From: Oceanispirochaeta sp. | Lineage (GTDB): Bacteria > Spirochaetota > Spirochaetia > DSM-2461 | Assembly: GCA_963666275.2 (NCBI GenBank) | Contig: CAXXOA010000001.1 | Location: 2,496,001 to 2,560,000, forward strand | DNA: 64,000 nt | Direction of reading: 5' to 3' | Shown: positions 1-64,000 of the stretch, piece after piece | Layout of the letters: every line of letters begins with the position of its first letter | Position numbering within the stretch: the stretch's first letter is position 1 | Made by a program: the position numbers and the translations under genes | Notes under the pieces: generated by a model | Database searches by the model: none | Told to the model about the DNA's origin: nothing | Seen by the model: only the letters and a program-made list of their open reading frames with translations

Positions 1-556
1 AGTACCGGGAGAAAATCGCAGCCAGGCAATTGGGATCCAGTGCGGCCGGCTCGGTGTAAATCCCGTCCCTCATATCCTGAAGAACCTCCTCGCTGAAAAG
101 GACCTGTCCTGAGGTAGCGTCATCGGCTCCTATAACAAAGGGTTTCATCCCCGAGGGAACTGTAGAGAAATCACCTGAGGCAAAAGCTGAATCACTGAGA
201 GGGAAAAATCCATCCCGTACCATAACAGCAAAAAGATGATGGGTTCTGTTCAGGGAGAGTTCATATCGGGGATCATCGCCGAGCCTGTGAAAACAGAGGA
301 CCGGGACTTTTCCCCTATCCCTTTTTTCATAAAAAATAGTCTTTTCCCTGTCCCGTGAAATGCCTATGCCCCGATAGCCCAGTTCATCCGCCAGAAAAGC
401 TTCAGGATTAACCTCTCTCAGAGAACGGACAAAAACAAGACGAACCGGGTCATTATCCCGGTCCATCATGATCCGATAGAGATTGCCCCCGGTCAGGGCC
501 TGCACATCCTGCAGAAAAAAAAGAAATAAAAGAGATACTGTTAAATACCTGATCAA
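1..556 (-). CDS. Partial secreted polysaccharide deacetylase-like protein (runs off the window start)
   Basis: Not in the ORF track. Manual translation from TTG at 556: MIRYLTVSLLFLFFLQDVQA...KVPVLCFHRLG...KPFVIGADDATSGQ, open to base 1. Signal peptide plus VPVL-x-H and DD motifs typical of CE4 deacetylases. Confidence 0.55.
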   Translation of the reverse strand, partial: MIRYLTVSLLFLFFLQDVQALTGGNLYRIMMDRDNDPVRLVFVRSLREVNPEAFLADELGYRGIGISRDREKTIFYEKRDRGKVPVLCFHRLGDDPRYELSLNRTHHLFAVMVRDGFFPLSDSAFASGDFSTVPSGMKPFVIGADDATSGQVLFSEEVLQDMRDGIYTEPAALDPNCLAAIFSRY

Positions 557-569
557 GGATCTGTCTCTA

Positions 570-1445
570 TCAGAGAGCGTTCAGAGCCTCTCCTGCCATT
601 CGACCCGTATCCGAAGAGGGATCAATACTTCTGGATGCTTCAAATGCTTTCTTTGCCTGGCCTTTATTGCCTGCCCCCGCATACCCCTGCCCCATCAGGT
701 ACTGGATCTTCTGCAGATCTTCCGATGAAGCGGAAGGACTCTTCACAGCTTCAGCAAGAAGCCCGAGAGCCTCATCGTAGGCCAGGGATCTTATAAGAAG
801 CTCCCCTTTCCTGATTCCGTAGGTTGCCAGGAATTCCTCATCGATATTATCCCCGCTAATCTGCCTGAGACTCCTGGCATAGTCGCCTTTCTTTCCCAGA
901 GCATCGTAGCAGACAGCCGCAAAAAGCAGGCAGTTTTCATCTTCGAAAAAATCCCAACCTTCTGAAAAATTGACAAGGGCATCTTCATACTGCTCTTCCG
1001 CCAGAAGTTCCAGACCCGCATTCAGATAGGTAAAGGCATCTTCCATTCCCGTACTCATATCGAAGGTACTCTGCTCGGCACCACGGACTCCCATGGTCGC
1101 TTCCTGCTGCCATTTTTCGTATTCCGTATTGAGGGTCAGTTTTTTCTTCAGATCCAGGCTTGTTCCCGACAGACCTGAAACGCTGCCTGTGAGTTCTCTC
1201 ATATTATAGTTTCCATCATCAATCAGAGTGATCATGGCGTCGTCTACCAGGATTTCCGCATAACCGTCGTAAGACAGGCGTATCACAGCATTGGCCGGGA
1301 TTTCATCCCCTATATAGAGCTCAACCCAGGATGAGCCCTCTTTCATCTCCAGCACCCCTTCCAGATAATCCAGACTGGATTCACCAGTCAGAAAGAGAGT
1401 TGCCGAGACGATATATAACAGACCTATAGTTAAAATCTTTTTCAT
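570..1445 (-). CDS. Secreted TPR-repeat protein with FecR-like N-terminal beta region
   Basis: Signal peptide, 'MGVRG' motif, C-terminal TPR-like helices; GGAGG RBS upstream. Confidence 0.6.
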   Translation of the reverse strand: MKKILTIGLLYIVSATLFLTGESSLDYLEGVLEMKEGSSWVELYIGDEIPANAVIRLSYDGYAEILVDDAMITLIDDGNYNMRELTGSVSGLSGTSLDLKKKLTLNTEYEKWQQEATMGVRGAEQSTFDMSTGMEDAFTYLNAGLELLAEEQYEDALVNFSEGWDFFEDENCLLFAAVCYDALGKKGDYARSLRQISGDNIDEEFLATYGIRKGELLIRSLAYDEALGLLAEAVKSPSASSEDLQKIQYLMGQGYAGAGNKGQAKKAFEASRSIDPSSDTGRMAGEALNAL

Positions 1446-1633
1446 AGTTACTTCCTCCAGAGGAATTCGCTTATTAATAGTATACTCCGCATATTTTTAT
1501 TTTTACAGGGATAGGCCCCAAAAAAAGGAAAAAACCCCGCAGGAGAGAACTTATTCATCCCCGGAGGGATCTGGAGGATTTCAAAAATACTCTGTATAAT
1601 ACCAGTTCAAAATCATTCTAAAAGGATAGAAAA

Positions 1634-3316
1634 GTGGCAGACGATAAAAAAGTCATCTACTCCATGGTGGGAGTCAGCAAAAAGCACAATCAGAAAGTGA
1701 TTCTGAATAACATATACCTTTCCTACTTTTACGGAGCCAAGATCGGAGTCCTGGGTCTTAACGGAGCCGGTAAAAGTACCCTCCTCAGAATTCTGGCGGG
1801 AGTGGATACCGACATAACAGGTGAAACCGTCCTTTCCGACGGGTTCACCATCGGCTACCTGGAACAGGAACCTCAGCTGGATGAGACAAAGACAGTAAGG
1901 CAGATCGTGGAGGAAGGCGTCCAGGAAACAGTAGACCTCCTGAACGAGTTTGATGAGATCAATGCCAAATTCGGCGAAGAGATGAGCGATGAGGAGATGG
2001 ATAAGCTCCTTGCAAAGCAGGGACGGGTCCAGGAACGCCTGGAAGCCCTGGACGGATGGGATCTGGATTCCAGACTGGAACTGGCCATGGACGCCCTGCG
2101 CTGCCCCCCCGAGGACTCTCCTGTAAACGTCCTCTCGGGAGGTGAAAAAAGACGGGTGGCCCTGTGCCGGCTGCTCCTCAAGAAACCGGATATCCTCCTG
2201 CTGGACGAACCCACCAACCATCTGGACGCGGAATCCGTCGCCTGGCTGGAACACCATCTTCAGAAATATGAAGGAACCATTATTGCCGTCACCCATGACC
2301 GGTACTTTCTGGACAACGTTGCCGGCTGGATACTGGAGCTGGACCGGGGAGAGGGAATCCCCTGGAAGGGGAACTATTCGTCCTGGCTGGAACAGAAGCA
2401 GAAGCGCCTGGCCCAGGAGGAGAAGCAGGAATCGGACCGACAGAAAACCCTCAAACAGGAGATGGAATGGATCAGAATGTCTCCCAAGGGCCGTCATGCC
2501 AAATCCAAAGCCAGAATCAGTTCCTATGAGAACCTTCTGAACCAGGATACCAGAGAACATGCCAAAGATCTGCAGATCTATATACCCGCGGGTCCCCGCC
2601 TCGGGAACGTGGTTATAGAAGCTGACAGCATCAGCAAGGGATTCGGCGAGAGACTGCTTTATGAAAACCTCTCTTTCAAGCTTCCTCCCGGAGGGATTGT
2701 AGGTATCATCGGTGCCAACGGAGCGGGTAAAACCACCCTTTTTAAAATGATCACCGGCCAGGACAGTCCCGATTCAGGTTCCATCCGGCTGGGTGAAACA
2801 GTCAAACTGGCCTATGTGGACCAGACCAGAGAGAAACTGGATCCTGAAAAAACCGTATGGGAGCAGATCTCCGACGGTCTGGACATTGTGAAACTGGGAC
2901 AGAAAGAGATGAACTCCCGGGCCTTTGTGGCCCAGTTCAACTTTCTCGGAGCGGATCAGCAGAAAAAAGTGGGAGTCCTCTCGGGAGGAGAGAGGAACAG
3001 GATCAACCTGGCCATGATGCTCAAGGAAGAGGCCAATGTGCTTCTTCTGGACGAACCCACCAATGACCTGGACGTCAATACGATCCGGGCTCTGGAAGAG
3101 GGTCTTCTGAGCTTTGCGGGCTGTGCCGTCGTCATCAGCCATGACAGATGGTTCCTGGATAGAGTGGCCACCCATATCCTGGCCTTTGAAGGGGACAGTT
3201 CTGCCTTCTGGTTCGAAGGGAATTTCAGTGAATACGAAGAGAACAAGAGAAAGCGCCTGGGCATTGATGCCGATCAGCCCCACAGGATCAAATACAGAAA
3301 CCTGACAAGAGATTAA
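1634..3316 (+). CDS. ettA: ABC-F ATPase, energy-dependent translational throttle EttA
   Basis: Two ABC domains (GLNGAGKST, LSGGE, LLLDEPTN), GEGIPWKGNYSSWLEQK linker, C-terminal PHRIKYR. Confidence 0.95.
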   Translation: MADDKKVIYSMVGVSKKHNQKVILNNIYLSYFYGAKIGVLGLNGAGKSTLLRILAGVDTDITGETVLSDGFTIGYLEQEPQLDETKTVRQIVEEGVQETVDLLNEFDEINAKFGEEMSDEEMDKLLAKQGRVQERLEALDGWDLDSRLELAMDALRCPPEDSPVNVLSGGEKRRVALCRLLLKKPDILLLDEPTNHLDAESVAWLEHHLQKYEGTIIAVTHDRYFLDNVAGWILELDRGEGIPWKGNYSSWLEQKQKRLAQEEKQESDRQKTLKQEMEWIRMSPKGRHAKSKARISSYENLLNQDTREHAKDLQIYIPAGPRLGNVVIEADSISKGFGERLLYENLSFKLPPGGIVGIIGANGAGKTTLFKMITGQDSPDSGSIRLGETVKLAYVDQTREKLDPEKTVWEQISDGLDIVKLGQKEMNSRAFVAQFNFLGADQQKKVGVLSGGERNRINLAMMLKEEANVLLLDEPTNDLDVNTIRALEEGLLSFAGCAVVISHDRWFLDRVATHILAFEGDSSAFWFEGNFSEYEENKRKRLGIDADQPHRIKYRNLTRD

Positions 3317-3338
3317 AACTCCTTCAGCAGACTATAGT

Positions 3339-3370
3339 AGCCGGCTTCCTTCTGGAAGCCGGCTTTTTTT
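3339..3370 (+). terminator. Rho-independent terminator of ettA
   Basis: AGCCGGCTTCC-TTCT-GGAAGCCGGCT followed by a T-run. Confidence 0.9.
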
Positions 3371-3463
3371 ATAAGTCCTTTTTTTTCGCTCTTGCCTTGG
3401 GGAGGAATGGAGTATAGAATCATCACAATCAAAAGCATTACTATCATAGGAGTAACAATAAAA

Positions 3464-5083
3464 ATGGAAGAAATAACCTACGGGGCTCTGGCTATCCTTC
3501 CCCCTCTGGTTGCCATTGTCTTTGCCATGTGGAAAAAGCAGGTAATCATCTCCCTTCTGGCGGGAATATGGGGAGGGGCCACGATCATCAATCACTGGAA
3601 CCCCCTCAAAGGACTGCTTGAAACTTTTTCAAACTATATCGTCGGCCAGTCTCTGGCTGACTCCTGGAATATTGGTATCATCGTTTTCCTCCTGGCCGTG
3701 GGAGGAATGATCGGCATGATCAGCAAAATGGGAGGAACCAAAGCCATTGCCAGGAAGATTTCCGAAAAGGCTCTGGATGTCCGGTCCACCCAGCTCTCTG
3801 CGGCTCTTATGGGAGTGGCGATTTTCTTTGACGACTACGCCAACTCCATCATCGTGGGCAACACCATGCGCCCCATTACGGATGAACAGAAGATATCCAG
3901 GGAGAAACTCTCCTATATCGTTGATTCCTCCGCTGCGCCTGTCTCCTCGATGGCACCCATATCCACATGGATAGCCATGGAACTGGGACTGATTGCTGCT
4001 GGCCTTCAGGCTCTGGATATCTCAGGCAACTCCATGCTTGTGTTCTTTCAGACCATCCCGTTCCGGTTCTATTCGCTCTTTTCTCTGGTACTCCTTTTTA
4101 CCCTGATCCTCCGGAAAAGGGACTTCGGCTCCATGCTCAAAGCGGAGATCCGGGCCAGGTCTACCGGCCAGGTCTACCGGCCCGGCTCCAACCCCATGAT
4201 CACCGAAGACAAGGATCTTATGCCCGGTGATGAAATCAAAGGGTCTATCTGGGAAGTCCTCATTCCCATTGGTATCTTCATGGCCATCACCTTCTTCGGC
4301 CTCTGGTACAACGGCTACGAAGAGGGCTCCACCTTCAGGGATGCCATGGGAAATGCCGATGCCTCTGTGGTTCTGACCTGGGCAGCTTTCATAAGCTCCA
4401 TGGCTGCGGGCCTTCAGGGAATGATCAATAAAAAGTTCTCCCTCTCCGGTGCCGTTGACGCCTGGATGGGCGGTGTGAAAACCATGATGACCGCAGTGGT
4501 CATCCTGGCCCTGGCGTTTGCCCTGAAAGCCGTGATATCAGAGATGCAGCTGGCGGAATGGCTGGTGGAAGTCATTCCCTTCCAGGAGGGAGGCATGGCT
4601 GTTGTGCTGCTGCCCACTCTTGTTTTTGTGACCGCCATGTTTGTTGCCTTTTCCACAGGGACCTCCTGGGGAACCAATTCCATTCTTATGCCTATTGTCA
4701 TCCCTGTAGCCGCCAATGTATCGGCAGCATCCGGTGTGGTGACTCCTCTGATCCTGGCCTGTATCGGAAGCGTACTGACCGGAGCGGTTTTCGGAGATCA
4801 CTGCTCCCCCATTTCGGACACAACCATCCTCTCCTCCTCCGCATCAGGAGCCGACCATATCGATCATGTGAAAACACAGGCCCCCTATGCTCTTACCGCA
4901 GCCGGAGTGGCCATTCTTCTGGGAACCCTGCCGGCCGGCCTGGGCATCCCCTCCTGGATAAGCCTGGCAGCTGGAACAGCCGCAATTATCCTGATTGTTT
5001 CTCTGGCAGGAAAAGAAATTGATAATGAGGGAAATATTCTGAACAGCAGAAAGGTTTCCGCAGAAAAGGTTCAGACCAACTAA
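3464..5083 (+). CDS. Na+/H+ antiporter NhaC-family transporter (possibly amino acid transporter)
   Basis: Multi-TM protein with FFDDYAN, STGTSWGT and GAVFGDHCSPISDTTILSS motifs; start moved to ATG 3464 behind GGAG. Confidence 0.85.
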   Translation: MEEITYGALAILPPLVAIVFAMWKKQVIISLLAGIWGGATIINHWNPLKGLLETFSNYIVGQSLADSWNIGIIVFLLAVGGMIGMISKMGGTKAIARKISEKALDVRSTQLSAALMGVAIFFDDYANSIIVGNTMRPITDEQKISREKLSYIVDSSAAPVSSMAPISTWIAMELGLIAAGLQALDISGNSMLVFFQTIPFRFYSLFSLVLLFTLILRKRDFGSMLKAEIRARSTGQVYRPGSNPMITEDKDLMPGDEIKGSIWEVLIPIGIFMAITFFGLWYNGYEEGSTFRDAMGNADASVVLTWAAFISSMAAGLQGMINKKFSLSGAVDAWMGGVKTMMTAVVILALAFALKAVISEMQLAEWLVEVIPFQEGGMAVVLLPTLVFVTAMFVAFSTGTSWGTNSILMPIVIPVAANVSAASGVVTPLILACIGSVLTGAVFGDHCSPISDTTILSSSASGADHIDHVKTQAPYALTAAGVAILLGTLPAGLGIPSWISLAAGTAAIILIVSLAGKEIDNEGNILNSRKVSAEKVQTN

Positions 5084-5102
5084 AGAGCCTGGAACGTTCA
5101 TG

Positions 5103-5130
5103 GCCTCCGGAATATCCGGGGGCTTTTTTT
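5103..5130 (+). terminator. Rho-independent terminator
   Basis: GCCTCCGGA-ATA-TCCGGGGGC hairpin followed by T7. Confidence 0.75.
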
Positions 5131-5238
5131 AAGTCCTTCCGTGCAGGAAGCGAGTCTGATCTGTATGGGTGAAAAAATTAATGCATAAAAGGGCAAACAG
5201 TGAGATTGAGAGAATAGATTGATTAAGGAAGATGAACC

Positions 5239-6465
5239 CTACTGCTTTCCGGCTTTACGGGAGCGGTTCAGTTTTTCCATAGTCTTGTAGTAGTCGGCAT
5301 TCTTTTTCACTTCTCTGACATCGTCAATAAAAAATTTGTTGTCCACTACCTTGAACTTCTTGTTGTCCATCAGCTTTCTGAGCGCCACAGCCCCCACCTC
5401 TTTGGTAAGCCCCACAATATTGATAAGCTCTTTGGGACCGTAGGGATAGGAGTAGGACCGCTTCTGATTCATATCGATTCTGTTTTTTTCCAGTTCAAGA
5501 ACCAGGCTGTCCCACATCCGGCCCACAGGATCTCCCAGCATTGTATTTTCAAGCTGCTTGTAGATGGACCAGATTCTCTCTGCCAGAAGGATTGTCAGAC
5601 GGGAAATGATCTTGGGCTGTTCCACGACCATACTTTTAAAGTTGCTACGGTTTACAGCCATCAGAACTGAATCTTCATGGGCAATAGCCGAAGCACTGCG
5701 GGGTTTATTTTCAAGAAGAGCCATCTCGCCGAAAATATCGCCCGGTTTGAGCAGAGCCAGCATCACTTCATTGTTATCAACGATTTTGGTAATCCTGATA
5801 CTCCCCTTCTGGATGATGTAGAGTTCGGGGCCGTACTCGCCCTCACTGAAGACCATGGTATCTTTGGGATACTGCCGGATAAACTCCTGGGACTTTTCTA
5901 CATCCAGATAGGCTACTTTGGCATAGGGTTTTATTTTTTCTGCTTTTAACTGCGCCTCTTTGACATGTTCCCCGTCGGGACAGTGTTTGAGGTACTGATA
6001 ATAGGAGTAATAGGCCTGATTGTACTGATTCTGTTTAATATAGTACTCAGCCACCTGAAAAAGATGGGGAGGCTCGATTTCAGCGGCATTTTTAAAGGTC
6101 ATCCGGGTCAGGGCCTGGTCGAGCATTCTGACTTTACGGGAGAACACATTGATGATCTTCATGGCCACAGGAGTATTCCTCTCGATCAGAAGAGGATACT
6201 GTTCACGGCTGACGGAGATCAGGGTGACATCAGAAACGGCCCGGGCTGTTTCCAGGTGATTATGGGAAGCCATGGTTGATACAACACCGAAAAAATCCCC
6301 CGGCTTGAAAATCTCACCGCCGGACTCTTCTTCAATTTCAAACTCTTTTCCGCAATGGACGTTGCCGCTGCGGATTATGTAGAACTGATCTGCCCGTTTG
6401 CCTTCAACCGTAATGTAAGAGCCTTTATTAAAATTGACAAGTCCAAGCTGCAGTGGATTATTCAT
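5239..6465 (-). CDS. Crp/Fnr-family protein with two cNMP-binding domains and a TPR-like linker
   Basis: PGDFFGVVS and PGDIFGEMALLENKPRSASA cNMP motifs; likely start MNNPLQL at 6465. Confidence 0.85.
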   Translation of the reverse strand: MNNPLQLGLVNFNKGSYITVEGKRADQFYIIRSGNVHCGKEFEIEEESGGEIFKPGDFFGVVSTMASHNHLETARAVSDVTLISVSREQYPLLIERNTPVAMKIINVFSRKVRMLDQALTRMTFKNAAEIEPPHLFQVAEYYIKQNQYNQAYYSYYQYLKHCPDGEHVKEAQLKAEKIKPYAKVAYLDVEKSQEFIRQYPKDTMVFSEGEYGPELYIIQKGSIRITKIVDNNEVMLALLKPGDIFGEMALLENKPRSASAIAHEDSVLMAVNRSNFKSMVVEQPKIISRLTILLAERIWSIYKQLENTMLGDPVGRMWDSLVLELEKNRIDMNQKRSYSYPYGPKELINIVGLTKEVGAVALRKLMDNKKFKVVDNKFFIDDVREVKKNADYYKTMEKLNRSRKAGKQ

Positions 6466-6539
6466 CCTTTCTCCCATTTTTATGATACTCAATTCGGGCG
6501 AAGATTTTCCCCTCTTCACCCGAATAATGACATCCGGAT

Positions 6540-7826
6540 TTAGTTATATATCGGGAAATCCTCACATAAAGATTGAACCTTTTTCTGGATTTCGTCAATT
6601 TTATTTTTTTCTCCGCCGCTTTTTAATACCTCAGTAACGTACTGGGCAATGAGTTTCATCTCATTTTCCTTCATTCCTCTGGAAGTAACAGCGGGGGTTC
6701 CGATCCGGACACCGGATGTAACGAATGGACTCTTTTTGTCGAAGGGGATGGCATTCTTGTTCACTGTGATACTCGCTTCATCCAGCCAGGATTCCGCATC
6801 CTTTCCTGTGACATCCATATTGGTCAGATCCACCAGCATGAGATGGTTGTCTGTACCGCCCGAAACGATTCTCACGCCCCCGGCTTCCAGTTCCGCCGCC
6901 AGAACTGCGGCATTTTTAACAACCTGGGACTGATAGGTTTTGAAATCCGGCTGCAGCGCTTCTTTGAATGCTACGGCTTTTGCCGCAATGATATGCATCA
7001 GGGGACCGCCCTGACAGCCGGGGAATATGGATCCGTTGACAAGTTCGGACCAGTTTTTCACCCTGCCGCTTTTAGGGGCAATGGCCCCGATCGTATTTTC
7101 GCCGTCTTTTCCCATAAGGATCATACCGCCCCGGGGTCCCCGGAGTGTTTTATGGGTTGTGGTCGTTGTAAAATGAGAGTCCATCAGAGGAGAGGGATGC
7201 TCACCGGCAGCGACCAGACCGGCAATATGAGCCATATCGGTCATGAGGAAAGCCCCTACTTCATCGGCGATCTCTCTGAATTTTTTGAAATCCAGGGTTC
7301 TGGGATAGGCGGACGCCCCGGCAATGATCATTTTGGGTTTTGTTTCTTTTGCTGTTTTGAGAAGAGCATCGAAATCGATCCTCTCAGTTTCGGGGTCCAC
7401 TCCGTAGCTGACAATATTATAGAGCTGACCGGAGAAGTTAACGGGAGATCCATGGGTCAGATGCCCTCCGTGTGCCAGGCTCATACCAAGAACGGTATCG
7501 CCGGGTTTACAGACTGTCAGGTACACTCCCATGTTTGCCTGACTTCCCGAGTGGGGCTGAACATTGGCGTATTCACAGCCGAAGAGCTCTTTTGCCCTTG
7601 CTATGGCCAGATCTTCCGCCTCATCGACAAATTCGCATCCGCCATAATATCTTTTGGAAGGATAGCCTTCGGCATATTTGTTGGTTAAAACAGATCCGGC
7701 CGCTTCCAGTACGTTGGAAGAGACAATATTCTCAGAAGCGATAAGCTCCAGATTTCCTTTCTGCCGTTTCAGCTCCCGCTGCATTGCCTCAAAAAGCTCG
7801 GGATCATAACTCTTCAATCCGCTCAT
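6540..7826 (-). CDS. glyA: Serine hydroxymethyltransferase
   Basis: [31 protein letters not shown]-lysine motif. Confidence 0.97.
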
Positions 7827-7884
7827 TCAAATCTCCTTACCAACCGGGCCTCTGACCGGCTGATGCATTATATTCTTATCTTTC

Positions 7885-9504
7885 CTATTCAGAAATATCT
7901 ATAGAACTCCATTGTACCGAACAGCTTTCCAGATGTCCAATCCACTCTTCAAATATATTCTGCTGACTGTATGACTGAAAGTCAATCCTCCGGGAGTTTC
8001 CCCTGAAAGGGATTCCCCTGAGATTTCCCCGGGAAAAAGCGATATACCGGTTATCCAGATACCCCCATCCGCCGGGAGACGGGGCATCATCCGGAAGATA
8101 GGAAGCCAGCATGCCGTCGGGAGCCGAGGGATCAACGGGAAACCATCCGACACCGGGAAGAGAGATTTCCGCCCAGTAATGGGGAATACCCTGTGATCCG
8201 TTGTGAGGCACGAAGATCCCTGAAACCATCCTGGCGGGGACTCCCGAAGCCCGGCAGAGGGCTGTAAAAAAAGAGGCATACCCCAGTGAGTCGGCTACCC
8301 TCTCGGTCATCCACTGGGTATGATCGATGTTCCTGCCTTCCAGATCCGGATCCAGCTTCCACTGAATGTATTCATAGATGAGAAGCCCCTTGGCATAGGG
8401 ATTCCTCTCCCTCAGGACCACCGCAGCGGCTGTTCTTGTAAAATAGTCAACAGGAATGTCTTCGCTGTCTTTCAGCCATCGGCTCATGACGTCCTGATTT
8501 TCATAATGATCGGGAATATCCTCCGGATTGACAGAAAACTCCACATTCTGAGTGGAAACACGGTACTGCCGGGAGATTTCATAGCTGTGGCCGCTTGTGA
8601 GCTCGGAGATACGGAACACCTGAAGATTCCCGTCAAAACGGAATGGTTCCAGGTTCCCCTCCGTATCCAGAAGCTCCTGGCCCGGACGGAAATCAGGCCT
8701 GGGAATCCAGAGGTTCAGAGAATTGCCCGGAAGACTTCCCACCCTGTCAATCATCACCTTCTGGGAGAGAGTCCACTCCCGGGAATCTGAGAGGGTTATT
8801 TCACCGGTTTTTTCCACTTCGATGGTGACAGGATTACTGTAACCCGCTGCGGTACGCACATAAAGGGGGCCCGAAACGGCCTCTTCGGGAAGGAAAAAAG
8901 CGATCTCATTATCGGTCCAGTTATAGTAGTATTCATCGGGAACCGGCAGATAGTCCTCTTCGTCGGGAGCATCCAGAACATCTTCGGGCAGCTCTCCAGT
9001 CAGATTGATAAGAACGGAACTGTTTTTGCGCCTGGCTCCCAGCTTGTCGCCGCTCAGGACCACCAGACCTCCCGGTTTGAAACTGCTGCGGTTGATTGTG
9101 GCAAGATAGGGTTTTCCCGGCAGAAAGGCTCCGATGGACCGGTCCGGCAGGCGCTCGGAAAGGATATACAGGGCCCCTTTGCTCCTGCCGCCGGGGGTTT
9201 CCACATAAACTAGCCCGGACCCTGTCAGTGGGGGGATCCTGACTTTGATTGTATCATCCGACCAGTACTCAATGGCCGAAGCGGGAAGGAATACATCATC
9301 TAGCCAGACCCGGGATTTACTCCTGATGTCGCGAAAGTTGTTTCCCTCGATGATCATAAGATCTCCCGAACGGACCTCTTCCGGTGTGAGAGAGAGAATT
9401 TCAGGAAGCCGCTTGGAAACGGAGAGACTCAGTAGGAACAGAAGGATAAGGCAGACATAGACTGCCGCGGGAACTATATGATAGAGGAAATTCTTTTTAC
9501 TCAT
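7885..9504 (-). CDS. Membrane-anchored IPT/TIG + transglutaminase-like domain protein
   Basis: N-terminal TM, two IPT-like repeats (W-S/T-D-x-x-I), ALCRASGVPARMVSG and HYWAE...GWFPVDP. Confidence 0.8.
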   Translation of the reverse strand: MSKKNFLYHIVPAAVYVCLILLFLLSLSVSKRLPEILSLTPEEVRSGDLMIIEGNNFRDIRSKSRVWLDDVFLPASAIEYWSDDTIKVRIPPLTGSGLVYVETPGGRSKGALYILSERLPDRSIGAFLPGKPYLATINRSSFKPGGLVVLSGDKLGARRKNSSVLINLTGELPEDVLDAPDEEDYLPVPDEYYYNWTDNEIAFFLPEEAVSGPLYVRTAAGYSNPVTIEVEKTGEITLSDSREWTLSQKVMIDRVGSLPGNSLNLWIPRPDFRPGQELLDTEGNLEPFRFDGNLQVFRISELTSGHSYEISRQYRVSTQNVEFSVNPEDIPDHYENQDVMSRWLKDSEDIPVDYFTRTAAAVVLRERNPYAKGLLIYEYIQWKLDPDLEGRNIDHTQWMTERVADSLGYASFFTALCRASGVPARMVSGIFVPHNGSQGIPHYWAEISLPGVGWFPVDPSAPDGMLASYLPDDAPSPGGWGYLDNRYIAFSRGNLRGIPFRGNSRRIDFQSYSQQNIFEEWIGHLESCSVQWSSIDISE

Positions 9505-9531
9505 GAAACATCAGACCTTCCGGAAAAGGGA

Positions 9532-10092
9532 TCAGTTAACAGACTTCTCCAGTGGATTTGCTCCGCTCTCAGGAGCGGTCCCCGCGGAAGCTTCATCGCT
9601 GTTAAGCAGATAAGGACTGATCAGTACAGCCATTTCGACATGAAGCTTTTCAGGATTGTTTAGATTATCCATTTTTCCGAGAGGAAAGAAAAGTACCTGT
9701 TCACCATAATTCAGAGGAATACTCTTCATACTGGTGTAGTAGCGGATGCCGTTTTCTTCTGCGGATCCCGCAGTCTGAACCAGCCATATTTCACTCTGGG
9801 CAACCAGGATCAGTCCCCCTTCGGCTTTTCTATAGGGAGTAAAGTGCACAGAAAGTCTGGCCCTGTCATTTTTCAGATGGATCGTCACAGGCCTTCCGGG
9901 GATTGTGAGCTTCACAACCTCCGATTCCCACAGGACATTTCTGGTATCCTGGGACAGGCTGGCATGGATATGAATGGACAGAGCCTCTTTGAGAAGCTCC
10001 TCCAGAGATTTTTCATTGACCTCCTCAGAGAGCAGAAGAGCTCCGGGGAGGAGAGTCATAATGAGGGCAAACCAGATGAGACGTTTTGTCAA
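9532..10092 (-). CDS. Secreted hypothetical protein in ECF sigma operon
   Basis: Signal peptide; overlaps the anti-sigma stop codon. Confidence 0.65.
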   Translation of the reverse strand: MTKRLIWFALIMTLLPGALLLSEEVNEKSLEELLKEALSIHIHASLSQDTRNVLWESEVVKLTIPGRPVTIHLKNDRARLSVHFTPYRKAEGGLILVAQSEIWLVQTAGSAEENGIRYYTSMKSIPLNYGEQVLFFPLGKMDNLNNPEKLHVEMAVLISPYLLNSDEASAGTAPESGANPLEKSVN

Positions 10093-10661
10093 CGTAGTCC
10101 ACTCCCATCCAGGCTGGCTGTTTTCAGCAGCTGGGAATCGCCGTAAATATCAAAATTCATATCCACGGGAAGTTCCATGCTGGTTTCCTGGGTAAAAAGC
10201 TGACTGTCCGAAGGTTCAAGGAAGGAAAGGAGCTGGTTGATATCCTCTCCCGGTACTGTCAGATCACCCGCCGGTATAGACCAGCCCTCGGAAACAGCAA
10301 TGGGAGGAGCCATATAGCTGGCAGACGGAGTGACATTGCCCGCCGTAAGAAATCCGAAAAAGAAGGCGAGAACCGCAGCGGCTGCGGCGGCAACGGGGAT
10401 TCCCGACCATCCTGAAAAACTCCAGGAGGGAGTGGAATCCTGGACTGTATGCCTCTGACGGATCATCCGCTGAATATCAGAAAACTCCGATGTGAGAACC
10501 GGTTCCGGCAGGGACTGGAGCTGCTCGCTCTGGGAGGCAAACCCTTTTACCAGGGCACTGCATGTTGAACACTCTTCCAGATGATCCCGGATCTGTTCCA
10601 TCCAGGGACTGGAGACCTCACCGTCATAATAGGCGGACAACAGAGTTTTGTCAGGGCACAT
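10089..10661 (-). CDS. Zinc-finger (zf-HC2) anti-sigma factor
   Basis: MCP...LSAYYDGE...HLEECSTC (HxxxCxxC) followed by a TM segment; start at ATG 10661 overlapping the sigma gene end. Confidence 0.85.
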   Translation of the reverse strand: MCPDKTLLSAYYDGEVSSPWMEQIRDHLEECSTCSALVKGFASQSEQLQSLPEPVLTSEFSDIQRMIRQRHTVQDSTPSWSFSGWSGIPVAAAAAAVLAFFFGFLTAGNVTPSASYMAPPIAVSEGWSIPAGDLTVPGEDINQLLSFLEPSDSQLFTQETSMELPVDMNFDIYGDSQLLKTASLDGSGLR

Positions 10662-11163
10662 AGACTTCCCCCTTCTTGAGAATTTCACTGATTTTCTGTC
10701 TGGCTCTGAAAACCCGGATTTTGACATTTCCCTCCGAGATTTTCAGTATTTCACCGATCTGTTTATAATTCAGACCGCCGTACTCTTTCAGGGTCAGAAC
10801 AACCCGCATTTTGTAAGGCAGCTGCATCAACGCATCCTGGACCATCCTTTTGGATTCGTCCTCCATCATACCCTTCTCTCCCTGATTTGTAATTTCAGGT
10901 TTGGGCTCGTGATAGTATTTCTGATAAGCGTTCCTCTCCCGGCCTTTGCGCTTTTCATGATTCAGCGCCAGATTTTTTACAACCCTGATCAGCCAGTATT
11001 TTGACTGGTCTCCGGGGGGTATCTTATCCATTCTTTCAAAATACCGGATAAATGCTTCCTGGCAAAGATCTTCGCTCACGGCATTAGACCCGGTAATCCT
11101 ATAGGCTACACGCATCAAAAGGGGGTATAGCTCGTTGTATGTCCTCTCAAATTCTTCTGACAC
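10651..11163 (-). CDS. ECF RNA polymerase sigma factor (RpoE-like)
   Basis: Sigma70 region 2 (EDLCQEAF, WLIRVVKNLALN) and region 4 (YKQIGEILKISEGNVKIRVFRAR). Confidence 0.92.
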   Translation of the reverse strand: MSEEFERTYNELYPLLMRVAYRITGSNAVSEDLCQEAFIRYFERMDKIPPGDQSKYWLIRVVKNLALNHEKRKGRERNAYQKYYHEPKPEITNQGEKGMMEDESKRMVQDALMQLPYKMRVVLTLKEYGGLNYKQIGEILKISEGNVKIRVFRARQKISEILKKGEVYVP

Positions 11164-11218
11164 GTATCTTACCCTTTACCATAGAAACAGGAGAAACACT
11201 GTAATGTTACAGGATTTT

Positions 11219-12637
11219 TCAGATTTTTTTCCATTGGACCCCGTCGGGTGAATCTATGATCTGAATTCCCCTGGCAAGCAGATCATCCCTGATTTTATCG
11301 GCGGCGGCAAAGTCCCTGTTTTTCCTGGCTTCCTGCCTCTGTCCTATCAGGTCTTCGATCTCTTTATCGAGAGGCTCTTCCGGGCTCTCCTCCGTCTCTT
11401 CGGCTTCGGCCAGGCGGAATCCCATGATCTTGTCCATTTCAAGAAGAAGCCCCAGTTTCTCCCCATCCTGAAGCTCACTGTTTTTCAGGGTGCTCCACAT
11501 ATCCGCAAGACAGCGGGGTGTATTCAGATCCTGGGAGATATGGGAGATAAAGTCATCCATAACTTTCCGGGCTTCCGGTGAGAAGGATTCCACAGCGGCG
11601 GGAGTGCTGCTCTTTTTCAGCTGGATTGTTTTTCTGATTAAACTTTCCCGGGCGCTTCTTGCCGCATCCAGAGATTCCCAGGAGAAAACAAGCTGGGAGC
11701 GGTAGTGCCCTCCCAGGAGGAAATAGCGGTAGTCCATGGCGTCGTAGCCCTTGTCCACCAGATCCTGCAGGGTGAGGAATCCCCCTTTGGATTTGGACAT
11801 TTTACCGTTTTTCATGATGATAAACTCATTATGCAGCCAGTAGTTGACCCATTTACAGCCGTTGGCGGCCTCGGACTGGGCGATTTCGTTGGTATGATGC
11901 ACAGGAACATGATCGATTCCACCGCAGTGGATATCAAAATGAGGTCCCAGATATTTCGAGCTCATGGCACTGCATTCCAGATGCCAGCCGGGATAGCCCA
12001 CTCCCCAGGGGGAGTCCCAGGTCATGGCCTGCTTTTCGAATTTGCTGTTGGTAAACCACAGAACAAAGTCCTGGGCGTTTTTCTTGTTTTCATCCACAGC
12101 CGTACGGGCCCCGTGCTGGAGATCCTGTTTATCCAGCCCGGCCATTTTGCCGTAGGAGGGAAACCGGGATGTATCAAAATAGACATTGCCCCCGGCGGTA
12201 TAGGTATAGCCTTTCTCTTCCAGAGTCCTGACCAGATCGATCATCTCCTGAATGTGCTCTGTGGCTTTGCACACCTGATGGGGAATCCGGATATTCAGAC
12301 GGTCCGTATCCCTGAAAAAAGCTTCTGTGAAAAACTCGGCGATGTCCCATACGGACATTCCCTTTTCCCGGGAGGCTTTGATCATCTTGTCCTCGCCCTC
12401 ATCTCCGTCATCGGTCAGATGGCCCACATCGGTCACATTCATAACATGGGTGACATCGTACCCGGCGTATTCCAGAGTCCGTCTGAGGACATCTTCGAAG
12501 GTATAGGGGCGCATATTGCCTATGTGAGCATAGTTGTAGACGGTAGGTCCGCAGCAGTAGATTCCGACTTTCCCCTCTGTAATGGGTTTAAACTCCTGCA
12601 TTTCTCTTCCGTCGGAATTAAAAAAATGAACCTTCAC
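11219..12637 (-). CDS. cysS: Cysteine--tRNA ligase
   Basis: CGPTVY, HIGN, PGWHLECSAM, KMSKS. Confidence 0.97.
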   Translation of the reverse strand: MKVHFFNSDGREMQEFKPITEGKVGIYCCGPTVYNYAHIGNMRPYTFEDVLRRTLEYAGYDVTHVMNVTDVGHLTDDGDEGEDKMIKASREKGMSVWDIAEFFTEAFFRDTDRLNIRIPHQVCKATEHIQEMIDLVRTLEEKGYTYTAGGNVYFDTSRFPSYGKMAGLDKQDLQHGARTAVDENKKNAQDFVLWFTNSKFEKQAMTWDSPWGVGYPGWHLECSAMSSKYLGPHFDIHCGGIDHVPVHHTNEIAQSEAANGCKWVNYWLHNEFIIMKNGKMSKSKGGFLTLQDLVDKGYDAMDYRYFLLGGHYRSQLVFSWESLDAARSARESLIRKTIQLKKSSTPAAVESFSPEARKVMDDFISHISQDLNTPRCLADMWSTLKNSELQDGEKLGLLLEMDKIMGFRLAEAEETEESPEEPLDKEIEDLIGQRQEARKNRDFAAADKIRDDLLARGIQIIDSPDGVQWKKI

Positions 12638-12692
12638 AATTTCTCCTCAGCCCAGGTTGTCACGCCCAAAGCGTACAATTATCATAAGTATT

Positions 12693-13613
12693 GTGTACAA
12701 AGTAGAAAAAATCCGCAAAAAAATCAATATAAAGGGACCTGTGAGAGAACAGGAACCCCTGAACAGCCATACAACCTTTCAGACCGGCGGTCCCGCTGAC
12801 ATATATATGGAACCGGAGGATACGGAAGAGCTGATCAGAATTGTCAGAGCCCTGAAGGAGCTGGAGATCCCCTGTTTTATTCTGGGGGGAGGAGCCAATA
12901 TCCTTGTCTCCGACAAAGGCGTGAGGGGCGTCGTGATTTCTACAAGCAGGCTGAACAGAATCGGCCTGACCGGTGAGGTACTGACCCTGGAATCGGGCCT
13001 GGATATCTCTCTGGCTGCCCTGAAAGCAGGCCGATGGGGTCTGGCGGGCCTTGAGTTTATCTACGGCATGCCCGGTTCTGTCGGGGGAGCCCTCTGGATG
13101 AACGCCCGCTGCTACGGGGGAGAGATTTCCCGGAGTCTGATCTGGACGGAAATCCTGAATGAAAAGCTTGAACGGGAGAGAATACCCTTCCGGGAAAGCG
13201 ACTGGGACTACAAAGTTTCCCCCTTTCAGAATAGAGAGTGTGTTATACTTTCCGCAGCGTTCCGGATGCAGCGGAAAAAGGCGTCGGATCTGATATCCCG
13301 TATGGATGATATAAAGAACGACAGGGAGCAGAAAGGACACTACCGGGCCCCCTGCGGAGGGTCCACGTTCAAGAATAACCGCAGTTTCGGCGCTCCCTCG
13401 GGTGTACTGATAGAACGGGCGGGCCTGAAGGGAACCAGAATCGGCGGAGCGGCGGTCTCGTCCTGGCATGGGAATATCCTGATCAACGAAAACCATGCCA
13501 CTTCGACAGAAATTGCCAGCCTGATAGAACTGGTTCAGCAGAAGGTGCAGGCAGAGACCGGTTACCTTCTGGAACCTGAAGTTCTGAAAGTGGGTGAGTG
13601 GTCAGACAGCTGA
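12693..13613 (+). CDS. murB: UDP-N-acetylenolpyruvoylglucosamine reductase
   Basis: HTTFQTGGPA, GGGANIL, PGSVGGALWMNA, GSTFKN; start uncertain (GTG 12693 or TTG 12657). Confidence 0.93.
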   Translation: MYKVEKIRKKINIKGPVREQEPLNSHTTFQTGGPADIYMEPEDTEELIRIVRALKELEIPCFILGGGANILVSDKGVRGVVISTSRLNRIGLTGEVLTLESGLDISLAALKAGRWGLAGLEFIYGMPGSVGGALWMNARCYGGEISRSLIWTEILNEKLERERIPFRESDWDYKVSPFQNRECVILSAAFRMQRKKASDLISRMDDIKNDREQKGHYRAPCGGSTFKNNRSFGAPSGVLIERAGLKGTRIGGAAVSSWHGNILINENHATSTEIASLIELVQQKVQAETGYLLEPEVLKVGEWSDS

Positions 13614-13672
13614 CAGGTCGGTTTAAAAAATACAGACTCCCTGATATGATAACACAATGAGGAGGCAGCAGA

Positions 13673-15019
13673 TTGGAAAACCTGATAGAGAATCTTAAAC
13701 AGTACATGGACCCTCTTCATGACGAATTCCTCAAAGATCTGATGCGCTCTCTCAGTGCAGCGGAGCTGGCGGAAATATGGGATAAATTCACCCCCGAGGA
13801 AAAACTGAAACTCTTTCTTGTGATTGAGCCTGAAAACAGGGGCGATCTTCTCCATGAACTGCCCCTGTATGAACAGGAGCACCTTATAAGCGAACTTTCG
13901 GAAAAGGGCGCCAGGGATCTCCTGGACCAGATGGAACCGGATGACCTGGTAGACCTTATTCAGGATCTGAGTCCTGAACTGCGTTCGTCCGTCTGGGAGA
14001 ATATGAGCTCCAAGGCCCGGGATGAAATGACCTTTCTCCTTCGCTTTGACGAAGATGATGCGGCAGGACTGATGACAACCCGTTACGCCGCCATCCTGGC
14101 GGATATTTCGGTGGTACATGCGCTGAACTTTATCCGATCCAATATGGACAAACTGGAAACAGTCTATTACGTCTACGTGGTGGATCACCTGAAAAGGCTG
14201 ATCGGCGTAGTCTCTCTGAAGGATATCCTGAGGGCCAGGGATGCGGATAAAATTTCCGATATTATGCAGGATGATGTGATTTTCGTTCATGACGATACGG
14301 ACCAGGAGGAGTCTGCCCGGGTTCTGGAAAACCACGACCTGCTGGCTCTCCCCGTAGTGGACCGGTTCAACAGACTCCTGGGTATTATCACCTTCGATGA
14401 CGTGATCGATGTTATCAGGGAGGAACAGACCGAGGATATTTATAAGATGGGTGCCATGGTGGGCGACACCATGAGCTATATGGAAACCTCCATCTGGGGT
14501 CTTGTGAAGAAAAGGCTTCCCTGGCTGATTATCCTGCTGGCAGCGGGAACCATCACCACCAACGTGCTCCACTCCTATGAATCCTTCTATCTGACGGCAG
14601 CATTCCTGACGCTGTTTATTCCTGTCATAACCCAGACAGGGGGTAATTCGGGAACCCAGTCGTCGACCCTGATGATCCGGGGGCTTGCCACGGGGGAACT
14701 CCATTTCCGGGATCTGTGGAAGGTCATGGTCAAAGAGATGCTAGTGGGGCTTCTGATCGGAGCTGTCACAGGACTGGTGATCCTGACCAGAGCCTATTTT
14801 ACTCCTCCCGGGATCAATTTTCTTCCCGCAGTAGCCATTGCCATCTCCCTGTGCTGCGTTGTGATTTTCGCCACCGTTCTGGGAGCCCTGGTTCCCATGC
14901 TGATACACAGACTGGGATTTGACCCCACCGTTGCGGCCGGGCCTCTCATGTCGACTGTGATTGATGTGTGCGGACTGACCATTTTCTTTGAAGTCTCCCG
15001 GCGCGTTCTTCATCTATGA
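13673..15019 (+). CDS. mgtE: Magnesium transporter MgtE
   Basis: MgtE_N, CBS pair, TGGNSGTQ and DPTVAAGPLMSTVID; GAGGAGG RBS. Confidence 0.95.
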   Translation: MENLIENLKQYMDPLHDEFLKDLMRSLSAAELAEIWDKFTPEEKLKLFLVIEPENRGDLLHELPLYEQEHLISELSEKGARDLLDQMEPDDLVDLIQDLSPELRSSVWENMSSKARDEMTFLLRFDEDDAAGLMTTRYAAILADISVVHALNFIRSNMDKLETVYYVYVVDHLKRLIGVVSLKDILRARDADKISDIMQDDVIFVHDDTDQEESARVLENHDLLALPVVDRFNRLLGIITFDDVIDVIREEQTEDIYKMGAMVGDTMSYMETSIWGLVKKRLPWLIILLAAGTITTNVLHSYESFYLTAAFLTLFIPVITQTGGNSGTQSSTLMIRGLATGELHFRDLWKVMVKEMLVGLLIGAVTGLVILTRAYFTPPGINFLPAVAIAISLCCVVIFATVLGALVPMLIHRLGFDPTVAAGPLMSTVIDVCGLTIFFEVSRRVLHL

Positions 15020-16008
15020 GCCGGATCTCAGACAGTTTTCATACCCGCACTTCCACGGTTGTCAGCATCTCCCCTCCCCTCCGCAGGATGGGCCCTGAAG
15101 GGAGAATCTATTTTGCCGGCTCCTGCTTTGCCTCCCACCTGGCGGGCTTCTGGGAGGATCATTTCCTTCAGGGCAGGAACACTCTGTTCGGCAATATCTA
15201 CAACCCCGGAAGCCTGGCGCAAACGATGGGGCTTCTCTGTTCGGACGCTCTGATTCAGAAGGAAGACCTGTTTTTCCATGCCGACCTGTGGCGGCACTCC
15301 CTTTTTGATACAGCAAAGACCTCTCTCAGCAGGGATGAGCTCCTGGAAGAGCTCAACAGGGATCTGGAGGTACACAGGAGTTTTCTGAAAACCTGTACCA
15401 CCCTGGTTGTGACCCTGGGAACAGCCTGGGTATACAGGGAGAACGAAACGGGAAAGATTGTGAACAACTGCCATAAAAGGCCGGGAAGCGATTTTTCCAG
15501 GGAGTCCCTTTCCCCTGCAGAGGTCAGAGAGAGCCTGCTGAGTGTGAAAAAAGAGATAGCCCGTTTTAACAGCAATCTCCATATCATATGGACTCTGAGC
15601 CCGGTGAGGCACCTGAGGGATTCGGCAGTGGAAAACTCCCTGAGCAAAGCCCTTCTCCGCTGCGGGATCGATGAAATCTGCCGGGGTTCAGAGGATGACG
15701 ACTACTTTCCCGCCTATGAAATCATGATGGATGAGCTGCGGGACTACCGCTGGTATGCCCCGGATCTGAGTCATCCCTCATCACAGGCTGTGGAATATAT
15801 TATGAAAAGGTTCTGCGAAGCCGCCGGGACCCGGGAACTGGAAGAGTACCTAGGAAAAGCGGAGAAAATCCTGAATTTACTGAACCATCGGATCCAGCTT
15901 CCCGATTCGCCCCGGGGACAGGAATTTCTGACAAAAAGGCGTTCCGCCATTGAAGAGTTCCGGCAGAAATACCCTTTTGCCTCCCTCAGATCTCAGGATA
16001 CCCTGTAA
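15016..16008 (+). CDS. GSCFA-domain protein (SGNH-like)
   Basis: AGSCFA, FGNIYNP, TLGTAWVY, NCHK, SPVRH, YFPAYEIMMDELRDYRWY. Confidence 0.9.
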   Translation: MSRISDSFHTRTSTVVSISPPLRRMGPEGRIYFAGSCFASHLAGFWEDHFLQGRNTLFGNIYNPGSLAQTMGLLCSDALIQKEDLFFHADLWRHSLFDTAKTSLSRDELLEELNRDLEVHRSFLKTCTTLVVTLGTAWVYRENETGKIVNNCHKRPGSDFSRESLSPAEVRESLLSVKKEIARFNSNLHIIWTLSPVRHLRDSAVENSLSKALLRCGIDEICRGSEDDDYFPAYEIMMDELRDYRWYAPDLSHPSSQAVEYIMKRFCEAAGTRELEEYLGKAEKILNLLNHRIQLPDSPRGQEFLTKRRSAIEEFRQKYPFASLRSQDTL

Positions 16009-17533
16009 TGTCCTGAATCTCCCTGTAGAGCTTCTGCATCCGGGGATAGATCTTTTTATAGACTCTGAACAGTTTCTGATAGAGCCGGGCATTCTCTTTC
16101 TGGGGATAGAAGGTCTTTTCCCGGCTTGTCATAGCCTGGACAGCCCTGTCCACATCCGGATGATTCCCGAGCCCCACATGCACCAGTACGGCCGCTCCCA
16201 GGGCAGAGGTCTCATAGGTATGGGGCCTGTAGAGAGGCCGGTTCAGGATATCTGAAGTGATCTGACAGATAAGATCGCTCCGGCTGGCTCCCCCCGAGGC
16301 GGCCACTTCGGGACATCTGAATCGTCCCCGGCGCTCCAGGGTTTCAAGGCCCTCACGGAGTTCATACCCCAGACCTTCGATGGTAGCCCGGTAGATGGAG
16401 CTGCGGGTATGGACATCGCCGAATCCGATAAGTGCCCCCTTGGCCAGGGGATCCTTCAGGCCCGGCCCCCAGTAGGGCTGCATCATAAGACCCCGGCAGC
16501 CGGGAGGATCCGCATGAAGGAGTTTTTCAAGGAGCTCTTCGGTCAGGACGCCCCGGCGTTCCGCTTCCTCCTGTTCCATCTGTCCCATCTGATCCCGGAA
16601 CCAGCTGATCATCCAGTACCCCCTGTAGATCTCAATTTCAGGGGTCCACGCACCGGGATAGGCTGAGCAGTAGGAGGGCAGAAAAGGGAGGGGTTCGAAG
16701 TACCGGCGGGAGACGACTCCCACGGTGGCCATGGTTCCGAAGCTCAGGGAGGCCCTGGACGTGTCAAGACAGCCGGCTCCCAGGGTTTCGCAGCTTTTAT
16801 CACTGCCGCAGGCAATCACAGGCAGCCCCCGGGGCAGACCTGTCTGTTCCGCCGCCTCAGCCGTAAGCCCCCCGATGATCTCGCCGGGCTCCTTGAGGAT
16901 GCAGAGTTTTTCAGATTCCACGGGGAAGAGTTTTCTTTTGAGAGAGAACCGGCCTCCCCAGTCCCTCTTTCTGTAATCCATGGGGATATGCCCCACCATG
17001 GAAGCCACCGAGTCTGCGGGGATCCCTGTGAGGCGGTAGTTCAGAAAGCCCGAAACCTGCAGGTATTTCCAGGTATTCTCCCAGACAGTCTTTTCATTTT
17101 CCTGCAGCCAGTTGCCCTTGCCGTCCCTCATGGCTTTCAGGACAACCTTGTCCTTCCGGATAATCCAGTACAGCAGGTTCAGAGGGAACCGGGGTTTAAA
17201 GGATCCTCCGGCCTTTCTTGTATCCAGCCAGGTAATGGCGGGGCGCAGAACCTCCCCCCGGGAGCCCAGATTGATCATGGTATCCCTCAGAGCGGTGACT
17301 CCCAGCCCGGAAATCCCGCTGAAGATTTCAGGAGACCGCTCTTTTATCCTTCCGCAGGAGGAAACAAGAGCCTGCCAGAAAATATCAGGATCCTGTTCGG
17401 CCCATCCCGGCCGGGAGGATTCGTAGGGGGCATACTCGATTTTTTCCTGCTCCCGGATGGTGCCGTCTGAGGAAAAGACAAGGGCCTTCAGGCTCTGGGT
17501 ACCGCAGTCTACGGCCAGAACAAGGTTTTTCAT
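15986..17533 (-). CDS. FGGY-family carbohydrate kinase
   Basis: AVDCGTQSLKA, GWAEQDP, SGGASRS; start MKNLV at 17533 coupled to the HDAC stop (ATGA). Confidence 0.9.
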   Translation of the reverse strand: MKNLVLAVDCGTQSLKALVFSSDGTIREQEKIEYAPYESSRPGWAEQDPDIFWQALVSSCGRIKERSPEIFSGISGLGVTALRDTMINLGSRGEVLRPAITWLDTRKAGGSFKPRFPLNLLYWIIRKDKVVLKAMRDGKGNWLQENEKTVWENTWKYLQVSGFLNYRLTGIPADSVASMVGHIPMDYRKRDWGGRFSLKRKLFPVESEKLCILKEPGEIIGGLTAEAAEQTGLPRGLPVIACGSDKSCETLGAGCLDTSRASLSFGTMATVGVVSRRYFEPLPFLPSYCSAYPGAWTPEIEIYRGYWMISWFRDQMGQMEQEEAERRGVLTEELLEKLLHADPPGCRGLMMQPYWGPGLKDPLAKGALIGFGDVHTRSSIYRATIEGLGYELREGLETLERRGRFRCPEVAASGGASRSDLICQITSDILNRPLYRPHTYETSALGAAVLVHVGLGNHPDVDRAVQAMTSREKTFYPQKENARLYQKLFRVYKKIYPRMQKLYREIQDITGYPEI

Positions 17534-18558
17534 GAGGGATCGGAATCCGGAAGAGCCAGCTCTTTCATCAGAGCCCACTCGAGAAACTGCGTGTGAATCT
17601 CCCAGGAGGATTCCCCGTATCCCCCTGCGGCCACCCAGGCCTGGGGAATATTCCGTTCTTTCAGGAATTCATAAACCTTTGTGTCCCGTTCAAACATCTG
17701 CTGCTTTGTCAGCTTTATGGGTTCCGAGGAAGGGAGTTCATCCTTTTCGTAGGGATCCACACCTCCCACAACAAATGCCAGATCGGGTTTACCCTTCCCC
17801 GCCATCCACTCAAGGGCTTCCATCATCCGGGGAATGTAGAATTTCTCCTCACCCGAAGGGATACCGATATCGATATCCCCGGGAATCCAGGAGGGATTCA
17901 TTGTGCCGTCGCTGCGGTACTCCGGTTCATCCAGGGGCCAGCCCGATGCCATATGGATACTCATGGTAAGGATATCCTTCACATCCGCCAGGGCTTCGGC
18001 GGTACCGTCTCCTCTGTGAGCATCCAGGTCAATGACCCAGGCCGTTCTGATCTGCCCCTCCGCCCGGGCTTTGAGCAGGGCGGTGGTAATATCATTGAGA
18101 ACACAGAAACCGTGACCGAACCCCGGATGGGCATGATGCATCCCCCCGCCCAGGTAATAGCTGAAACCTTTCTGCAGGGCATGGCCGATGAGAAGGTAAC
18201 TTCCCGATATAATCCGCAGGACATCATTGAGCAGTTCCGTCAGAGGCTGCTGTGCCCTTGAGGGATCATAGCGGTTGTAGTTTCCCGCGCTGTCCATCAG
18301 CTCGTAGGCCTGGATCAGCCGGCTTTCCAGCTCGGGGCCGTAGAGGGATTTGATATACTCCTTTGTATGGGCGCGTTCCAGATCCTTCCTGTCGATCACC
18401 CGGGGAATATCCCCTACAAGCCATTTATCTTTCAGATCTCCCAGAATGGGATGCGCCAGCAGAGCATCGACTGTATTGGATTTGCGGGTATCCAGAGAAG
18501 GGATCCCGATCCCGTAGCGGGGAAAGGAAATGATTGCATTTCTGTTGTAGAGAACCAT
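17530..18558 (-). CDS. Histone deacetylase-family (Zn-dependent) amidohydrolase
   Basis: GGGMHHA, GFCVLND, IDLDAHRGDGT, GVDPY, GGY motifs. Confidence 0.9.
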   Translation of the reverse strand: MVLYNRNAIISFPRYGIGIPSLDTRKSNTVDALLAHPILGDLKDKWLVGDIPRVIDRKDLERAHTKEYIKSLYGPELESRLIQAYELMDSAGNYNRYDPSRAQQPLTELLNDVLRIISGSYLLIGHALQKGFSYYLGGGMHHAHPGFGHGFCVLNDITTALLKARAEGQIRTAWVIDLDAHRGDGTAEALADVKDILTMSIHMASGWPLDEPEYRSDGTMNPSWIPGDIDIGIPSGEEKFYIPRMMEALEWMAGKGKPDLAFVVGGVDPYEKDELPSSEPIKLTKQQMFERDTKVYEFLKERNIPQAWVAAGGYGESSWEIHTQFLEWALMKELALPDSDPS

Positions 18559-18565
18559 AGTTATT

Positions 18566-19408
18566 TTACTCCTTGAGGACCCATTTTTCCGGTGTATTCA
18601 CATAGGCTCTGAAAGCCTGCATCAGTTTTTCTGTTTCCGGACCGGGGGTGTCGGGAAACTCATGATCATTCACAAATCTGACAGGCAGAATTTCCCGGGA
18701 GGAGGATGTGATAAACATCTCCTGGGCTCCGCTGATATCCTGAAGAGTGATATCCCTGCAGCTCAACCGCTCCTCCCCTATCAGGCTCATGACAACCTGA
18801 CGGGTGACCCCTTTGAGGATATCCCGGCAGGGGGTAAACCAGCGGCCATCCCGGAAAAGAAAGAGATTTGACGTGGTCCCCTCCAGAACCCTGCCGTCCT
18901 TATCCGTATACAGGGCTTCTTCAGCCCCCTGCTCCCTGGCCCTGGCAGAGGCTTCCATGGCGGCAATGTAATTGACACTCTTGGCTTCCGGGTGATTTCG
19001 CACCTGGGAACAGGTGATCACCTTGACGCCCCTTTCGTACCATTCGGGGGGAAATGTCCGCAGGGGATCGGCCAGGATAAAAAGGTTGACCCCGTCTCTC
19101 CGGGTCATTTTTTCAAGACTGGAACCGACGGTGCAGACAATCCTGAGACCGGCCTCTTCGCCTTCCCAGTGTTTCAGGACCTGAAACATGGCCTGCTCAA
19201 TCTCATCGACGCTGTAGGGAATTTTCATTCCGATCCGGTCGGCTGAAAACTGCAGCCGTTTTATATGATCTTCCAGATGGAAGGGTTTTTTATTGTAGGT
19301 CCTAATAAAATCAAAGACTCCCAGTCCTCTGAGAATCCCCAGGTCCCTGACGGACAGGAGCATCTCCCTGTCATCCATCAGAGAGCCGTTCATCCAACCC
19401 AAACTCAA
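18566..19408 (-). CDS. Class IV PLP aminotransferase (branched-chain/D-amino acid/ADC lyase family)
   Basis: RGLGVFD, HIKRL, AKSVNY, EGTTSNLF, LKGVTR. Confidence 0.9.
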   Translation of the reverse strand: MSLGWMNGSLMDDREMLLSVRDLGILRGLGVFDFIRTYNKKPFHLEDHIKRLQFSADRIGMKIPYSVDEIEQAMFQVLKHWEGEEAGLRIVCTVGSSLEKMTRRDGVNLFILADPLRTFPPEWYERGVKVITCSQVRNHPEAKSVNYIAAMEASARAREQGAEEALYTDKDGRVLEGTTSNLFLFRDGRWFTPCRDILKGVTRQVVMSLIGEERLSCRDITLQDISGAQEMFITSSSREILPVRFVNDHEFPDTPGPETEKLMQAFRAYVNTPEKWVLKE

Positions 19409-19440
19409 GTGGGTACCTCCCTGTCAAACAGTGTATTTTT

Positions 19441-20052
19441 TTAAAATAGGATCAGTTCCCTAAACCCTCCGGACCAGTACTCCTCACCGTAATCCACGGT
19501 CAGCTGAGTCCCCGGGGGAATCAGATGTTCCGCCACAAAAAAAATAACCCAGCGGTTATCCTGCTTTGTGTGTTCCACCGCCAGATTGGGTTCAAAACTG
19601 TGATTCACATAGCGCAGTTCATTTCCCTTTTTCAGGGCATTGATTTCAAGCAGAATATCTTCATACCAGGCATCGGGATAGTCCCAGGTATAATCCGTCT
19701 CATATCCCCCGGTTTTTCCCGGAATATCCCGCACATCCAGTCCGGGGCCCACCACACCGGTGTACTCACCGATGAGAGCGCCCGGAGCCAGCTCGGACTC
19801 GGCAAAGAGGCCGTATCCCACGCCCTCTCCGGCCGGCCGGATCGAGACATCCGCCATGTGTCCGGCTTCCAGCAGAGAACCGTAGTCTGCCCATAACTGA
19901 TCAAACTCCTGTTTGTTCTCCCTGTAGTAGGGAGAGAGACTCAGATCTTTCCGGAATGAGGGGAAATCGAGGACTTCCGCTTTATCGAGATAGAGAAGCC
20001 CCTGCTGTTCCATAAAGGAGCGGCGCTCTTCGGGGGTATGCCATATTTTCAT
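19441..20052 (-). CDS. SET-domain lysine methyltransferase
   Basis: GYGLFA, GEYTG, RYVNHSFEPN, QLTVDYG SET motifs. Confidence 0.88.
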   Translation of the reverse strand: MKIWHTPEERRSFMEQQGLLYLDKAEVLDFPSFRKDLSLSPYYRENKQEFDQLWADYGSLLEAGHMADVSIRPAGEGVGYGLFAESELAPGALIGEYTGVVGPGLDVRDIPGKTGGYETDYTWDYPDAWYEDILLEINALKKGNELRYVNHSFEPNLAVEHTKQDNRWVIFFVAEHLIPPGTQLTVDYGEEYWSGGFRELILF

Positions 20053-20092
20053 GCCTCTATTATAGTCTGAATTTCAAAGGGAGCAAGTCGCT

Positions 20093-20395
20093 CTACTCAT
20101 CAGAGTCGGATTTATTTCTCAGCCAGCGGAGGGCGGAAAAAACAAGCCCGCCCAGAAGGACAATACGGAAAAAATAATCCAGACGGAGCACAAGCCAGTC
20201 ACCCCGGCAGGCGGTCCAGTCGGGCAGTTCCCTCCCGTCCAGCAGGGCCTTGATATGGGGCTCCCTGCTTATATAGTCGCTGTGTATGCTGTTGGATGCG
20301 GAAAAACTCAGAAAGGTCAGAACAAGAGAAACAAGAACCCATCCTGTCAGAAAGATCCAAAAAAGCTGTTTCCGGGTAATTTTTTTCTTTGCCAT
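20093..20395 (-). CDS. Small two-TM hypothetical membrane protein
   Basis: GGAGG RBS; two hydrophobic segments. Confidence 0.6.
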   Translation of the reverse strand: MAKKKITRKQLFWIFLTGWVLVSLVLTFLSFSASNSIHSDYISREPHIKALLDGRELPDWTACRGDWLVLRLDYFFRIVLLGGLVFSALRWLRNKSDSDE

Positions 20396-20458
20396 AAAAC
20401 TGTAAGCCTCCAGGTATAATTATGAAACAGGCCTGCCCAGGGAAGATTCCCGGTCCTG

Positions 20459-22555
20459 CTATGAGAGCCGGAAGTGTTCAATCTGCGTTTTCAGGGAATC
20501 CAGGCCCTTTTCGTTTTTGCGGCTCTCATCATCCAGAACCACCACGGACTGCTGAATCTGACGGACCCCCTGAGCGATCTCTTCCACTCCCTGCTTTGTA
20601 AGGTCCACCATCTCACGGCTTTTTTCAACCCCTGATGTGATGGCGCCGGTGCTGTTCACAATCATAGCGGTCTGTTCGGAAACCCCGGTCACGCTCTGGG
20701 TCAGAGCTCCCGAGGCGGAAAGGACCTGAGTGGCTCCTGAGGACATCTCTGTCATGGAAGTGGCAATCTCAGACAGGGAGTTCACCATGATACTCACTTC
20801 GGACTGAATCAGTTTAAAAGAGTTAAGGCTCTCGCCGGATGAGTCAGAAGCATTTTTGATCGCCAGGCTGATGGCATCGAGGAGTTCCGTAATGGCCCGG
20901 GAGTTCTGTCCCGAGGACTCTGCGAGCTTGCGGATCTCGTCTGCCACAACGGCAAAACCCTTTCCGGCCTCTCCCGCATGGGCGGCTTCGATGGCGGCAT
21001 TCATGGCCAGCAGGTTGGTCTGGGAAGCTATATTGTCAATCACGGCGGTGATTTCAAGAATACTGTCTGTCTGTTTTGCCACATTCAGGATCTGCTGATT
21101 GGCCTTCTCTATCTGATGGGCTCCGTCCCGGGTGTATCCCACCAGTTTTTCCGATCCTTCCGAACGCTGGGAGGTGATATGGGAGACGCTGTTGATAGAG
21201 GACATCATCTGCTCCACCGACGCAGAGGACTGAACAACCGCCGAAGACTGATCCTCCACCAGAGAATCCAGGGTTTTTACGGCATCTGAAATATCCACGG
21301 AAGACCGGTAGTTCCCGTCCACTTCCCGGCTCAGATGCTCTATTTGCCTGGTGATGGACTCCAGATTGGCCAGGATCTCCGTAACAGCCGATGAGGTTTC
21401 CGCACTGGCGCCGCTGATATTCCGGCTTAAACTCATACTATCGTCAAAGGACTCCCTGATGGAAAGGAGAAGAGCTCTGGTGGATTCTACAGCTTTATAG
21501 AGACCTGTGCTGATCTCCCCAAGTTCATCATTTTTCACATAGTCAGGCTGCCAGGTCATATCCCCCAGGGCAACCTTTTCCACCCCTTCCATCACAATCC
21601 CCAGAGGACGGGAGATCTGGCGGAATAAACGGAATGCCATAAAAAACGAAAGGATCAGAACAAAACAGACTGCTATCAGCCCCAGTCTGAAGTACTGGTT
21701 CACAACCTGATCCAGCTCCCCTCTTTTCACGACAAGGAGCTGGTTGCTGTTTTCCTGTTCCTGTATAAGCAGGGGGATAAGTTCATCATAAGCATCCTGA
21801 ATCGCCTCCTCCTGCTGGCTGATGCGATTGTTAACAGTAATGATTCTTGCGATTCCACGGGCATAGGTATCCAGGGCCTGAAACATCATATTTTTCACTT
21901 CCGGCGAAAAGCTCTCATCTCCGATCATTTCACGGATTAAATCGATGGAATCACGGTTCCTTCCTGCATACTTTTCGGTCAGTCTGAGAAGATAATCTTT
22001 TTCATGCCTCCTCATCATCAGATATTCGATCATAAGGGAGTTCCTATGATTGTCGGAAATAATGGCCTCCAGTTCATGGGCCGCCGTTCTGAACTCTCCC
22101 CGCAGGCCCTCCTCTTCACTGAGACCTTTTTCTGTAAGCATATCAAAGAGGGAGAGTGTTTCTGATTCATACCTGGTTACAATGCCGTCTATCTGTGTCA
22201 GCATATCCAGTGCGCCCTGATCGGTTCCCACCTGTTCCTGAATGGATTTTTCCAGATCCTCCAGCTCCCAGAGATCATCCCTGGCGTCATTAATACTTTC
22301 ATAATAACGTTCTTTATCTTCGGAACGTTTGTGGAGGAGATAGGATTTCTCGGCCTCCGCACTTCCCAGAACCGTATATCCCAGATTCTGAATAGCCTCA
22401 TTCTTGACGGCAAAAAGGTCAAGAAAAAAGCTGTATTCCCTCTGAGCCATGAGCAGACTGTTCATAAGCATTCCGGACGTGGCAATAAAGAGGAGTAAAA
22501 TGAGGGCTATAAAAAACAGGATTTTAAACCTTATACTCGATGCGGATTTAACCAT
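20459..22555 (-). CDS. Methyl-accepting chemotaxis protein
   Basis: Two TMs, periplasmic helical sensor, [39 protein letters not shown]. Confidence 0.95.
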
Positions 22556-22721
22556 TGAAATCTCCCGGAGACTATTTTCATTTCTTTTACAGTTAAGATC
22601 TGTTTGCCATAATTGTAATCAATAAAAGAGTAGAAAAGCAAAAAGTATTGACTTTCCCCTCTTTTCATCACTACTTTTTACAGATTATCCCGTTATATCC
22701 GGGAGAAAAGGAGTGAGAGAT

Positions 22722-22937
22722 ATGAACTGTCCCGATTGTCAGGGAGAACTGAAAGGAAACGGTAACAAGTACCAGTGCCAGGAGTGCGAAACCCTCTGGC
22801 AGATAGATTTTACCTGCGATGTCTGCGGCAGCACACCTTCCCTTCTGTCCAGCTGCGGATCGGTGAGTTTTTTCTGCGATTCCTGCAAATCCATGAAATC
22901 CCGGAGTTCCATGGAGAAAAAATATACAAAGCTCTGA
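22722..22937 (+). CDS. Double zinc-ribbon protein (YfgJ-like)
   Basis: Four CxxC pairs plus CGSVSFFC motif; AAGGAG RBS. Confidence 0.7.
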   Translation: MNCPDCQGELKGNGNKYQCQECETLWQIDFTCDVCGSTPSLLSSCGSVSFFCDSCKSMKSRSSMEKKYTKL

Positions 22938-23007
22938 TACCGCCCCATTCGTTCCCGGCAGACCATATTGTACAGTCCTCCGGGGAAGAGTATAATTCCC
23001 GACAGGT

Positions 23008-23493
23008 ATGTCCCAATCAAGAAACAAGACGAAAACCAATGCGGTAAGGCTCCTCGAAAACAGAAAGGTCCCCTTTCATCTTGTGGAATATGAAGTGGAT
23101 GAAGCGGACCTGAGTGCTGTGAATGCCGCGGCGAAAGCCGGTCTGGATGCGGACCAGGTCTTCAAAACCCTAGTACTGAGGGGAAACACGGGAGAGGTAT
23201 TTGTCTGCGTGGTCCCCGGCGCCTGTGAAGTCAATCTTAAAAAAGCCTCCCGGGCGGGGGGATTCAAAAAAGCGGATCTGATCCCCGTGAAAGAGATCCT
23301 CTCTCTGACCGGTTATATCCGCGGGGGCTGTTCTCCTCTGGGAATGAAAAAATCCTATCCCACCTACATTGACGAAACCTGCCTTCTCTATGAGAACATA
23401 TATGTCAGCGCAGGAATGCGGGGACTTCAGCTTGAAATATCTCCTGCTCGGCTTTGTGAGGCCTCAGGAGCCGTTCTCTCTGATCTTGTGTGA
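23008..23493 (+). CDS. ybaK: Cys-tRNA(Pro) deacylase YbaK
   Basis: KTNAVRLL, VFKTLV, TGYIRGGCSPLGMKK, SAGMRG. Confidence 0.92.
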   Translation: MSQSRNKTKTNAVRLLENRKVPFHLVEYEVDEADLSAVNAAAKAGLDADQVFKTLVLRGNTGEVFVCVVPGACEVNLKKASRAGGFKKADLIPVKEILSLTGYIRGGCSPLGMKKSYPTYIDETCLLYENIYVSAGMRGLQLEISPARLCEASGAVLSDLV

Positions 23494-23542
23494 TCCGGGT
23501 TTTCCGTGCTATAAGAAATATAATCTGAACAGAAATACCTTT

Positions 23543-24085
23543 ATGAATGAACAGGAAAACTGCCGGGAACTGCTCTTTGATGCACTACAGGACCTGGTAT
23601 TCGAGTCGCCCATTGATAAAATCTCAGTCAGGAACATTGTTGAGGCTGCCGGTGTCAGCCGTTCCACCTTCTACAGGCACTGTTATGATAAATACGATCT
23701 TCTGAACAGTTATTACAATTCTGTTCTGAACAGAACACTCTACCGTTACCGGAAAGATCTTGACTGGACTGGCGCTCTGGATGCGATCTATTCGGAAATA
23801 CAATACAACCTGCCTTTCTATCAGAATGCTCTGAAATCCAGAGATATAAACTGCCTTAAAAACCATATTCTCAACATCAGCAATACCTTCCATTTTTCTA
23901 TTCTGGAAGCCAACGGCGTGGATATGAATGACTGGCGGAATATCCGGTCCATCCAGTCCAGTATCTACGGGAATCTTGAAATTATGATGATCTGGATCAT
24001 GGAGGGAATGAAAGAGCCCATCCCGGAAATGATCGAGATTATGAACGAACATATTCCCCGGAGATTCGCTCCCTTCTTTTTATAG
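23543..24085 (+). CDS. TetR/AcrR-family regulator (DhaS-like)
   Basis: HTH ISVRNIVEAAGVSRSTFYRHCYDKYDL; start MNEQ at 23543. Confidence 0.88.
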   Translation: MNEQENCRELLFDALQDLVFESPIDKISVRNIVEAAGVSRSTFYRHCYDKYDLLNSYYNSVLNRTLYRYRKDLDWTGALDAIYSEIQYNLPFYQNALKSRDINCLKNHILNISNTFHFSILEANGVDMNDWRNIRSIQSSIYGNLEIMMIWIMEGMKEPIPEMIEIMNEHIPRRFAPFFL

Positions 24086-24121
24086 GATCCTCCCGGAACC
24101 ATCAGAAAACTCTCCTCTCAT

Positions 24122-24145
24122 GAGACATCCGGATCAAAATGTTTC
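24122..24145. promoter_or_regulatory. Candidate TetR operator upstream of the flavin oxidoreductase
   Basis: GAGACAT-N10-ATGTTTC imperfect inverted repeat between the TetR gene and its likely target. Confidence 0.4.
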
Positions 24146-24207
24146 TTGGTAATCGCTATTTTTTTATAGATAATAGTTTAATTGAATACATAAAACAGGA
24201 GATTACA

Positions 24208-25725
24208 ATGATATCCAGAAGAGAATTTATCAAGGCTGCGGCTGCCGGAGCGGTAGGTGCCACAGCTCTGGGGGTTCTGGGCGGATGTTCCAGAAAATCA
24301 ACAGAAGTCAATTTTGACAGAGAAACGGAAGTTCTGGTTGTGGGAGCCGGTGGAGCCGGTATGGCCGCGGCAGCACAGGCGGCAGCTGATGGAGCACAAG
24401 TTCTTGTACTTGAAAAGGCCGGTCTTGTGGGTGGAACAACAAACTACTCGGGCGGCGTTATGCAGGCTGCGGGAACTTCGGTCCAGAAAGAGTTCTCCTC
24501 CTACCAGAATGACACCCCCGAAAACCACTATAAACTCTGGACAGCCTCGGGTGAGGGATATATTGACGAAGAGCTCGTCAAAGACCTGGCCTACGGGGCC
24601 CCCGAACATATCGACTGGCTCACAGATCTGGGTCTAAAATGGACCAGCGTCTACGGTCACTGTCATGTCCCCTACATAGATGATGCGCTTTATGCCGACA
24701 GGATCCATGTATACGAAGGAGGCGGCGGCGAAGGCGGCGGAGTCATTCTGGTTCAAGCTCTTCTGAAAGCGGCAGAAGCGTCCGGTGCGGTTGTGGAAGT
24801 TGACAGCGAAGCCACCGAACTGGTCCTCAATGAACAGCAGGAAGTTGTGGGAATCATCGCTCTGCAGGAGGGTAAAGAGGTGGCTATCAAAGCCTCCAGG
24901 GGTGTGATCCTGGCAGCCGGATCCATCGATAAAAACGTGAAAATGGCCAAACAGCTGAGCCCCCAGCAGTACTGGGATCTGACCTCTCAGATCTGCCTTT
25001 GCGCCGAAACTGATACAGGAGACGGTATTAAAATGGCATCCGCCGCAGGCGCTGCCATTGGCGGATTCGGCGGAACCATCGACTTCTGCGGAAAAACCGG
25101 AGCGGCCACTAGCAACAAATTCCCCATGTTCCCCTATTTTATAGTCAATACAAAAGGGCTGCGCTTTGTCTGTGAAGATGCCACCTATGCCTATCATTAC
25201 CGTGCGATCTTCCAGCAGGAAACTCAGCTGCAGGGCCCCACCTACATGATATTCGGTCAGTCCAGCCTGAGCAGTCCCGTTACGAGATGGACCCCTGAGT
25301 CGCTGAAAAAAGACATTGCCGACGGGGTTGTCATTGCCGGAGATTCCATTGAGGAACTGGCGAGTAAGATCGGTGTACCCGCGGAAAATCTGTCCCGCAC
25401 ACTGTCCGTCTGGAATGAAAATGCCCGGAAAGGGACAGACCCCGAGTACGATCGAAATACGGGAATCGAACCTTTGAGCGGCCCCTTCTATGCCTATAAA
25501 AATGTCTCCTTCAACCTGGGAGCCATTGGCGGTGTCACCATAAACACCAACTGCCAGGTACTGAAGCCCAACGGAGAGGTTCTGCCCCGGCTCTATGCGA
25601 GCGGCCTGAATGCAGGGGGCTGGATAGGCCCCTACTACCCCGGTTCGGGAACAGCCATTATGGGTCTGATTCACTGGGGTAGAAAAGCCGGTTCCCATGC
25701 GGCGGCTCTGGAAAGCCTTAGCTGA
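24208..25725 (+). CDS. Tat-exported lipoprotein, flavocytochrome c/FAD-binding-2 oxidoreductase
   Basis: SRREFIK twin-arginine signal with LGGC lipobox; VVGAGGAG FAD motif, GDGIKMA. Confidence 0.85.
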   Translation: MISRREFIKAAAAGAVGATALGVLGGCSRKSTEVNFDRETEVLVVGAGGAGMAAAAQAAADGAQVLVLEKAGLVGGTTNYSGGVMQAAGTSVQKEFSSYQNDTPENHYKLWTASGEGYIDEELVKDLAYGAPEHIDWLTDLGLKWTSVYGHCHVPYIDDALYADRIHVYEGGGGEGGGVILVQALLKAAEASGAVVEVDSEATELVLNEQQEVVGIIALQEGKEVAIKASRGVILAAGSIDKNVKMAKQLSPQQYWDLTSQICLCAETDTGDGIKMASAAGAAIGGFGGTIDFCGKTGAATSNKFPMFPYFIVNTKGLRFVCEDATYAYHYRAIFQQETQLQGPTYMIFGQSSLSSPVTRWTPESLKKDIADGVVIAGDSIEELASKIGVPAENLSRTLSVWNENARKGTDPEYDRNTGIEPLSGPFYAYKNVSFNLGAIGGVTINTNCQVLKPNGEVLPRLYASGLNAGGWIGPYYPGSGTAIMGLIHWGRKAGSHAAALESLS

Positions 25726-25746
25726 TAATCAGGGAATTGATTTAAC

Positions 25747-25785
25747 ATCCGGTCTTTCGTCTATCACGAAGTCCGGATTTTTTTT
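25747..25785 (+). terminator. Rho-independent terminator
   Basis: ATCCGG..TTCGT/ACGAA..CCGGAT hairpin followed by a T-run. Confidence 0.75.
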
Positions 25786-25917
25786 GCCTGAAGGGCTGTT
25801 TCACTCTTTCTGCCCCCCATAGGTAATCCCTCTTTCTCTTATTCAAATTTGATTAATGAACGCGGGAGCATTAGGCTTTAATTAAATAGCAATATAATAA
25901 TATTTAAGGAGGGCATA

Positions 25918-26307
25918 ATGCCGCTACTACATTGGGATGAGAAGTACAGCACCGGCATCCGTGAAATGGATGAGCAGCACAAGAAATGGATGGAATTGAT
26001 CAACAGATTCTATGACAGGATCAATGACGTTAAACTTCAGGACAATATGAAAGACACCCTGAAAGAAGCCATTGACTACACGGTTTACCATTTTGATCAG
26101 GAAGAGAAATTCATGGCCGACAAGGGGTACAGCAAACTGTCGGAACAGAAAAAGGAGCATGAAAGGATCAAAAACAAACTGTTTGAATTTCAGGATCTGC
26201 TGGACCACGATAAACTTGTTGTTTCCAGCCCCCTGACCAGAGAGATGAAAAGCTGGTTTAACGAACATATCACCAATATGGACAAGGAGTACGGGGATCT
26301 GTCCTGA
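25918..26307 (+). CDS. Bacteriohemerythrin
   Basis: W...YSTGI..MDEQH, HFDQEE, QKKEH, HITNMD. Confidence 0.9.
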   Translation: MPLLHWDEKYSTGIREMDEQHKKWMELINRFYDRINDVKLQDNMKDTLKEAIDYTVYHFDQEEKFMADKGYSKLSEQKKEHERIKNKLFEFQDLLDHDKLVVSSPLTREMKSWFNEHITNMDKEYGDLS

Positions 26308-26595
26308 TATTTGTAATCTCACCGCTACGGAGTGTCTGAAAGGATCCGAATAAACCTGAGACACTCAAGCCCGGCAACAACTCCCCGTTCTGCCGGGCCT
26401 TTATCTTTATGACGGACTGAAATCCCACCGCATCCATTAGTTCCTGAAAGTGAATTCCCGTTTAAATAATACTCCTGAGTATAAAAATACCCTGTACAGG
26501 AATCCTCTGTTGCCTATTTAACGGAAAGAGCTCTTATAAAATAAGTATGGCATTGTAATTGCATATTGATCTCTAAACAATTTACGGAGGCAAAT

Positions 26596-26841
26596 ATGCT
26601 GAAACAGACATGGGAAAAAGTATTTGAATACGCCAGCTCCCCCCTGCATGGAACCTTATCCAGAAAACAGAGGAACGGAGTGAAGATTCAGGTCAACGAG
26701 GGAGACATCTATGAAAAAGCTGTCTTTTTTCTGGGAGAGGAGTTTGTGAGAATTACCGAAACCAGGGAAAATGAAACTGTCAATGTGTACTATGACTGGG
26801 AAAAGCTTTCATCCATAAAGACCATCAGTAACAAAGAGTAA
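26596..26841 (+). CDS. Small hypothetical protein
   Basis: GGAGG RBS before ATG 26596; no recognised domain. Confidence 0.6.
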   Translation: MLKQTWEKVFEYASSPLHGTLSRKQRNGVKIQVNEGDIYEKAVFFLGEEFVRITETRENETVNVYYDWEKLSSIKTISNKE

Positions 26842-26963
26842 ACCCGATTCTATGAACAGATGATGCCTCAGGGCATTGTCTGTTCCCGTCGAACTGAAGA
26901 ACTGTTTATCAGATTTTCCGGACTTTGATTGAAGCCGGTCCCTGTTCTGCTTAGAATTGTAGG

Positions 26964-27995
26964 ATGGAAGGCTCAAAAATCCTGAATACAGATATCCGGT
27001 ATGTGATATTCCGGTCTTTTATCATTTTCACGGGAACAATCTCTTTGATATTCACAGTTGTCCATATCCTGCTGCAGCGGCCCCTGGTCAACATCCTGAC
27101 TAGCCTGGTGTCTCTGGGGCTCTGTCTCTTCTGGTTCTTTTTTTCAGGGAACAGAGCCAAATATACTCTTTCCCGGATCAGCTTTCTGGCTGTATTTTCT
27201 CTTGTCTGGCTTCCATTGGGATACCTGACCTCTCCCGGTTCCTACAGTGCCATGCCCTACCTGGTGATCATGGCGGCATTTATGCTGACGGTTATAGTGA
27301 AAAATCCATGGGAATATGTGTTTCCCCTTTCCATGGTGATTCAGATGCCTTTTCTTTTCCGCATGGAGATCTGGTATGCCCATCTTTTCGAGCGCTACAC
27401 CAGCGAAGAATACAGAATCAACGATCTGACCATGAACTTCACCGTTGTCATTCTCACAGTGATCCTGACAGCCATGTTCCTGATGCGGAAGTACCGGGAC
27501 TTTAACAGCCTTATGTACGATCTGAGCATACAGGATGATCTGACAGGCCTTTACAACAAACGCTATCTGATGAAAGCCCTGGAACAGGAAAAAAACAGGG
27601 CCGAAAGGACAGGCCGGGAGTTTACTCTCTTTTTCCTGGACCTGGATAATTTCAAAAAGGTCAATGACAATCTGGGTCATATGGAGGGAGACAGGATTCT
27701 GCAGGAGCTCTCTGAAATACTGCGGAACGGAATCAGAAACTATGACCTGGCGGCCAGATACGGGGGGGATGAGTTTATTCTTCTCTTTCCCGGAACTCTT
27801 CCCGAAGACGGAAAGGTCTATATGCAGAGACTGGAGATAGAACTGAAAGAGTTCTGCCGGAAATACAGCGAATTCAATCTGGCGGTCTGCTGGGGGATGA
27901 GCCACAGCCGGGGGAAAACTCCCGAAGAGATCCTGAGCGAAGCCGACAGAAATCTGTATCTGTGCAAAGCCGAAAACAGGTCTTCCTCCCGATAG
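26964..27995 (+). CDS. Membrane diguanylate cyclase
   Basis: About 5 TMs, DDLTGLYN, DLDNFK, RNYD I-site, GGDEF. Confidence 0.92.
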   Translation: MEGSKILNTDIRYVIFRSFIIFTGTISLIFTVVHILLQRPLVNILTSLVSLGLCLFWFFFSGNRAKYTLSRISFLAVFSLVWLPLGYLTSPGSYSAMPYLVIMAAFMLTVIVKNPWEYVFPLSMVIQMPFLFRMEIWYAHLFERYTSEEYRINDLTMNFTVVILTVILTAMFLMRKYRDFNSLMYDLSIQDDLTGLYNKRYLMKALEQEKNRAERTGREFTLFFLDLDNFKKVNDNLGHMEGDRILQELSEILRNGIRNYDLAARYGGDEFILLFPGTLPEDGKVYMQRLEIELKEFCRKYSEFNLAVCWGMSHSRGKTPEEILSEADRNLYLCKAENRSSSR

Positions 27996-28021
27996 AGGTC
28001 CCGGGAGCTCTTCCGCCCTTA

Positions 28022-30712
28022 TTAAACCCTGTTTGCCCTGCTGAGCTGCTTTTTCAGCTCCTCCAGACAGACAGGCCGGGAAGACAGGTAACCCTGAAAT
28101 TCCTCGCAGCCAAGGGCCCTGATAAAATGGAGCTGATCATAGGTTTCCACCCCTTCCACAATAACTTTGATTCCCATCTCCTGAGCCAGACTGGAAATGG
28201 CTTTCAGGATAGTCCCGTCATCGGTGGGAAAATCCTTAATAAACATCCTGTCTACTTTGAGCTTGTCGGACTGAAGTTTTTTAAGATAGCTCAGGGAGGA
28301 ATAACCGGTTCCGAAGTCATCAATGGCCACGGATATATCATTCTGATGGAGCAGCTGTATGATCCTGTTTGTATGTTCAAGATCCTCTATCAGTGTGGTT
28401 TCGGTAATTTCAAAACAGATATTCCGGGTTTTGATAGGGCTTGTTCCGATCAGTTCGATCAGGTTCATAACCAGAGAGTAGTCATTGAACTCCTCCGAAG
28501 AGAGGTTGATGGAAATCCTGGCATCCCCGGGGAGCAGGGGCATAATGGATGAGATCTCCCTGAGGACTTTTCCGAGGATGCAGATCCCGAGCCTTTTGAT
28601 CTGTTTTGTCTCCTCCATGATCGGGATAAACAGGTTGGGTGACAGGGCTCCCAGTCTGGCATTATCCCAGCGTACCAGAGCTTCCGCTCCCGTAATTCCC
28701 ATGGTGCTCACATCCATCTGCAGCTGATAGACCACATGAAATTCATCCCTCAGAAAGGCATTTTCTATCTCATCCTTGATGATCCGGGTCTGCTTGACCC
28801 CTTCGTAAATGTCATGATTATAGATCAGATACTTGGCCCTTTTCATGGAGCTCAGAGCTTCAAGGGCAATAAAAGCATTATTGACAAGGTCCCTTCTGGA
28901 CTCGCCGTGATCAGTAGAAACAGCTATACCCGAGAGATACCTGAGGGGAGTGTCCATCTGCTGAAGAAACCGCATGGAGGAAATAGCCTTATCCAGGTTC
29001 TCCATAAGATCAATAATATCCCCTTCCCTTTCTATGGGAACTGACAGAAGGAGGAGTTCCGATGTGGGGACCAGAATGACCCCTTCACTGATCACAAGAT
29101 CATAGAGCCGGCTTGTAAGATTCGATATGAAATCCTTCTCTTCCCTGTCTGTGAGCCGATAGCGCAGAGAGCTCACTCCCTGGAGCTTGAGCACAATAAC
29201 GGCCTGTTTTCCGCCTGCGCTGCCGGAGGCCGCAAAGTTGGAAGTGAGCATTTCCACTGTCTGCTCAGTCATGAGATAGTAGGGCTGCATCTCATTCTCT
29301 ATGGTGATTTCACCCAGCAGAGATTTGGGTTCCGAATAGATACCGATCCAGTAGGAAACCTTTCCGGGGCGGGTCTGAACTGTATAGATTCTCAGATATT
29401 TCTGGATATAGACATTATTGGCTGCCAGGTCCCAGATATTTCCCTCCCAGGCAATATCCTTTGTCAGATCCAGTTGGAGCGAATTGATGGAACCGCTCCT
29501 CAGGAATTTATGGGGCTGTTTTCCCCGTATCTCATGAAAAGAGTATCCGTAGAGAGTTTCAAATACGCTGTTACAGTAAATGAGGCTTTTATTCCTGTCG
29601 AGAATGATGATTCCCTCATGAGAGTTGTCCGAAATATACCCGGAAGCCATAAGAAGGAGATGTTCGTTTTCCTTGAGAGAGAAAAGGAAGAGGATGACCA
29701 GAATAAAAAAGGCTAACACAGCCAGCAGAAGCGGCTGTATCCAGGGATGCTTCAGATAGAAGTTGGATTCATTCTCTATAAGCTGATTCAGATTGAAACT
29801 GCTGAGGATAAACCATGTGCCGCTGATGGAATCAAAAACCAGCGGAATATCGTCATTGGTAATGATTTCACTGAAATAGATAAGGCCGTTCTGATTAATC
29901 CGGTTTGTTTGATTTGCAACAAGGTCAGTGTAGAGTTCCGATGAGAGATTAAGCTGAAAGACAGCACCCAGATCCCTCCCGGTTTCAAAATCCTTCATGC
30001 TTATAAAATGATTCTTGTCGATAAGACCGATATCAATAGAGGACACACGGTTGGATTCATAGGATTCCAGGATTTCAAGCAGGGAAAATCCGTCAAAGTT
30101 CATAATGAGGAAGCCTTCCCGGCTTCCCTGGTGAATAATGGGAAGAGCAAAGCGGATTGTCGGCTCATAGGGAAAGACAATCTCCCCGTTTTCAATATTC
30201 AGATCAAAATCAGAAACATACATTTGTTCTGTCTGAATGGTATTCAGACTCCTGAAATAGTACCTGTCCGACTTATCCTGGAGCTCCCCGGACGGGACAA
30301 CTTCGATGGTCCCCTGATTTTTATGAACCCTGGCAATCTCTATTCCCTGATTATTCAGGTAGCGGATCTGGGAGTATTTTATCTTGCTGTTGAGAAACCG
30401 GGAAAACATGCTGACAAGCTCATCATAGAACCCGGGAGATCCCGGTTCAGCAGCAAAGTCCTGGAACTCATTGGAGTAGCGGATCAGTTTGAGATCGTCA
30501 TAGACCTCTTTGAGAAGATTCTGTATCTGATAGCTGTTAATGGCCGTCAGGAGTTCCTGTTTCTTTTCAATTTCATTGACCACCACCTCATACTGGTTGG
30601 TGTAAATGGAATGGAGGAAAAACCCCACCAGCAGGAGCGCCGGGAAACCGATCAGAATAAACCTTCTGATCAGCGGCTGAATAAAGGACGAAAGAGTCAG
30701 GTTGAATTTCAT
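28022..30712 (-). CDS. Cache-PAS-(degenerate GGDEF)-EAL c-di-GMP phosphodiesterase
   Basis: TMs, Cache-like KSDRYYF, PAS, EAL motif GAEALVRW and IDDFGTGYSSL. Confidence 0.9.
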   Translation of the reverse strand: MKFNLTLSSFIQPLIRRFILIGFPALLLVGFFLHSIYTNQYEVVVNEIEKKQELLTAINSYQIQNLLKEVYDDLKLIRYSNEFQDFAAEPGSPGFYDELVSMFSRFLNSKIKYSQIRYLNNQGIEIARVHKNQGTIEVVPSGELQDKSDRYYFRSLNTIQTEQMYVSDFDLNIENGEIVFPYEPTIRFALPIIHQGSREGFLIMNFDGFSLLEILESYESNRVSSIDIGLIDKNHFISMKDFETGRDLGAVFQLNLSSELYTDLVANQTNRINQNGLIYFSEIITNDDIPLVFDSISGTWFILSSFNLNQLIENESNFYLKHPWIQPLLLAVLAFFILVILFLFSLKENEHLLLMASGYISDNSHEGIIILDRNKSLIYCNSVFETLYGYSFHEIRGKQPHKFLRSGSINSLQLDLTKDIAWEGNIWDLAANNVYIQKYLRIYTVQTRPGKVSYWIGIYSEPKSLLGEITIENEMQPYYLMTEQTVEMLTSNFAASGSAGGKQAVIVLKLQGVSSLRYRLTDREEKDFISNLTSRLYDLVISEGVILVPTSELLLLSVPIEREGDIIDLMENLDKAISSMRFLQQMDTPLRYLSGIAVSTDHGESRRDLVNNAFIALEALSSMKRAKYLIYNHDIYEGVKQTRIIKDEIENAFLRDEFHVVYQLQMDVSTMGITGAEALVRWDNARLGALSPNLFIPIMEETKQIKRLGICILGKVLREISSIMPLLPGDARISINLSSEEFNDYSLVMNLIELIGTSPIKTRNICFEITETTLIEDLEHTNRIIQLLHQNDISVAIDDFGTGYSSLSYLKKLQSDKLKVDRMFIKDFPTDDGTILKAISSLAQEMGIKVIVEGVETYDQLHFIRALGCEEFQGYLSSRPVCLEELKKQLSRANRV

Positions 30713-30867
30713 ATACCATTCCGGATGAAAATATTTTGCTTCAGAATCCTGAATAAGACAGATTTCACAATTTTTAAATTATAATAAATTCAGGTTTTGT
30801 TTTCAAGGAGTGCTCCCGGAGGGAGACAAGGGGAGATTAAAAAACGGGATTAATCCCGGCGCCTCAG

Positions 30868-32454
30868 TTAAAGGGAAACCCTGTTACGGCCGCTGTTCTT
30901 TGCCCGGTAGAGAGCTTTATCCGCCTTTCTGTAGAGAACCTCTTCGCTCTGATCTTCCAAACAGTCGCATTGGGCGGCTCCCAGACTGATAGTCACATGG
31001 TCGGAAACCCGGGAAGATTCATGATCTATGGCCAGATCTTCAATACACCGTCTTATCTCTTCGGCAACTTTGGCGGCTCCTTCCAGATCTGTCTGGGGCA
31101 GGATAAGGCCGAACTCTTCGCCTCCTATCCTGCACAGACAGTCGGAATCCCTTTTTTCAAAGGCCTGAACCGAACGGGCTATGGCCTGCAGACAGCTATC
31201 CCCCATCTGATGTCCGTAGGTATCATTATAGCCCTTGAAAAAATCCACATCGAAGATGATAAGGCTCAGGGGCAGCCCCGACCGGCGGCTCCGTTTCCAT
31301 TCCGAAGTGAGCCTTTCGTTGAAGAGCCTTCTGTTGCCGATTCTGGTCAGCCCGTCCCTGTTGGCCAGCTCTTCCAGAGCCTCGTTGGCTCTCTCCAGTT
31401 CCCTGCTCACTTTGATCTGTTCTGTCACATCCGTCAGCATCAGAAGGACTTCACTATCGGGTTTTCCCGGTTCCAGCGGGGAGCTGTGGGTAATACAGTA
31501 TAGAGGAGAATTCCCCTTCTTTCTGACAGTCAGAACCTTGTCATTCAACTTACCCCGGACCAGTTTCTCCTGAATATCCCCGTAGCACCAGGTGTTATCC
31601 CCCAGGGCGAATTCAAGATCATCCAGGCTCAGGGTCTCTCTATTGTCCAGATTCAGAATGTTCTTCATTCCCTCATTGAACCAGACGATACGGCCGTTTC
31701 GGATGCGGATCAGTCCGTTATGGGAGAGTTTCACCATGGTTTCGAAAAGCTGGGTACTCGAAAGGACCCGGCTGTACCGGCTCAGGGCGATAAAGCCCGC
31801 CAGGTTGACCGTCAGAGTAAAGGCATTGGCAAACCAGGGTGCGTCCGGCCAGATTCTTTTGATGACAAACTGGGAAACAAGAATCCCCGCCATAAACAGG
31901 ATACCGCCGATTCCCATAATAAGCTGGCCCTTTCTGATCACCCGATCCGGATTCCTCAGAGCACTGAGAAACAGTTTCCACAGAAAGAAAAGCGGCAGCA
32001 CAAGATAAAAAGCTTTGAAAGCCGTATTCCAGGGACCGGAAAACCCGGGATACCCGCCCTGAATTCCAAACATGGAGGCGGAAACCGAATCGGGAAAGGA
32101 CAGGGCGAATCCGTAGAAAATCAGAGCTGTCGCATAAAGAGCCGCGGATTCCCTTTTTTTCACAGGCCTTATGAGAGAGAGGATCAGAATCGTTGCCAGA
32201 GCGGGGTAGAAAATGAACAGCACAGAGAGGTAGCGATAGAGCTGAAAGCTGAGAGCATGGGGGAGCAGATATCCTGCTGCCGAAAGGATCAGATCAAATG
32301 CCGCCCAGAGGATCACTGCAAACTGAAACCGAATAAACCCTTTGGACCGGGCATCTTCGGGACTGATCCTGCTGATATTTGTTATCAGAAAAACAGCCAC
32401 ATGGGTTTGAAGGAGAAAAATAATCAGATAGTAGACAACCGCATATAATTTCAT
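30868..32454 (-). CDS. 7TM-PAS diguanylate cyclase
   Basis: 7 hydrophobic segments, DGLTRIGNRR, RDSD I-site, GGEEF. Confidence 0.9.
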   Translation of the reverse strand: MKLYAVVYYLIIFLLQTHVAVFLITNISRISPEDARSKGFIRFQFAVILWAAFDLILSAAGYLLPHALSFQLYRYLSVLFIFYPALATILILSLIRPVKKRESAALYATALIFYGFALSFPDSVSASMFGIQGGYPGFSGPWNTAFKAFYLVLPLFFLWKLFLSALRNPDRVIRKGQLIMGIGGILFMAGILVSQFVIKRIWPDAPWFANAFTLTVNLAGFIALSRYSRVLSSTQLFETMVKLSHNGLIRIRNGRIVWFNEGMKNILNLDNRETLSLDDLEFALGDNTWCYGDIQEKLVRGKLNDKVLTVRKKGNSPLYCITHSSPLEPGKPDSEVLLMLTDVTEQIKVSRELERANEALEELANRDGLTRIGNRRLFNERLTSEWKRSRRSGLPLSLIIFDVDFFKGYNDTYGHQMGDSCLQAIARSVQAFEKRDSDCLCRIGGEEFGLILPQTDLEGAAKVAEEIRRCIEDLAIDHESSRVSDHVTISLGAAQCDCLEDQSEEVLYRKADKALYRAKNSGRNRVSL

Positions 32455-32642
32455 CTCAGATAATCTGATTATATAGTAATCATTACTAAAAAAAAGATCA
32501 TTAAGGATAAATTATGATTTTTATCAGAATATTTATGGAATGAGCCTCCCGGGGGGCTGAAAAAGCCCCTGCAGGATGCAGCTCATTCCGCCAGGATCCT
32601 CTCTCCCGCCGGCTCCGGCGGTATCCTTAAGAACGGGAACCC

Positions 32643-33710
32643 TCAGAATCTGATGGTCAAACCCGCATTGGCGCCGACCCAGAGGGAGACATTCACATCC
32701 TCATGGGTTTCATCCAGGAAGGTATAGGGGACGGGAAGTTTTTGTCCTTCCTCCTCTTCTGTCAGATCATTCACATACACATTCAGGGAAGGTCCCGCAA
32801 AAAGAGAGAGATGCTCTCCCAGTCCCATGTGGTAGTTCAGATCCACCTTGCTCAGGAGATTGAGATGTTCGGAGTCCCAGTTTTCCACCCTCACGATATT
32901 GCTGGCAGATGCCTCCAGAGCCAGGCTGCTCCTTTCTCCCAGGGGGATGAGGGATCCCCATCCAAGACCGGAACTGAAAAGGCTGTCCGATTTGTCGGGA
33001 GAGGCCAGAGTGGTATAGGAGTCCTTACCGCTGAGGGTGCCACCGACTTTGAAAATGGTGTAAAACCGTTCCACACCCATCTTATAGCTCACATTGGCAA
33101 ACAGAGTATCCCCCGCAGACGTCTCCACAGCAAAGTATCCGCCCTTTACAATACTGAAGATTCCGATGGGCAGCCCCCTGTCGGCGCTGGCGGCCACGTT
33201 AACCACTCCCAGCTGAACACCTTTCAGATCCGCCGCATAATTGACAGTTCCCACCTGAAGCCCCTTCATATCCCCGGTGGTCACATTGATATTGGAGATC
33301 ATCACACCTGTTGTATTGCCGAAGACGCTGTTCAGGGTTCCCGACCAGATCAGCCCGACAGAATCGCCGAAATTTGTATTGGTCACTCCGGAAAGCTGTA
33401 TTCCCCGGGTCTCCTCCATATTGATATTGGACACTCCGGCCATCTGAATCCCGCTCACATCATGGGTATTGAAGTTCCCCACCCCGCCGACCTCCAGGGC
33501 ATCCACCCCTCCGTTCATTCCATACACAAGGTTCAGTGAAAAGGTGTTGGAGTACTCCATGGACTCCATGCCGCTGGTCCCCATGGGAAAGAAGAATGTG
33601 ACCTGTCCGGCCCGTTTATTCTCCGCTTCTTCGGCCGGAAGAACTGCTATGGTCATAAGGCATGCTGCCAGTAAGGGCAGATATCTTTTTATATGTTTCA
33701 TTTTATACAC
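32643..33710 (-). CDS. Putative outer-membrane/surface protein with GxQxG repeats (LA_2272-like)
   Basis: Signal peptide, repeated GIQMAGVSN/GVQLGVVN, beta-strand C-terminus ending in F. Confidence 0.65.
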   Translation of the reverse strand: MYKMKHIKRYLPLLAACLMTIAVLPAEEAENKRAGQVTFFFPMGTSGMESMEYSNTFSLNLVYGMNGGVDALEVGGVGNFNTHDVSGIQMAGVSNINMEETRGIQLSGVTNTNFGDSVGLIWSGTLNSVFGNTTGVMISNINVTTGDMKGLQVGTVNYAADLKGVQLGVVNVAASADRGLPIGIFSIVKGGYFAVETSAGDTLFANVSYKMGVERFYTIFKVGGTLSGKDSYTTLASPDKSDSLFSSGLGWGSLIPLGERSSLALEASASNIVRVENWDSEHLNLLSKVDLNYHMGLGEHLSLFAGPSLNVYVNDLTEEEEGQKLPVPYTFLDETHEDVNVSLWVGANAGLTIRF

Positions 33711-33846
33711 TCCTGTATTCTCTTTTCCTATGTAACATTCGGGAAAACAGGATCTGTCTTTTTTTTATATGAGATTGAATAGGGAGTTGAAATTTCCTCC
33801 CTTCCCTGATTCTTTTCTTCAGGAAATTATAGTATTCTTATAGTCT

Positions 33847-35295
33847 ATGAATCGGAAAACCAATCGAAAATCTCTCAATATTCTTGCCTTTATCATTATC
33901 AGTGTCTTTCTTCTTTCCAGCATCGTCTCCTATCTTACCTCCAGGCAGAGCCTGAAATATGAGATATGGAACTCCTCACTTCCTCTTCTGAGTGAAAATA
34001 TATATTCGGACCTGCGCAGCTCCCTGTCTGTGCCCATCAATGTGTCCTCCTCTATGGCCCGGGATACCTTTCTGATGAAATGGGTCTCTTCGGGAGAAAA
34101 GGACAGCGGAGAAATCCGGAACTACCTGAATAACATCAAAGAAAAATACGGATTTTTCACCACTTTTTTTGTCTCTGAAGAGTCCCGGAACTACTACTAT
34201 TACGATGGCATTCTGAAAACCCTCTCCATCATGGACAGCCATGACAGCTGGTATTTTGATTTCAAATCATCCGGGCGGGAGATTGATCTGGATGTGGATA
34301 CGGACGAAGCCAGTGACGGGATTCTTACAATATTCATCAACTACCGTCTGGAGGATCCCGAGGGGAACCTACTGGGGGTTGTCGGAGTGGGACTGAAACT
34401 GGACAGGATTGCGGAATCGCTGATTAACAAACAGAAAAAATATAACCGGAATATCTATCTGGTCGATGAAAACGGCTATATTCAGGTCCATTCCCGGAGA
34501 GAACTGATTGAAAAAGTGAACATTTACAATAAAGAGGGAATGCAGGAGATTGCGGCAGACCTGATGGCCGAAACAGAAGTCCCCGTGGGAAAAACATACG
34601 GAGAGGGTCAGCAGCGTATTTTTGTGAGTTCCCGCTATATTCCCGAAATGGGCTGGCATGTGATCGTGGAACAGGATGAAAAGGGAGTCTATCGCAAAGC
34701 CAGGAGGATTCTCTATCTCAACCTGCTTCTGACCCTGGCTATCTCGGGCCTGCTTTTTGCCGTAAGCTACAGGATTCTCAGGAATTTTGAAAAGAACATG
34801 GAAGACCTGGCGGGAACGGATACTCTGACAGGGACAGCCAACAGACGGGAACTGGATAAACAGTTTGAAATTTTTCAGTACAGGATGCAGAGAGAGAAAA
34901 GGGATCTCAGCCTGATCCTGATCGACCTTGACAACTTCAAGACGATCAACGATGACCTGGGTCATCTCACTGGAGACGCGGTTCTAAAAAAGACAGCATC
35001 GGTCATACAGAACTCCATCAGGCCCACAGATCTGGTTGTCCGCTGGGGGGGGGATGAGTTTATCATCCTTATGGAGGGAAAGGCGCAGGATGCCCTTGAA
35101 ATTGCCGAACGGCTGCGCCGGACCTGCGGGGATCTGAAGGGCCCGGATATTCCCGCAGAGGCAGCACGGATTTTGACGATCAGTGCCGGTGTGGCCGGAT
35201 ACAGTGAAGGAGAAGATCTGAAAAGCCTGATTCACAAAGCGGACAAGGCCCTCTATTCCGCCAAAATGAAAGGGAAAAACTGCGTCGGAATCTGA
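33847..35295 (+). CDS. dCache-sensor diguanylate cyclase
   Basis: Two TMs flanking a Cache-like domain, DTLTGTANRR, RPTD I-site, GGDEF. Confidence 0.92.
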   Translation: MNRKTNRKSLNILAFIIISVFLLSSIVSYLTSRQSLKYEIWNSSLPLLSENIYSDLRSSLSVPINVSSSMARDTFLMKWVSSGEKDSGEIRNYLNNIKEKYGFFTTFFVSEESRNYYYYDGILKTLSIMDSHDSWYFDFKSSGREIDLDVDTDEASDGILTIFINYRLEDPEGNLLGVVGVGLKLDRIAESLINKQKKYNRNIYLVDENGYIQVHSRRELIEKVNIYNKEGMQEIAADLMAETEVPVGKTYGEGQQRIFVSSRYIPEMGWHVIVEQDEKGVYRKARRILYLNLLLTLAISGLLFAVSYRILRNFEKNMEDLAGTDTLTGTANRRELDKQFEIFQYRMQREKRDLSLILIDLDNFKTINDDLGHLTGDAVLKKTASVIQNSIRPTDLVVRWGGDEFIILMEGKAQDALEIAERLRRTCGDLKGPDIPAEAARILTISAGVAGYSEGEDLKSLIHKADKALYSAKMKGKNCVGI

Positions 35296-35386
35296 AGAGG
35301 ACCAGCCCTTCCGGTACGGAAAGATTGGAAAATCAGCTATTATACAGTCCCCGGCAGAAGGATTCGGGAATATGAGGTTCAGCCTC

Positions 35387-35416
35387 TTGCCTGAGACCGG
35401 GGAACTCTCCTATAAT
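35387..35416 (+). promoter_or_regulatory. Candidate sigma70 promoter for the RRM gene
   Basis: TTGCCT-N18-TATAAT. Confidence 0.5.
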
Positions 35417-35572
35417 AGCGTCAGTTCTATTAAATTTAAGTATTACATATTTCCTGTATCATAACAGTTCCGATTTTTTCCAATTTCGAATTATTATCAT
35501 CATATAAGGTTTAAGAAGTACTTGGTTAATTAACTAAATGAAAAACCGGGTATTTCCGGACAAGGAGTAGCT

Positions 35573-35851
35573 ATGTCTACAAAACTTTATGTGGGTAACA
35601 TGAATTACAAAACTATGGAAGATGATCTGGGAGAACTGTTCGCCCAGTTCGGTGATGTTGAAAATGTCATTATCATTACCGACAGGGAAACCAACAGATC
35701 CAAAGGATTCGGTTTTGTCGAAATGGCCGAGAAAGAAGCGGCTGACGAAGCGATCAAAGGTCTCAATGAGACCACATGGATGGACAGAAAAATCGTGGTA
35801 AATCAGGCCAGAGAACGGACTGAAAGACCCAGATACAACGATAACTATTAA
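35573..35851 (+). CDS. RNA recognition motif (RRM) RNA-binding protein
   Basis: RNP2 LYVGNM and RNP1 KGFGFVEM. Confidence 0.95.
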   Translation: MSTKLYVGNMNYKTMEDDLGELFAQFGDVENVIIITDRETNRSKGFGFVEMAEKEAADEAIKGLNETTWMDRKIVVNQARERTERPRYNDNY

Positions 35852-35870
35852 TTTCAGCGATCCTGAATAG

Positions 35871-35902
35871 AAGGCAGCCGGTTCATCCGGCTGTTTTTTT
35901 TT
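35871..35902 (+). terminator. Rho-independent terminator
   Basis: GGCAGCCGG-TTCAT-CCGGCTGTT followed by a T-run. Confidence 0.85.
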
Positions 35903-35968
35903 TGCTTTAAAAAAACGGCATCACATCGACTCAGTCCTGAAACCTGTCGTGATCGGCCGATTATTCCC

Positions 35969-35997
35969 TTGCCCAAACCCGGAGCTGGTATTATAGT
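35969..35997 (+). promoter_or_regulatory. Candidate sigma70 promoter of the leader-RNHCP-rsgA operon
   Basis: TTGCCC-N17-TATAGT just after the RRM terminator. Confidence 0.55.
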
Positions 35998-36029
35998 AAA
36001 GTTATATCTGATGACCTGAGGAGGCGTTC

Positions 36030-36080
36030 ATGTCAATATTTGTATCCCAGGATGTTCCTGTTCAGGGAATCGCCGGGTAA
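36030..36080 (+). CDS. Putative regulatory leader peptide MSIFVSQDVPVQGIAG
   Basis: Strong GAGGAGG SD 5 nt before ATG; 16 codons; its sequence is complementary to downstream UTR segments. Confidence 0.6.
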   Translation: MSIFVSQDVPVQGIAG

Positions 36081-36179
36081 CAAACCTTTCCCCTTCCCTA
36101 CAAGAAAAATCTCATAATCCTTTCTATTTGAACAGGACATCATTTCCCGACTCTTTTTTTGATAACAACAGGAGTTGGT

Positions 36180-36569
36180 ATGTCCAGACAAACAATAACT
36201 GACAACCGGGAACATCACAGCTACCGGGAAAACCAGGCATTTCTCTGCCGCCATTGCGGGATGACCGTACCCCCCGCTGAATTCGGTTCCCGTCAGAGGA
36301 ATCACTGTCCCCACTGCCTCTGGAGTCTTCATGTGGACCTGAAAAAGGGAGACCGCCGCAGCGGCTGCCGGGGTTTGATGGAGCCCATAAGCGTCTGGGT
36401 GAAGCCCTCTTCCGAGTGGGCTGTGATTCACAGATGCCGCAGCTGCGGTTTTATCCGAACCAACAGGATCGCCGGTGACGACAACGAGGGAATCCTTTTG
36501 AAACTGGCCGCAAGGCCTCTGACAATGCTGCCCTTCCCGGCAGAGAAAACATGGGAGAAAATACTATGA
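36180..36569 (+). CDS. RNHCP-domain zinc-binding protein
   Basis: FLCRHCG, QRNHCPHCLWSLHVD, GDR...CRGLM, HRCRSCG, NRIAGDDN; AGGAG RBS. Confidence 0.9.
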   Translation: MSRQTITDNREHHSYRENQAFLCRHCGMTVPPAEFGSRQRNHCPHCLWSLHVDLKKGDRRSGCRGLMEPISVWVKPSSEWAVIHRCRSCGFIRTNRIAGDDNEGILLKLAARPLTMLPFPAEKTWEKIL

Positions 36570-37678
36570 CAGAAAAGAAACGTACAGAACTTGAAGCCTC
36601 CCTCTCCCCCTGGGGGTGGAACAGCAGATGGCAGGCCCTCCGGGAAGCCGGCGGCACTCCGGATCTTCTTCCCGGCAGGATCACAACCGAATCCAGGCAG
36701 ATCTACACTGTGGAGGGCCCCGAAGGCCCTGTCACAGCCGGGATCAGCGGAGCCTATCACTACAGGGCGGTCCTCCGCTCTGACTACCCCGCCGTGGGAG
36801 ACTGGATTCTGTATAAACCCTCCGACGGAAACAAAGGGGTGATAGAGCAGCTGCTGCCCCGGCAGAGCTGTTTTTCCCGTAAAACCGCGGGAGAGCGGAC
36901 GGAGGAACAGATAATTGCCGCCAATATAGATACGGTTCTGCTTGTATTCGGCATCAACGGGGGAAGGAATTTCACATCAGGGGGGCTGGAGAGGTACCTG
37001 ACCCTGGCCTGGGAGAGCGGTGCTGTGCCTGTGGTAGTCCTGAACAAGGCGGACCTCTGTTCTGCCGAGGAGCGGGAAAAAGCCCTTCTGACCGCAGAGA
37101 ACTCTGCGCCGGGGGTCAGCATCTATGAGGTAAGCGCCCTAACCGGAGAGGGTCTGGAGGGTCTGACAGGCAGTATCTCCCCGGGGAGCACAGTTGCTCT
37201 CACAGGGCCTTCGGGTGTGGGGAAATCCACCATAATCAATGCTCTGGCCGGGCGGGAACTGCAGAAAACCACCTCCCAGAGGGAGGGGGATCTGAAGGGA
37301 CGCCACACAACCACCCGGAAAGAGATGTTCCGTCTGCCCGGCGGTCTGATCCTCATCGATACGCCGGGACTGAAGGAAATTCAGCTCTGGGCTTCCGAGG
37401 AGGCCCTGGCGGAAACCTTCGACGATATTGCCCTGCTGGCCCGGGAGTGCCGTTTTAAAGACTGCACCCACAGGGGGGAACCGGGCTGTGCCGTCCAGCA
37501 GGCCCTCAGCCGGGGGGAGCTGGAACACAGGCGCTATGAGAACTATCTGAATATGGAAAAGGAGCTGAACTATCTGAAAACCAGGCAGGACAGCCAGGCG
37601 GCCAGGATGGAGAGAGAAAAATGGAAAGGCATTGCCAAAATCCAGAAAGACCTGAAGAAACAGAATAAAAGGTCTTGA
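36566..37678 (+). CDS. rsgA: Ribosome small subunit-dependent GTPase A family (RsgA paralog type)
   Basis: Circularly permuted GTPase (NKAD, GPSGVGKST, GRHTTT, DTPG) plus CRFKDCTHRGEPGC zinc finger; ATGA-coupled to RNHCP. Confidence 0.9.
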   Translation: MTEKKRTELEASLSPWGWNSRWQALREAGGTPDLLPGRITTESRQIYTVEGPEGPVTAGISGAYHYRAVLRSDYPAVGDWILYKPSDGNKGVIEQLLPRQSCFSRKTAGERTEEQIIAANIDTVLLVFGINGGRNFTSGGLERYLTLAWESGAVPVVVLNKADLCSAEEREKALLTAENSAPGVSIYEVSALTGEGLEGLTGSISPGSTVALTGPSGVGKSTIINALAGRELQKTTSQREGDLKGRHTTTRKEMFRLPGGLILIDTPGLKEIQLWASEEALAETFDDIALLARECRFKDCTHRGEPGCAVQQALSRGELEHRRYENYLNMEKELNYLKTRQDSQAARMEREKWKGIAKIQKDLKKQNKRS

Positions 37679-37711
37679 AAAAAAAACAGGATTGTTCAAT
37701 AGTTAGTACAG

Positions 37712-37795
37712 ATGAAGAAAAACCAGACTTTACAGAACCTGCTCAGCCTACTACTAGGACTCCTACTCCGGAGCCCCATGGGTTGGTGCAGCTGA
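37712..37795 (+). CDS. Leucine attenuator leader peptide MKKNQTLQNLLSLLLGLLLRSPMGWCS
   Basis: 9 Leu codons including CTA CTA CTA, upstream of a terminator and leuA. Confidence 0.85.
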   Translation: MKKNQTLQNLLSLLLGLLLRSPMGWCS

Positions 37796-37826
37796 CTGGT
37801 TTGATTTTTAATCAATAAGCAAGTTC

Positions 37827-37858
37827 AAAGGCCATGGGAATCTCCCATGGCCTTTTTT
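37827..37858 (+). terminator. Attenuator terminator of the leuA leader
   Basis: AAAGGCCATGGGA-ATC-TCCCATGGCCTTT followed by T-run; CCCATGG in the leader can pair with the 5' arm (antiterminator). Confidence 0.88.
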
Positions 37859-37941
37859 ATTCTGCCTGATCCGTCCGGACACAGCGCAGATCCTGCCGGC
37901 CGGGGGAGAAAAAACCAATCCCCTGAGCCCGGGAGGAAAAG

Positions 37942-39081
37942 ATGAAACGTATTGCCGTATTTGACACCACATTAAGAGACGGAGAGCAGGTACCGGGAGC
38001 CAAACTGGCTGCGAAAGAGAAGCTCCTCCTGGCCCGGCAGCTGGAAAAACTGGGGGTGGATGTGATCGAAGCGGGATTTCCCGCCTCCTCTCCGGGGGAC
38101 GCCGAAGCGGTCAGGATGATTGCCGGGAGTGTGAAGACTCCGGTGATTACAGGACTGGCCCGTGCCGTAAAAGAAGACATCGATATCCTCTGGGAGTCGG
38201 TCCGCTACGCCGAACGGCCGCGGATCCACATTGTCCTGGGCAGTTCGGATATTCATATGAATAACAAGTTTAAAAAGGACAGAGAGGCCATGCTTGAAAT
38301 GGCCGTGGAAGCCGTGGCCTATGCGGCGCAGAAGTGCCCGGATGTGCAGTACTCGCCCGAGGATGCCACCAGAAGCGATCCGGAGTATCTGATCCGGGTG
38401 ATCCGGGAGGTCATCAAAGCCGGCGCCTCGGTGATCAATATTGCCGATACCGTGGGATGGGCGGTTCCCGATGAGTTCGGCAGCCTTATCAGAACCATCA
38501 GGCAGAGTGTTCCCGAACTGGAAGAGAAGACCCTGAGTGTCCACTGCCACAACGACTGCGGTCTGGCCACGGCCAATACCCTGGCGGCGGTGAAAAACGG
38601 CGCCGACCAGATCGAAGTGACCATGAACGGCATGGGTGAGCGGGCCGGGAACGCCGCCCTGGAGGAGACTGTCATGATCATGGGAACCCGGAGCGATTAC
38701 TACAGAGCTTCAACGGGCATACAGCACCGTCTGCTCGTCCCCACCAGCCGGATGGTTCAGCAGCAGATGGGCATTCCCGTTCAGGTGAACAAAGCCATTG
38801 TGGGGCAGAATGCCTTCCGTCACTCCTCGGGAATCCATCAGGACGGGATCCTCAAGAACCGGGAGAACTATGAGATCATCAGCCCCGAAATGGTGGGGGC
38901 CGTCCCCCATGAGTTTATCCTAACAGCCCGGTCGGGACGCCATGCGGTCCGCCATGTACTGGACAAAGCCGGAATAGGACTGGCCGAATCGGACTTTGAA
39001 CTGGTCTTTCAAAAATTCCTTCTTATGGCGGATTCCCGTAAAGAGGTGAAACTGGAACAGCTTCTGGGCCTGGTTAGCTGA
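37942..39081 (+). CDS. leuA: 2-isopropylmalate synthase, short form without C-terminal regulatory domain
   Basis: DTTLRDGEQ, HCHNDCGLA, GERAGNAALEE, HSSGIHQDG; only 379 aa; Leu attenuator upstream. Confidence 0.85.
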   Translation: MKRIAVFDTTLRDGEQVPGAKLAAKEKLLLARQLEKLGVDVIEAGFPASSPGDAEAVRMIAGSVKTPVITGLARAVKEDIDILWESVRYAERPRIHIVLGSSDIHMNNKFKKDREAMLEMAVEAVAYAAQKCPDVQYSPEDATRSDPEYLIRVIREVIKAGASVINIADTVGWAVPDEFGSLIRTIRQSVPELEEKTLSVHCHNDCGLATANTLAAVKNGADQIEVTMNGMGERAGNAALEETVMIMGTRSDYYRASTGIQHRLLVPTSRMVQQQMGIPVQVNKAIVGQNAFRHSSGIHQDGILKNRENYEIISPEMVGAVPHEFILTARSGRHAVRHVLDKAGIGLAESDFELVFQKFLLMADSRKEVKLEQLLGLVS

Positions 39082-39100
39082 TACCCCACTCCCCCTGGGA

Positions 39101-39259
39101 TCATCGGATACCCGCTATCAGGGCAACCAGATAGTAGCCGATGATCATGGGGGGGACAGCCTTCTCCATATGTCCCGTCAGGACCTCCCATCTGTCCCGC
39201 CTTGTGAGTCTTACCGGTACAAAGCTCCTGCATTTGCCTGATTTCCAATTTTTTTTCAT
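39101..39259 (-). CDS. 52-aa small protein with hydrophobic C-terminus (not in the ORF track)
   Basis: AGGAGG SD then ATG 39259; MKKNWKSGKCRSFVPVRLTRRDRWEVLTGHMEKAVPPMIIGYYLVALIAGIR. Confidence 0.5.
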   Translation of the reverse strand: MKKNWKSGKCRSFVPVRLTRRDRWEVLTGHMEKAVPPMIIGYYLVALIAGIR

Positions 39260-39400
39260 TCTGAGACCTCCTGAAAAGGGGTTTTACAGGAACATTACAG
39301 GTTCTATGTGACATATCGCGGCACAGTTACCCGATTTTTTTGAAATAAAAGGAAAAATTCATTAGACCCAAAGAAAGACTCATTCGTCATATGGGGTGCG

Positions 39401-39964
39401 ATGGATCAGGTAAATGAGAAGAACAGACAGATTTCCCATGAACGGCTCGCTGATGCGTACAGGACCGAAAAGCCCGGCCTGACCGCCAGGATTCGAAAGG
39501 CGGGCAAGACCTGGGAGGAAGCGGAAGACCTGATTCACGATGTGTACACCGAAACCTGGGGAAGGCTGGATACACTGGCGGGGATCATCAATCTCCCCGC
39601 CTGGCTGAACGCCCTTGTAACCCGCCGTCTCATAGACACCTGGCGCCATGAAAAAGTCATAAGGGCCGCAGGGGAGACTGATGTTCCGGAAGAGACCATA
39701 CGGGAGGTCATAACGGGAGCCGGACTGGATCCGCTGAACTCCTATGTCCGTTCCTGTATGGTCGATGCTCTGGACGAAGCGATGAAATCCCTTCCCCCGG
39801 CTCAACGGAAGGTTCTGGAAGCTCAGGTATTCGGCGCCAGGACATTTGCCGAACTGGCCGGGGAGACAGGAGAGAGCATCGACACCCTGAAAGCCCGGAA
39901 ACGGTATGCGGTAAAGAAACTATCGGCAGTACTGAAACATTGGATAAATGAAGGTCTCTCATAA
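39401..39964 (+). CDS. ECF sigma-70 family sigma factor
   Basis: EAEDLIHDVY, WLNALVTRRLID, region 4 TFAELAGETGESIDTLKARKRYAVKKL. Confidence 0.88.
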   Translation: MDQVNEKNRQISHERLADAYRTEKPGLTARIRKAGKTWEEAEDLIHDVYTETWGRLDTLAGIINLPAWLNALVTRRLIDTWRHEKVIRAAGETDVPEETIREVITGAGLDPLNSYVRSCMVDALDEAMKSLPPAQRKVLEAQVFGARTFAELAGETGESIDTLKARKRYAVKKLSAVLKHWINEGLS

Positions 39965-39981
39965 GAGACAGGAGGCAGAAG

Positions 39982-40458
39982 ATGATGGATGAGATTAGAC
40001 AGGAAATTCGCGAGGAGATACGGGAAGAGATACGCAGAGAGTTTGAAAAGGACTGGCAGAAGGAGAAAAAGAAAAATCCCCACTGCAATCCCGATGCCTG
40101 GTGGGAAGAGAGAAAACTGGGCCTGAAAATATTCCTGGGATTTCTGATAGGGCTGGGTATCATTGCCCTGATATTCCTCTTCGGCTGGGCGGTCATGCTC
40201 CTGTGGAACCGCCTGATGCCCGAGATATTCGGCCTGACAGAAATCAGCTACTGGCAGGCATGGGGACTCCTGATCCTCAGTTCGATCCTGTTCAAAAGCT
40301 CCCCTTTCGGCGGGCATGACAGCAGCAGGGGGGGAGACAGGCGCCGGCGGAAGGAGCTGAAAAAGCTTATGGACGATGAGATGCCCTTTCCTCCGGAAGA
40401 GGCAGAAAAATCCGTCCTTTCCGGAGAAGAAACAGAGATCAACCGGGAGAAGGATTAA
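39982..40458 (+). CDS. Membrane protein associated with ECF sigma (possible anti-sigma or target)
   Basis: VMLLWNRLMPEIFGLTEISYWQAWGLLILS TM motif directly after the sigma gene. Confidence 0.65.
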   Translation: MMDEIRQEIREEIREEIRREFEKDWQKEKKKNPHCNPDAWWEERKLGLKIFLGFLIGLGIIALIFLFGWAVMLLWNRLMPEIFGLTEISYWQAWGLLILSSILFKSSPFGGHDSSRGGDRRRRKELKKLMDDEMPFPPEEAEKSVLSGEETEINREKD

Positions 40459-40509
40459 CCCCCTCTCCCCCGGGAGGATCCTATCCTCGTCCTTCCGGGA
40501 CAGGAACGG

Positions 40510-41430
40510 CTAGACCGCTTCCAGGGCTTCCCGGCAGCTGGCGCAGTCCCCGCCTTCCGGGCAGGGAAGCCCTTCCAGACAGGGGAGCTTTTTCTTTCCC
40601 TCTTCGGGAGCCAGGATATTCTCAGGGCCGGCGGTTTTCCACCCCTCTGTGCGGACCCACTGGTCGGCCCGGCTGATGAGCTCTGCATCCGCCCGGGAGG
40701 AAAGGTTCCGGGAGCCTATCATATAGCGGTCCACAGGATTTTCAAGAGCTTTGAAGAGATTATCCCTTATGCTCTCCTCGCCCCGGGCCATTTCGTTGAT
40801 TATAGCCCTCATGTCTTTTCTTTTGGACTCCCTGCCGTAGGGACAGGTACAGACCAGTTTGTTGATCCTGTTTTTTGTGGCGAACCGGATCACATCCTGC
40901 TCCTTCACAAGAGCCAGGGGCCGGATCACCGTAATGGGATAGGAGTCGTATTCCAGCACGGGCAGCATGGTGGAGATCTCACCCTTGTAGGACATGTTCA
41001 TAAAAAAGGTTTCCAGAATATCGTCCATGTGATGGCCCAGGGCAATTTTGTTGCAGCCCTTCTCTACCGCCGATTTGATAAGCTCCATCCGTCTCTGGGT
41101 GGAACACCAGTAGCAGTTCATCTTCCGCCCCGGTTTGAGACGGGCAATCACGGGAACCTGTTTGATCTCGTAGGGGACCTCCCAGACTTCGAGGAAGCTC
41201 TCCATCCGGGTTTTCTTGCCGCAGTTGCAGAAGTCGGTTTTGATATGGATGCAGGTAAAATCAAAATCGATGGGATAGCCGCTGCGCTTCATTTTCATAA
41301 GATTGTAGGCCAGGGACATGGAGTCTTTTCCCCCTGATACGGCCACGAGGATTTTATCCCCCGGACGGATCATATCGTAGCGGAGGACGGCTTCGGAAAT
41401 TTTTTTGGAGAGGAGTGTATCTATTGTCAT
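40510..41430 (-). CDS. ttcA: tRNA 2-thiocytidine biosynthesis TtcA-family protein
   Basis: SGGKDS PP-loop, CxxC (CYWC), GHHMDD, IRPL, CTCPY. Confidence 0.8.
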   Translation of the reverse strand: MTIDTLLSKKISEAVLRYDMIRPGDKILVAVSGGKDSMSLAYNLMKMKRSGYPIDFDFTCIHIKTDFCNCGKKTRMESFLEVWEVPYEIKQVPVIARLKPGRKMNCYWCSTQRRMELIKSAVEKGCNKIALGHHMDDILETFFMNMSYKGEISTMLPVLEYDSYPITVIRPLALVKEQDVIRFATKNRINKLVCTCPYGRESKRKDMRAIINEMARGEESIRDNLFKALENPVDRYMIGSRNLSSRADAELISRADQWVRTEGWKTAGPENILAPEEGKKKLPCLEGLPCPEGGDCASCREALEAV

Positions 41431-41564
41431 ATATTACCATTATTATATTATTTTTAGACGGAAAATTTATCATAAAACGCCGGGAAAGTGTAAGTAGAAA
41501 CGAGGGAAGAATAGGTTCTTTTTAAGGGAATTTCATTCCCTGGGACCGATCGGAGCGGAGGGGG

Positions 41565-42167
41565 TCAGGAAGAGAGCCCCCAGTACTGCTGAATCCCCGC
41601 CAGCTGTATGGAGATCAGTTCATCCAGGTCCAGCGGATTCAGTCCCGTGTTCTGCCGTTCCAGCCCCAGCCGCAGGCCGTCGTTGATCGCAAACAGGATG
41701 CCCACCACCATTTCGGGGTCGGTCGATTTTTTCAGCTCCCCCCGGGCGATGGCCTGCCGGGTCAGCTCCACCTCCATCCGGTGGAATGTTCCCTCCAGGG
41801 CATAGTAGCGTTTCTGGATATCCTCCAGAACCGGATTGGTGCAGATTCCCACAAAGAAATTGGGAGCATAGCGCTTATAGAAAAGGATGCAGAACCTCAG
41901 GATATCCCTGTAAATTTCCATAATCGGTTTGTCCGCGCCCAGAATCCGTTCCATCTCAGTAGAAAAGTCCTGTTCCCATTTGTCATAGGAGGCGCTGAAA
42001 AGTCCGTATTTATCCTGAAAATAGTAGTAAACCGGACGGCGTGTGATTCCCAGGGCATCACAGATATCGGTGAGATTGGTGGACTCGAATCCCTTGAGGG
42101 CAAAAATTTCTATGGCCTTTTCAAGAATTTTCTTTTTGGTTGATACCTTTTCCGCCGGATCCGACAT
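41565..42167 (-). CDS. TetR/AcrR-family regulator
   Basis: KGFESTNLTDICDALGITRRPVYYYFQDK HTH; start MSDPA at 42167. Confidence 0.88.
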   Translation of the reverse strand: MSDPAEKVSTKKKILEKAIEIFALKGFESTNLTDICDALGITRRPVYYYFQDKYGLFSASYDKWEQDFSTEMERILGADKPIMEIYRDILRFCILFYKRYAPNFFVGICTNPVLEDIQKRYYALEGTFHRMEVELTRQAIARGELKKSTDPEMVVGILFAINDGLRLGLERQNTGLNPLDLDELISIQLAGIQQYWGLSS

Positions 42168-42276
42168 TGTTTGAACTCCCTCTGTAAACCTGTATACCAT
42201 TATATGGAAATTCAGGAGTTTGATAAGTTCCCCGGGATTTCCGGCCTGAAGTTTCAGACCGGAAAGGTTTTAAAAT

Positions 42277-43683
42277 CTACCGGGCGGCGGCGTTTCTACC
42301 GGCGATCCGGCCGAATGTCAGAGACATCTGGATGGATGTTCCGCTGGCGGGATACACTTTGTTGAAAAAGCTTCCATTGGCCACCTCACCTGCGGCATAA
42401 AGCCCGTGGATGGGATTACCGGCCTTGTCCAGAACCTGCGTATCAAGGTCTGTTCTGACTCCTGTCAGAGTTCCCAGTATGGCAGGGACGATTTTCAGGG
42501 CGTAGTAGTCGGGTGTCTCCACTTTGGGAAGCCCTGTGAGAGATTTCCCGAACTCTGTATCTACTCCCTCTTCAATCATCCGGTTGTACCCGGCGACAGT
42601 TTCCTTCAGCCCTGCAGGATCAATCCCTGTCAGTGCGGCCAGCTCATCCAGTGAGGAGGCCTTGAAGGCAGAGCCTTTTTCTACCGCTTTGTCCAGAGTG
42701 TCTACATAGGTGTTACCGTCGAAGATCATATAGGCCACCTTATCCTTCTGCTGAACCAGCTCTTCGTAGAAGAGAGGATAATCGATGGTTTCGTTGACAA
42801 AACGTTTTCCCTGGAGGTTCACATTCAGATAGGGCATCCACATGAGCATGCAGATATCTGTGGTGTAGGCGGGCTCCCCTTCTACAGCGCGGAAACCGAT
42901 CACCCCCCCGTGGGAGACCACATCCGCCCCCAGAGCTTCGGCCATGACAAGACCGTCGCCGCTGTTGCCCGAACCGGCAAAGGTCATCTGAGCTTCCGCC
43001 ACAGGAGCATACCGGCTGATCAGTTCGGGGTTTCTGTCAAACCCGCCTGTGGCCAGCACAACCGCTCGGGCTTTATAGCGCAGATCCTCTCCCTCTTTGT
43101 CCCGGGCCAGAACGAAGCTGACCCTGTCGGCGTCCTTCTCAAGCCCTGTAACGGCGGTTCTTGTGAGGATTGTCACTCCCAGCTCTTCCGCCTTCTTCTT
43201 CATGGGATTGATCAGACCAGCCCCGTGGCTTGTGGATGTATGGGCCCTGAGAACAGGGCTGGTTCCGGCCACACCGGGACCGGTGAGTTCTACCCCCATG
43301 TCCAGCAGCCAGTCGATGGTGGCTCCCGAACGCTCGGCCACAAAGGTCAGAAACTCTTTATCGTTCTGCCCTTCCGCCCTTTCGGACCAGTAGGCCACCA
43401 GATTTTCCACGCTGTCTTCCACTCCCGCTTCCTTCTGCATCCGGGAGCCTGTGGCATAGACGATTCCCCCGGACAGGACGGTACTCCCCCCCAGCATGGG
43501 CATTTTTTCGAGCAGGGCCACAGAAGCCCCCGCTTCTGCCGCTTCGATGGAAGCGGCCAGCCCGGCGGCCCCGCCTCCCACGACAATCACATCATATGTA
43601 CCGGCGATTTTTTCTTTTCCGCCGCAGGAAGCCAGCAGAAAAACCAGGGCTCCCGCCAGAATAATATACAGAGTCTTTTTCAT
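42277..43683 (-). CDS. Lipoprotein flavocytochrome c-family FAD oxidoreductase
   Basis: LLASC lipobox, VVGGGAAG, LATGGF, GLYAAGE; start 43683 or 43701. Confidence 0.85.
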   Translation of the reverse strand: MKKTLYIILAGALVFLLASCGGKEKIAGTYDVIVVGGGAAGLAASIEAAEAGASVALLEKMPMLGGSTVLSGGIVYATGSRMQKEAGVEDSVENLVAYWSERAEGQNDKEFLTFVAERSGATIDWLLDMGVELTGPGVAGTSPVLRAHTSTSHGAGLINPMKKKAEELGVTILTRTAVTGLEKDADRVSFVLARDKEGEDLRYKARAVVLATGGFDRNPELISRYAPVAEAQMTFAGSGNSGDGLVMAEALGADVVSHGGVIGFRAVEGEPAYTTDICMLMWMPYLNVNLQGKRFVNETIDYPLFYEELVQQKDKVAYMIFDGNTYVDTLDKAVEKGSAFKASSLDELAALTGIDPAGLKETVAGYNRMIEEGVDTEFGKSLTGLPKVETPDYYALKIVPAILGTLTGVRTDLDTQVLDKAGNPIHGLYAAGEVANGSFFNKVYPASGTSIQMSLTFGRIAGRNAAAR

Positions 43684-43697
43684 TTCATTCATCCTTT

Positions 43698-44060
43698 TCA
43701 CTGTTTTGCCTTCGCCGCTTTATCCAGAGCGGCATTGACAGCCTCCAGAATTCCGCCGGAAGTCACAGATGCGCCGCTCACAGAGTCTACTTCTGTGGAC
43801 TGAGCTTCAATCACTGCCAGGGGGATCTCTTCCAGAGCAATATCGGACACCCCTTCGGTTTCGTGCTGTTCATCGATCCGGATCCGGGCGATTTTTCCCT
43901 TCTCGACAAGGACTGAAAGGGCGATGGTTCCGTGGACCCCTTCCCCTTCTCCCGCGTACCAGCCATCGGCCCAGGGAGAGCTGCCGCCGCATCCGGCCAG
44001 GGTCACTCCCAGCGCAAACAGGAAGGCCAGAACCGGAAACAGTTTCATTTTGTTCCTCAT
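43698..44060 (-). CDS. FMN-binding domain lipoprotein
   Basis: LAGC lipobox, DGWYAGEGEG, HETEG, VDSVSGASVTS flavinylation motif. Confidence 0.88.
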   Translation of the reverse strand: MRNKMKLFPVLAFLFALGVTLAGCGGSSPWADGWYAGEGEGVHGTIALSVLVEKGKIARIRIDEQHETEGVSDIALEEIPLAVIEAQSTEVDSVSGASVTSGGILEAVNAALDKAAKAKQ

Positions 44061-44083
44061 TTTTACTTCTCCTGAAATTTCAA

Positions 44084-44119
44084 ATTGTACACACATGTAC
44101 ATGTACATGCGTGTACAAT
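44084..44119. promoter_or_regulatory. 36-bp near-perfect palindrome, candidate TetR operator
   Basis: ATTGTACACACATGTACATGTACATGCGTGTACAAT; one mismatched pair; four TGTACA units. Confidence 0.7.
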
Positions 44120-44242
44120 CTAGGGCAAAAAAAAGTTTTGCACAAGTATTTGAGGTTATTTTATAGATATTTTTTTAGCTAATTGACAAAAAATCCATCC
44201 CGGGAGTCGATCAGAACCGGAAACAGCCCCTCCCCGGGGCCA

Positions 44243-45205
44243 TTATCCTCTCAGTAACTCCCAGGGATGGGCGATATCGCAGTATTCAAACCACTCATTC
44301 CGGGCAATTTCATAGAGTTCCTGATGAACAAAGGAGAAATGTTTTCGGGCAAAAGCGCTGTTTTTCCACAGCTCCATCGCCACTCCCAGGCTGTTGGGCA
44401 TCACAGGGGGGGCGGCTTTATCGGGATGATGATCCTCGCCAAAACCGGCGGAGAGCATACAGAGATAGGAACCCAGCACAAGGAAGGGCTCGGACCAGCT
44501 GTCGGCCTGCCGGAATACCACCGTATGAGTGGATTTTCTGTCATACCAGAGAAGGGCATTGACATCCCGGTCTGAGGAGATTCGGCAGTCACAGGGGATA
44601 TCCCACAGGGGTGTCACCTTTTTCGGTGTGATCCTTTTATAGCTGTTCACATGGCAGCAGGGAATGACTGCCAGTTCCCGGGACAAAGCGGCGGCCGCCC
44701 TTAAGCCGCGGTTCAGAGTCGGCAGGGGAAAATCCTTTTCAATCTCAAGGATGAACTCCAGCCCGTTCGGGGCCAGGCCGTCAATTTTCGGCGTAAAAAG
44801 AGGATAGAAACCCTCCTTTTCGGCAAGGGTAAAAAGGGAGGATTTCATTTTTTCCAGAGTCTCTATAAGTTCCCCGGGATGTTTACCCCGGATCATAAGG
44901 GTATGCTGCTTTAAATCATGATTATAGAGGAGCTCCCCTTCCTGCCCCGGAGAGAGGAAGCCCCGATCCAGAGCTTCCGCCGGGATGGCCCCTTCCAGGG
45001 GGGTTAGTTTCCGGAACGCCCACTCGGGAGAAGCAGAAAAATCCTCATCCCGAAAACAGTAGAAACCAGCCCGGACTTCCCAGGAGCGAACAGGACAGAG
45101 AGAGGCAAATCTGGAAACCTGATCTTCAAAAAAGCTCCGGATCTTTTCTCTGTCCAGTTCTCCTGTGATCCGATTGGCATTTTTATTATTGGAATTCTGT
45201 TTCAC
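44243..45205 (-). CDS. Degenerate glutamine synthetase catalytic-domain-like protein
   Basis: FTPK..APNG, VNSYKRI, FRQADSWSEPFL, PNSL..AM, EW..Y...WE; lacks the N-terminal domain and metal-binding Glu residues. Confidence 0.6.
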   Translation of the reverse strand: MKQNSNNKNANRITGELDREKIRSFFEDQVSRFASLCPVRSWEVRAGFYCFRDEDFSASPEWAFRKLTPLEGAIPAEALDRGFLSPGQEGELLYNHDLKQHTLMIRGKHPGELIETLEKMKSSLFTLAEKEGFYPLFTPKIDGLAPNGLEFILEIEKDFPLPTLNRGLRAAAALSRELAVIPCCHVNSYKRITPKKVTPLWDIPCDCRISSDRDVNALLWYDRKSTHTVVFRQADSWSEPFLVLGSYLCMLSAGFGEDHHPDKAAPPVMPNSLGVAMELWKNSAFARKHFSFVHQELYEIARNEWFEYCDIAHPWELLRG

Positions 45206-45625
45206 TCTGACGTCTCCTGATTTTCCCTATAGGAAATGTATTTTCTCAAAGACTGAAGCCTTAAGCCCGGCCGGGATCATCCCGGAAGGGAAAAAAAGTT
45301 TAAAAGGTAGAGATTGAAATGGTCCTGTAGGGGATTCTCAGTTCAGAAATGTCTCTGTACTCTTACAGGGTACGGATTTCCTTGGGGTAAGACAATTCTC
45401 CGGGAAATATTTTTCCTGCAGATTCCATCAGCATTCCACTATCTTATTTTCAGATAGTAACTTAGACTTCTACCCGCAGTATGAACCCTACATTTTTGAA
45501 GGATTCTTATCCCTTCTCTGCCTCTTGAGTTCGAGCCTCAGTGCCAGGACGCTTTCAGCAGGAACGGTCCAGGATAAGAGGGAACTCTCCCTTGCGGCCC
45601 GGGAGCCCCGGGATTAGAATGGATT

Positions 45626-46267
45626 ATGCACCGCAAAGACAATCAGCCAGACAAGAAAACCCTGGACTACTACAACAGCCATGCGGCCCGAGTCTTCCAG
45701 CTTTACAGTTCCATACCCAGCCCCCTGAAAGATCTTTTTTTAGAATTTCTCCCTCCCGGCGGGAGGATACTGGATATAGGATGCGCCGCCGGAAGAGAGC
45801 TGAATGCGCTGAGACAGGAGGGTTTTGAAGCCTATGGAATGGAAAGTTCCCGGGAACTTATCGATCAGTTACAGGAGAACTGCCCCGCCCTGAAGGATTA
45901 CGTATTCCCGGGGTATCTGCCCGAAGGGATACCGGAAGATATCCAGGGACGATCACCATGGGACGGCCTGGTCTGCTCTGCGGTCCTGCAGCATATCCGT
46001 GACAGCCAACTGGCTCCTTCTGCCGCCTCCCTCTCCCGGCTTCTTATCCCCCGGGGCCGGCTGATCCTGACGGTTCCCGGATCCTATCCACTGAAAAAGG
46101 ATGATCGGGATGAACAGGAGAGGCTCTTCCGGATCCGTCCGGCTGAAGAGCTTATGACTCTTTTTGAAAACTGCCGGCTCGGCCTGCTGGAAAGGCGGGA
46201 CAGCAGGGACTCTTTAAAGAGGGACGGGATAAGCTGGATGACCCTGATATTTGAGAAAGAGGGATAA
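45626..46267 (+). CDS. Class I SAM-dependent methyltransferase
   Basis: ILDIGCAAGRE, DGLVCSAVLQH, LLIPRGRLILTVP. Confidence 0.88.
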   Translation: MHRKDNQPDKKTLDYYNSHAARVFQLYSSIPSPLKDLFLEFLPPGGRILDIGCAAGRELNALRQEGFEAYGMESSRELIDQLQENCPALKDYVFPGYLPEGIPEDIQGRSPWDGLVCSAVLQHIRDSQLAPSAASLSRLLIPRGRLILTVPGSYPLKKDDRDEQERLFRIRPAEELMTLFENCRLGLLERRDSRDSLKRDGISWMTLIFEKEG

Positions 46268-46299
46268 AATACAAGGAGAGATTCCTGGGGTTAAAAGCT

Positions 46300-46686
46300 G
46301 TGAAGGACCAACAGAAGGCACTGATAGAATACATAAAGGAACACTTTGTAGGCTGGCTGGAAGAGAAGAATGTCATCCCCTTTCCCCAGAGAAGCGGTCT
46401 CCTCGAGACGCAGCTTCTGGAACGGATGGTCCGGGTGGAAGAAGAGCTGAAACGGCAGAATGATAAATTCGCCCGGATTGATGAACGATTCGAACATATG
46501 AACGGAAAGTTCGATATGATGTTGGCTCACAGTGATAAAAGATTTGAAGCCCCGGACCGCCGATTTGAAACAATCGATCAGAGATTTGAAGAGATGGACC
46601 GCCGTTTTAACAGGCAGTCCCTCTATCAGCTGGCCACATTCACAGCCATTGTGGGAAGCGCCGCAGCCATTTTGCTGCAGGGATAA
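46300..46686 (+). CDS. Coiled-coil repeat, C-terminally anchored protein (Bdr/DUF1640-like), copy 1
   Basis: Heptad repeats DERFEH/DKRFEA/DRRFET/DQRFEE followed by a hydrophobic C-terminus; paralog at 53347. Confidence 0.6.
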   Translation: MKDQQKALIEYIKEHFVGWLEEKNVIPFPQRSGLLETQLLERMVRVEEELKRQNDKFARIDERFEHMNGKFDMMLAHSDKRFEAPDRRFETIDQRFEEMDRRFNRQSLYQLATFTAIVGSAAAILLQG

Positions 46687-46690
46687 AATC

Positions 46691-47410
46691 TCATCCCCTC
46701 TTTTTTATCTGCATAACATCGCTCTGAAAGGTCCGGCCGTCCAGAGCAATCAGGTCTGCCTCCTCCCGTAATGCGAAGGGTTGACCGATAAACCGGAGAA
46801 ACTCCCCCACCTGTACAGAAGCCACCAGAGCGGCCGTATGGGGCATCACCGGTTTGGGAGGATTCTCCCTGCCGGCGAAATCGGAGCCCAGAAGATCGGC
46901 GTATCCGAAAGAGGGCGGGTTCAGAACCGCCGCCTGACCGTAATAGCCCGTCACGCCCCCGTGAACCAGCAGGCCCGGTCTGTTCTGTTCTTCCCACACC
47001 CTGACCAGAGCGGTTTCCAGCCCGGCCCTGGCGGAAAAGCTGTCCAGGCAGTCGAAGCAGATATCCGTTCCTCCCAGATGCTTTCCGGGGCGGTCATTCC
47101 TGTTCAGTGCCTTTACCACAGGAACAATGGTAATATCCGGATGAATCGCCCTCAGCCTTTTCTCCGCTCTCTCGGCCTTGGGACGGCCCAGATCCTCCCT
47201 TGTGTAGAGGCTCTGCCGGTTCAGATCCGGTTCGTCCAGGATCCCCGGATCCCACACTTCCAGGCGGGTCACCCCCAGGCGGACCAGCAGATCCAGCACA
47301 TGAGACCCCAGTCCTCCCGCTCCGACAACCACAAAAGCGGCGTTTCTCACAAACTCCCACTGTTCATCGCTCAGAAGAGGCCGGTGTCTTGAAAAATATT
47401 CAGAATTCAT
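46691..47410 (-). CDS. ThiF/MoeB/HesA-family adenylyltransferase
   Basis: VVGAGGLG, DLNRQ, K-A, DCLDSFSAR. Confidence 0.88.
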   Translation of the reverse strand: MNSEYFSRHRPLLSDEQWEFVRNAAFVVVGAGGLGSHVLDLLVRLGVTRLEVWDPGILDEPDLNRQSLYTREDLGRPKAERAEKRLRAIHPDITIVPVVKALNRNDRPGKHLGGTDICFDCLDSFSARAGLETALVRVWEEQNRPGLLVHGGVTGYYGQAAVLNPPSFGYADLLGSDFAGRENPPKPVMPHTAALVASVQVGEFLRFIGQPFALREEADLIALDGRTFQSDVMQIKKRG

Positions 47411-47416
47411 AGGCTC

Positions 47417-47641
47417 TCAGCCCCCCCCTACGGGAGGAAAGAGGGAAAGCGTATCATCCTCTGAAAGGGTATGGTCCAGAGGAACCCCCCGTCCGTTCAC
47501 AAAAATAACGGCCACATCCTCTTCGGCGATCTCAAGCCTTTGCAGAACATCCCGGATTCCCGCCTGTTCACTCAGATCCATGATCTGCTCTTTTTCTCTG
47601 TTTTCCCTGAAGGTAGCAAATAGCTTTACCTTAACCTGCAC
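47417..47641 (-). CDS. MoaD/ThiS sulfur-carrier protein
   Basis: VKLFATFRE...FVNG...FPPVGGG C-terminal diglycine. Confidence 0.9.
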   Translation of the reverse strand: MQVKVKLFATFRENREKEQIMDLSEQAGIRDVLQRLEIAEEDVAVIFVNGRGVPLDHTLSEDDTLSLFPPVGGG

Positions 47642-47664
47642 TGACTATCTCCTTACTCATTACT

Positions 47665-47994
47665 TTATTCTTTACTTTGTATTTTGAAATTGGCTTTATT
47701 GCCGCCGTTTTTCCCGTAGAATCCGAAGGCGATCCTGTAGGGGCCGGGGCATCCCGGAGGAAGGAACGCCACCCTGTCTCCGGGATGTATAGTATAGTCT
47801 ACAGCCTGGACAATACGGTTTACAAAAATCACTTCGATATCTTCCAGGGAGATCCCCAGTTTTCCCGCCAGTTCTATCCCCGTTAGAGGGTCCTCCAGAG
47901 GCATATGCACCGGGATTCCCCCGTATTTTTTCCGCAGGTATGCATCAAGTTTAAGGAATCCCCGGATCTCAATGGTCCTGTCTGTCTCTTCCAT
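47665..47994 (-). CDS. MoaD/ThiS-like ubiquitin-fold protein lacking the terminal GG
   Basis: IEVIFVN...PGDRVAFLPPGCPGPYR with C-terminal extension. Confidence 0.7.
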   Translation of the reverse strand: MEETDRTIEIRGFLKLDAYLRKKYGGIPVHMPLEDPLTGIELAGKLGISLEDIEVIFVNRIVQAVDYTIHPGDRVAFLPPGCPGPYRIAFGFYGKNGGNKANFKIQSKE

Positions 47995-48010
47995 AAGCTG
48001 CCTCCTGAGC

Positions 48011-48049
48011 AAAAAATCCCCGGAAAAGAGACACCTTTCCCGGGATTAT
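48011..48049 (-). terminator. Terminator-like hairpin after aor
   Basis: Minus strand AATCCCGGGAAAGG...CTTTTCCGGGGATT followed by TTTT. Confidence 0.6.
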
Positions 48050-48069
48050 GGTCCGATTCAAATCAGATC

Positions 48070-49809
48070 TTAAAAGTTATAGACCTGATCGATCTCTTCG
48101 GGGGTAAAATCCCAGACCGTATTATGGGGAGCGATGGGCTCGTACTCCATAAACTCGGGCAGCCTGTCATGGGCATTGGTAAATCCGGCGCGTCTGTTGA
48201 AATCCCGTTCCACCTTGAGGACCGATTCGCCCAGTTTGTCCACATCTTCAGAGCTCAGGTTGATCCCGTACTGGGCATTGATCATATCGATCAGGGCCTG
48301 GTATCCCCCGGGATTATCGGCAATACCGAAGTAGACGAACAGGCACATCCCCGTACTGTCCACGGCGGCCGTACCGATCTGCATGGCCCGGGCGTACTCG
48401 ATCTGACCGTCTTTTTTCAGGGGATCCAGGTCGGCTCCCACTTTCAGGATATTTCCCGAGATACAGTAACCCGCCGTATGGTCCGCCCCCATGGGAGTGG
48501 TGGCGTAGGTCAGGCCGATTCCCTTGACTGAACGGGGATCGTAGGCCGGGATGGCCTGGTCTTTCACAACCGGAACCCTGTAGAGTCCGCAGGCTTTGCC
48601 CACGGCAGAGCATCCGCTGGCGATGATCCGTGCCAGAGGGGTGGGTTTGGCCATATCCTTGATGATTTCAAGAACCTGTTTGCCGTCTCCCCAGGGAATC
48701 AGACCGCCCTCCATGGCTGTGGCTATGGCAACGGCGGTTTCAATACTGTCCACTCCCACATCGTCCATGGCCCGGTCGGCATAGGCAATGTCGTCCAGAT
48801 CTTTGATTCCCGCATCGGCTCCCAGGCCCCAGATGGTTTCGTATTCGAATCCGCTGGTAATGTACTTCCCCTTTTTGTCGGCATACCACTGGGAACAGCG
48901 GATGATGCAGCCTTTATGACAGCCGTGGGAGACTTTCCCCTCGCCGCCCCGTTCGGTGATGGTGGCGTTGAGTGTTTCCCCGGAGATATTGTCGCTGTAG
49001 TCAATCTGGCCGGAGGTAAAGTTATGGGCAGGGAGCCCTCCCGCTTCGTTGAGGATATTCACAAGAACATCCGTACCATAGGCGGCCAGCCCCTGGCCTG
49101 CCACGGGGTGATCCATCAGGGCTTTGGCGAAAACTTTGGAAGCGGCTTTGAACTTTTCCGGATCCGCCACAGGAACTTTGGGGGCATCCGTGTCATCGAT
49201 TACGATGGCCTTGACCTTCTTGGAACCCAGAACGGCCCCCAGCCCTCCCCGTCCGGCGCTGCGGATATTGCCGTCGGGATCCCGGAAAGATATATTGGCA
49301 GAGGCCAGGCGGTACTCCCCGGCCGGACCGGCCAGACCGATGCCCACTTTTGGCCCGTATTTTTCACTGAGCACTTCCATGGCTCTGTAGTTGCCGCATC
49401 CCCCCAGGATCTCCTCGGGCGCTTTTTCGATGGTAACGCCCTTCATATCGACTTTGATGATATAAAATGTATCCTCTGCGGGCATTCCCTCTATGACAAG
49501 GGCTTTGATTCCCATTTTCGCCATCTGCTGGGAGACCACGCCTCCTGTGTTGCACTCTTTGATGGTTCCCGTCAGGGGGCTTTTGGCTCCCACGGAAAGA
49601 CGGCCCGAGTTGGGGGCGGTGGTGCCGCTCAGCAGGCCCGGAGCCAGGATCAGTTTGTTGTTTTTTCCCAGGGGATGACAGGATGGCTTGACCTCGTCAT
49701 TGACAAAATTGGATGTCAGGGCTCTTCCGCCCAGTCCCAGATATTTTTCGGGAACCGCCTCTGTGACAGCCTCACCTGTGGTCATATTCACTCTGATAAA
49801 TTTGTTCAT
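48070..49809 (-). CDS. aor: Aldehyde:ferredoxin oxidoreductase (tungsten/molybdopterin AOR family)
   Basis: KSPLTG, AGRGGLGAVLGSKKVKA, CxxCxxxC, FEYETIW, AYDPR, GADH. Confidence 0.92.
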   Translation of the reverse strand: MNKFIRVNMTTGEAVTEAVPEKYLGLGGRALTSNFVNDEVKPSCHPLGKNNKLILAPGLLSGTTAPNSGRLSVGAKSPLTGTIKECNTGGVVSQQMAKMGIKALVIEGMPAEDTFYIIKVDMKGVTIEKAPEEILGGCGNYRAMEVLSEKYGPKVGIGLAGPAGEYRLASANISFRDPDGNIRSAGRGGLGAVLGSKKVKAIVIDDTDAPKVPVADPEKFKAASKVFAKALMDHPVAGQGLAAYGTDVLVNILNEAGGLPAHNFTSGQIDYSDNISGETLNATITERGGEGKVSHGCHKGCIIRCSQWYADKKGKYITSGFEYETIWGLGADAGIKDLDDIAYADRAMDDVGVDSIETAVAIATAMEGGLIPWGDGKQVLEIIKDMAKPTPLARIIASGCSAVGKACGLYRVPVVKDQAIPAYDPRSVKGIGLTYATTPMGADHTAGYCISGNILKVGADLDPLKKDGQIEYARAMQIGTAAVDSTGMCLFVYFGIADNPGGYQALIDMINAQYGINLSSEDVDKLGESVLKVERDFNRRAGFTNAHDRLPEFMEYEPIAPHNTVWDFTPEEIDQVYNF

Positions 49810-49892
49810 CTCTGTTCTCCCTTTGAGGTGTTCACCATTGCCGGTGTTTTAAAATGATACATAGAAATCCTCCTTTTCCTGTTCTTACTGAA

Positions 49893-49908
49893 TGCAAGAA
49901 ACAGGCCA
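49893..49908 (-). promoter_or_regulatory. sigma54 -24/-12 promoter of the aor operon
   Basis: Minus strand TGGCCTGTTTCTTGCA (GG-N10-GC). Confidence 0.8.
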
Positions 49909-49960
49909 ATAGAGGAAAAGGGGTAAAATAGCCTTTTACAGGGAATTCAGAGAAAGAGAG

Positions 49961-50021
49961 AGTGTTCCGTTGCTCCACAATGGAACACTCTGTTCCCGGA
50001 GGGGTGTTCCATTATGGAGCA
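49961..50021. promoter_or_regulatory. Upstream activator sequences for the sigma54 activator
   Basis: TGCTCCACAATGGAACAC (49971-49988) and GTGTTCCATTATGGAGCA (50004-50021) are inverted copies; extra TGTTCC half-sites nearby. Confidence 0.7.
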
Positions 50022-50028
50022 GTCTATG

Positions 50029-51906
50029 TTACTGGGGAACAGGAATTCCGAAGATCCGGATTTTCCGGTACAGGGTGTTCCGTCCTATTTTCAGCTGCCT
50101 GGCGGAACTGGCAATATTGAAGCGGTTCTCTTCCAGCACACGGCTGATATAGTGCTTCTCCACCTCTTCCAGGGCTTCTGCTCTGTCCGCAGGGATTTCC
50201 AGAGGACTGCCGGCGGGTACAGGCTCTGAAAAAAGAGCCGGGACCTTTTCGGAATTAGTCATAAGCTCCACAACGTTTTCAAGCTCCCGGATATTCCCCG
50301 GCCAGCTGTACCGGCAGAACCGGGCCATCTGTTCGGTCGTCACGGGAACTTCCCGTTTGTTGATTCTCCGGGAGATCTTTCTGCTGTAGTACTCGATGAG
50401 CAGAGGGATATCCTCGCTCCGTTCCCGAAGCGCCGGGAGCTTTATGGGAAGCACATTGAGCCTGTAGTAGAGATCGCTCCGGAAGAGGCCTTCCTGAACC
50501 TCCCGGGTCAGATCTTTGTTGGTGGCTGCGATGATCCTGACATCCACGGGAATGGGCTCATTGCCGCCCAGACGGGTGACAATGCTCTCTTCGATGACCC
50601 GGAGCAGTTTGACCTGCATGTCCAGGGGCATTTCACCGATCTCATCCAGAAAGAGGGTTCCACCGTCGGCAATTTCAAACTTGCCCGCCTGCCCCCCCTT
50701 CCGGGCTCCCGTAAAGGCTCCGTCGTTATACCCGAATAGCTCGGATTCGATGAGTGTGCCCGGGATGGCGCCGCAATTGATGACCACAAAGGCTTCGTCC
50801 CTGCGGGAACTGCAGTTATGGATGGACTGGGCAAAGATCTCCTTTCCCGTACCGCTCTCTCCCGAAATCAGCACCGTAGACTTGCTGTCGGCTACTTTGC
50901 GGGCAAAGTCCACAGCATCCAGAAAGGTTTCGGACTGACCTATCATCTTGTCAAAGGTGTAGATTGCCTTTCTGCCCAGGATTTCGTTGGCATGCTTACG
51001 CACATGTTTGACGTCTTTCACAACAATAATGACCGCAGAAATGGAGGAGTCCCCGGAAACCACAGGATAGGCGCTGATATTGAAGTAGATTTTGTTTTTT
51101 TTCGTATTCAGCAGCAGGTCCCGGTTCTGGAACTCCTCACCCGAGAGGGCTGCGGTTTTAATGTTTTCCCAGGAGGGGATCAGGGAGGAGATGGAACGGG
51201 AAAAGAGAGACTCCTCCTCTTCTCCCAGGAGTGAGAATGTCTGATCATTGGCAGTCAGGATCGTTCCGTCCAGGCTGCAGGAGAGGATCCCCGCCTGGAT
51301 GGAGTTCATCAGCTTCTCCGTAAACAGATTGTTCTGCTTCAGCAGAGTATTGTTCTGTTTGAGCCGGATAGTTTTTTCTATGGCGTTCACCGCGGCCACT
51401 ACCATTCCCAGGGTATGGGTATTCACATTTTCAATGGCCCCCGTCAGATCAAGGCAGCCGATGATCTCCCCTTCGGGACTCCGGATAGGAGCGGCCGAAC
51501 AGGTCCAGCGGTAGTATTCCTTGATAAAATGCTCTTTTCCGGATATCTGCACGGGCTGCTGTTCTTCCAGTGAAGTTCCCATGGCATTGGTCCCTATATT
51601 CTGCTCGTCCATAAAGGCACCGGGAATCATTTTCAGGGAGATTGCTTCCTCCAGGATGTTTTCATCACCGATGACCCGGAGAATGCAGCCGTCCCTGTCG
51701 GTGAGGATGGAGAAAAAACTGGTCCCTTTGAGAAAGTTGTAAAGATGGTGAATAAAAGGCTCGGCCACCTGGATGAGATCTTTTTCCCCCTCCAGACGTT
51801 GGTAGAGTTCGTTACCTTCCAGAATGCGGTTGCTGTAGACAAGATCCTTGTAGAGGCCGTACTTCTGACAGCGCGAAAAAGACTGGCGGACATACTCTTT
51901 GGTCAT
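50029..51906 (-). CDS. sigma54-dependent activator (GAF-PAS-AAA+-Fis, AcoR-like)
   Basis: GTNAMGT GAF, GESGTGKE, GAFTGA, FLDEIGE, WPGNIRELEN, C-terminal HTH; start MTKEY at 51906. Confidence 0.92.
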   Translation of the reverse strand: MTKEYVRQSFSRCQKYGLYKDLVYSNRILEGNELYQRLEGEKDLIQVAEPFIHHLYNFLKGTSFFSILTDRDGCILRVIGDENILEEAISLKMIPGAFMDEQNIGTNAMGTSLEEQQPVQISGKEHFIKEYYRWTCSAAPIRSPEGEIIGCLDLTGAIENVNTHTLGMVVAAVNAIEKTIRLKQNNTLLKQNNLFTEKLMNSIQAGILSCSLDGTILTANDQTFSLLGEEEESLFSRSISSLIPSWENIKTAALSGEEFQNRDLLLNTKKNKIYFNISAYPVVSGDSSISAVIIVVKDVKHVRKHANEILGRKAIYTFDKMIGQSETFLDAVDFARKVADSKSTVLISGESGTGKEIFAQSIHNCSSRRDEAFVVINCGAIPGTLIESELFGYNDGAFTGARKGGQAGKFEIADGGTLFLDEIGEMPLDMQVKLLRVIEESIVTRLGGNEPIPVDVRIIAATNKDLTREVQEGLFRSDLYYRLNVLPIKLPALRERSEDIPLLIEYYSRKISRRINKREVPVTTEQMARFCRYSWPGNIRELENVVELMTNSEKVPALFSEPVPAGSPLEIPADRAEALEEVEKHYISRVLEENRFNIASSARQLKIGRNTLYRKIRIFGIPVPQ

Positions 51907-52096
51907 TTCCTTCTCCTGAAATGTTTTGAAATGATAATAAAAACAACAGTGAGGTTGATCCTGTGAAGTAGTGCTATTGTAGCCCTCTAAAGGGAAAACG
52001 GGCAAGGAAAAGTTGTTATCCCCGGGGATTCCTATGAGAGGGTATATTTTTATAAGAACCCTGAGGATGTACCACTCAGGGCCGTATTTATGAGAG

Positions 52097-53053
52097 TTAA
52101 AGCTTTTCTACAAAGTCCCGATCCAGACCTGTTATTTCTACAATCTGGTTCAGGGAGTAATTTTTCTTTTTCATGGACCTGGCAATTTCTGAATTCCGGA
52201 CATCCCGGCCTAATTCAAGTCCTTCTTCACGGCCTTCTTCCCGGCCTAATTCCCGGCCTAATTCGAGACCTTCCTCCCGGCCCTGTTCCCGGCCGATTTC
52301 AAGACCTTCTTCTCTGCCGTCACTTATGGCCTGGGCTTTATCCCGTTCATATTTCATCCGGGCTTCATAGCGTTCCAGGTATTCGTCATTGGCAGTGAAT
52401 TTGTTAAAGGTGTCATGTGCCTGCTGAAAAATCGGATCTTCTTTGATAATGATTTTCATATCCTCTTCCTCCCATACGCCCTCTTCTTTAAAGTACCAGG
52501 CCCATTGACTGAGTCGGTCAGCTGGGACCTTCTGATCTGTATGAGGTTCTATTTTCGGTAGTTCAATATAATGGATCTGCAGATGGTCTGTCAAAATGGA
52601 AACTGAGTCATCCAGATCGCTGATCATATGACAGCTGTGAAACTGATTCTCCTTTTTGTCCGGGAAAAGCGTGAAATTCAGAAGATTAATACAAATCACA
52701 GGATTCAGCTTTTTATACTGGTGCCCTTCCTGCAGCTGGGAAGAGTAGATCTTCGCCCAGTAGTAGAGACTCCTCTGGATGAATTCACTGTTTCCGATGC
52801 TCTGGATTTCAATGTCGTAGATTTTTCCCGACTGGTCTTTGGCTTTGACATCCAGGACACTCTCTTTTTCGCTGAAAACAGTTCTCAGATTGACAGGATT
52901 TTTTATTTCCAAACTTGTGACTGTTGAGAACCCCCGGTCCTCCAGGACGGCATTGATAAAATCCTTTAATAGAGGAAGATTTTCCTCCTGTCCCAGGAGA
53001 ACCCGTACCATGATATCCGATGTTGCTCTGATCCAGCTTGCCATTTCTTCCAT
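52097..53053 (-). CDS. Rpn-family PD-(D/E)XK nuclease (recombination-promoting nuclease/putative transposase)
   Basis: LDVKA...YDIEIQ, RSLYYWAKIY, IHYIELPK, GREEG repeats and C-terminal HTH. Confidence 0.9.
   Translation of the reverse strand: MEEMASWIRATSDIMVRVLLGQEENLPLLKDFINAVLEDRGFSTVTSLEIKNPVNLRTVFSEKESVLDVKAKDQSGKIYDIEIQSIGNSEFIQRSLYYWAKIYSSQLQEGHQYKKLNPVICINLLNFTLFPDKKENQFHSCHMISDLDDSVSILTDHLQIHYIELPKIEPHTDQKVPADRLSQWAWYFKEEGVWEEEDMKIIIKEDPIFQQAHDTFNKFTANDEYLERYEARMKYERDKAQAISDGREEGLEIGREQGREEGLELGRELGREEGREEGLELGRDVRNSEIARSMKKKNYSLNQIVEITGLDRDFVEKL
52195..52320 (-). repeat. Imperfect 12-bp repeats encoding GREE/GLEL/GREL in the Rpn C-terminus
   Basis: Repeated CCCGGCC..TTC units; protein GREEGLEIGREQGREEGLELGRELGREEGREEGLELGR. 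Confidence 0.75.
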
Positions 53054-53172
53054 TATAAACCTCCCTTTCAGAACTAACAACGCCTGAAACAGGAGGAGTG
53101 ATTCAATTTCTGCTAAAATAATTCATGGGAAACGGATTGGACTTTGAGGGAATTGATACAGAAGTCAGCCTG

Positions 53173-53292
53173 TCAGGAGTGGTTATGGATGTACTCTCTC
53201 AGGGCCATATTCATAAGGGTCTGATAAGGAGTTTTCTGTTCTCCCGCCAGTTTTTTGAAATAGTGTTTTTTATTATATTTTTGAATCACCAC
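53173..53292 (-). pseudogene. BrnA-type antitoxin C-terminal fragment
   Basis: Manual translation: VVIQKYNKKHYFKKLAGEQKTPYQTLMNMALREYIHNHS; YFK..A....PYQTL.N..LR resembles the BrnA RHH; N-terminus and toxin absent. Confidence 0.6.
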
Positions 53293-53346
53293 ACCCCTTT
53301 CACTTGTTGATGAGAGTAAACAGAGATAAAATTAAAGGGAGAGAAT

Positions 53347-53685
53347 ATGGGGTTAAAGGCTGTGAATGAAGAGCAGAAAGCAATCATTGAATATATCAAA
53401 GAGCATTTTGTAGGCTGGCTGGAAGAGAAGAATATCATTCCCTTTCCCCAGCCATCCGGCTCTTTTGATAAAGAACTGCTGGAACGAATGGTTCGGGTTG
53501 AAGAGGAAATCAAACGGCAGAATGAGAAATTTGATCATATGAAAGATAAATTCGATTATTTAAATGATAAGTTTGATTTCATGATGGCTCAGACAGAAAA
53601 GCGCTTTAATAGACAGTTTCTTTTTCAACTGGCGACTTTTTCTGCGATTGTAGGAAGTGCGGTAGCCATACTTCTGCAAGGATAG
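53347..53685 (+). CDS. Coiled-coil, C-terminally anchored protein (Bdr/DUF1640-like), copy 2
   Basis: Paralog of 46300..46686 (EYIKEHFVGWLEEKN, LLERMVRVEEE, QLATF.AIVGSA.AILLQG). Confidence 0.6.
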   Translation: MGLKAVNEEQKAIIEYIKEHFVGWLEEKNIIPFPQPSGSFDKELLERMVRVEEEIKRQNEKFDHMKDKFDYLNDKFDFMMAQTEKRFNRQFLFQLATFSAIVGSAVAILLQG

Positions 53686-53703
53686 GATTTTAACCCGGTT
53701 CTA

Positions 53704-53931
53704 TTAGAGTTTCCTGAGGAACTCATTGAGTATTTTTTCCGTTATCTCTGGATTTATCTGATGAATCTTCTCTGCAATGCCTTTCGCTCTACTTTTCTTA
53801 ATTTGATCACTTTCTACAAGAAATAAGATCATTTTCAGCCCCCAAATGGGCTCTAATCTCCGGAGCTGGCACTCTCTTCGTAATGCGTTGTCGTTGGTCA
53901 AACATACTGCTGAATACTGTTGTGCATGCAT
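53704..53931 (-). pseudogene. Truncated PIN-domain protein (C-terminal half)
   Basis: CLTNDNALRREC...IWGL resembles the C-terminal part of PIN proteins found after XRE-ImmA genes; N-terminal catalytic Asp region missing. Confidence 0.55.
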
Positions 53932-53933
53932 CT

Positions 53934-55052
53934 TTATGTTTCTTCATCCAGCTCCAGTTCTCTCCAGGCGACAATGAGCTTCCGCATTTCAGAAACGGAC
54001 TTCTCAAGGATCTCTCCTGCTTTGGTTATGGAAATGCGATCAGAAAAATAGGCTTTTCGGACAAGTCCGGCGAAATGGTCTTCCAACAAATCATAACTGG
54101 TCAGGGATTCCGGTTCGTAATAATTTTTCAGATCATGGTGATATTTTTCTTTGTATGCCATACTGAATTTCCTATAAATAGTCCCGGGATCATAGTGAGG
54201 AAAGATCTGGCTGAGCCGTATGAGTACAGTTTTATAGCTGACCCGGTACATCTTCTTTATTTTCAGTACTCTATCCACCCAGTGGAGTCCTTCGGCTTCA
54301 TTCCACTCTTTCTTCAAGGCTACAGTGGGCAGCAAGAACTCTCCAGCAAAGCGGTCGGCTTCCTTTTCCTGTTCATCACTCCCCTCCTCTATAGACTCTA
54401 TACTGTCATAACTGCCTGGGTGCATCAAAAGATGCCCTAATTCATGAGCAATGGTAAAAATTCTCCGTTCTATAGAGACGTCTTTTTCTGCATTTATAAC
54501 GATCGCCGGTCCCAGGTCTCTATCTGATACAGACAGGCCAAAGGTCTTTTTAAAGCCGAAGTGGTGAAGATAGAGCTTGATTCCGGCTTTTTCAATTTCT
54601 GCAGGCAGATCATATAAGGGTTGATCTTTCAAGAGTCCTAATTTCTTTCTGACTTCCCGGGCGGTCTCTTCGGGAGTAGTCATTTCTAAATTCTCAAAAA
54701 GGTCATTCCTTTTCTCATCCAGCATTTTTTCCAGGTCATGATAATTTTTCAGCCACTGGGCAGTTTTATAGAGCATCTGATCCCGTTCCGCTTTTTCCCG
54801 GGCTGAGAGGGTTTTATTAGTTCTGAAGCGCAGGCTTTTCAGTTTGGGAGCATCTGAGAGTATTTCATTGAGGCTGACTCCAAGGGCATTGCCGAACTTT
54901 ATGAGGGTGGAAGATTGGGGTTCGGAGCGTCCGTTTAATATGTTGGAAATGGTTGCGGTTCCGACTTCCATTTCTTTTGCCAGTTTGGCTATGGTGTAGC
55001 CTTTCAGTTTCATGAGGCGTCTGAGGTTGGGGCCGATATCCTGAATTGACAT
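53934..55052 (-). CDS. XRE HTH + ImmA/IrrE metallopeptidase fusion
   Basis: N-terminal HTH, RRIFTIAHELGH (HExxH), EKEADRFAGEFLLP. Confidence 0.92.
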   Translation of the reverse strand: MSIQDIGPNLRRLMKLKGYTIAKLAKEMEVGTATISNILNGRSEPQSSTLIKFGNALGVSLNEILSDAPKLKSLRFRTNKTLSAREKAERDQMLYKTAQWLKNYHDLEKMLDEKRNDLFENLEMTTPEETAREVRKKLGLLKDQPLYDLPAEIEKAGIKLYLHHFGFKKTFGLSVSDRDLGPAIVINAEKDVSIERRIFTIAHELGHLLMHPGSYDSIESIEEGSDEQEKEADRFAGEFLLPTVALKKEWNEAEGLHWVDRVLKIKKMYRVSYKTVLIRLSQIFPHYDPGTIYRKFSMAYKEKYHHDLKNYYEPESLTSYDLLEDHFAGLVRKAYFSDRISITKAGEILEKSVSEMRKLIVAWRELELDEET

Positions 55053-55369
55053 GGGAATCTCCTTATATATTATATTATAAGGAACTATTTGATAATTCGC
55101 AATTATTGTTTTTAAATAGTTTAGTATCTATAATCAGGTTTTTTAAAATTTAAAATTTCATGTTAAAAGAGCAATTTATTTGGAAGTCAACAACAGCGCA
55201 TAAAAATGATTTAAAACAGTAAGAATTTAAAGTAGATTTTTAATGAGACCAGTCATATAAATGACGAATTTGTTCACATAAAACTGATACCATAGACAAT
55301 AGAACCGTAGTCGTGATGAAATTTTATGGATTATAGGAACTGTAAAATAGACGGTTGCCAATAAGCCCT

Positions 55370-57826
55370 TTATGAAGCGGCTGTATCTGCATACAAATAT
55401 TCCTGGAACCCGATAAACGTCTCCCGGATAGATTGTATATTCCCCAATTTTGCTTTGGCATCGGCAATAGCCTTATATTTCAAGATTAAAAGGCTGGACA
55501 ATTTGTCATCGTCCAATTCTGAAACACCTTCCGACACATATTGGGACAAAACAAAATTCAAAAAATCCTGCTGGTTCTTATTGTATGAGTCAAAGTGGAT
55601 CTCCGCCTGTTCTGCTCGGTGCAATCTCGGAACCATATTTTTATGATAGGCAACATAATTAAGCACATCAAACAGATCGCTATCTTCCCCGTGAACGAGT
55701 TTACTCAATTCTGTTAATTGTTCTTGAGTGTACCCTCTCTCACAAAGCTCTTCTAACAATCGTCTTCTTGTAGAAGGCAAACTCCACATTTTTCGCAGTT
55801 CTTCTTCGCTGGAAAAAAATGATGGCAAATCGCCAAATAACTGCCTTATAAATTCTTCAGCTGAAATGGGTTTTCCTGTAGGGCTATAGAAACTCGTTTT
55901 CATCATTTTATCCAGTTCACGGACTTTATTATCAGAAAGTTTTACCCGTATCATTTGCCGTGACTGATTGTCACAAACACAAGGATCATTTCCACAAACA
56001 GGACATATTTGAGGTTCCGGTTTTTCACAGATGCAAGGCCGCTTGCCGCAAATGTTACATACCTTTGGAGGGCATATACAAGGATATTGGCCGCATCTTT
56101 TACAGATTTCCGGTTTAAAAGGTTCCCCATCCCATTCGGGGTCCTGAAAATGTTTACTGGCTTTAACAAAATCATAGATGGTAAAATAATCTTTTCCATC
56201 GTATAAACGAGTTCCCCGTCCTACAATCTGTTTAAACTCAACCATAGAGTTAACGGAACGAAGCAAAATAATATTCCGAATTTCAGGAGCATCCACTCCA
56301 GTACTCAATTTTTGTGATGTAGTGAGAACTGTGGGAATACTCTTTTCATTATCCTGAAAATCCCGTAAATGCTGCTCTCCCATCTTCCCATCATGGGCTG
56401 TAACCCGATGGCAGTAATTGGGATTACGGCTTACAGCAAACTGATTAATAAGATCCCGAATGGCTGCTGCATGAATTTGGGTAGCACAAAAAACAAGGGA
56501 CTTTTGGTTCTGATTGATCTCGTCCATAAAGGTTTTTACCCGAAACTTCTCAATATCCATAATTTCTATAATGCGATTTTGTTCATCCTGGGTGTATTCC
56601 CGGCCGACTTCGATTTCACCTTCCAGAACTGTATCATCATCGGTATAGGTATAACTGTCTCCTGTTGTGGATATCTCTTTAACCTTAAAAGGTGTTAAGA
56701 ATCCATCATTAATCCCTTCTTTCAGGGAGTAGATATAAACAGGCTTTCCAAAATACTCATAAGTATCTTTGTTCACATCCCGTTTGGGAGTTGCGGTTAA
56801 ACCAAGCTGCACGGCAGGACTAAAGTATTCCAGAATAGAACGCCAGGAACTCTCATCATTGGCGCCGCCACGGTGGCATTCGTCTATAATAATAAAATCA
56901 AAATAATCTTTGGGGTACTGTCCAAAATTGAATTGATCCGGGCCGTATTTCTGTTTCGGCTCGGCTGCCATGTCTTCAATCGTGTTATTCTGCCGAGATT
57001 CGGTCATAAAAGTCTGAAAAATTGTAAAGAATATGCTGCCGTTCTTAGGAACTTTCCCTTTTTTCCGGATTTCATCGGAAGCAATACGCACCAGAGCATC
57101 TTCCTCAAAGGCGTTAAAAGCATTAAATGCCTGATCGGCTAATATATTCCGGTCTGCTAAAAATAGAATTCGAGGGCTACGAAGCCCGTCTCTTCTCAGG
57201 TTCCATTTAGCATGAAACAACTTCCAGGCAATTTGAAAGGCTATGGCAGTTTTACCGGTTCCTGTTGCCAGGGTGAGAAGGATTCGGTCTTCTCCATCGG
57301 CAACAGCTTCCAAAACCTTGGCAACAGCATTTTCCTGATAGTATCTGGGCTGCCAGGTTCCGCTCCGGTCTTCAAAAGGAACAGCAAAGAGGCGTTCCCT
57401 CCAACTGGCTTTTTCTGTCTGTATAGCATTGATAGGAGCAGGAAACGTCATTTCCCAAAGTTCATCAGGGGTGGGGTATTTTTCAATATCCCCTTCGGTT
57501 CCCTGATCCATGTCGATACCATAGATCCTTAAACCATTCGTCGAATAGGTATAGCGGATATGCAAGCGTTCAGCGTAATCTTTTGCCTGGCCTACACCAT
57601 CGGTATAGTAAATGTCCCGGGCCTTGGCCTCGACCACAGCCAAGTTGCGGTTTTTGTACTGAAGCACATAGTCGGCTTTTAAAGGCTTGGCTCTCCGGCC
57701 CTGCCCTAAAATCCGTCCTTGAGAAATAGGAAATTGCTTACGGACACGGCTGCCTTCTACCTCTCCCCAACCGGCTTTTTTTAAAGCAGGATCTATGTAT
57801 TCAAACTCTGTTTGTGCTTCATTCAT
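55370..57826 (-). CDS. hsdR: Type I restriction enzyme R subunit (EcoAI/EcoEI-like)
   Basis: ADYVL...VEAK nuclease, ATGTGKT, DECH, TATP, QIVGRGTR; start MNEAQT at 57826. Confidence 0.93.
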   Translation of the reverse strand: MNEAQTEFEYIDPALKKAGWGEVEGSRVRKQFPISQGRILGQGRRAKPLKADYVLQYKNRNLAVVEAKARDIYYTDGVGQAKDYAERLHIRYTYSTNGLRIYGIDMDQGTEGDIEKYPTPDELWEMTFPAPINAIQTEKASWRERLFAVPFEDRSGTWQPRYYQENAVAKVLEAVADGEDRILLTLATGTGKTAIAFQIAWKLFHAKWNLRRDGLRSPRILFLADRNILADQAFNAFNAFEEDALVRIASDEIRKKGKVPKNGSIFFTIFQTFMTESRQNNTIEDMAAEPKQKYGPDQFNFGQYPKDYFDFIIIDECHRGGANDESSWRSILEYFSPAVQLGLTATPKRDVNKDTYEYFGKPVYIYSLKEGINDGFLTPFKVKEISTTGDSYTYTDDDTVLEGEIEVGREYTQDEQNRIIEIMDIEKFRVKTFMDEINQNQKSLVFCATQIHAAAIRDLINQFAVSRNPNYCHRVTAHDGKMGEQHLRDFQDNEKSIPTVLTTSQKLSTGVDAPEIRNIILLRSVNSMVEFKQIVGRGTRLYDGKDYFTIYDFVKASKHFQDPEWDGEPFKPEICKRCGQYPCICPPKVCNICGKRPCICEKPEPQICPVCGNDPCVCDNQSRQMIRVKLSDNKVRELDKMMKTSFYSPTGKPISAEEFIRQLFGDLPSFFSSEEELRKMWSLPSTRRRLLEELCERGYTQEQLTELSKLVHGEDSDLFDVLNYVAYHKNMVPRLHRAEQAEIHFDSYNKNQQDFLNFVLSQYVSEGVSELDDDKLSSLLILKYKAIADAKAKLGNIQSIRETFIGFQEYLYADTAAS

Positions 57827-57855
57827 TTGATTACTCTTTTCTCTCGTATCTTGTT

Positions 57856-59358
57856 TTAAAGGACAACCCAATGTCCTCCCCTATCCGGGCCGACACGTTT
57901 GATCAGCCCCTTCTTTTTTAGATTATTCAGATGATATTTCACACCGTCTTCCGTTATGGAACCAAGGAGAACAGCTATTTCTTTTCTACTGACGGTGGGT
58001 TTTTCTTTTAAAATATCCAGGATTTTCTGGGTAGTGTCTTTCTGGGTAGTGTCTTTCTGGGTAGTGTCTTTCTGGGTAGTGTCTTTCTGGGTAGTGTCTT
58101 TCTGGGTAGTGTCTTTCTGGGTAGTGTCTTTCTGGGTAGTGTCTTTCTGGGTAGTCTTCTTAGGCTCTTTTATTCCGCTTACTTCAGATGGTTTGAAACA
58201 GATTTCCGATTTGAAGATATCCTCCTCAACCAATCGTGGCGGTGTGGAAGAGTAGAACTTGCCGTATTTCACAATATTGCGAACGCCTGATCCGAGTTCT
58301 TCTGCCAGGCCGATTTCTTTGAATACCCGTGCGATAGAGGGATTCTTTGGAAAAGGAGAAAAATTCTCCGGATCTATTAAGCCATGACCATGGGGTTTGT
58401 TTCCGTTTTCAGTCAACAACCGGTCTTTTTCAATGATCATTTTGGCGGGATAGGCATTGATGTATTCCCTGTGAATCAGAAGATTAACGGCAACCTCCCG
58501 TAATATGACATCTCTAACGCTTATTCTTTGAGATCCTTCAAGATAGAATGGGTCGGGAAGGTGTTTCTGCCCGAATTGGATGATCCGGTCGTAACTATCC
58601 AGCAGGTTCGTCCGCACATCATCCCTATCATCATAGCGGTCTAAATTTTTAATCCTTAATATCAGATCAGTTTTATGATGCGGAAGGGCTGATAATATGG
58701 TCTCATCTTTTCCGAATAGGAGGATTCCGGCTAAGGTAATCCCCTCTTCCCCTGAGTTAAAATCTCTGTTGTATAACCGGGAGCTTTTTAGAAGCTCCAG
58801 AGGTGATAGATTTTTCCAGGGATGGTCGGGACGTTGAATTATTACAGATTTTTGCACCTTCTGAATCAAAGTTAAATCCAGGTCGCTGATTTCACAATAC
58901 GGAAAAATCCGATTTTCCGTATAGAAGGTCTGCTTTTTTATATATAAGGCTGTAACCAGGGTGTTGTTGCGGGTTATGTCAAAATCGCCGTCTTCATTCC
59001 GGTCGAAAATTTTCTGACCGCATTTATGAACCTGGGAGCTTTCGGGTATGTATATGTACAGTAATAATTTGCCATCAATTTCCACTTGTTCCATGGATAG
59101 ATAAACAGAAGGGGATATTTTAGCCGGGTTGTTTACGGCTGTGGTAAAGTCTTTTTTTATCTGCTCGATACAACCGGGGTCTATTCCGGTGATGGTTCCG
59201 TTGTCCTTAACGCCGAGAAGGAGTTCTCCACCATTTCTGTTGAGAAAAGAGCATACGGTTTCGTAGACGTCTTTGTTGAGGGTTGTGCGGCTTTCTTTGA
59301 ATTCTCTGGTGATGCTTTCGCCGGCGGTTATGGCGGTTTTGATTTTATTTATGATCAT
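57856..59358 (-). CDS. AlbA_2/Schlafen domain + HATPase_c_4 + wHTH protein (RecG-C-like putative regulator/nuclease)
   Basis: GESITREFK, SFLNRNGGELLLGVKDNG, REVAVNLLIHREY, PKNPSIARVF, ELGSGV, C-terminal wHTH GGHWVV. Confidence 0.85.
   Translation of the reverse strand: MIINKIKTAITAGESITREFKESRTTLNKDVYETVCSFLNRNGGELLLGVKDNGTITGIDPGCIEQIKKDFTTAVNNPAKISPSVYLSMEQVEIDGKLLLYIYIPESSQVHKCGQKIFDRNEDGDFDITRNNTLVTALYIKKQTFYTENRIFPYCEISDLDLTLIQKVQKSVIIQRPDHPWKNLSPLELLKSSRLYNRDFNSGEEGITLAGILLFGKDETILSALPHHKTDLILRIKNLDRYDDRDDVRTNLLDSYDRIIQFGQKHLPDPFYLEGSQRISVRDVILREVAVNLLIHREYINAYPAKMIIEKDRLLTENGNKPHGHGLIDPENFSPFPKNPSIARVFKEIGLAEELGSGVRNIVKYGKFYSSTPPRLVEEDIFKSEICFKPSEVSGIKEPKKTTQKDTTQKDTTQKDTTQKDTTQKDTTQKDTTQKDTTQKDTTQKILDILKEKPTVSRKEIAVLLGSITEDGVKYHLNNLKKKGLIKRVGPDRGGHWVVL
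58024..58155. repeat. Perfect 15-bp tandem repeat (TTTCTGGGTAGTGTC x8 plus a 12-bp partial), coding KDTTQ
   Basis: Directly visible; in frame within 57856..59358. Confidence 0.97.
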
Positions 59359-61409
59359 GCGGGCCCTTCTCCTCTATTGAGCCATTTATTACATGTTTTT
59401 TCATATGGGATTTTCATATCAGAAAGCCATCGTTCAACATATTTCGGATCATGGCTGTTGGGCGTGGGATTTACATGATCAATATGCACTTGAATAGGCG
59501 TTCTAACACAATCTCCGGTAATAATGGCATTCTGTTGCGGAATGATCGCCAGCTGATCAAGGATGTCCGCACTGGCGCTTGAAACCAAACCTTTCACATA
59601 TTTTTGATCATCAGGGTTTTGTAATCTGTGTATTATAAATGAATTACATTGGGATAAAACCGTTTTTGACAATTCCGAAGGACGCTGACTGCAAACAATA
59701 AGAGAAATCCCATATTTACGACCTTCCCTGGCAATTCTTTCGAAAACTTTTTTCGCTACAGATTCAGAGTTTTCGGCAATATAATTCTGAGCTTCTTCCA
59801 GTACTATAACAATGGGATATTGACCCCTCTCTTCCTGCATAAAATGAGAGACAAATTCAATGATGATTCTGCCGATTAATGCTGTAACAGTTTCCAATAC
59901 TTCATAGGGCAATTCCGATACATCTATGATTGAAATCTGATGAGTTCTCCCTTTATCATGAACTATTTCATTTTCATTATAGTCTTTTATGAAACTGTTT
60001 TTAGATTCTGATTTAAAAAGCCGGTTAAAATCTCCCAATAGGAAAGCAATAAAATGAGCCAAAATATCTTTATTATTAGCATTGTTATCTTTCAACATCA
60101 AAGGAATCGCCATCCGTTTGTCATTGAGAAAACTGTTCATCCTCAAACGTAATGTAGAAAGAAATTCAGAAATACGATTATTACTCCTTCCCTCTTGCTC
60201 AATTGCAGCTTCAATAAACTTGGTACATAATTCCTGATAGCTAAACCACAATGGCAAATCAATATTTTGTTCACTCGCGATTTGTTCCTGTTCAATTTTC
60301 ACCTGGTTTTTCTTAATAAAACTGATCATAGCAGTTATTTGCTCAGGAGTAGGACAAGGTGCATTTCTTACAAAACTTAAATTTTGTATCGTTTCAGGTA
60401 ACTTATGTTTGAAAGAATTATATGAATTTGCTAATGACTGTGCTTTCCACCAATCGCCAGATCTCGCAATTGTTGATAATGTATTTAGATGCTCTAATTC
60501 TAATATATCCAATTCAGGATCTTCAGTTGTTGAATCTTCATGTTGATAATTTTTTGCTAAACCTATGGCTCTATTCAAAACAGGAGCTTGGGTTCCTTCA
60601 CTAGGATGAAGAAGATGAGAAAAGTCATTCCAGTTCATAAACCAATAGGGTATCTTGACCTCTTCATCCCCTCCATAATAATAGGCATTTATTTGTTGTA
60701 GTTCTTCCTTATTATTGGGATTAAGACTCTCAATATTCTCAGGTAAAAAAGCTTCTTTATATTCACCATTAGTATCAAAAATGACAAAGTGTGCATTCTG
60801 GAGTTGTTTATCCCCATATGGATACCTAAAGAGGTTCCGAATGATGGATGTGAATGTACAGGATTTCCCGGAACCGGTATTGCCGAGTATAGCGGCATGT
60901 TTTACAAAAAATTGGTCGGGACAGATTTTCACTTTGTAATTTGAAAAAATAGGTGACGTCCCTACAGGAAGGAAATAATCCTTTTGATAATCAATATTTT
61001 CTGTATCAACCTTATCATCGAAGATTAGTTTCAGATCCTTTTCTGTTACATACCAGACAGGGTTATCCAAAGCGGGAAAGTTATAGACACCTTGAATAAA
61101 CTTTTCCTGACTGGAATCTTTTGTAATTGTTCCCAGCATGGTGGCAGAAATATAACGGGCAGAACTGGGCAAGGTAATACTTGAAGATTTGGTTTCAAAC
61201 TCCAGTTCCTCTTTCATAGTGATCCTGGTTATTAGAGCGACGACCCGGTCTGCCCCTACTGGAATTATCAAATAGGAATTGATTCTGGCTATTTCATAAA
61301 TATCATGTATTCCGTTGGTATAGGGGCCATTATGTTCATCATCAATTTTTATATACACCCGGAAATTATCAACCGACAGGACTTTTCCAATGACTCTATT
61401 GTTTGTCAT
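59355..61409 (-). CDS. herA: HerA/DUF87 ATPase (Sir2-HerA defence system)
   Basis: N-terminal HAS barrel (IGKVLSV), HAAILGNTGSGKS, LEEAQNY, IAREGRKYG, SQRPSELS; start MTNNR at 61409. Confidence 0.9.
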   Translation of the reverse strand: MTNNRVIGKVLSVDNFRVYIKIDDEHNGPYTNGIHDIYEIARINSYLIIPVGADRVVALITRITMKEELEFETKSSSITLPSSARYISATMLGTITKDSSQEKFIQGVYNFPALDNPVWYVTEKDLKLIFDDKVDTENIDYQKDYFLPVGTSPIFSNYKVKICPDQFFVKHAAILGNTGSGKSCTFTSIIRNLFRYPYGDKQLQNAHFVIFDTNGEYKEAFLPENIESLNPNNKEELQQINAYYYGGDEEVKIPYWFMNWNDFSHLLHPSEGTQAPVLNRAIGLAKNYQHEDSTTEDPELDILELEHLNTLSTIARSGDWWKAQSLANSYNSFKHKLPETIQNLSFVRNAPCPTPEQITAMISFIKKNQVKIEQEQIASEQNIDLPLWFSYQELCTKFIEAAIEQEGRSNNRISEFLSTLRLRMNSFLNDKRMAIPLMLKDNNANNKDILAHFIAFLLGDFNRLFKSESKNSFIKDYNENEIVHDKGRTHQISIIDVSELPYEVLETVTALIGRIIIEFVSHFMQEERGQYPIVIVLEEAQNYIAENSESVAKKVFERIAREGRKYGISLIVCSQRPSELSKTVLSQCNSFIIHRLQNPDDQKYVKGLVSSASADILDQLAIIPQQNAIITGDCVRTPIQVHIDHVNPTPNSHDPKYVERWLSDMKIPYEKTCNKWLNRGEGPA

Positions 61410-62565
61410 CAGTTTTTCCTTTTCCGTCTGGATAGAGTTTCTGAAGAGTTTCATGAACCATTTGATTCTCTTCCTCTTCATAAAGATCAGGAAGAATATT
61501 TTCTACAAAACTGGTAAATGTTGATTTATTCAGGTCATCCTGATCAAGAATTATGATCCTTTTATCATCTAATGCTCGGAATTTCTCAATTTGAGATTCG
61601 GGATCTATTGTTTCCGCATAATTCACTATAATAAGAGTAAATGATGGAATAGAGAGGGCCTGGTTAATAATATCGTTGATATGCTCATCATAAAAAGAGT
61701 AACCAATACACAACAGAACCGATTGGGGTTTGTTTATTGCCTGGGCAAATTGCCGAAACAGTTCAGAATAGGGTAAATCCAAAGTAAATGTTTTTTTACT
61801 GACACAGGGATAAATCATCAGTTCTTTATTTTCAGGAATCTTAAAGTCCTCATTCAGAGGAATCTCTTTAATGCCATATGTATTACTTATGGAAGGAGTT
61901 GTTGAGAGCCAGGACAGGGAACCGTGCAGTTTGTAATATCTTAGAACTTTTTCCGCTCTGTACACCTTCCCGGAGACGCTTTGTCCCGGATAGTACAAAT
62001 CATAATCATACACTTCCGGTCGGAAACAGCGGTTGTGAACACCCATAAACCCATTTATGTAGTGGACTCCTAAATTATCCAGAGCATAATCGAAGGCCAT
62101 GTCATAGTTTGTTGTAAACAGATTTACCCTGCTGAGATTATTCGGCCTCTGCAGCAGCTTTTTAATAAGCATTTCATGATAATGATAGCGGTTTTGCTGC
62201 AATTTTTGATTGGCCTGATAGGATTCATTAATTGTTGTTTTTTCCGTATTGCATTTCTCAAATAACCAGGTTTGCATTTTGGTAATGGAATCATCAATAT
62301 CTTTTGTAGAATCCCCTTTGTTCTCGTTGATAAATCGATCAGCTTGGAGACAGTTGAATAGATCTTCAAAGGAGGGAGTCAATTCTTCCGGGAAATAGCG
62401 ATTTATTTCTTCTATTAAATCATTTTTTAAATCGTCAGGTATTGTGCGGATAACAGGAGCTCCTAGATGAAAACTTGTTCCGGCTCCTGTTAGTATATTT
62501 ACATTTTCAAGGTTAAGGTATTTCTTAATCCGTAATTTCAATTCCGCCAATTCCCGGTCTTCCAT
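61396..62565 (-). CDS. SIR2_2 family NADase (Sir2-HerA defence system)
   Basis: LTGAGTS, FTTNYD, KLHGSLSW, IGYSFYDEHIN; overlaps the herA start. Confidence 0.9.
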   Translation of the reverse strand: MEDRELAELKLRIKKYLNLENVNILTGAGTSFHLGAPVIRTIPDDLKNDLIEEINRYFPEELTPSFEDLFNCLQADRFINENKGDSTKDIDDSITKMQTWLFEKCNTEKTTINESYQANQKLQQNRYHYHEMLIKKLLQRPNNLSRVNLFTTNYDMAFDYALDNLGVHYINGFMGVHNRCFRPEVYDYDLYYPGQSVSGKVYRAEKVLRYYKLHGSLSWLSTTPSISNTYGIKEIPLNEDFKIPENKELMIYPCVSKKTFTLDLPYSELFRQFAQAINKPQSVLLCIGYSFYDEHINDIINQALSIPSFTLIIVNYAETIDPESQIEKFRALDDKRIIILDQDDLNKSTFTSFVENILPDLYEEEENQMVHETLQKLYPDGKGKTDDKQ

Positions 62566-63758
62566 CACAACTCTCCGTGAAAAGCTTTTTGTAGAATGGA
62601 GTTTTTTAGATTTTCCAAACTGTCTATTTTTTTCTGATATTTCGATATTAATATCTTCTGCTTATTCTTTAACTCTTTAATATCTTTAGCGATTATCTCC
62701 TGTTCTCTAAGTGATGGGAAATTAATAATATACTCTTTTAATTTTGAAGCACTGATATTAGCTTGGTTTACACTTGAAGACATTACTGAATACCCATAAT
62801 CTCTAATCTTTTGAGAATTAAGAAAATAGTTCAAAAAATAACCGTTTAAGATATTTCTTTTATATTTTACATTGATTAAATATCCAGCATAAATAGCTGG
62901 TTTAAATCCTTTATATATAGCAGTTTTCCCAACTAACTCAGGACTATTAGTGCGATTAAATAGGACATCATCTTTTTCCAGTTTGAATTTATCAATTTCA
63001 TTTATATTATTAGTATACTTTAAGTCTACCCATTCAATCTGGCAATCCTGTATGTTTCCCATTCTTAAGACAGCCACTTCACCAGAAGTTTCCGATTTGG
63101 ATGAAGTTCCATATTGCATTTTTTCACAAACCTCCCCCAACCTCTTCTCTTCCCACCCCTCACCTTTCTGCGAAAAGATCTCATTCAACTTACTCTGAAA
63201 CAACTCTTTGGCGTTTTCAATATTCCGTTCAATATTGGCTTTAGCCCGGTCTATAGCAGCAAAGGCTTTATCAAGTTTGGCAACAATTTGTTTTTGTTCT
63301 GAAATGGGAGGAATAAAAATAGGAATTTTTCTTAATAATTTTGATTTTATCCCAATAACTGTTGCGCCTGTTCCATTCGATAGAATTCTAGTTCTTACTT
63401 CTGGTGATAGAAGCATGTATTTAAGAAAATCTTGGCTTATCTTTCCACTATCAGGTTGCATAACAATGATTCTCTGGGCGAATGCAACTTTCTCTTCATT
63501 AGGTATCTGTGCAACATTTGCTAATGGAGCTTCTGTTGTAAAAATAACATCCCCCTTATTTGGAATACCTCGTGACATCCAGGTTTCATAATTATCTTCA
63601 GCAATAAATTCTTGGGGTTCGATTTCTAAATATCCCAATTTCACATTCTTTGCCGTGATCAGTCTTACTCCTGAGGCTGTCTTTTCAGGAGTTCGACCTC
63701 GATAATCTATTAGATTTATATATCTCTCTAATTCAACTTCTTCCCACCCTTCTCTCAT
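62565..63758 (-). CDS. hsdS: Type I R-M specificity subunit
   Basis: Two TRDs with conserved PPISEQKQIVAKLD and PSLREQEII...LKNSILQKAFHGEL. Confidence 0.93.
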   Translation of the reverse strand: MREGWEEVELERYINLIDYRGRTPEKTASGVRLITAKNVKLGYLEIEPQEFIAEDNYETWMSRGIPNKGDVIFTTEAPLANVAQIPNEEKVAFAQRIIVMQPDSGKISQDFLKYMLLSPEVRTRILSNGTGATVIGIKSKLLRKIPIFIPPISEQKQIVAKLDKAFAAIDRAKANIERNIENAKELFQSKLNEIFSQKGEGWEEKRLGEVCEKMQYGTSSKSETSGEVAVLRMGNIQDCQIEWVDLKYTNNINEIDKFKLEKDDVLFNRTNSPELVGKTAIYKGFKPAIYAGYLINVKYKRNILNGYFLNYFLNSQKIRDYGYSVMSSSVNQANISASKLKEYIINFPSLREQEIIAKDIKELKNKQKILISKYQKKIDSLENLKNSILQKAFHGEL

Positions 63759-64000
63759 ATCAACTCCCGAATAGAATCAATAATCGAAGCAGTTTCAGCA
63801 TCCAAAGCCGCCATCTCATCCAAAATCTCTTTCGGAGACCGTAAAGGCTCCTCTTCCGGAGTATTAGGATTCTTCACAGAAAGATCACACGTAGCCTCAT
63901 CCACATCAGCCACTTTTAGATTCCAGCTCTTCTCCGTTTCCGGTTTGGAAGCCTGCAGCTGAACAAACTCTTCCATATCCTGATCATTCAAAGGATTGGT
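63755..64000 (-). CDS. hsdM: Type I R-M methyltransferase, C-terminal part (partial)
   Basis: TNPLNDQD...DLSVKNPN...LRSPKEIL tail typical of EcoAI-type HsdM; ATGA-coupled to hsdS. Confidence 0.85.
   Translation of the reverse strand, partial: TNPLNDQDMEEFVQLQASKPETEKSWNLKVADVDEATCDLSVKNPNTPEEEPLRSPKEILDEMAALDAETASIIDSIRELI

Follow-up and report, generated by a model that had tools for sequence, protein, structure and literature searches.

How a leader with a short upstream open reading frame (uORF) controls the two genes behind it, and which signal it reads, is the question raised by one locus of Oceanispirochaeta sp., lying in a window of 64,000 nucleotides (the whole stretch of DNA that was analysed). 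The genes encode an RNHCP-domain protein and RsgA2, a second RsgA-family GTPase. A second rsgA is common in bacteria, and no role assigned to it was found in the literature searched; a conserved leader that ties RNHCP and rsgA2 to the performance of the ribosome would offer a handle on the function of both. An earlier note on this DNA had proposed that the uORF encodes an ErmCL-like peptide, at which drug-stalled ribosomes unmask the RNHCP Shine-Dalgarno sequence. The promoter, Shine-Dalgarno sequence, uORF, helices and ATGA coupling on which that proposal was built were all found in the sequence where it had placed them (Table 1).

Table 1 Elements of the RNHCP-rsgA2 locus, in positions of the window
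Feature	Position	Strand	Basis or remark
Promoter candidate, sigma-70-type, TTGCCC-17-TATAGT	35969..35997 (TTGCCC 35969-74, TATAGT 35992-97)	+	Sequence match
uORF Shine-Dalgarno GAGGAGG	36018..36024	+	GGAGG required by uORF search
uORF, candidate sensor, 16 codons, MSIFVSQDVPVQGIAG-stop	36030..36080	+	11-17 codons in relatives
Segment 1, GATGTTCCTGTTC, 5' arm of helix P1	36051..36063	+	Begins at uORF +22
Inner helix P1a, AGGGAA 36064-69 with TTTCCC 36087-92	36064..36092	+	Minimum-energy folds
Segment 2, GAACAGGACATC	36130..36141	+	Partner of segment 1, or (GGACAT part) of RNHCP start
Hairpin P2, CCGACTCTT 36147-55 with AGGAGTTGG 36170-78	36147..36178	+	Buries RNHCP Shine-Dalgarno; -11.2 kcal/mol alone
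RNHCP start ATGTCC, target of segment 2	36180..36185	+	Pairs with GGACAT 36135-40
RNHCP-domain protein gene, 129 aa	36180..36569	+	PF12647
rsgA2, second RsgA-family GTPase, 370 aa	36566..37678	+	PF03193; ATGA overlap with RNHCP at 36566-69

Transcription probably starts near 36004. By itself the promoter match is at chance level (4 found versus 2.6 +/- 1.7 in shuffles); 14 of 27 related leaders have a comparable match at -59 to -66 relative to their uORF start, and the preceding RRM gene is closed by a terminator at 35869-35899, upstream of the promoter. In this copy, segments 1 and 2 pair to form P1 (12 pairs, one bulged T), which closes a multibranch loop containing P1a, a helix absent from the alignment consensus. 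The GAACA of segment 2 is left free and might act as a toehold. When segment 2 pairs with the RNHCP start, the local hairpin reaches -17.0 kcal/mol versus -11.2 for P2 alone; this pairing of GGACAT with ATGTCC had been missed in the earlier note. The leader as a whole folds with z -1.98, 9 of 200 shuffles being equally good. A search of 35300-38200 against Rfam returned 7 weak matches, none near the gathering threshold and none on the leader. No terminator-like site was found between 36003 and 36180, and the run of seven T at 36154-60 was ruled out as a terminator because it lies inside P2.

We then considered the two proteins. The RNHCP protein matches profile PF12647 with E 5e-38 and 129 bits (cut-off 24). 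Invariant columns among 70 sequences are C23, C26, R40, N41, H42, C43, C46, H51, C63, H84, C86 and C89; eight invariant Cys/His-type ligand positions together with His42, His51 and His84 are suggestive of two zinc sites. Its structure model (pLDDT 82) had no Foldseek match at E <= 0.001, the weak rows being RNA polymerase zinc-ribbon subunits at E >= 0.08, a VIA search gave a best Z of 3.2, and the Atlas yielded no usable hit; the absence of a fold match does not show a new fold. No biological paper on RNHCP was found in the literature searched. The link between RNHCP and RsgA drawn in the earlier note is borne out: among the long RNHCP proteins listed, 111 of 120 also carry an RsgA domain, and in the neighbourhoods scanned (51 of 65 cluster representatives) RsgA is the sole recurring translation-related neighbour, with no recurrent resistance gene beside RNHCP.

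By profile and modelled fold, RsgA2 belongs to the RsgA (YjeQ/CpgA) GTPases. It matches PF03193 (E 2e-46, 158 bits, cut-off 30) and TIGR00157 (168 bits, cut-off 100), scores under the cut-offs of two lineage-specific PRK models, and has RsgA as the best fold matches of its model (E 3e-25). The OB fold, permuted G motifs, switch-1 histidine and zinc finger of RsgA are all present; N-K-D, the G216-K220 loop, H247, D265-G268 and C295/C300/H302/C308 are invariant across 56 sequences, and the C-terminus is a long basic helix (residues 321-369). A second rsgA was located elsewhere in the genome, as expected if the gene studied here is a paralog, and RsgA2 is 35% identical to that copy. In phylogeny, RsgA2 forms one cross-phylum clade with support 99/98.

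The leader itself is conserved, together with its uORF, across free-living spirochaetes. A uORF of this kind with GGAGG precedes 40 of the 43 spirochaete loci in which RNHCP comes first, versus 16 of 1,612 control genes. In all 29 core leaders segment 1 starts at +21 or +22 of the uORF, with 21 leaders using one frame and 8 a second one; exceptions are found at +28 (locus L159) and +61 (L247). Because leaders differ in the frame used for this segment, with two frames represented, it is the RNA that is conserved and not the peptide. Translated, the segment reads DVPVQ in 14, M[FC]LF in 7 and GV or RV forms in 6 of 27 leaders; the peptide is loosely kept, with I or F at codon 4 in 26 of 27 and V at codon 5 in 20 of 27. 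The ErmCL arrest peptide at its stall site is IFVI. Its counterpart SIFV/IFV occurs in this copy only (1 of 27), an R/K-x-R/K motif is absent from every leader, and with the segment read in two frames the proposed likeness to ErmCL could not be upheld.

Around the two helices, conservation is at the level of nucleotides. Segment 2 reads GAACAGG[AG]CAT in 22 of 27 leaders, and P1 is nearly invariant, including its bulged base (22/27) and an unpaired A-rich motif (18/27). The second codon of RNHCP is TCC in 26 of 27 leaders and in 15 of 210 cases genome-wide, while the majority share at 23 other conserved degenerate columns is 0.26-0.63; none of six RNHCP genes placed behind rsgA2 starts with M-S. 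The aligned leaders show segment 2 to have two complementary partners, segment 1 and the RNHCP start, and all three elements to be conserved as nucleotides. Leaders of unrelated sequence share the same topology, and in the unrelated families L175, L177, L179, L184, L183 and L232 segment 2 is directly an anti-Shine-Dalgarno sequence. Where RNHCP has been lost (L148, L191-L193, L247, L248), the regulated start is retained as a mini-ORF before rsgA2, and in L191 and L193 both sides have changed jointly, GGAACAT with ATGTTC. In L245, from the same genus, the leader is kept and the rsgA2 start matches by CAT/ATG only; L253 has a uORF and no clear segment 2. Within this genome the motif has one exact copy, and no other uORF of this type was found.

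Pairing statistics were computed for each helix. In 32 of 38 leaders P1, which joins the uORF to the downstream segment, falls below z -2; its pairing is kept in 93.4% of alignment cells, and 6 of its 13 pairs show a double change (0 of 500 shuffles). The idea of a translational switch containing a uORF, put forward earlier, is supported, and the switch is conserved. A P2 counterpart of differing sequence has z < -1.64 in 17 of 27 relatives. Pairing of segment 2 with the AUG appears in the local fold of 24 of 27 leaders, with a median gain of -5.9 kcal/mol; in a 22-row alignment this helix shows no covariation, only invariance, and one clean double change was seen, from three related genomes. 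In a shuffle control for pairing between segment 2 and the start region only 11 of 38 leaders passed; segment 2 had been defined too broadly.

We next modelled ribosomes at different positions on the uORF, all such results being in silico equilibrium folding, which ignores kinetics. With a ribosome on codon 1, P1 exceeds a probability of 0.5 in 21 of 23 leaders and the pairing of segment 2 with the start does so in 1 of 23; with the ribosome on codon 8, the latter does so in 18 of 23, and the unpaired probability of the start codon drops from 0.42 to 0.13. An empty uORF and arrest at codon 1 are indistinguishable in the model (P1 > 0.5 in 21 of 23 leaders in both). A late ribosome shifts the opening energy by a mean of +2.0 kcal/mol in 58 leaders, which are relatives and not independent samples, versus -0.33 for 232 uORF shuffles; the energy goes up in 41 of the 58 and down by more than 0.5 in 11, and in 38 the real value lies above all four of the leader's own shuffles. 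In a second set of 22 leaders, without an intact RNHCP in first place and hand-picked by eye from 34 loci, the increase exceeds 0.5 in 21, no leader shows a decrease, and the mean shift is +3.6; five of eight non-spirochaete leaders modelled go in the same direction. Ribosomes on uORF codons 4-12 are thus predicted to close the RNHCP start, the opposite of ermC and, across the family, of the unmasking by ribosomes stalled inside the uORF that had been suggested earlier. The ensemble of the present copy is nearly flat, with opening energies of 13.1-14.4 kcal/mol at all ribosome positions and a sign that varies with the boundaries chosen. Because P2 alone is worth -11.2 kcal/mol, its Shine-Dalgarno sequence stays hidden in the modelled ON state as well.

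The explanation we favour, with a probability of roughly 60%, is that ribosomes operate the leader as a translational switch whose polarity is inverse to that of ermC. It would work as follows. Ribosomes passing along the uORF would cover segment 1; segment 2, thus freed, would pair with ATGTCC and extend P2 over the Shine-Dalgarno sequence and the start codon (OFF). If ribosomes fail to get as far as codon 3-4, P1 would form, segment 2 would be withdrawn and the start codon freed (ON, or less OFF). RNHCP and rsgA2 are probably off under normal ribosome traffic and on when ribosomes stall early or are scarce. The trigger may be drug arrest of ribosomes at the start codon or a shortage of active ribosomes; candidate drugs would be tetracycline, pleuromutilins, lincosamides and streptogramin A, a list taken from the discussion of toiL in the available part of PMC12121999. 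A 30S toeprint is placed at +16 in the accessible text of PMC9226507, and segment 1 at +22 begins just past a ribosome seated on the uORF start codon. Through the ATGA coupling, rsgA2 would be translated along with RNHCP; RsgA2 may act as a stress-induced GTPase of 30S maturation or reactivation, and RNHCP as its dispensable zinc-ribbon partner. Induction of an rsgA paralog by antibiotic stress, also part of the earlier note, has a precedent in SCO6149 of S. coelicolor, induced 68.4-fold under tetracycline in a WblC-dependent manner according to the accessible part of PMC7157823.

The same RNA switch could instead balance ribosome supply: the uORF would report how often 30S subunits initiate, the operon would add 30S maturation capacity in the cold, on recovery from starvation or upon assembly defects, and induction by antibiotics would be incidental. 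That the model cannot separate an empty uORF from codon-1 arrest is in its favour, as are the lack of a conserved arrest motif, the neighbourhoods devoid of a recurrent resistance gene, the role of RsgA as a late 30S maturation factor (PMC5499641), the listing of SCO6149 among cold-shock-regulated genes (bioRxiv 10.1101/2025.04.11.648403) and the proposal, in the portion of PMC12218461 available, that a uORF of S. meliloti monitors ribosome availability. However, the tight +21/+22 offset of the core leaders fits a need for arrest at the start codon that a pure supply sensor would not have, scarce ribosomes would also restrict RNHCP initiation, and the SCO6149 regulon includes tetM, hflX and arfB (PMC7157823, same part), which makes this account unlikely. 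Autoregulation, in which the multibranch structure of P1 is the binding site of a protein (RNHCP, RsgA2 or one of the ribosomal proteins) that controls the start while the uORF is secondary, is improbable in our view. RNHCP is a small putative zinc-ribbon protein, and the near-invariance of P1, bulge and A-rich motif included, exceeds what pairing needs; the three-way pairing constraint nevertheless accounts for much of that invariance, leaders of unrelated sequence have the same topology, the leader outlives the loss of RNHCP, and local alignment detects no excess likeness to the genome's own 16S rRNA (z 0.0 for this copy, z above 2 in 5 of 58 leaders, mean 0.07).

Stalling of a macrolide-type drug-bound ribosome at IFV, unmasking the RNHCP Shine-Dalgarno sequence as in ermC, would account for the resemblance of the four-segment layout to ermC, for the lower opening energy under a late ribosome in 11 of 58 leaders and for the loosely kept [IF]-V at codons 4-5. 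Segment 1 can indeed pair with AACAGGA beside the Shine-Dalgarno sequence, as had been noted, but this holds for the present copy and not as a trait of the family, AACAGG standing there in 3 of 27 leaders. We consider such a mechanism very improbable given the rarity of IFV, the missing R/K-x-R/K motif and the two reading frames; moreover, freed segment 2 adjoins the anti-Shine-Dalgarno arm, cannot pair with it and pairs with the start codon instead, and ermC induction needs translation of its leader (PMC5118997, in the part available), whereas modelling has the present leader open widest when no ribosome is on it. We give scarcely any weight to a switch acting mainly on transcription or mRNA survival. 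In such a scheme a block of RNHCP translation would lead to Rho termination or decay, P2 would never open, and translation from the start codon would itself change only slightly. P2 is strong in both modelled states of this copy, and toiL-topAI, where translational repression is followed by Rho termination (PMC12121999, as far as its available part goes), provides a precedent; against it, the leader has no detectable intrinsic terminator and conservation is centred on the start codon itself.

We compared the proposed inverse switch with known systems, most of them through partly accessible sources. In the whiB7/wblC attenuator of Actinobacteria, efficient uORF translation likewise means off and inefficient translation on, in broad sensing of translation stress (accessible part of bioRxiv 10.1101/2023.06.02.543512); that system uses an intrinsic terminator and targets a transcription factor, whereas here the targets are the Shine-Dalgarno sequence and start codon of RNHCP-rsgA2 and no terminator or antiterminator was found. 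Its logic of a translated uORF as OFF is modelled across our family and absent from the ensemble of this copy. The S. meliloti DUF1127 leader is induced by initiation arrest or a ribosome-free uORF, as predicted here, but by Rho-dependent transcription attenuation via a rut-like element and for other genes (PMC12218461, in part). The vmlR and cplR leaders, as far as the available parts of PMC9226507 and PMC10201436 describe them, share a short uORF and a hairpin hiding the Shine-Dalgarno sequence (here a uORF with its own Shine-Dalgarno sequence and a hairpin were found), and they respond to start-codon-stalling drugs, a response that may also apply here. They differ in that the stalled ribosome opens the structure and in that mutating the uORF start abolishes expression where we predict constitutive expression. 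They also have terminators, of which none was found in this leader; their uORFs span about three codons, and their targets are ABCF genes. With ermCL-ermC the leader shares a uORF and alternative helices that gate a downstream ribosome-binding site without a terminator; it differs by its lack of a conserved arrest peptide, its opposite modelled polarity and a target other than a methyltransferase (available part of PMC5118997). More generally, the leader departs from textbook drug-stall attenuators in that it would act on translation only and is predicted to open widest with an empty uORF or one whose first codons are blocked.

The closest parallels on the side of the targets are HflXr and SCO6149. 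HflXr of Listeria monocytogenes is also a second ribosome-associated GTPase behind a uORF leader, with a housekeeping copy besides; it works on 70S ribosomes that have stalled, its RLR leader operates by transcription attenuation, and the resistance it confers is proven (PMC6310831, in its available part), whereas RsgA2 belongs to a family of 30S factors. SCO6149 is, like rsgA2, a second rsgA (the other copy being SCO5211) and is induced by translation-antibiotic stress, but transcriptionally, through WblC, in the available part of PMC7157823. It may fall within the RsgA2 clade; ORF listings of four actinobacterial loci revealed no synteny with the SCO6149-SCO6150 pair. The HflXr supplements have no rsgA entry, and the literature searched, outside which many subscription papers lie, yielded no paper on such a leader or on an rsgA under antibiotic attenuation by a leader peptide or uORF. 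Tentatively, and with the odds against it, RsgA2 could be a cross-phylum 30S rescue or protection factor induced by translation stress, with RNHCP as its cofactor. One inverse switch, turned on by ribosomes that do not get past the start of a uORF, would then control it in spirochaetes, Listeria, Bacillales and Actinobacteria alike, either reached by convergence or retained, in leaders that are unrelated. If RsgA2 does protect translation under drugs, intrinsic resistance by paralogous ribosome GTPases would extend from the large to the small subunit, and RsgA2 would be the small-subunit counterpart of HflXr.

Finally, we looked for the leader elsewhere. A 16-base pattern run across 401 genomes of the phylum was discarded as a leader finder, its matches being mostly chance: the 11 exact-match loci examined comprised one with RNHCP-rsgA2 (L189), three with rsgA2 (L191-L193) and seven with neither. 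Neither the genome nor the metagenome motif scans gave evidence of the leader before erm, ABC-F or hflX genes. A degenerate scan of metagenomes returned 37 loci, 32 of them unrelated and five true leaders, all of which precede RNHCP or its remnant and have the same codons.

The features that the earlier note had described ahead of the RNHCP gene and its RsgA-family partner, rsgA2, were each present at the coordinates it gave. A search for RNHCP in 121 related genomes identified it in 40. Among 55 spirochaete loci (50 without five duplicates), RNHCP came first in 43, lay behind rsgA2 in six and was fused to RsgA in one; the closest named loci were spirochaete MAGs, Oceanispirochaeta sp. first. 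The uORF proved to be conserved: of the 43 RNHCP-first loci, 40 carry a uORF that spans 8-25 codons and is preceded by GGAGG (39 in the filter run, L009 added later). Applied to the 1,612 window-genome genes that have free space upstream, the same filter selected 16. Twenty-nine leaders, 27 once two near-copies were removed, form a core family that has in common segment 1 within the uORF and segment 2 further 3', which pair as helix P1. RNAalifold recovered P1 unprompted, and covariation was observed in 22 leaders, with 93.4% of cells paired and a double change in 6 of 13 pairs (controls: 0 of 500 shuffles; 35-48% in slid controls). A z below -2 was obtained for duplexes of this type in 32 of the 38 leaders. 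The anti-SD hairpin P2, whose sequence varies by species, had z < -1.64 in 17 of 27. The promoter match of the window leader is at chance level when taken alone; 14 of 27 related leaders have a similar match between -59 and -66. Our literature search found no paper on the leader, RNHCP biology or uORF control of rsgA, and the leader had no family match in Rfam.

Features of the RNHCP-rsgA2 leader, operon and flanks in the window
Feature	Coordinates	Strand	Remarks
Single-RRM RNA-binding protein gene	35573-35899		PF00076; outside the operon, own terminator just 5' of the promoter
Candidate promoter	35969-35997
uORF	36030-36080		16 codons
Segment 1	36051-36063		inside the uORF
Segment 2	36130-36141		GGACAT at 36135-36140
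Hairpin P2	36147-36178		hides the RNHCP SD
RNHCP-domain protein gene	36180-36569	+	PF12647, E 5e-38; start ATGTCC at 36180-36185
rsgA2, RsgA-family GTPase gene	36566-37678	+	PF03193, E 2e-46; TIGR00157, 168 bits (cut-off 100); ATGA-coupled to RNHCP
Leucine-rich leader peptide, then terminator-like hairpin	37712-37855		MKKNQTLQNLLSLLLGLLLRSPMGWCS plus stop; hairpin at 37827-37855
HMGL-like gene (LeuA-like)	at 37942		3' of the leader peptide and hairpin

The element 3' of rsgA2, at 37712-37855, looks like a classical leucine attenuator.

Segment 2 has a second partner, missed by the earlier note: its GGACAT is complementary to the ATGTCC of the RNHCP start as well. TCC serves as RNHCP codon 2 in 26 of the 27 core genes; past codon 3, the 23 remaining degenerate columns that are conserved have majority shares of 0.26-0.63. 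TCC is used in 15 of 210 Met-Ser starts of the window genome, and none of the six RNHCP genes located behind rsgA2 has a Met-Ser start. When folded locally without segment 1, segment 2 lay on the AUG in 24 of 27 leaders, and the median gain was -5.9 kcal/mol (from -11.2 to -17.0 kcal/mol in the window copy). In a 22-row alignment, this segment 2:start helix is 95.5% paired and shows no covariation. Segment 1 starts at uORF position +21 or +22 in all 29 core leaders. Because the toeprint of a 30S subunit is located 16 bases beyond the start-codon A (PMC9226507), segment 1 would stay free while a ribosome is arrested on codon 1.

The ribosome was then modelled as a footprint from -13 to +17 kept unpaired, in 23 core leaders, none longer than 260 bases. 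When the uORF was empty or its codon 1 was occupied, P1 had a probability above 0.5 in 21 of 23 and the segment 2:start helix in one; with a ribosome on codon 8, the latter exceeded 0.5 in 18 of 23 and the unpaired probability of the start fell from 0.42 to 0.13. Loss of P1 is built into the codon-8 state; capture of the start is not. An increase of more than 0.5 kcal/mol in opening energy was seen in 19 of the 27 core leaders and a decrease in three; the 11 divergent leaders gave six increases and two decreases. A further set comprised 22 spirochaete leaders without an intact RNHCP first, chosen by eye from 34 loci; the 12 omitted either lacked a uORF passing the filter or were truncated, apart from L165, whose SD differs, and L253, in which no clear segment 2 accompanies the uORF. 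In this set the opening energy rose in 21 and fell in none (mean +3.6). Leaders L175, L177, L179, L183, L184 and L232 are of unrelated sequence; in them segment 1 is positioned further along the uORF, and the anti-SD is segment 2 itself. Using one late codon, 58 pooled leaders gave a mean of +2.0 (41 up, 11 down) and 232 uORF-body shuffles a mean of -0.33 (78 up, 101 down); for 38 of these leaders, against about 12 expected, the real value exceeded every one of the four shuffles of that leader. Such counts are not probabilities because relatives are non-independent. The best explanation, to which we assign a probability of roughly 0.6, is that the leader would switch translation of RNHCP-rsgA2 with inverse polarity, as a conserved and apparently unpublished element. 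The window copy has a flat ensemble (13.1-14.4 kcal/mol at every ribosome position), the sign of its opening-energy change depends on boundaries, and its start is unpaired at 0.68 versus 0.52 in the state model. Its P2 is strong enough to bury the SD in both modelled states, and therefore its ON state may be weak, kinetic or dependent on another factor.

The earlier note had instead read the leader as ErmCL-like. The IFV on which this likeness was founded is unique to the window copy (1 of 27 leaders); codons 4-5 loosely keep [IF]-V, codon 4 being T-ending in 25 of 27. No R/K-x-R/K motif occurs in the 27 leaders. Segment 1 is read in one frame in 21 of 29 leaders and in another in eight, and is translated as DVPVQ (14), M[FC]LF (7) or GV/RV forms (6) among the 27. 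On the grounds of IFV, the missing motif and the two frames, we rejected an ErmCL-type identity; the translation-sensing part of the proposal is retained in view of the conserved leader and modelled switch. A metagenome scan that tolerated synonymous codons gave 37 loci, of which five were true leaders, all with identical codons and all preceding RNHCP or its remnant. Judged from the sequences, what is conserved in segment 1 is the RNA and not an ErmCL-like peptide. The RNHCP-rsgA2 leader is outside the whiB7, DUF1127, ermC, vmlR and cplR leader families. The whiB7 leader has a polarity like that modelled here (bioRxiv 10.1101/2023.06.02.543512) and the S. meliloti DUF1127 leader likewise reads ribosome absence or initiation arrest (PMC12218461), whereas the RNHCP-rsgA2 leader would gate translation; induction of ermC (PMC5118997), vmlR and cplR (PMC9226507, PMC10201436) needs uORF translation, unlike that of the modelled leader. 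Tetracycline and vmlR/cplR-type drugs stall ribosomes at start codons (PMC12121999).

Where RNHCP has been lost, the regulated start often persists as a mini-ORF ahead of rsgA2, which suggests, at the level of sequence, that regulation is aimed chiefly at rsgA2 and that RNHCP is dispensable. ATGTCC is kept in the mini-ORF of L148, L247 and L248; both sides are altered in L191 and L193 (GGAACAT with ATGTTC), and L192 combines GGAGCAT with ATGTTC. There are counter-cases: L245, of the same genus, keeps the leader with a start matching by CAT/ATG only (modelled change +0.2), and L247 has segment 1 at +61.

RsgA2 retains the G motifs, the zinc finger and the switch-1 histidine, which is catalytic (PMC5499641). 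Its predicted structure has a single helix at 321-369, and the tail past the zinc motif is longer in RsgA2 proteins (median 61 residues, n = 67) than in the others (median 34, n = 24). HflXr (PMC6310831) offers a model of a stress paralog for RsgA2. In a tree of 54 rows selected out of 95, a branch with support 99/98 (bootstrap not fully settled) sets all 34 RsgA2-labelled rows apart from the rest, a clustering partly expected because labels were assigned by similarity to the two window-genome copies. The RsgA2 group spans spirochaetes, Bacillota, Actinomycetota and a Vibrio plasmid; both rsgA copies of actinobacterium G503 fall within it, so not every member is accessory. The separate rsgA anticipated by the earlier note exists, 35-36% identical to the operon copy. 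We take it to be housekeeping because it clusters with short-tailed copies and follows an ORF that we presume to be glutamate racemase.

RNHCP has invariant Cys and His residues sufficient in number for two putative zinc sites; a fold search with its predicted structure (pLDDT 82) gave no significant match. An RsgA domain is also present in 111 of the best 120 of 622 long RNHCP homologues. The tree places all four of its RNHCP-RsgA fusions outside the RsgA2 clade, and the best hits of 112 fusions divide 63 versus 49 between the two RsgA groups; thus, on these sequences, the link of RNHCP is to RsgA in general. Six of the same best 120 score like at least two RNHCP repeats (two motifs in 2 of 112), and the long homologues listed also include fusions of RNHCP with a YoaP-like (6) or a hexapeptide-repeat (2) domain. 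A Lachnospiraceae locus (L066:1236-2816) has a GNAT-RsgA2 fusion followed by RNHCP, and a Streptomyces plasmid (L203:1994-3464) has two tandem RNHCP genes, then a gene annotated FBP domain-containing.

Beyond spirochaetes, a plasmid collection gave RsgA-like matches in 194 of 72,556 records (Rhizobium 70, Streptomyces 18; several chromosome-sized). Of 14 rsgA2-first loci taken from it, eight had a filter-passing uORF and were modelled. Opening energy rose by 3.2-7.7 kcal/mol in five (Listeria L199, Streptomyces L201 and L264, Brevibacillus L202, Bacillus L266), each beating at least 9 of 10 shuffles; the other three did not. In Listeria monocytogenes, rsgA2 adjoins pnp and rpsO and has an 18-codon uORF (L199:2345-2401), whose 3' hairpin competes with an SD-hiding hairpin (modelled rise 6.2 kcal/mol). 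The actinobacterial uORFs of L201 (2304-2372) and L205 (about 160 bases before rsgA2) have a common 22-23 residue peptide ending SRAPV, which to us recalls RAPP-type arrest motifs. The S. coelicolor paralog SCO6149, which we infer to belong to the RsgA2 clade, shows a 68.4-fold dependence on WblC under tetracycline, has a ChIP peak of 29.0 (PMC7157823) and is named among cold-shock-regulated genes (bioRxiv 10.1101/2025.04.11.648403). In two plasmid records (L267:2004-3526 and L269), rsgA2 lies directly 5' of a fosfomycin thiol-transferase gene. Gut Bacillota and Eggerthellaceae (L017, L047, L048, L059) have a different common hairpin, CCGGGAGG ... CTCCCAAA, about 100 bases before RNHCP, and in two Pseudomonadales loci with RNHCP and no adjacent rsgA (L050, L063) short uORFs starting [MV]TTQ[EA]IV lie 140-200 bases upstream.
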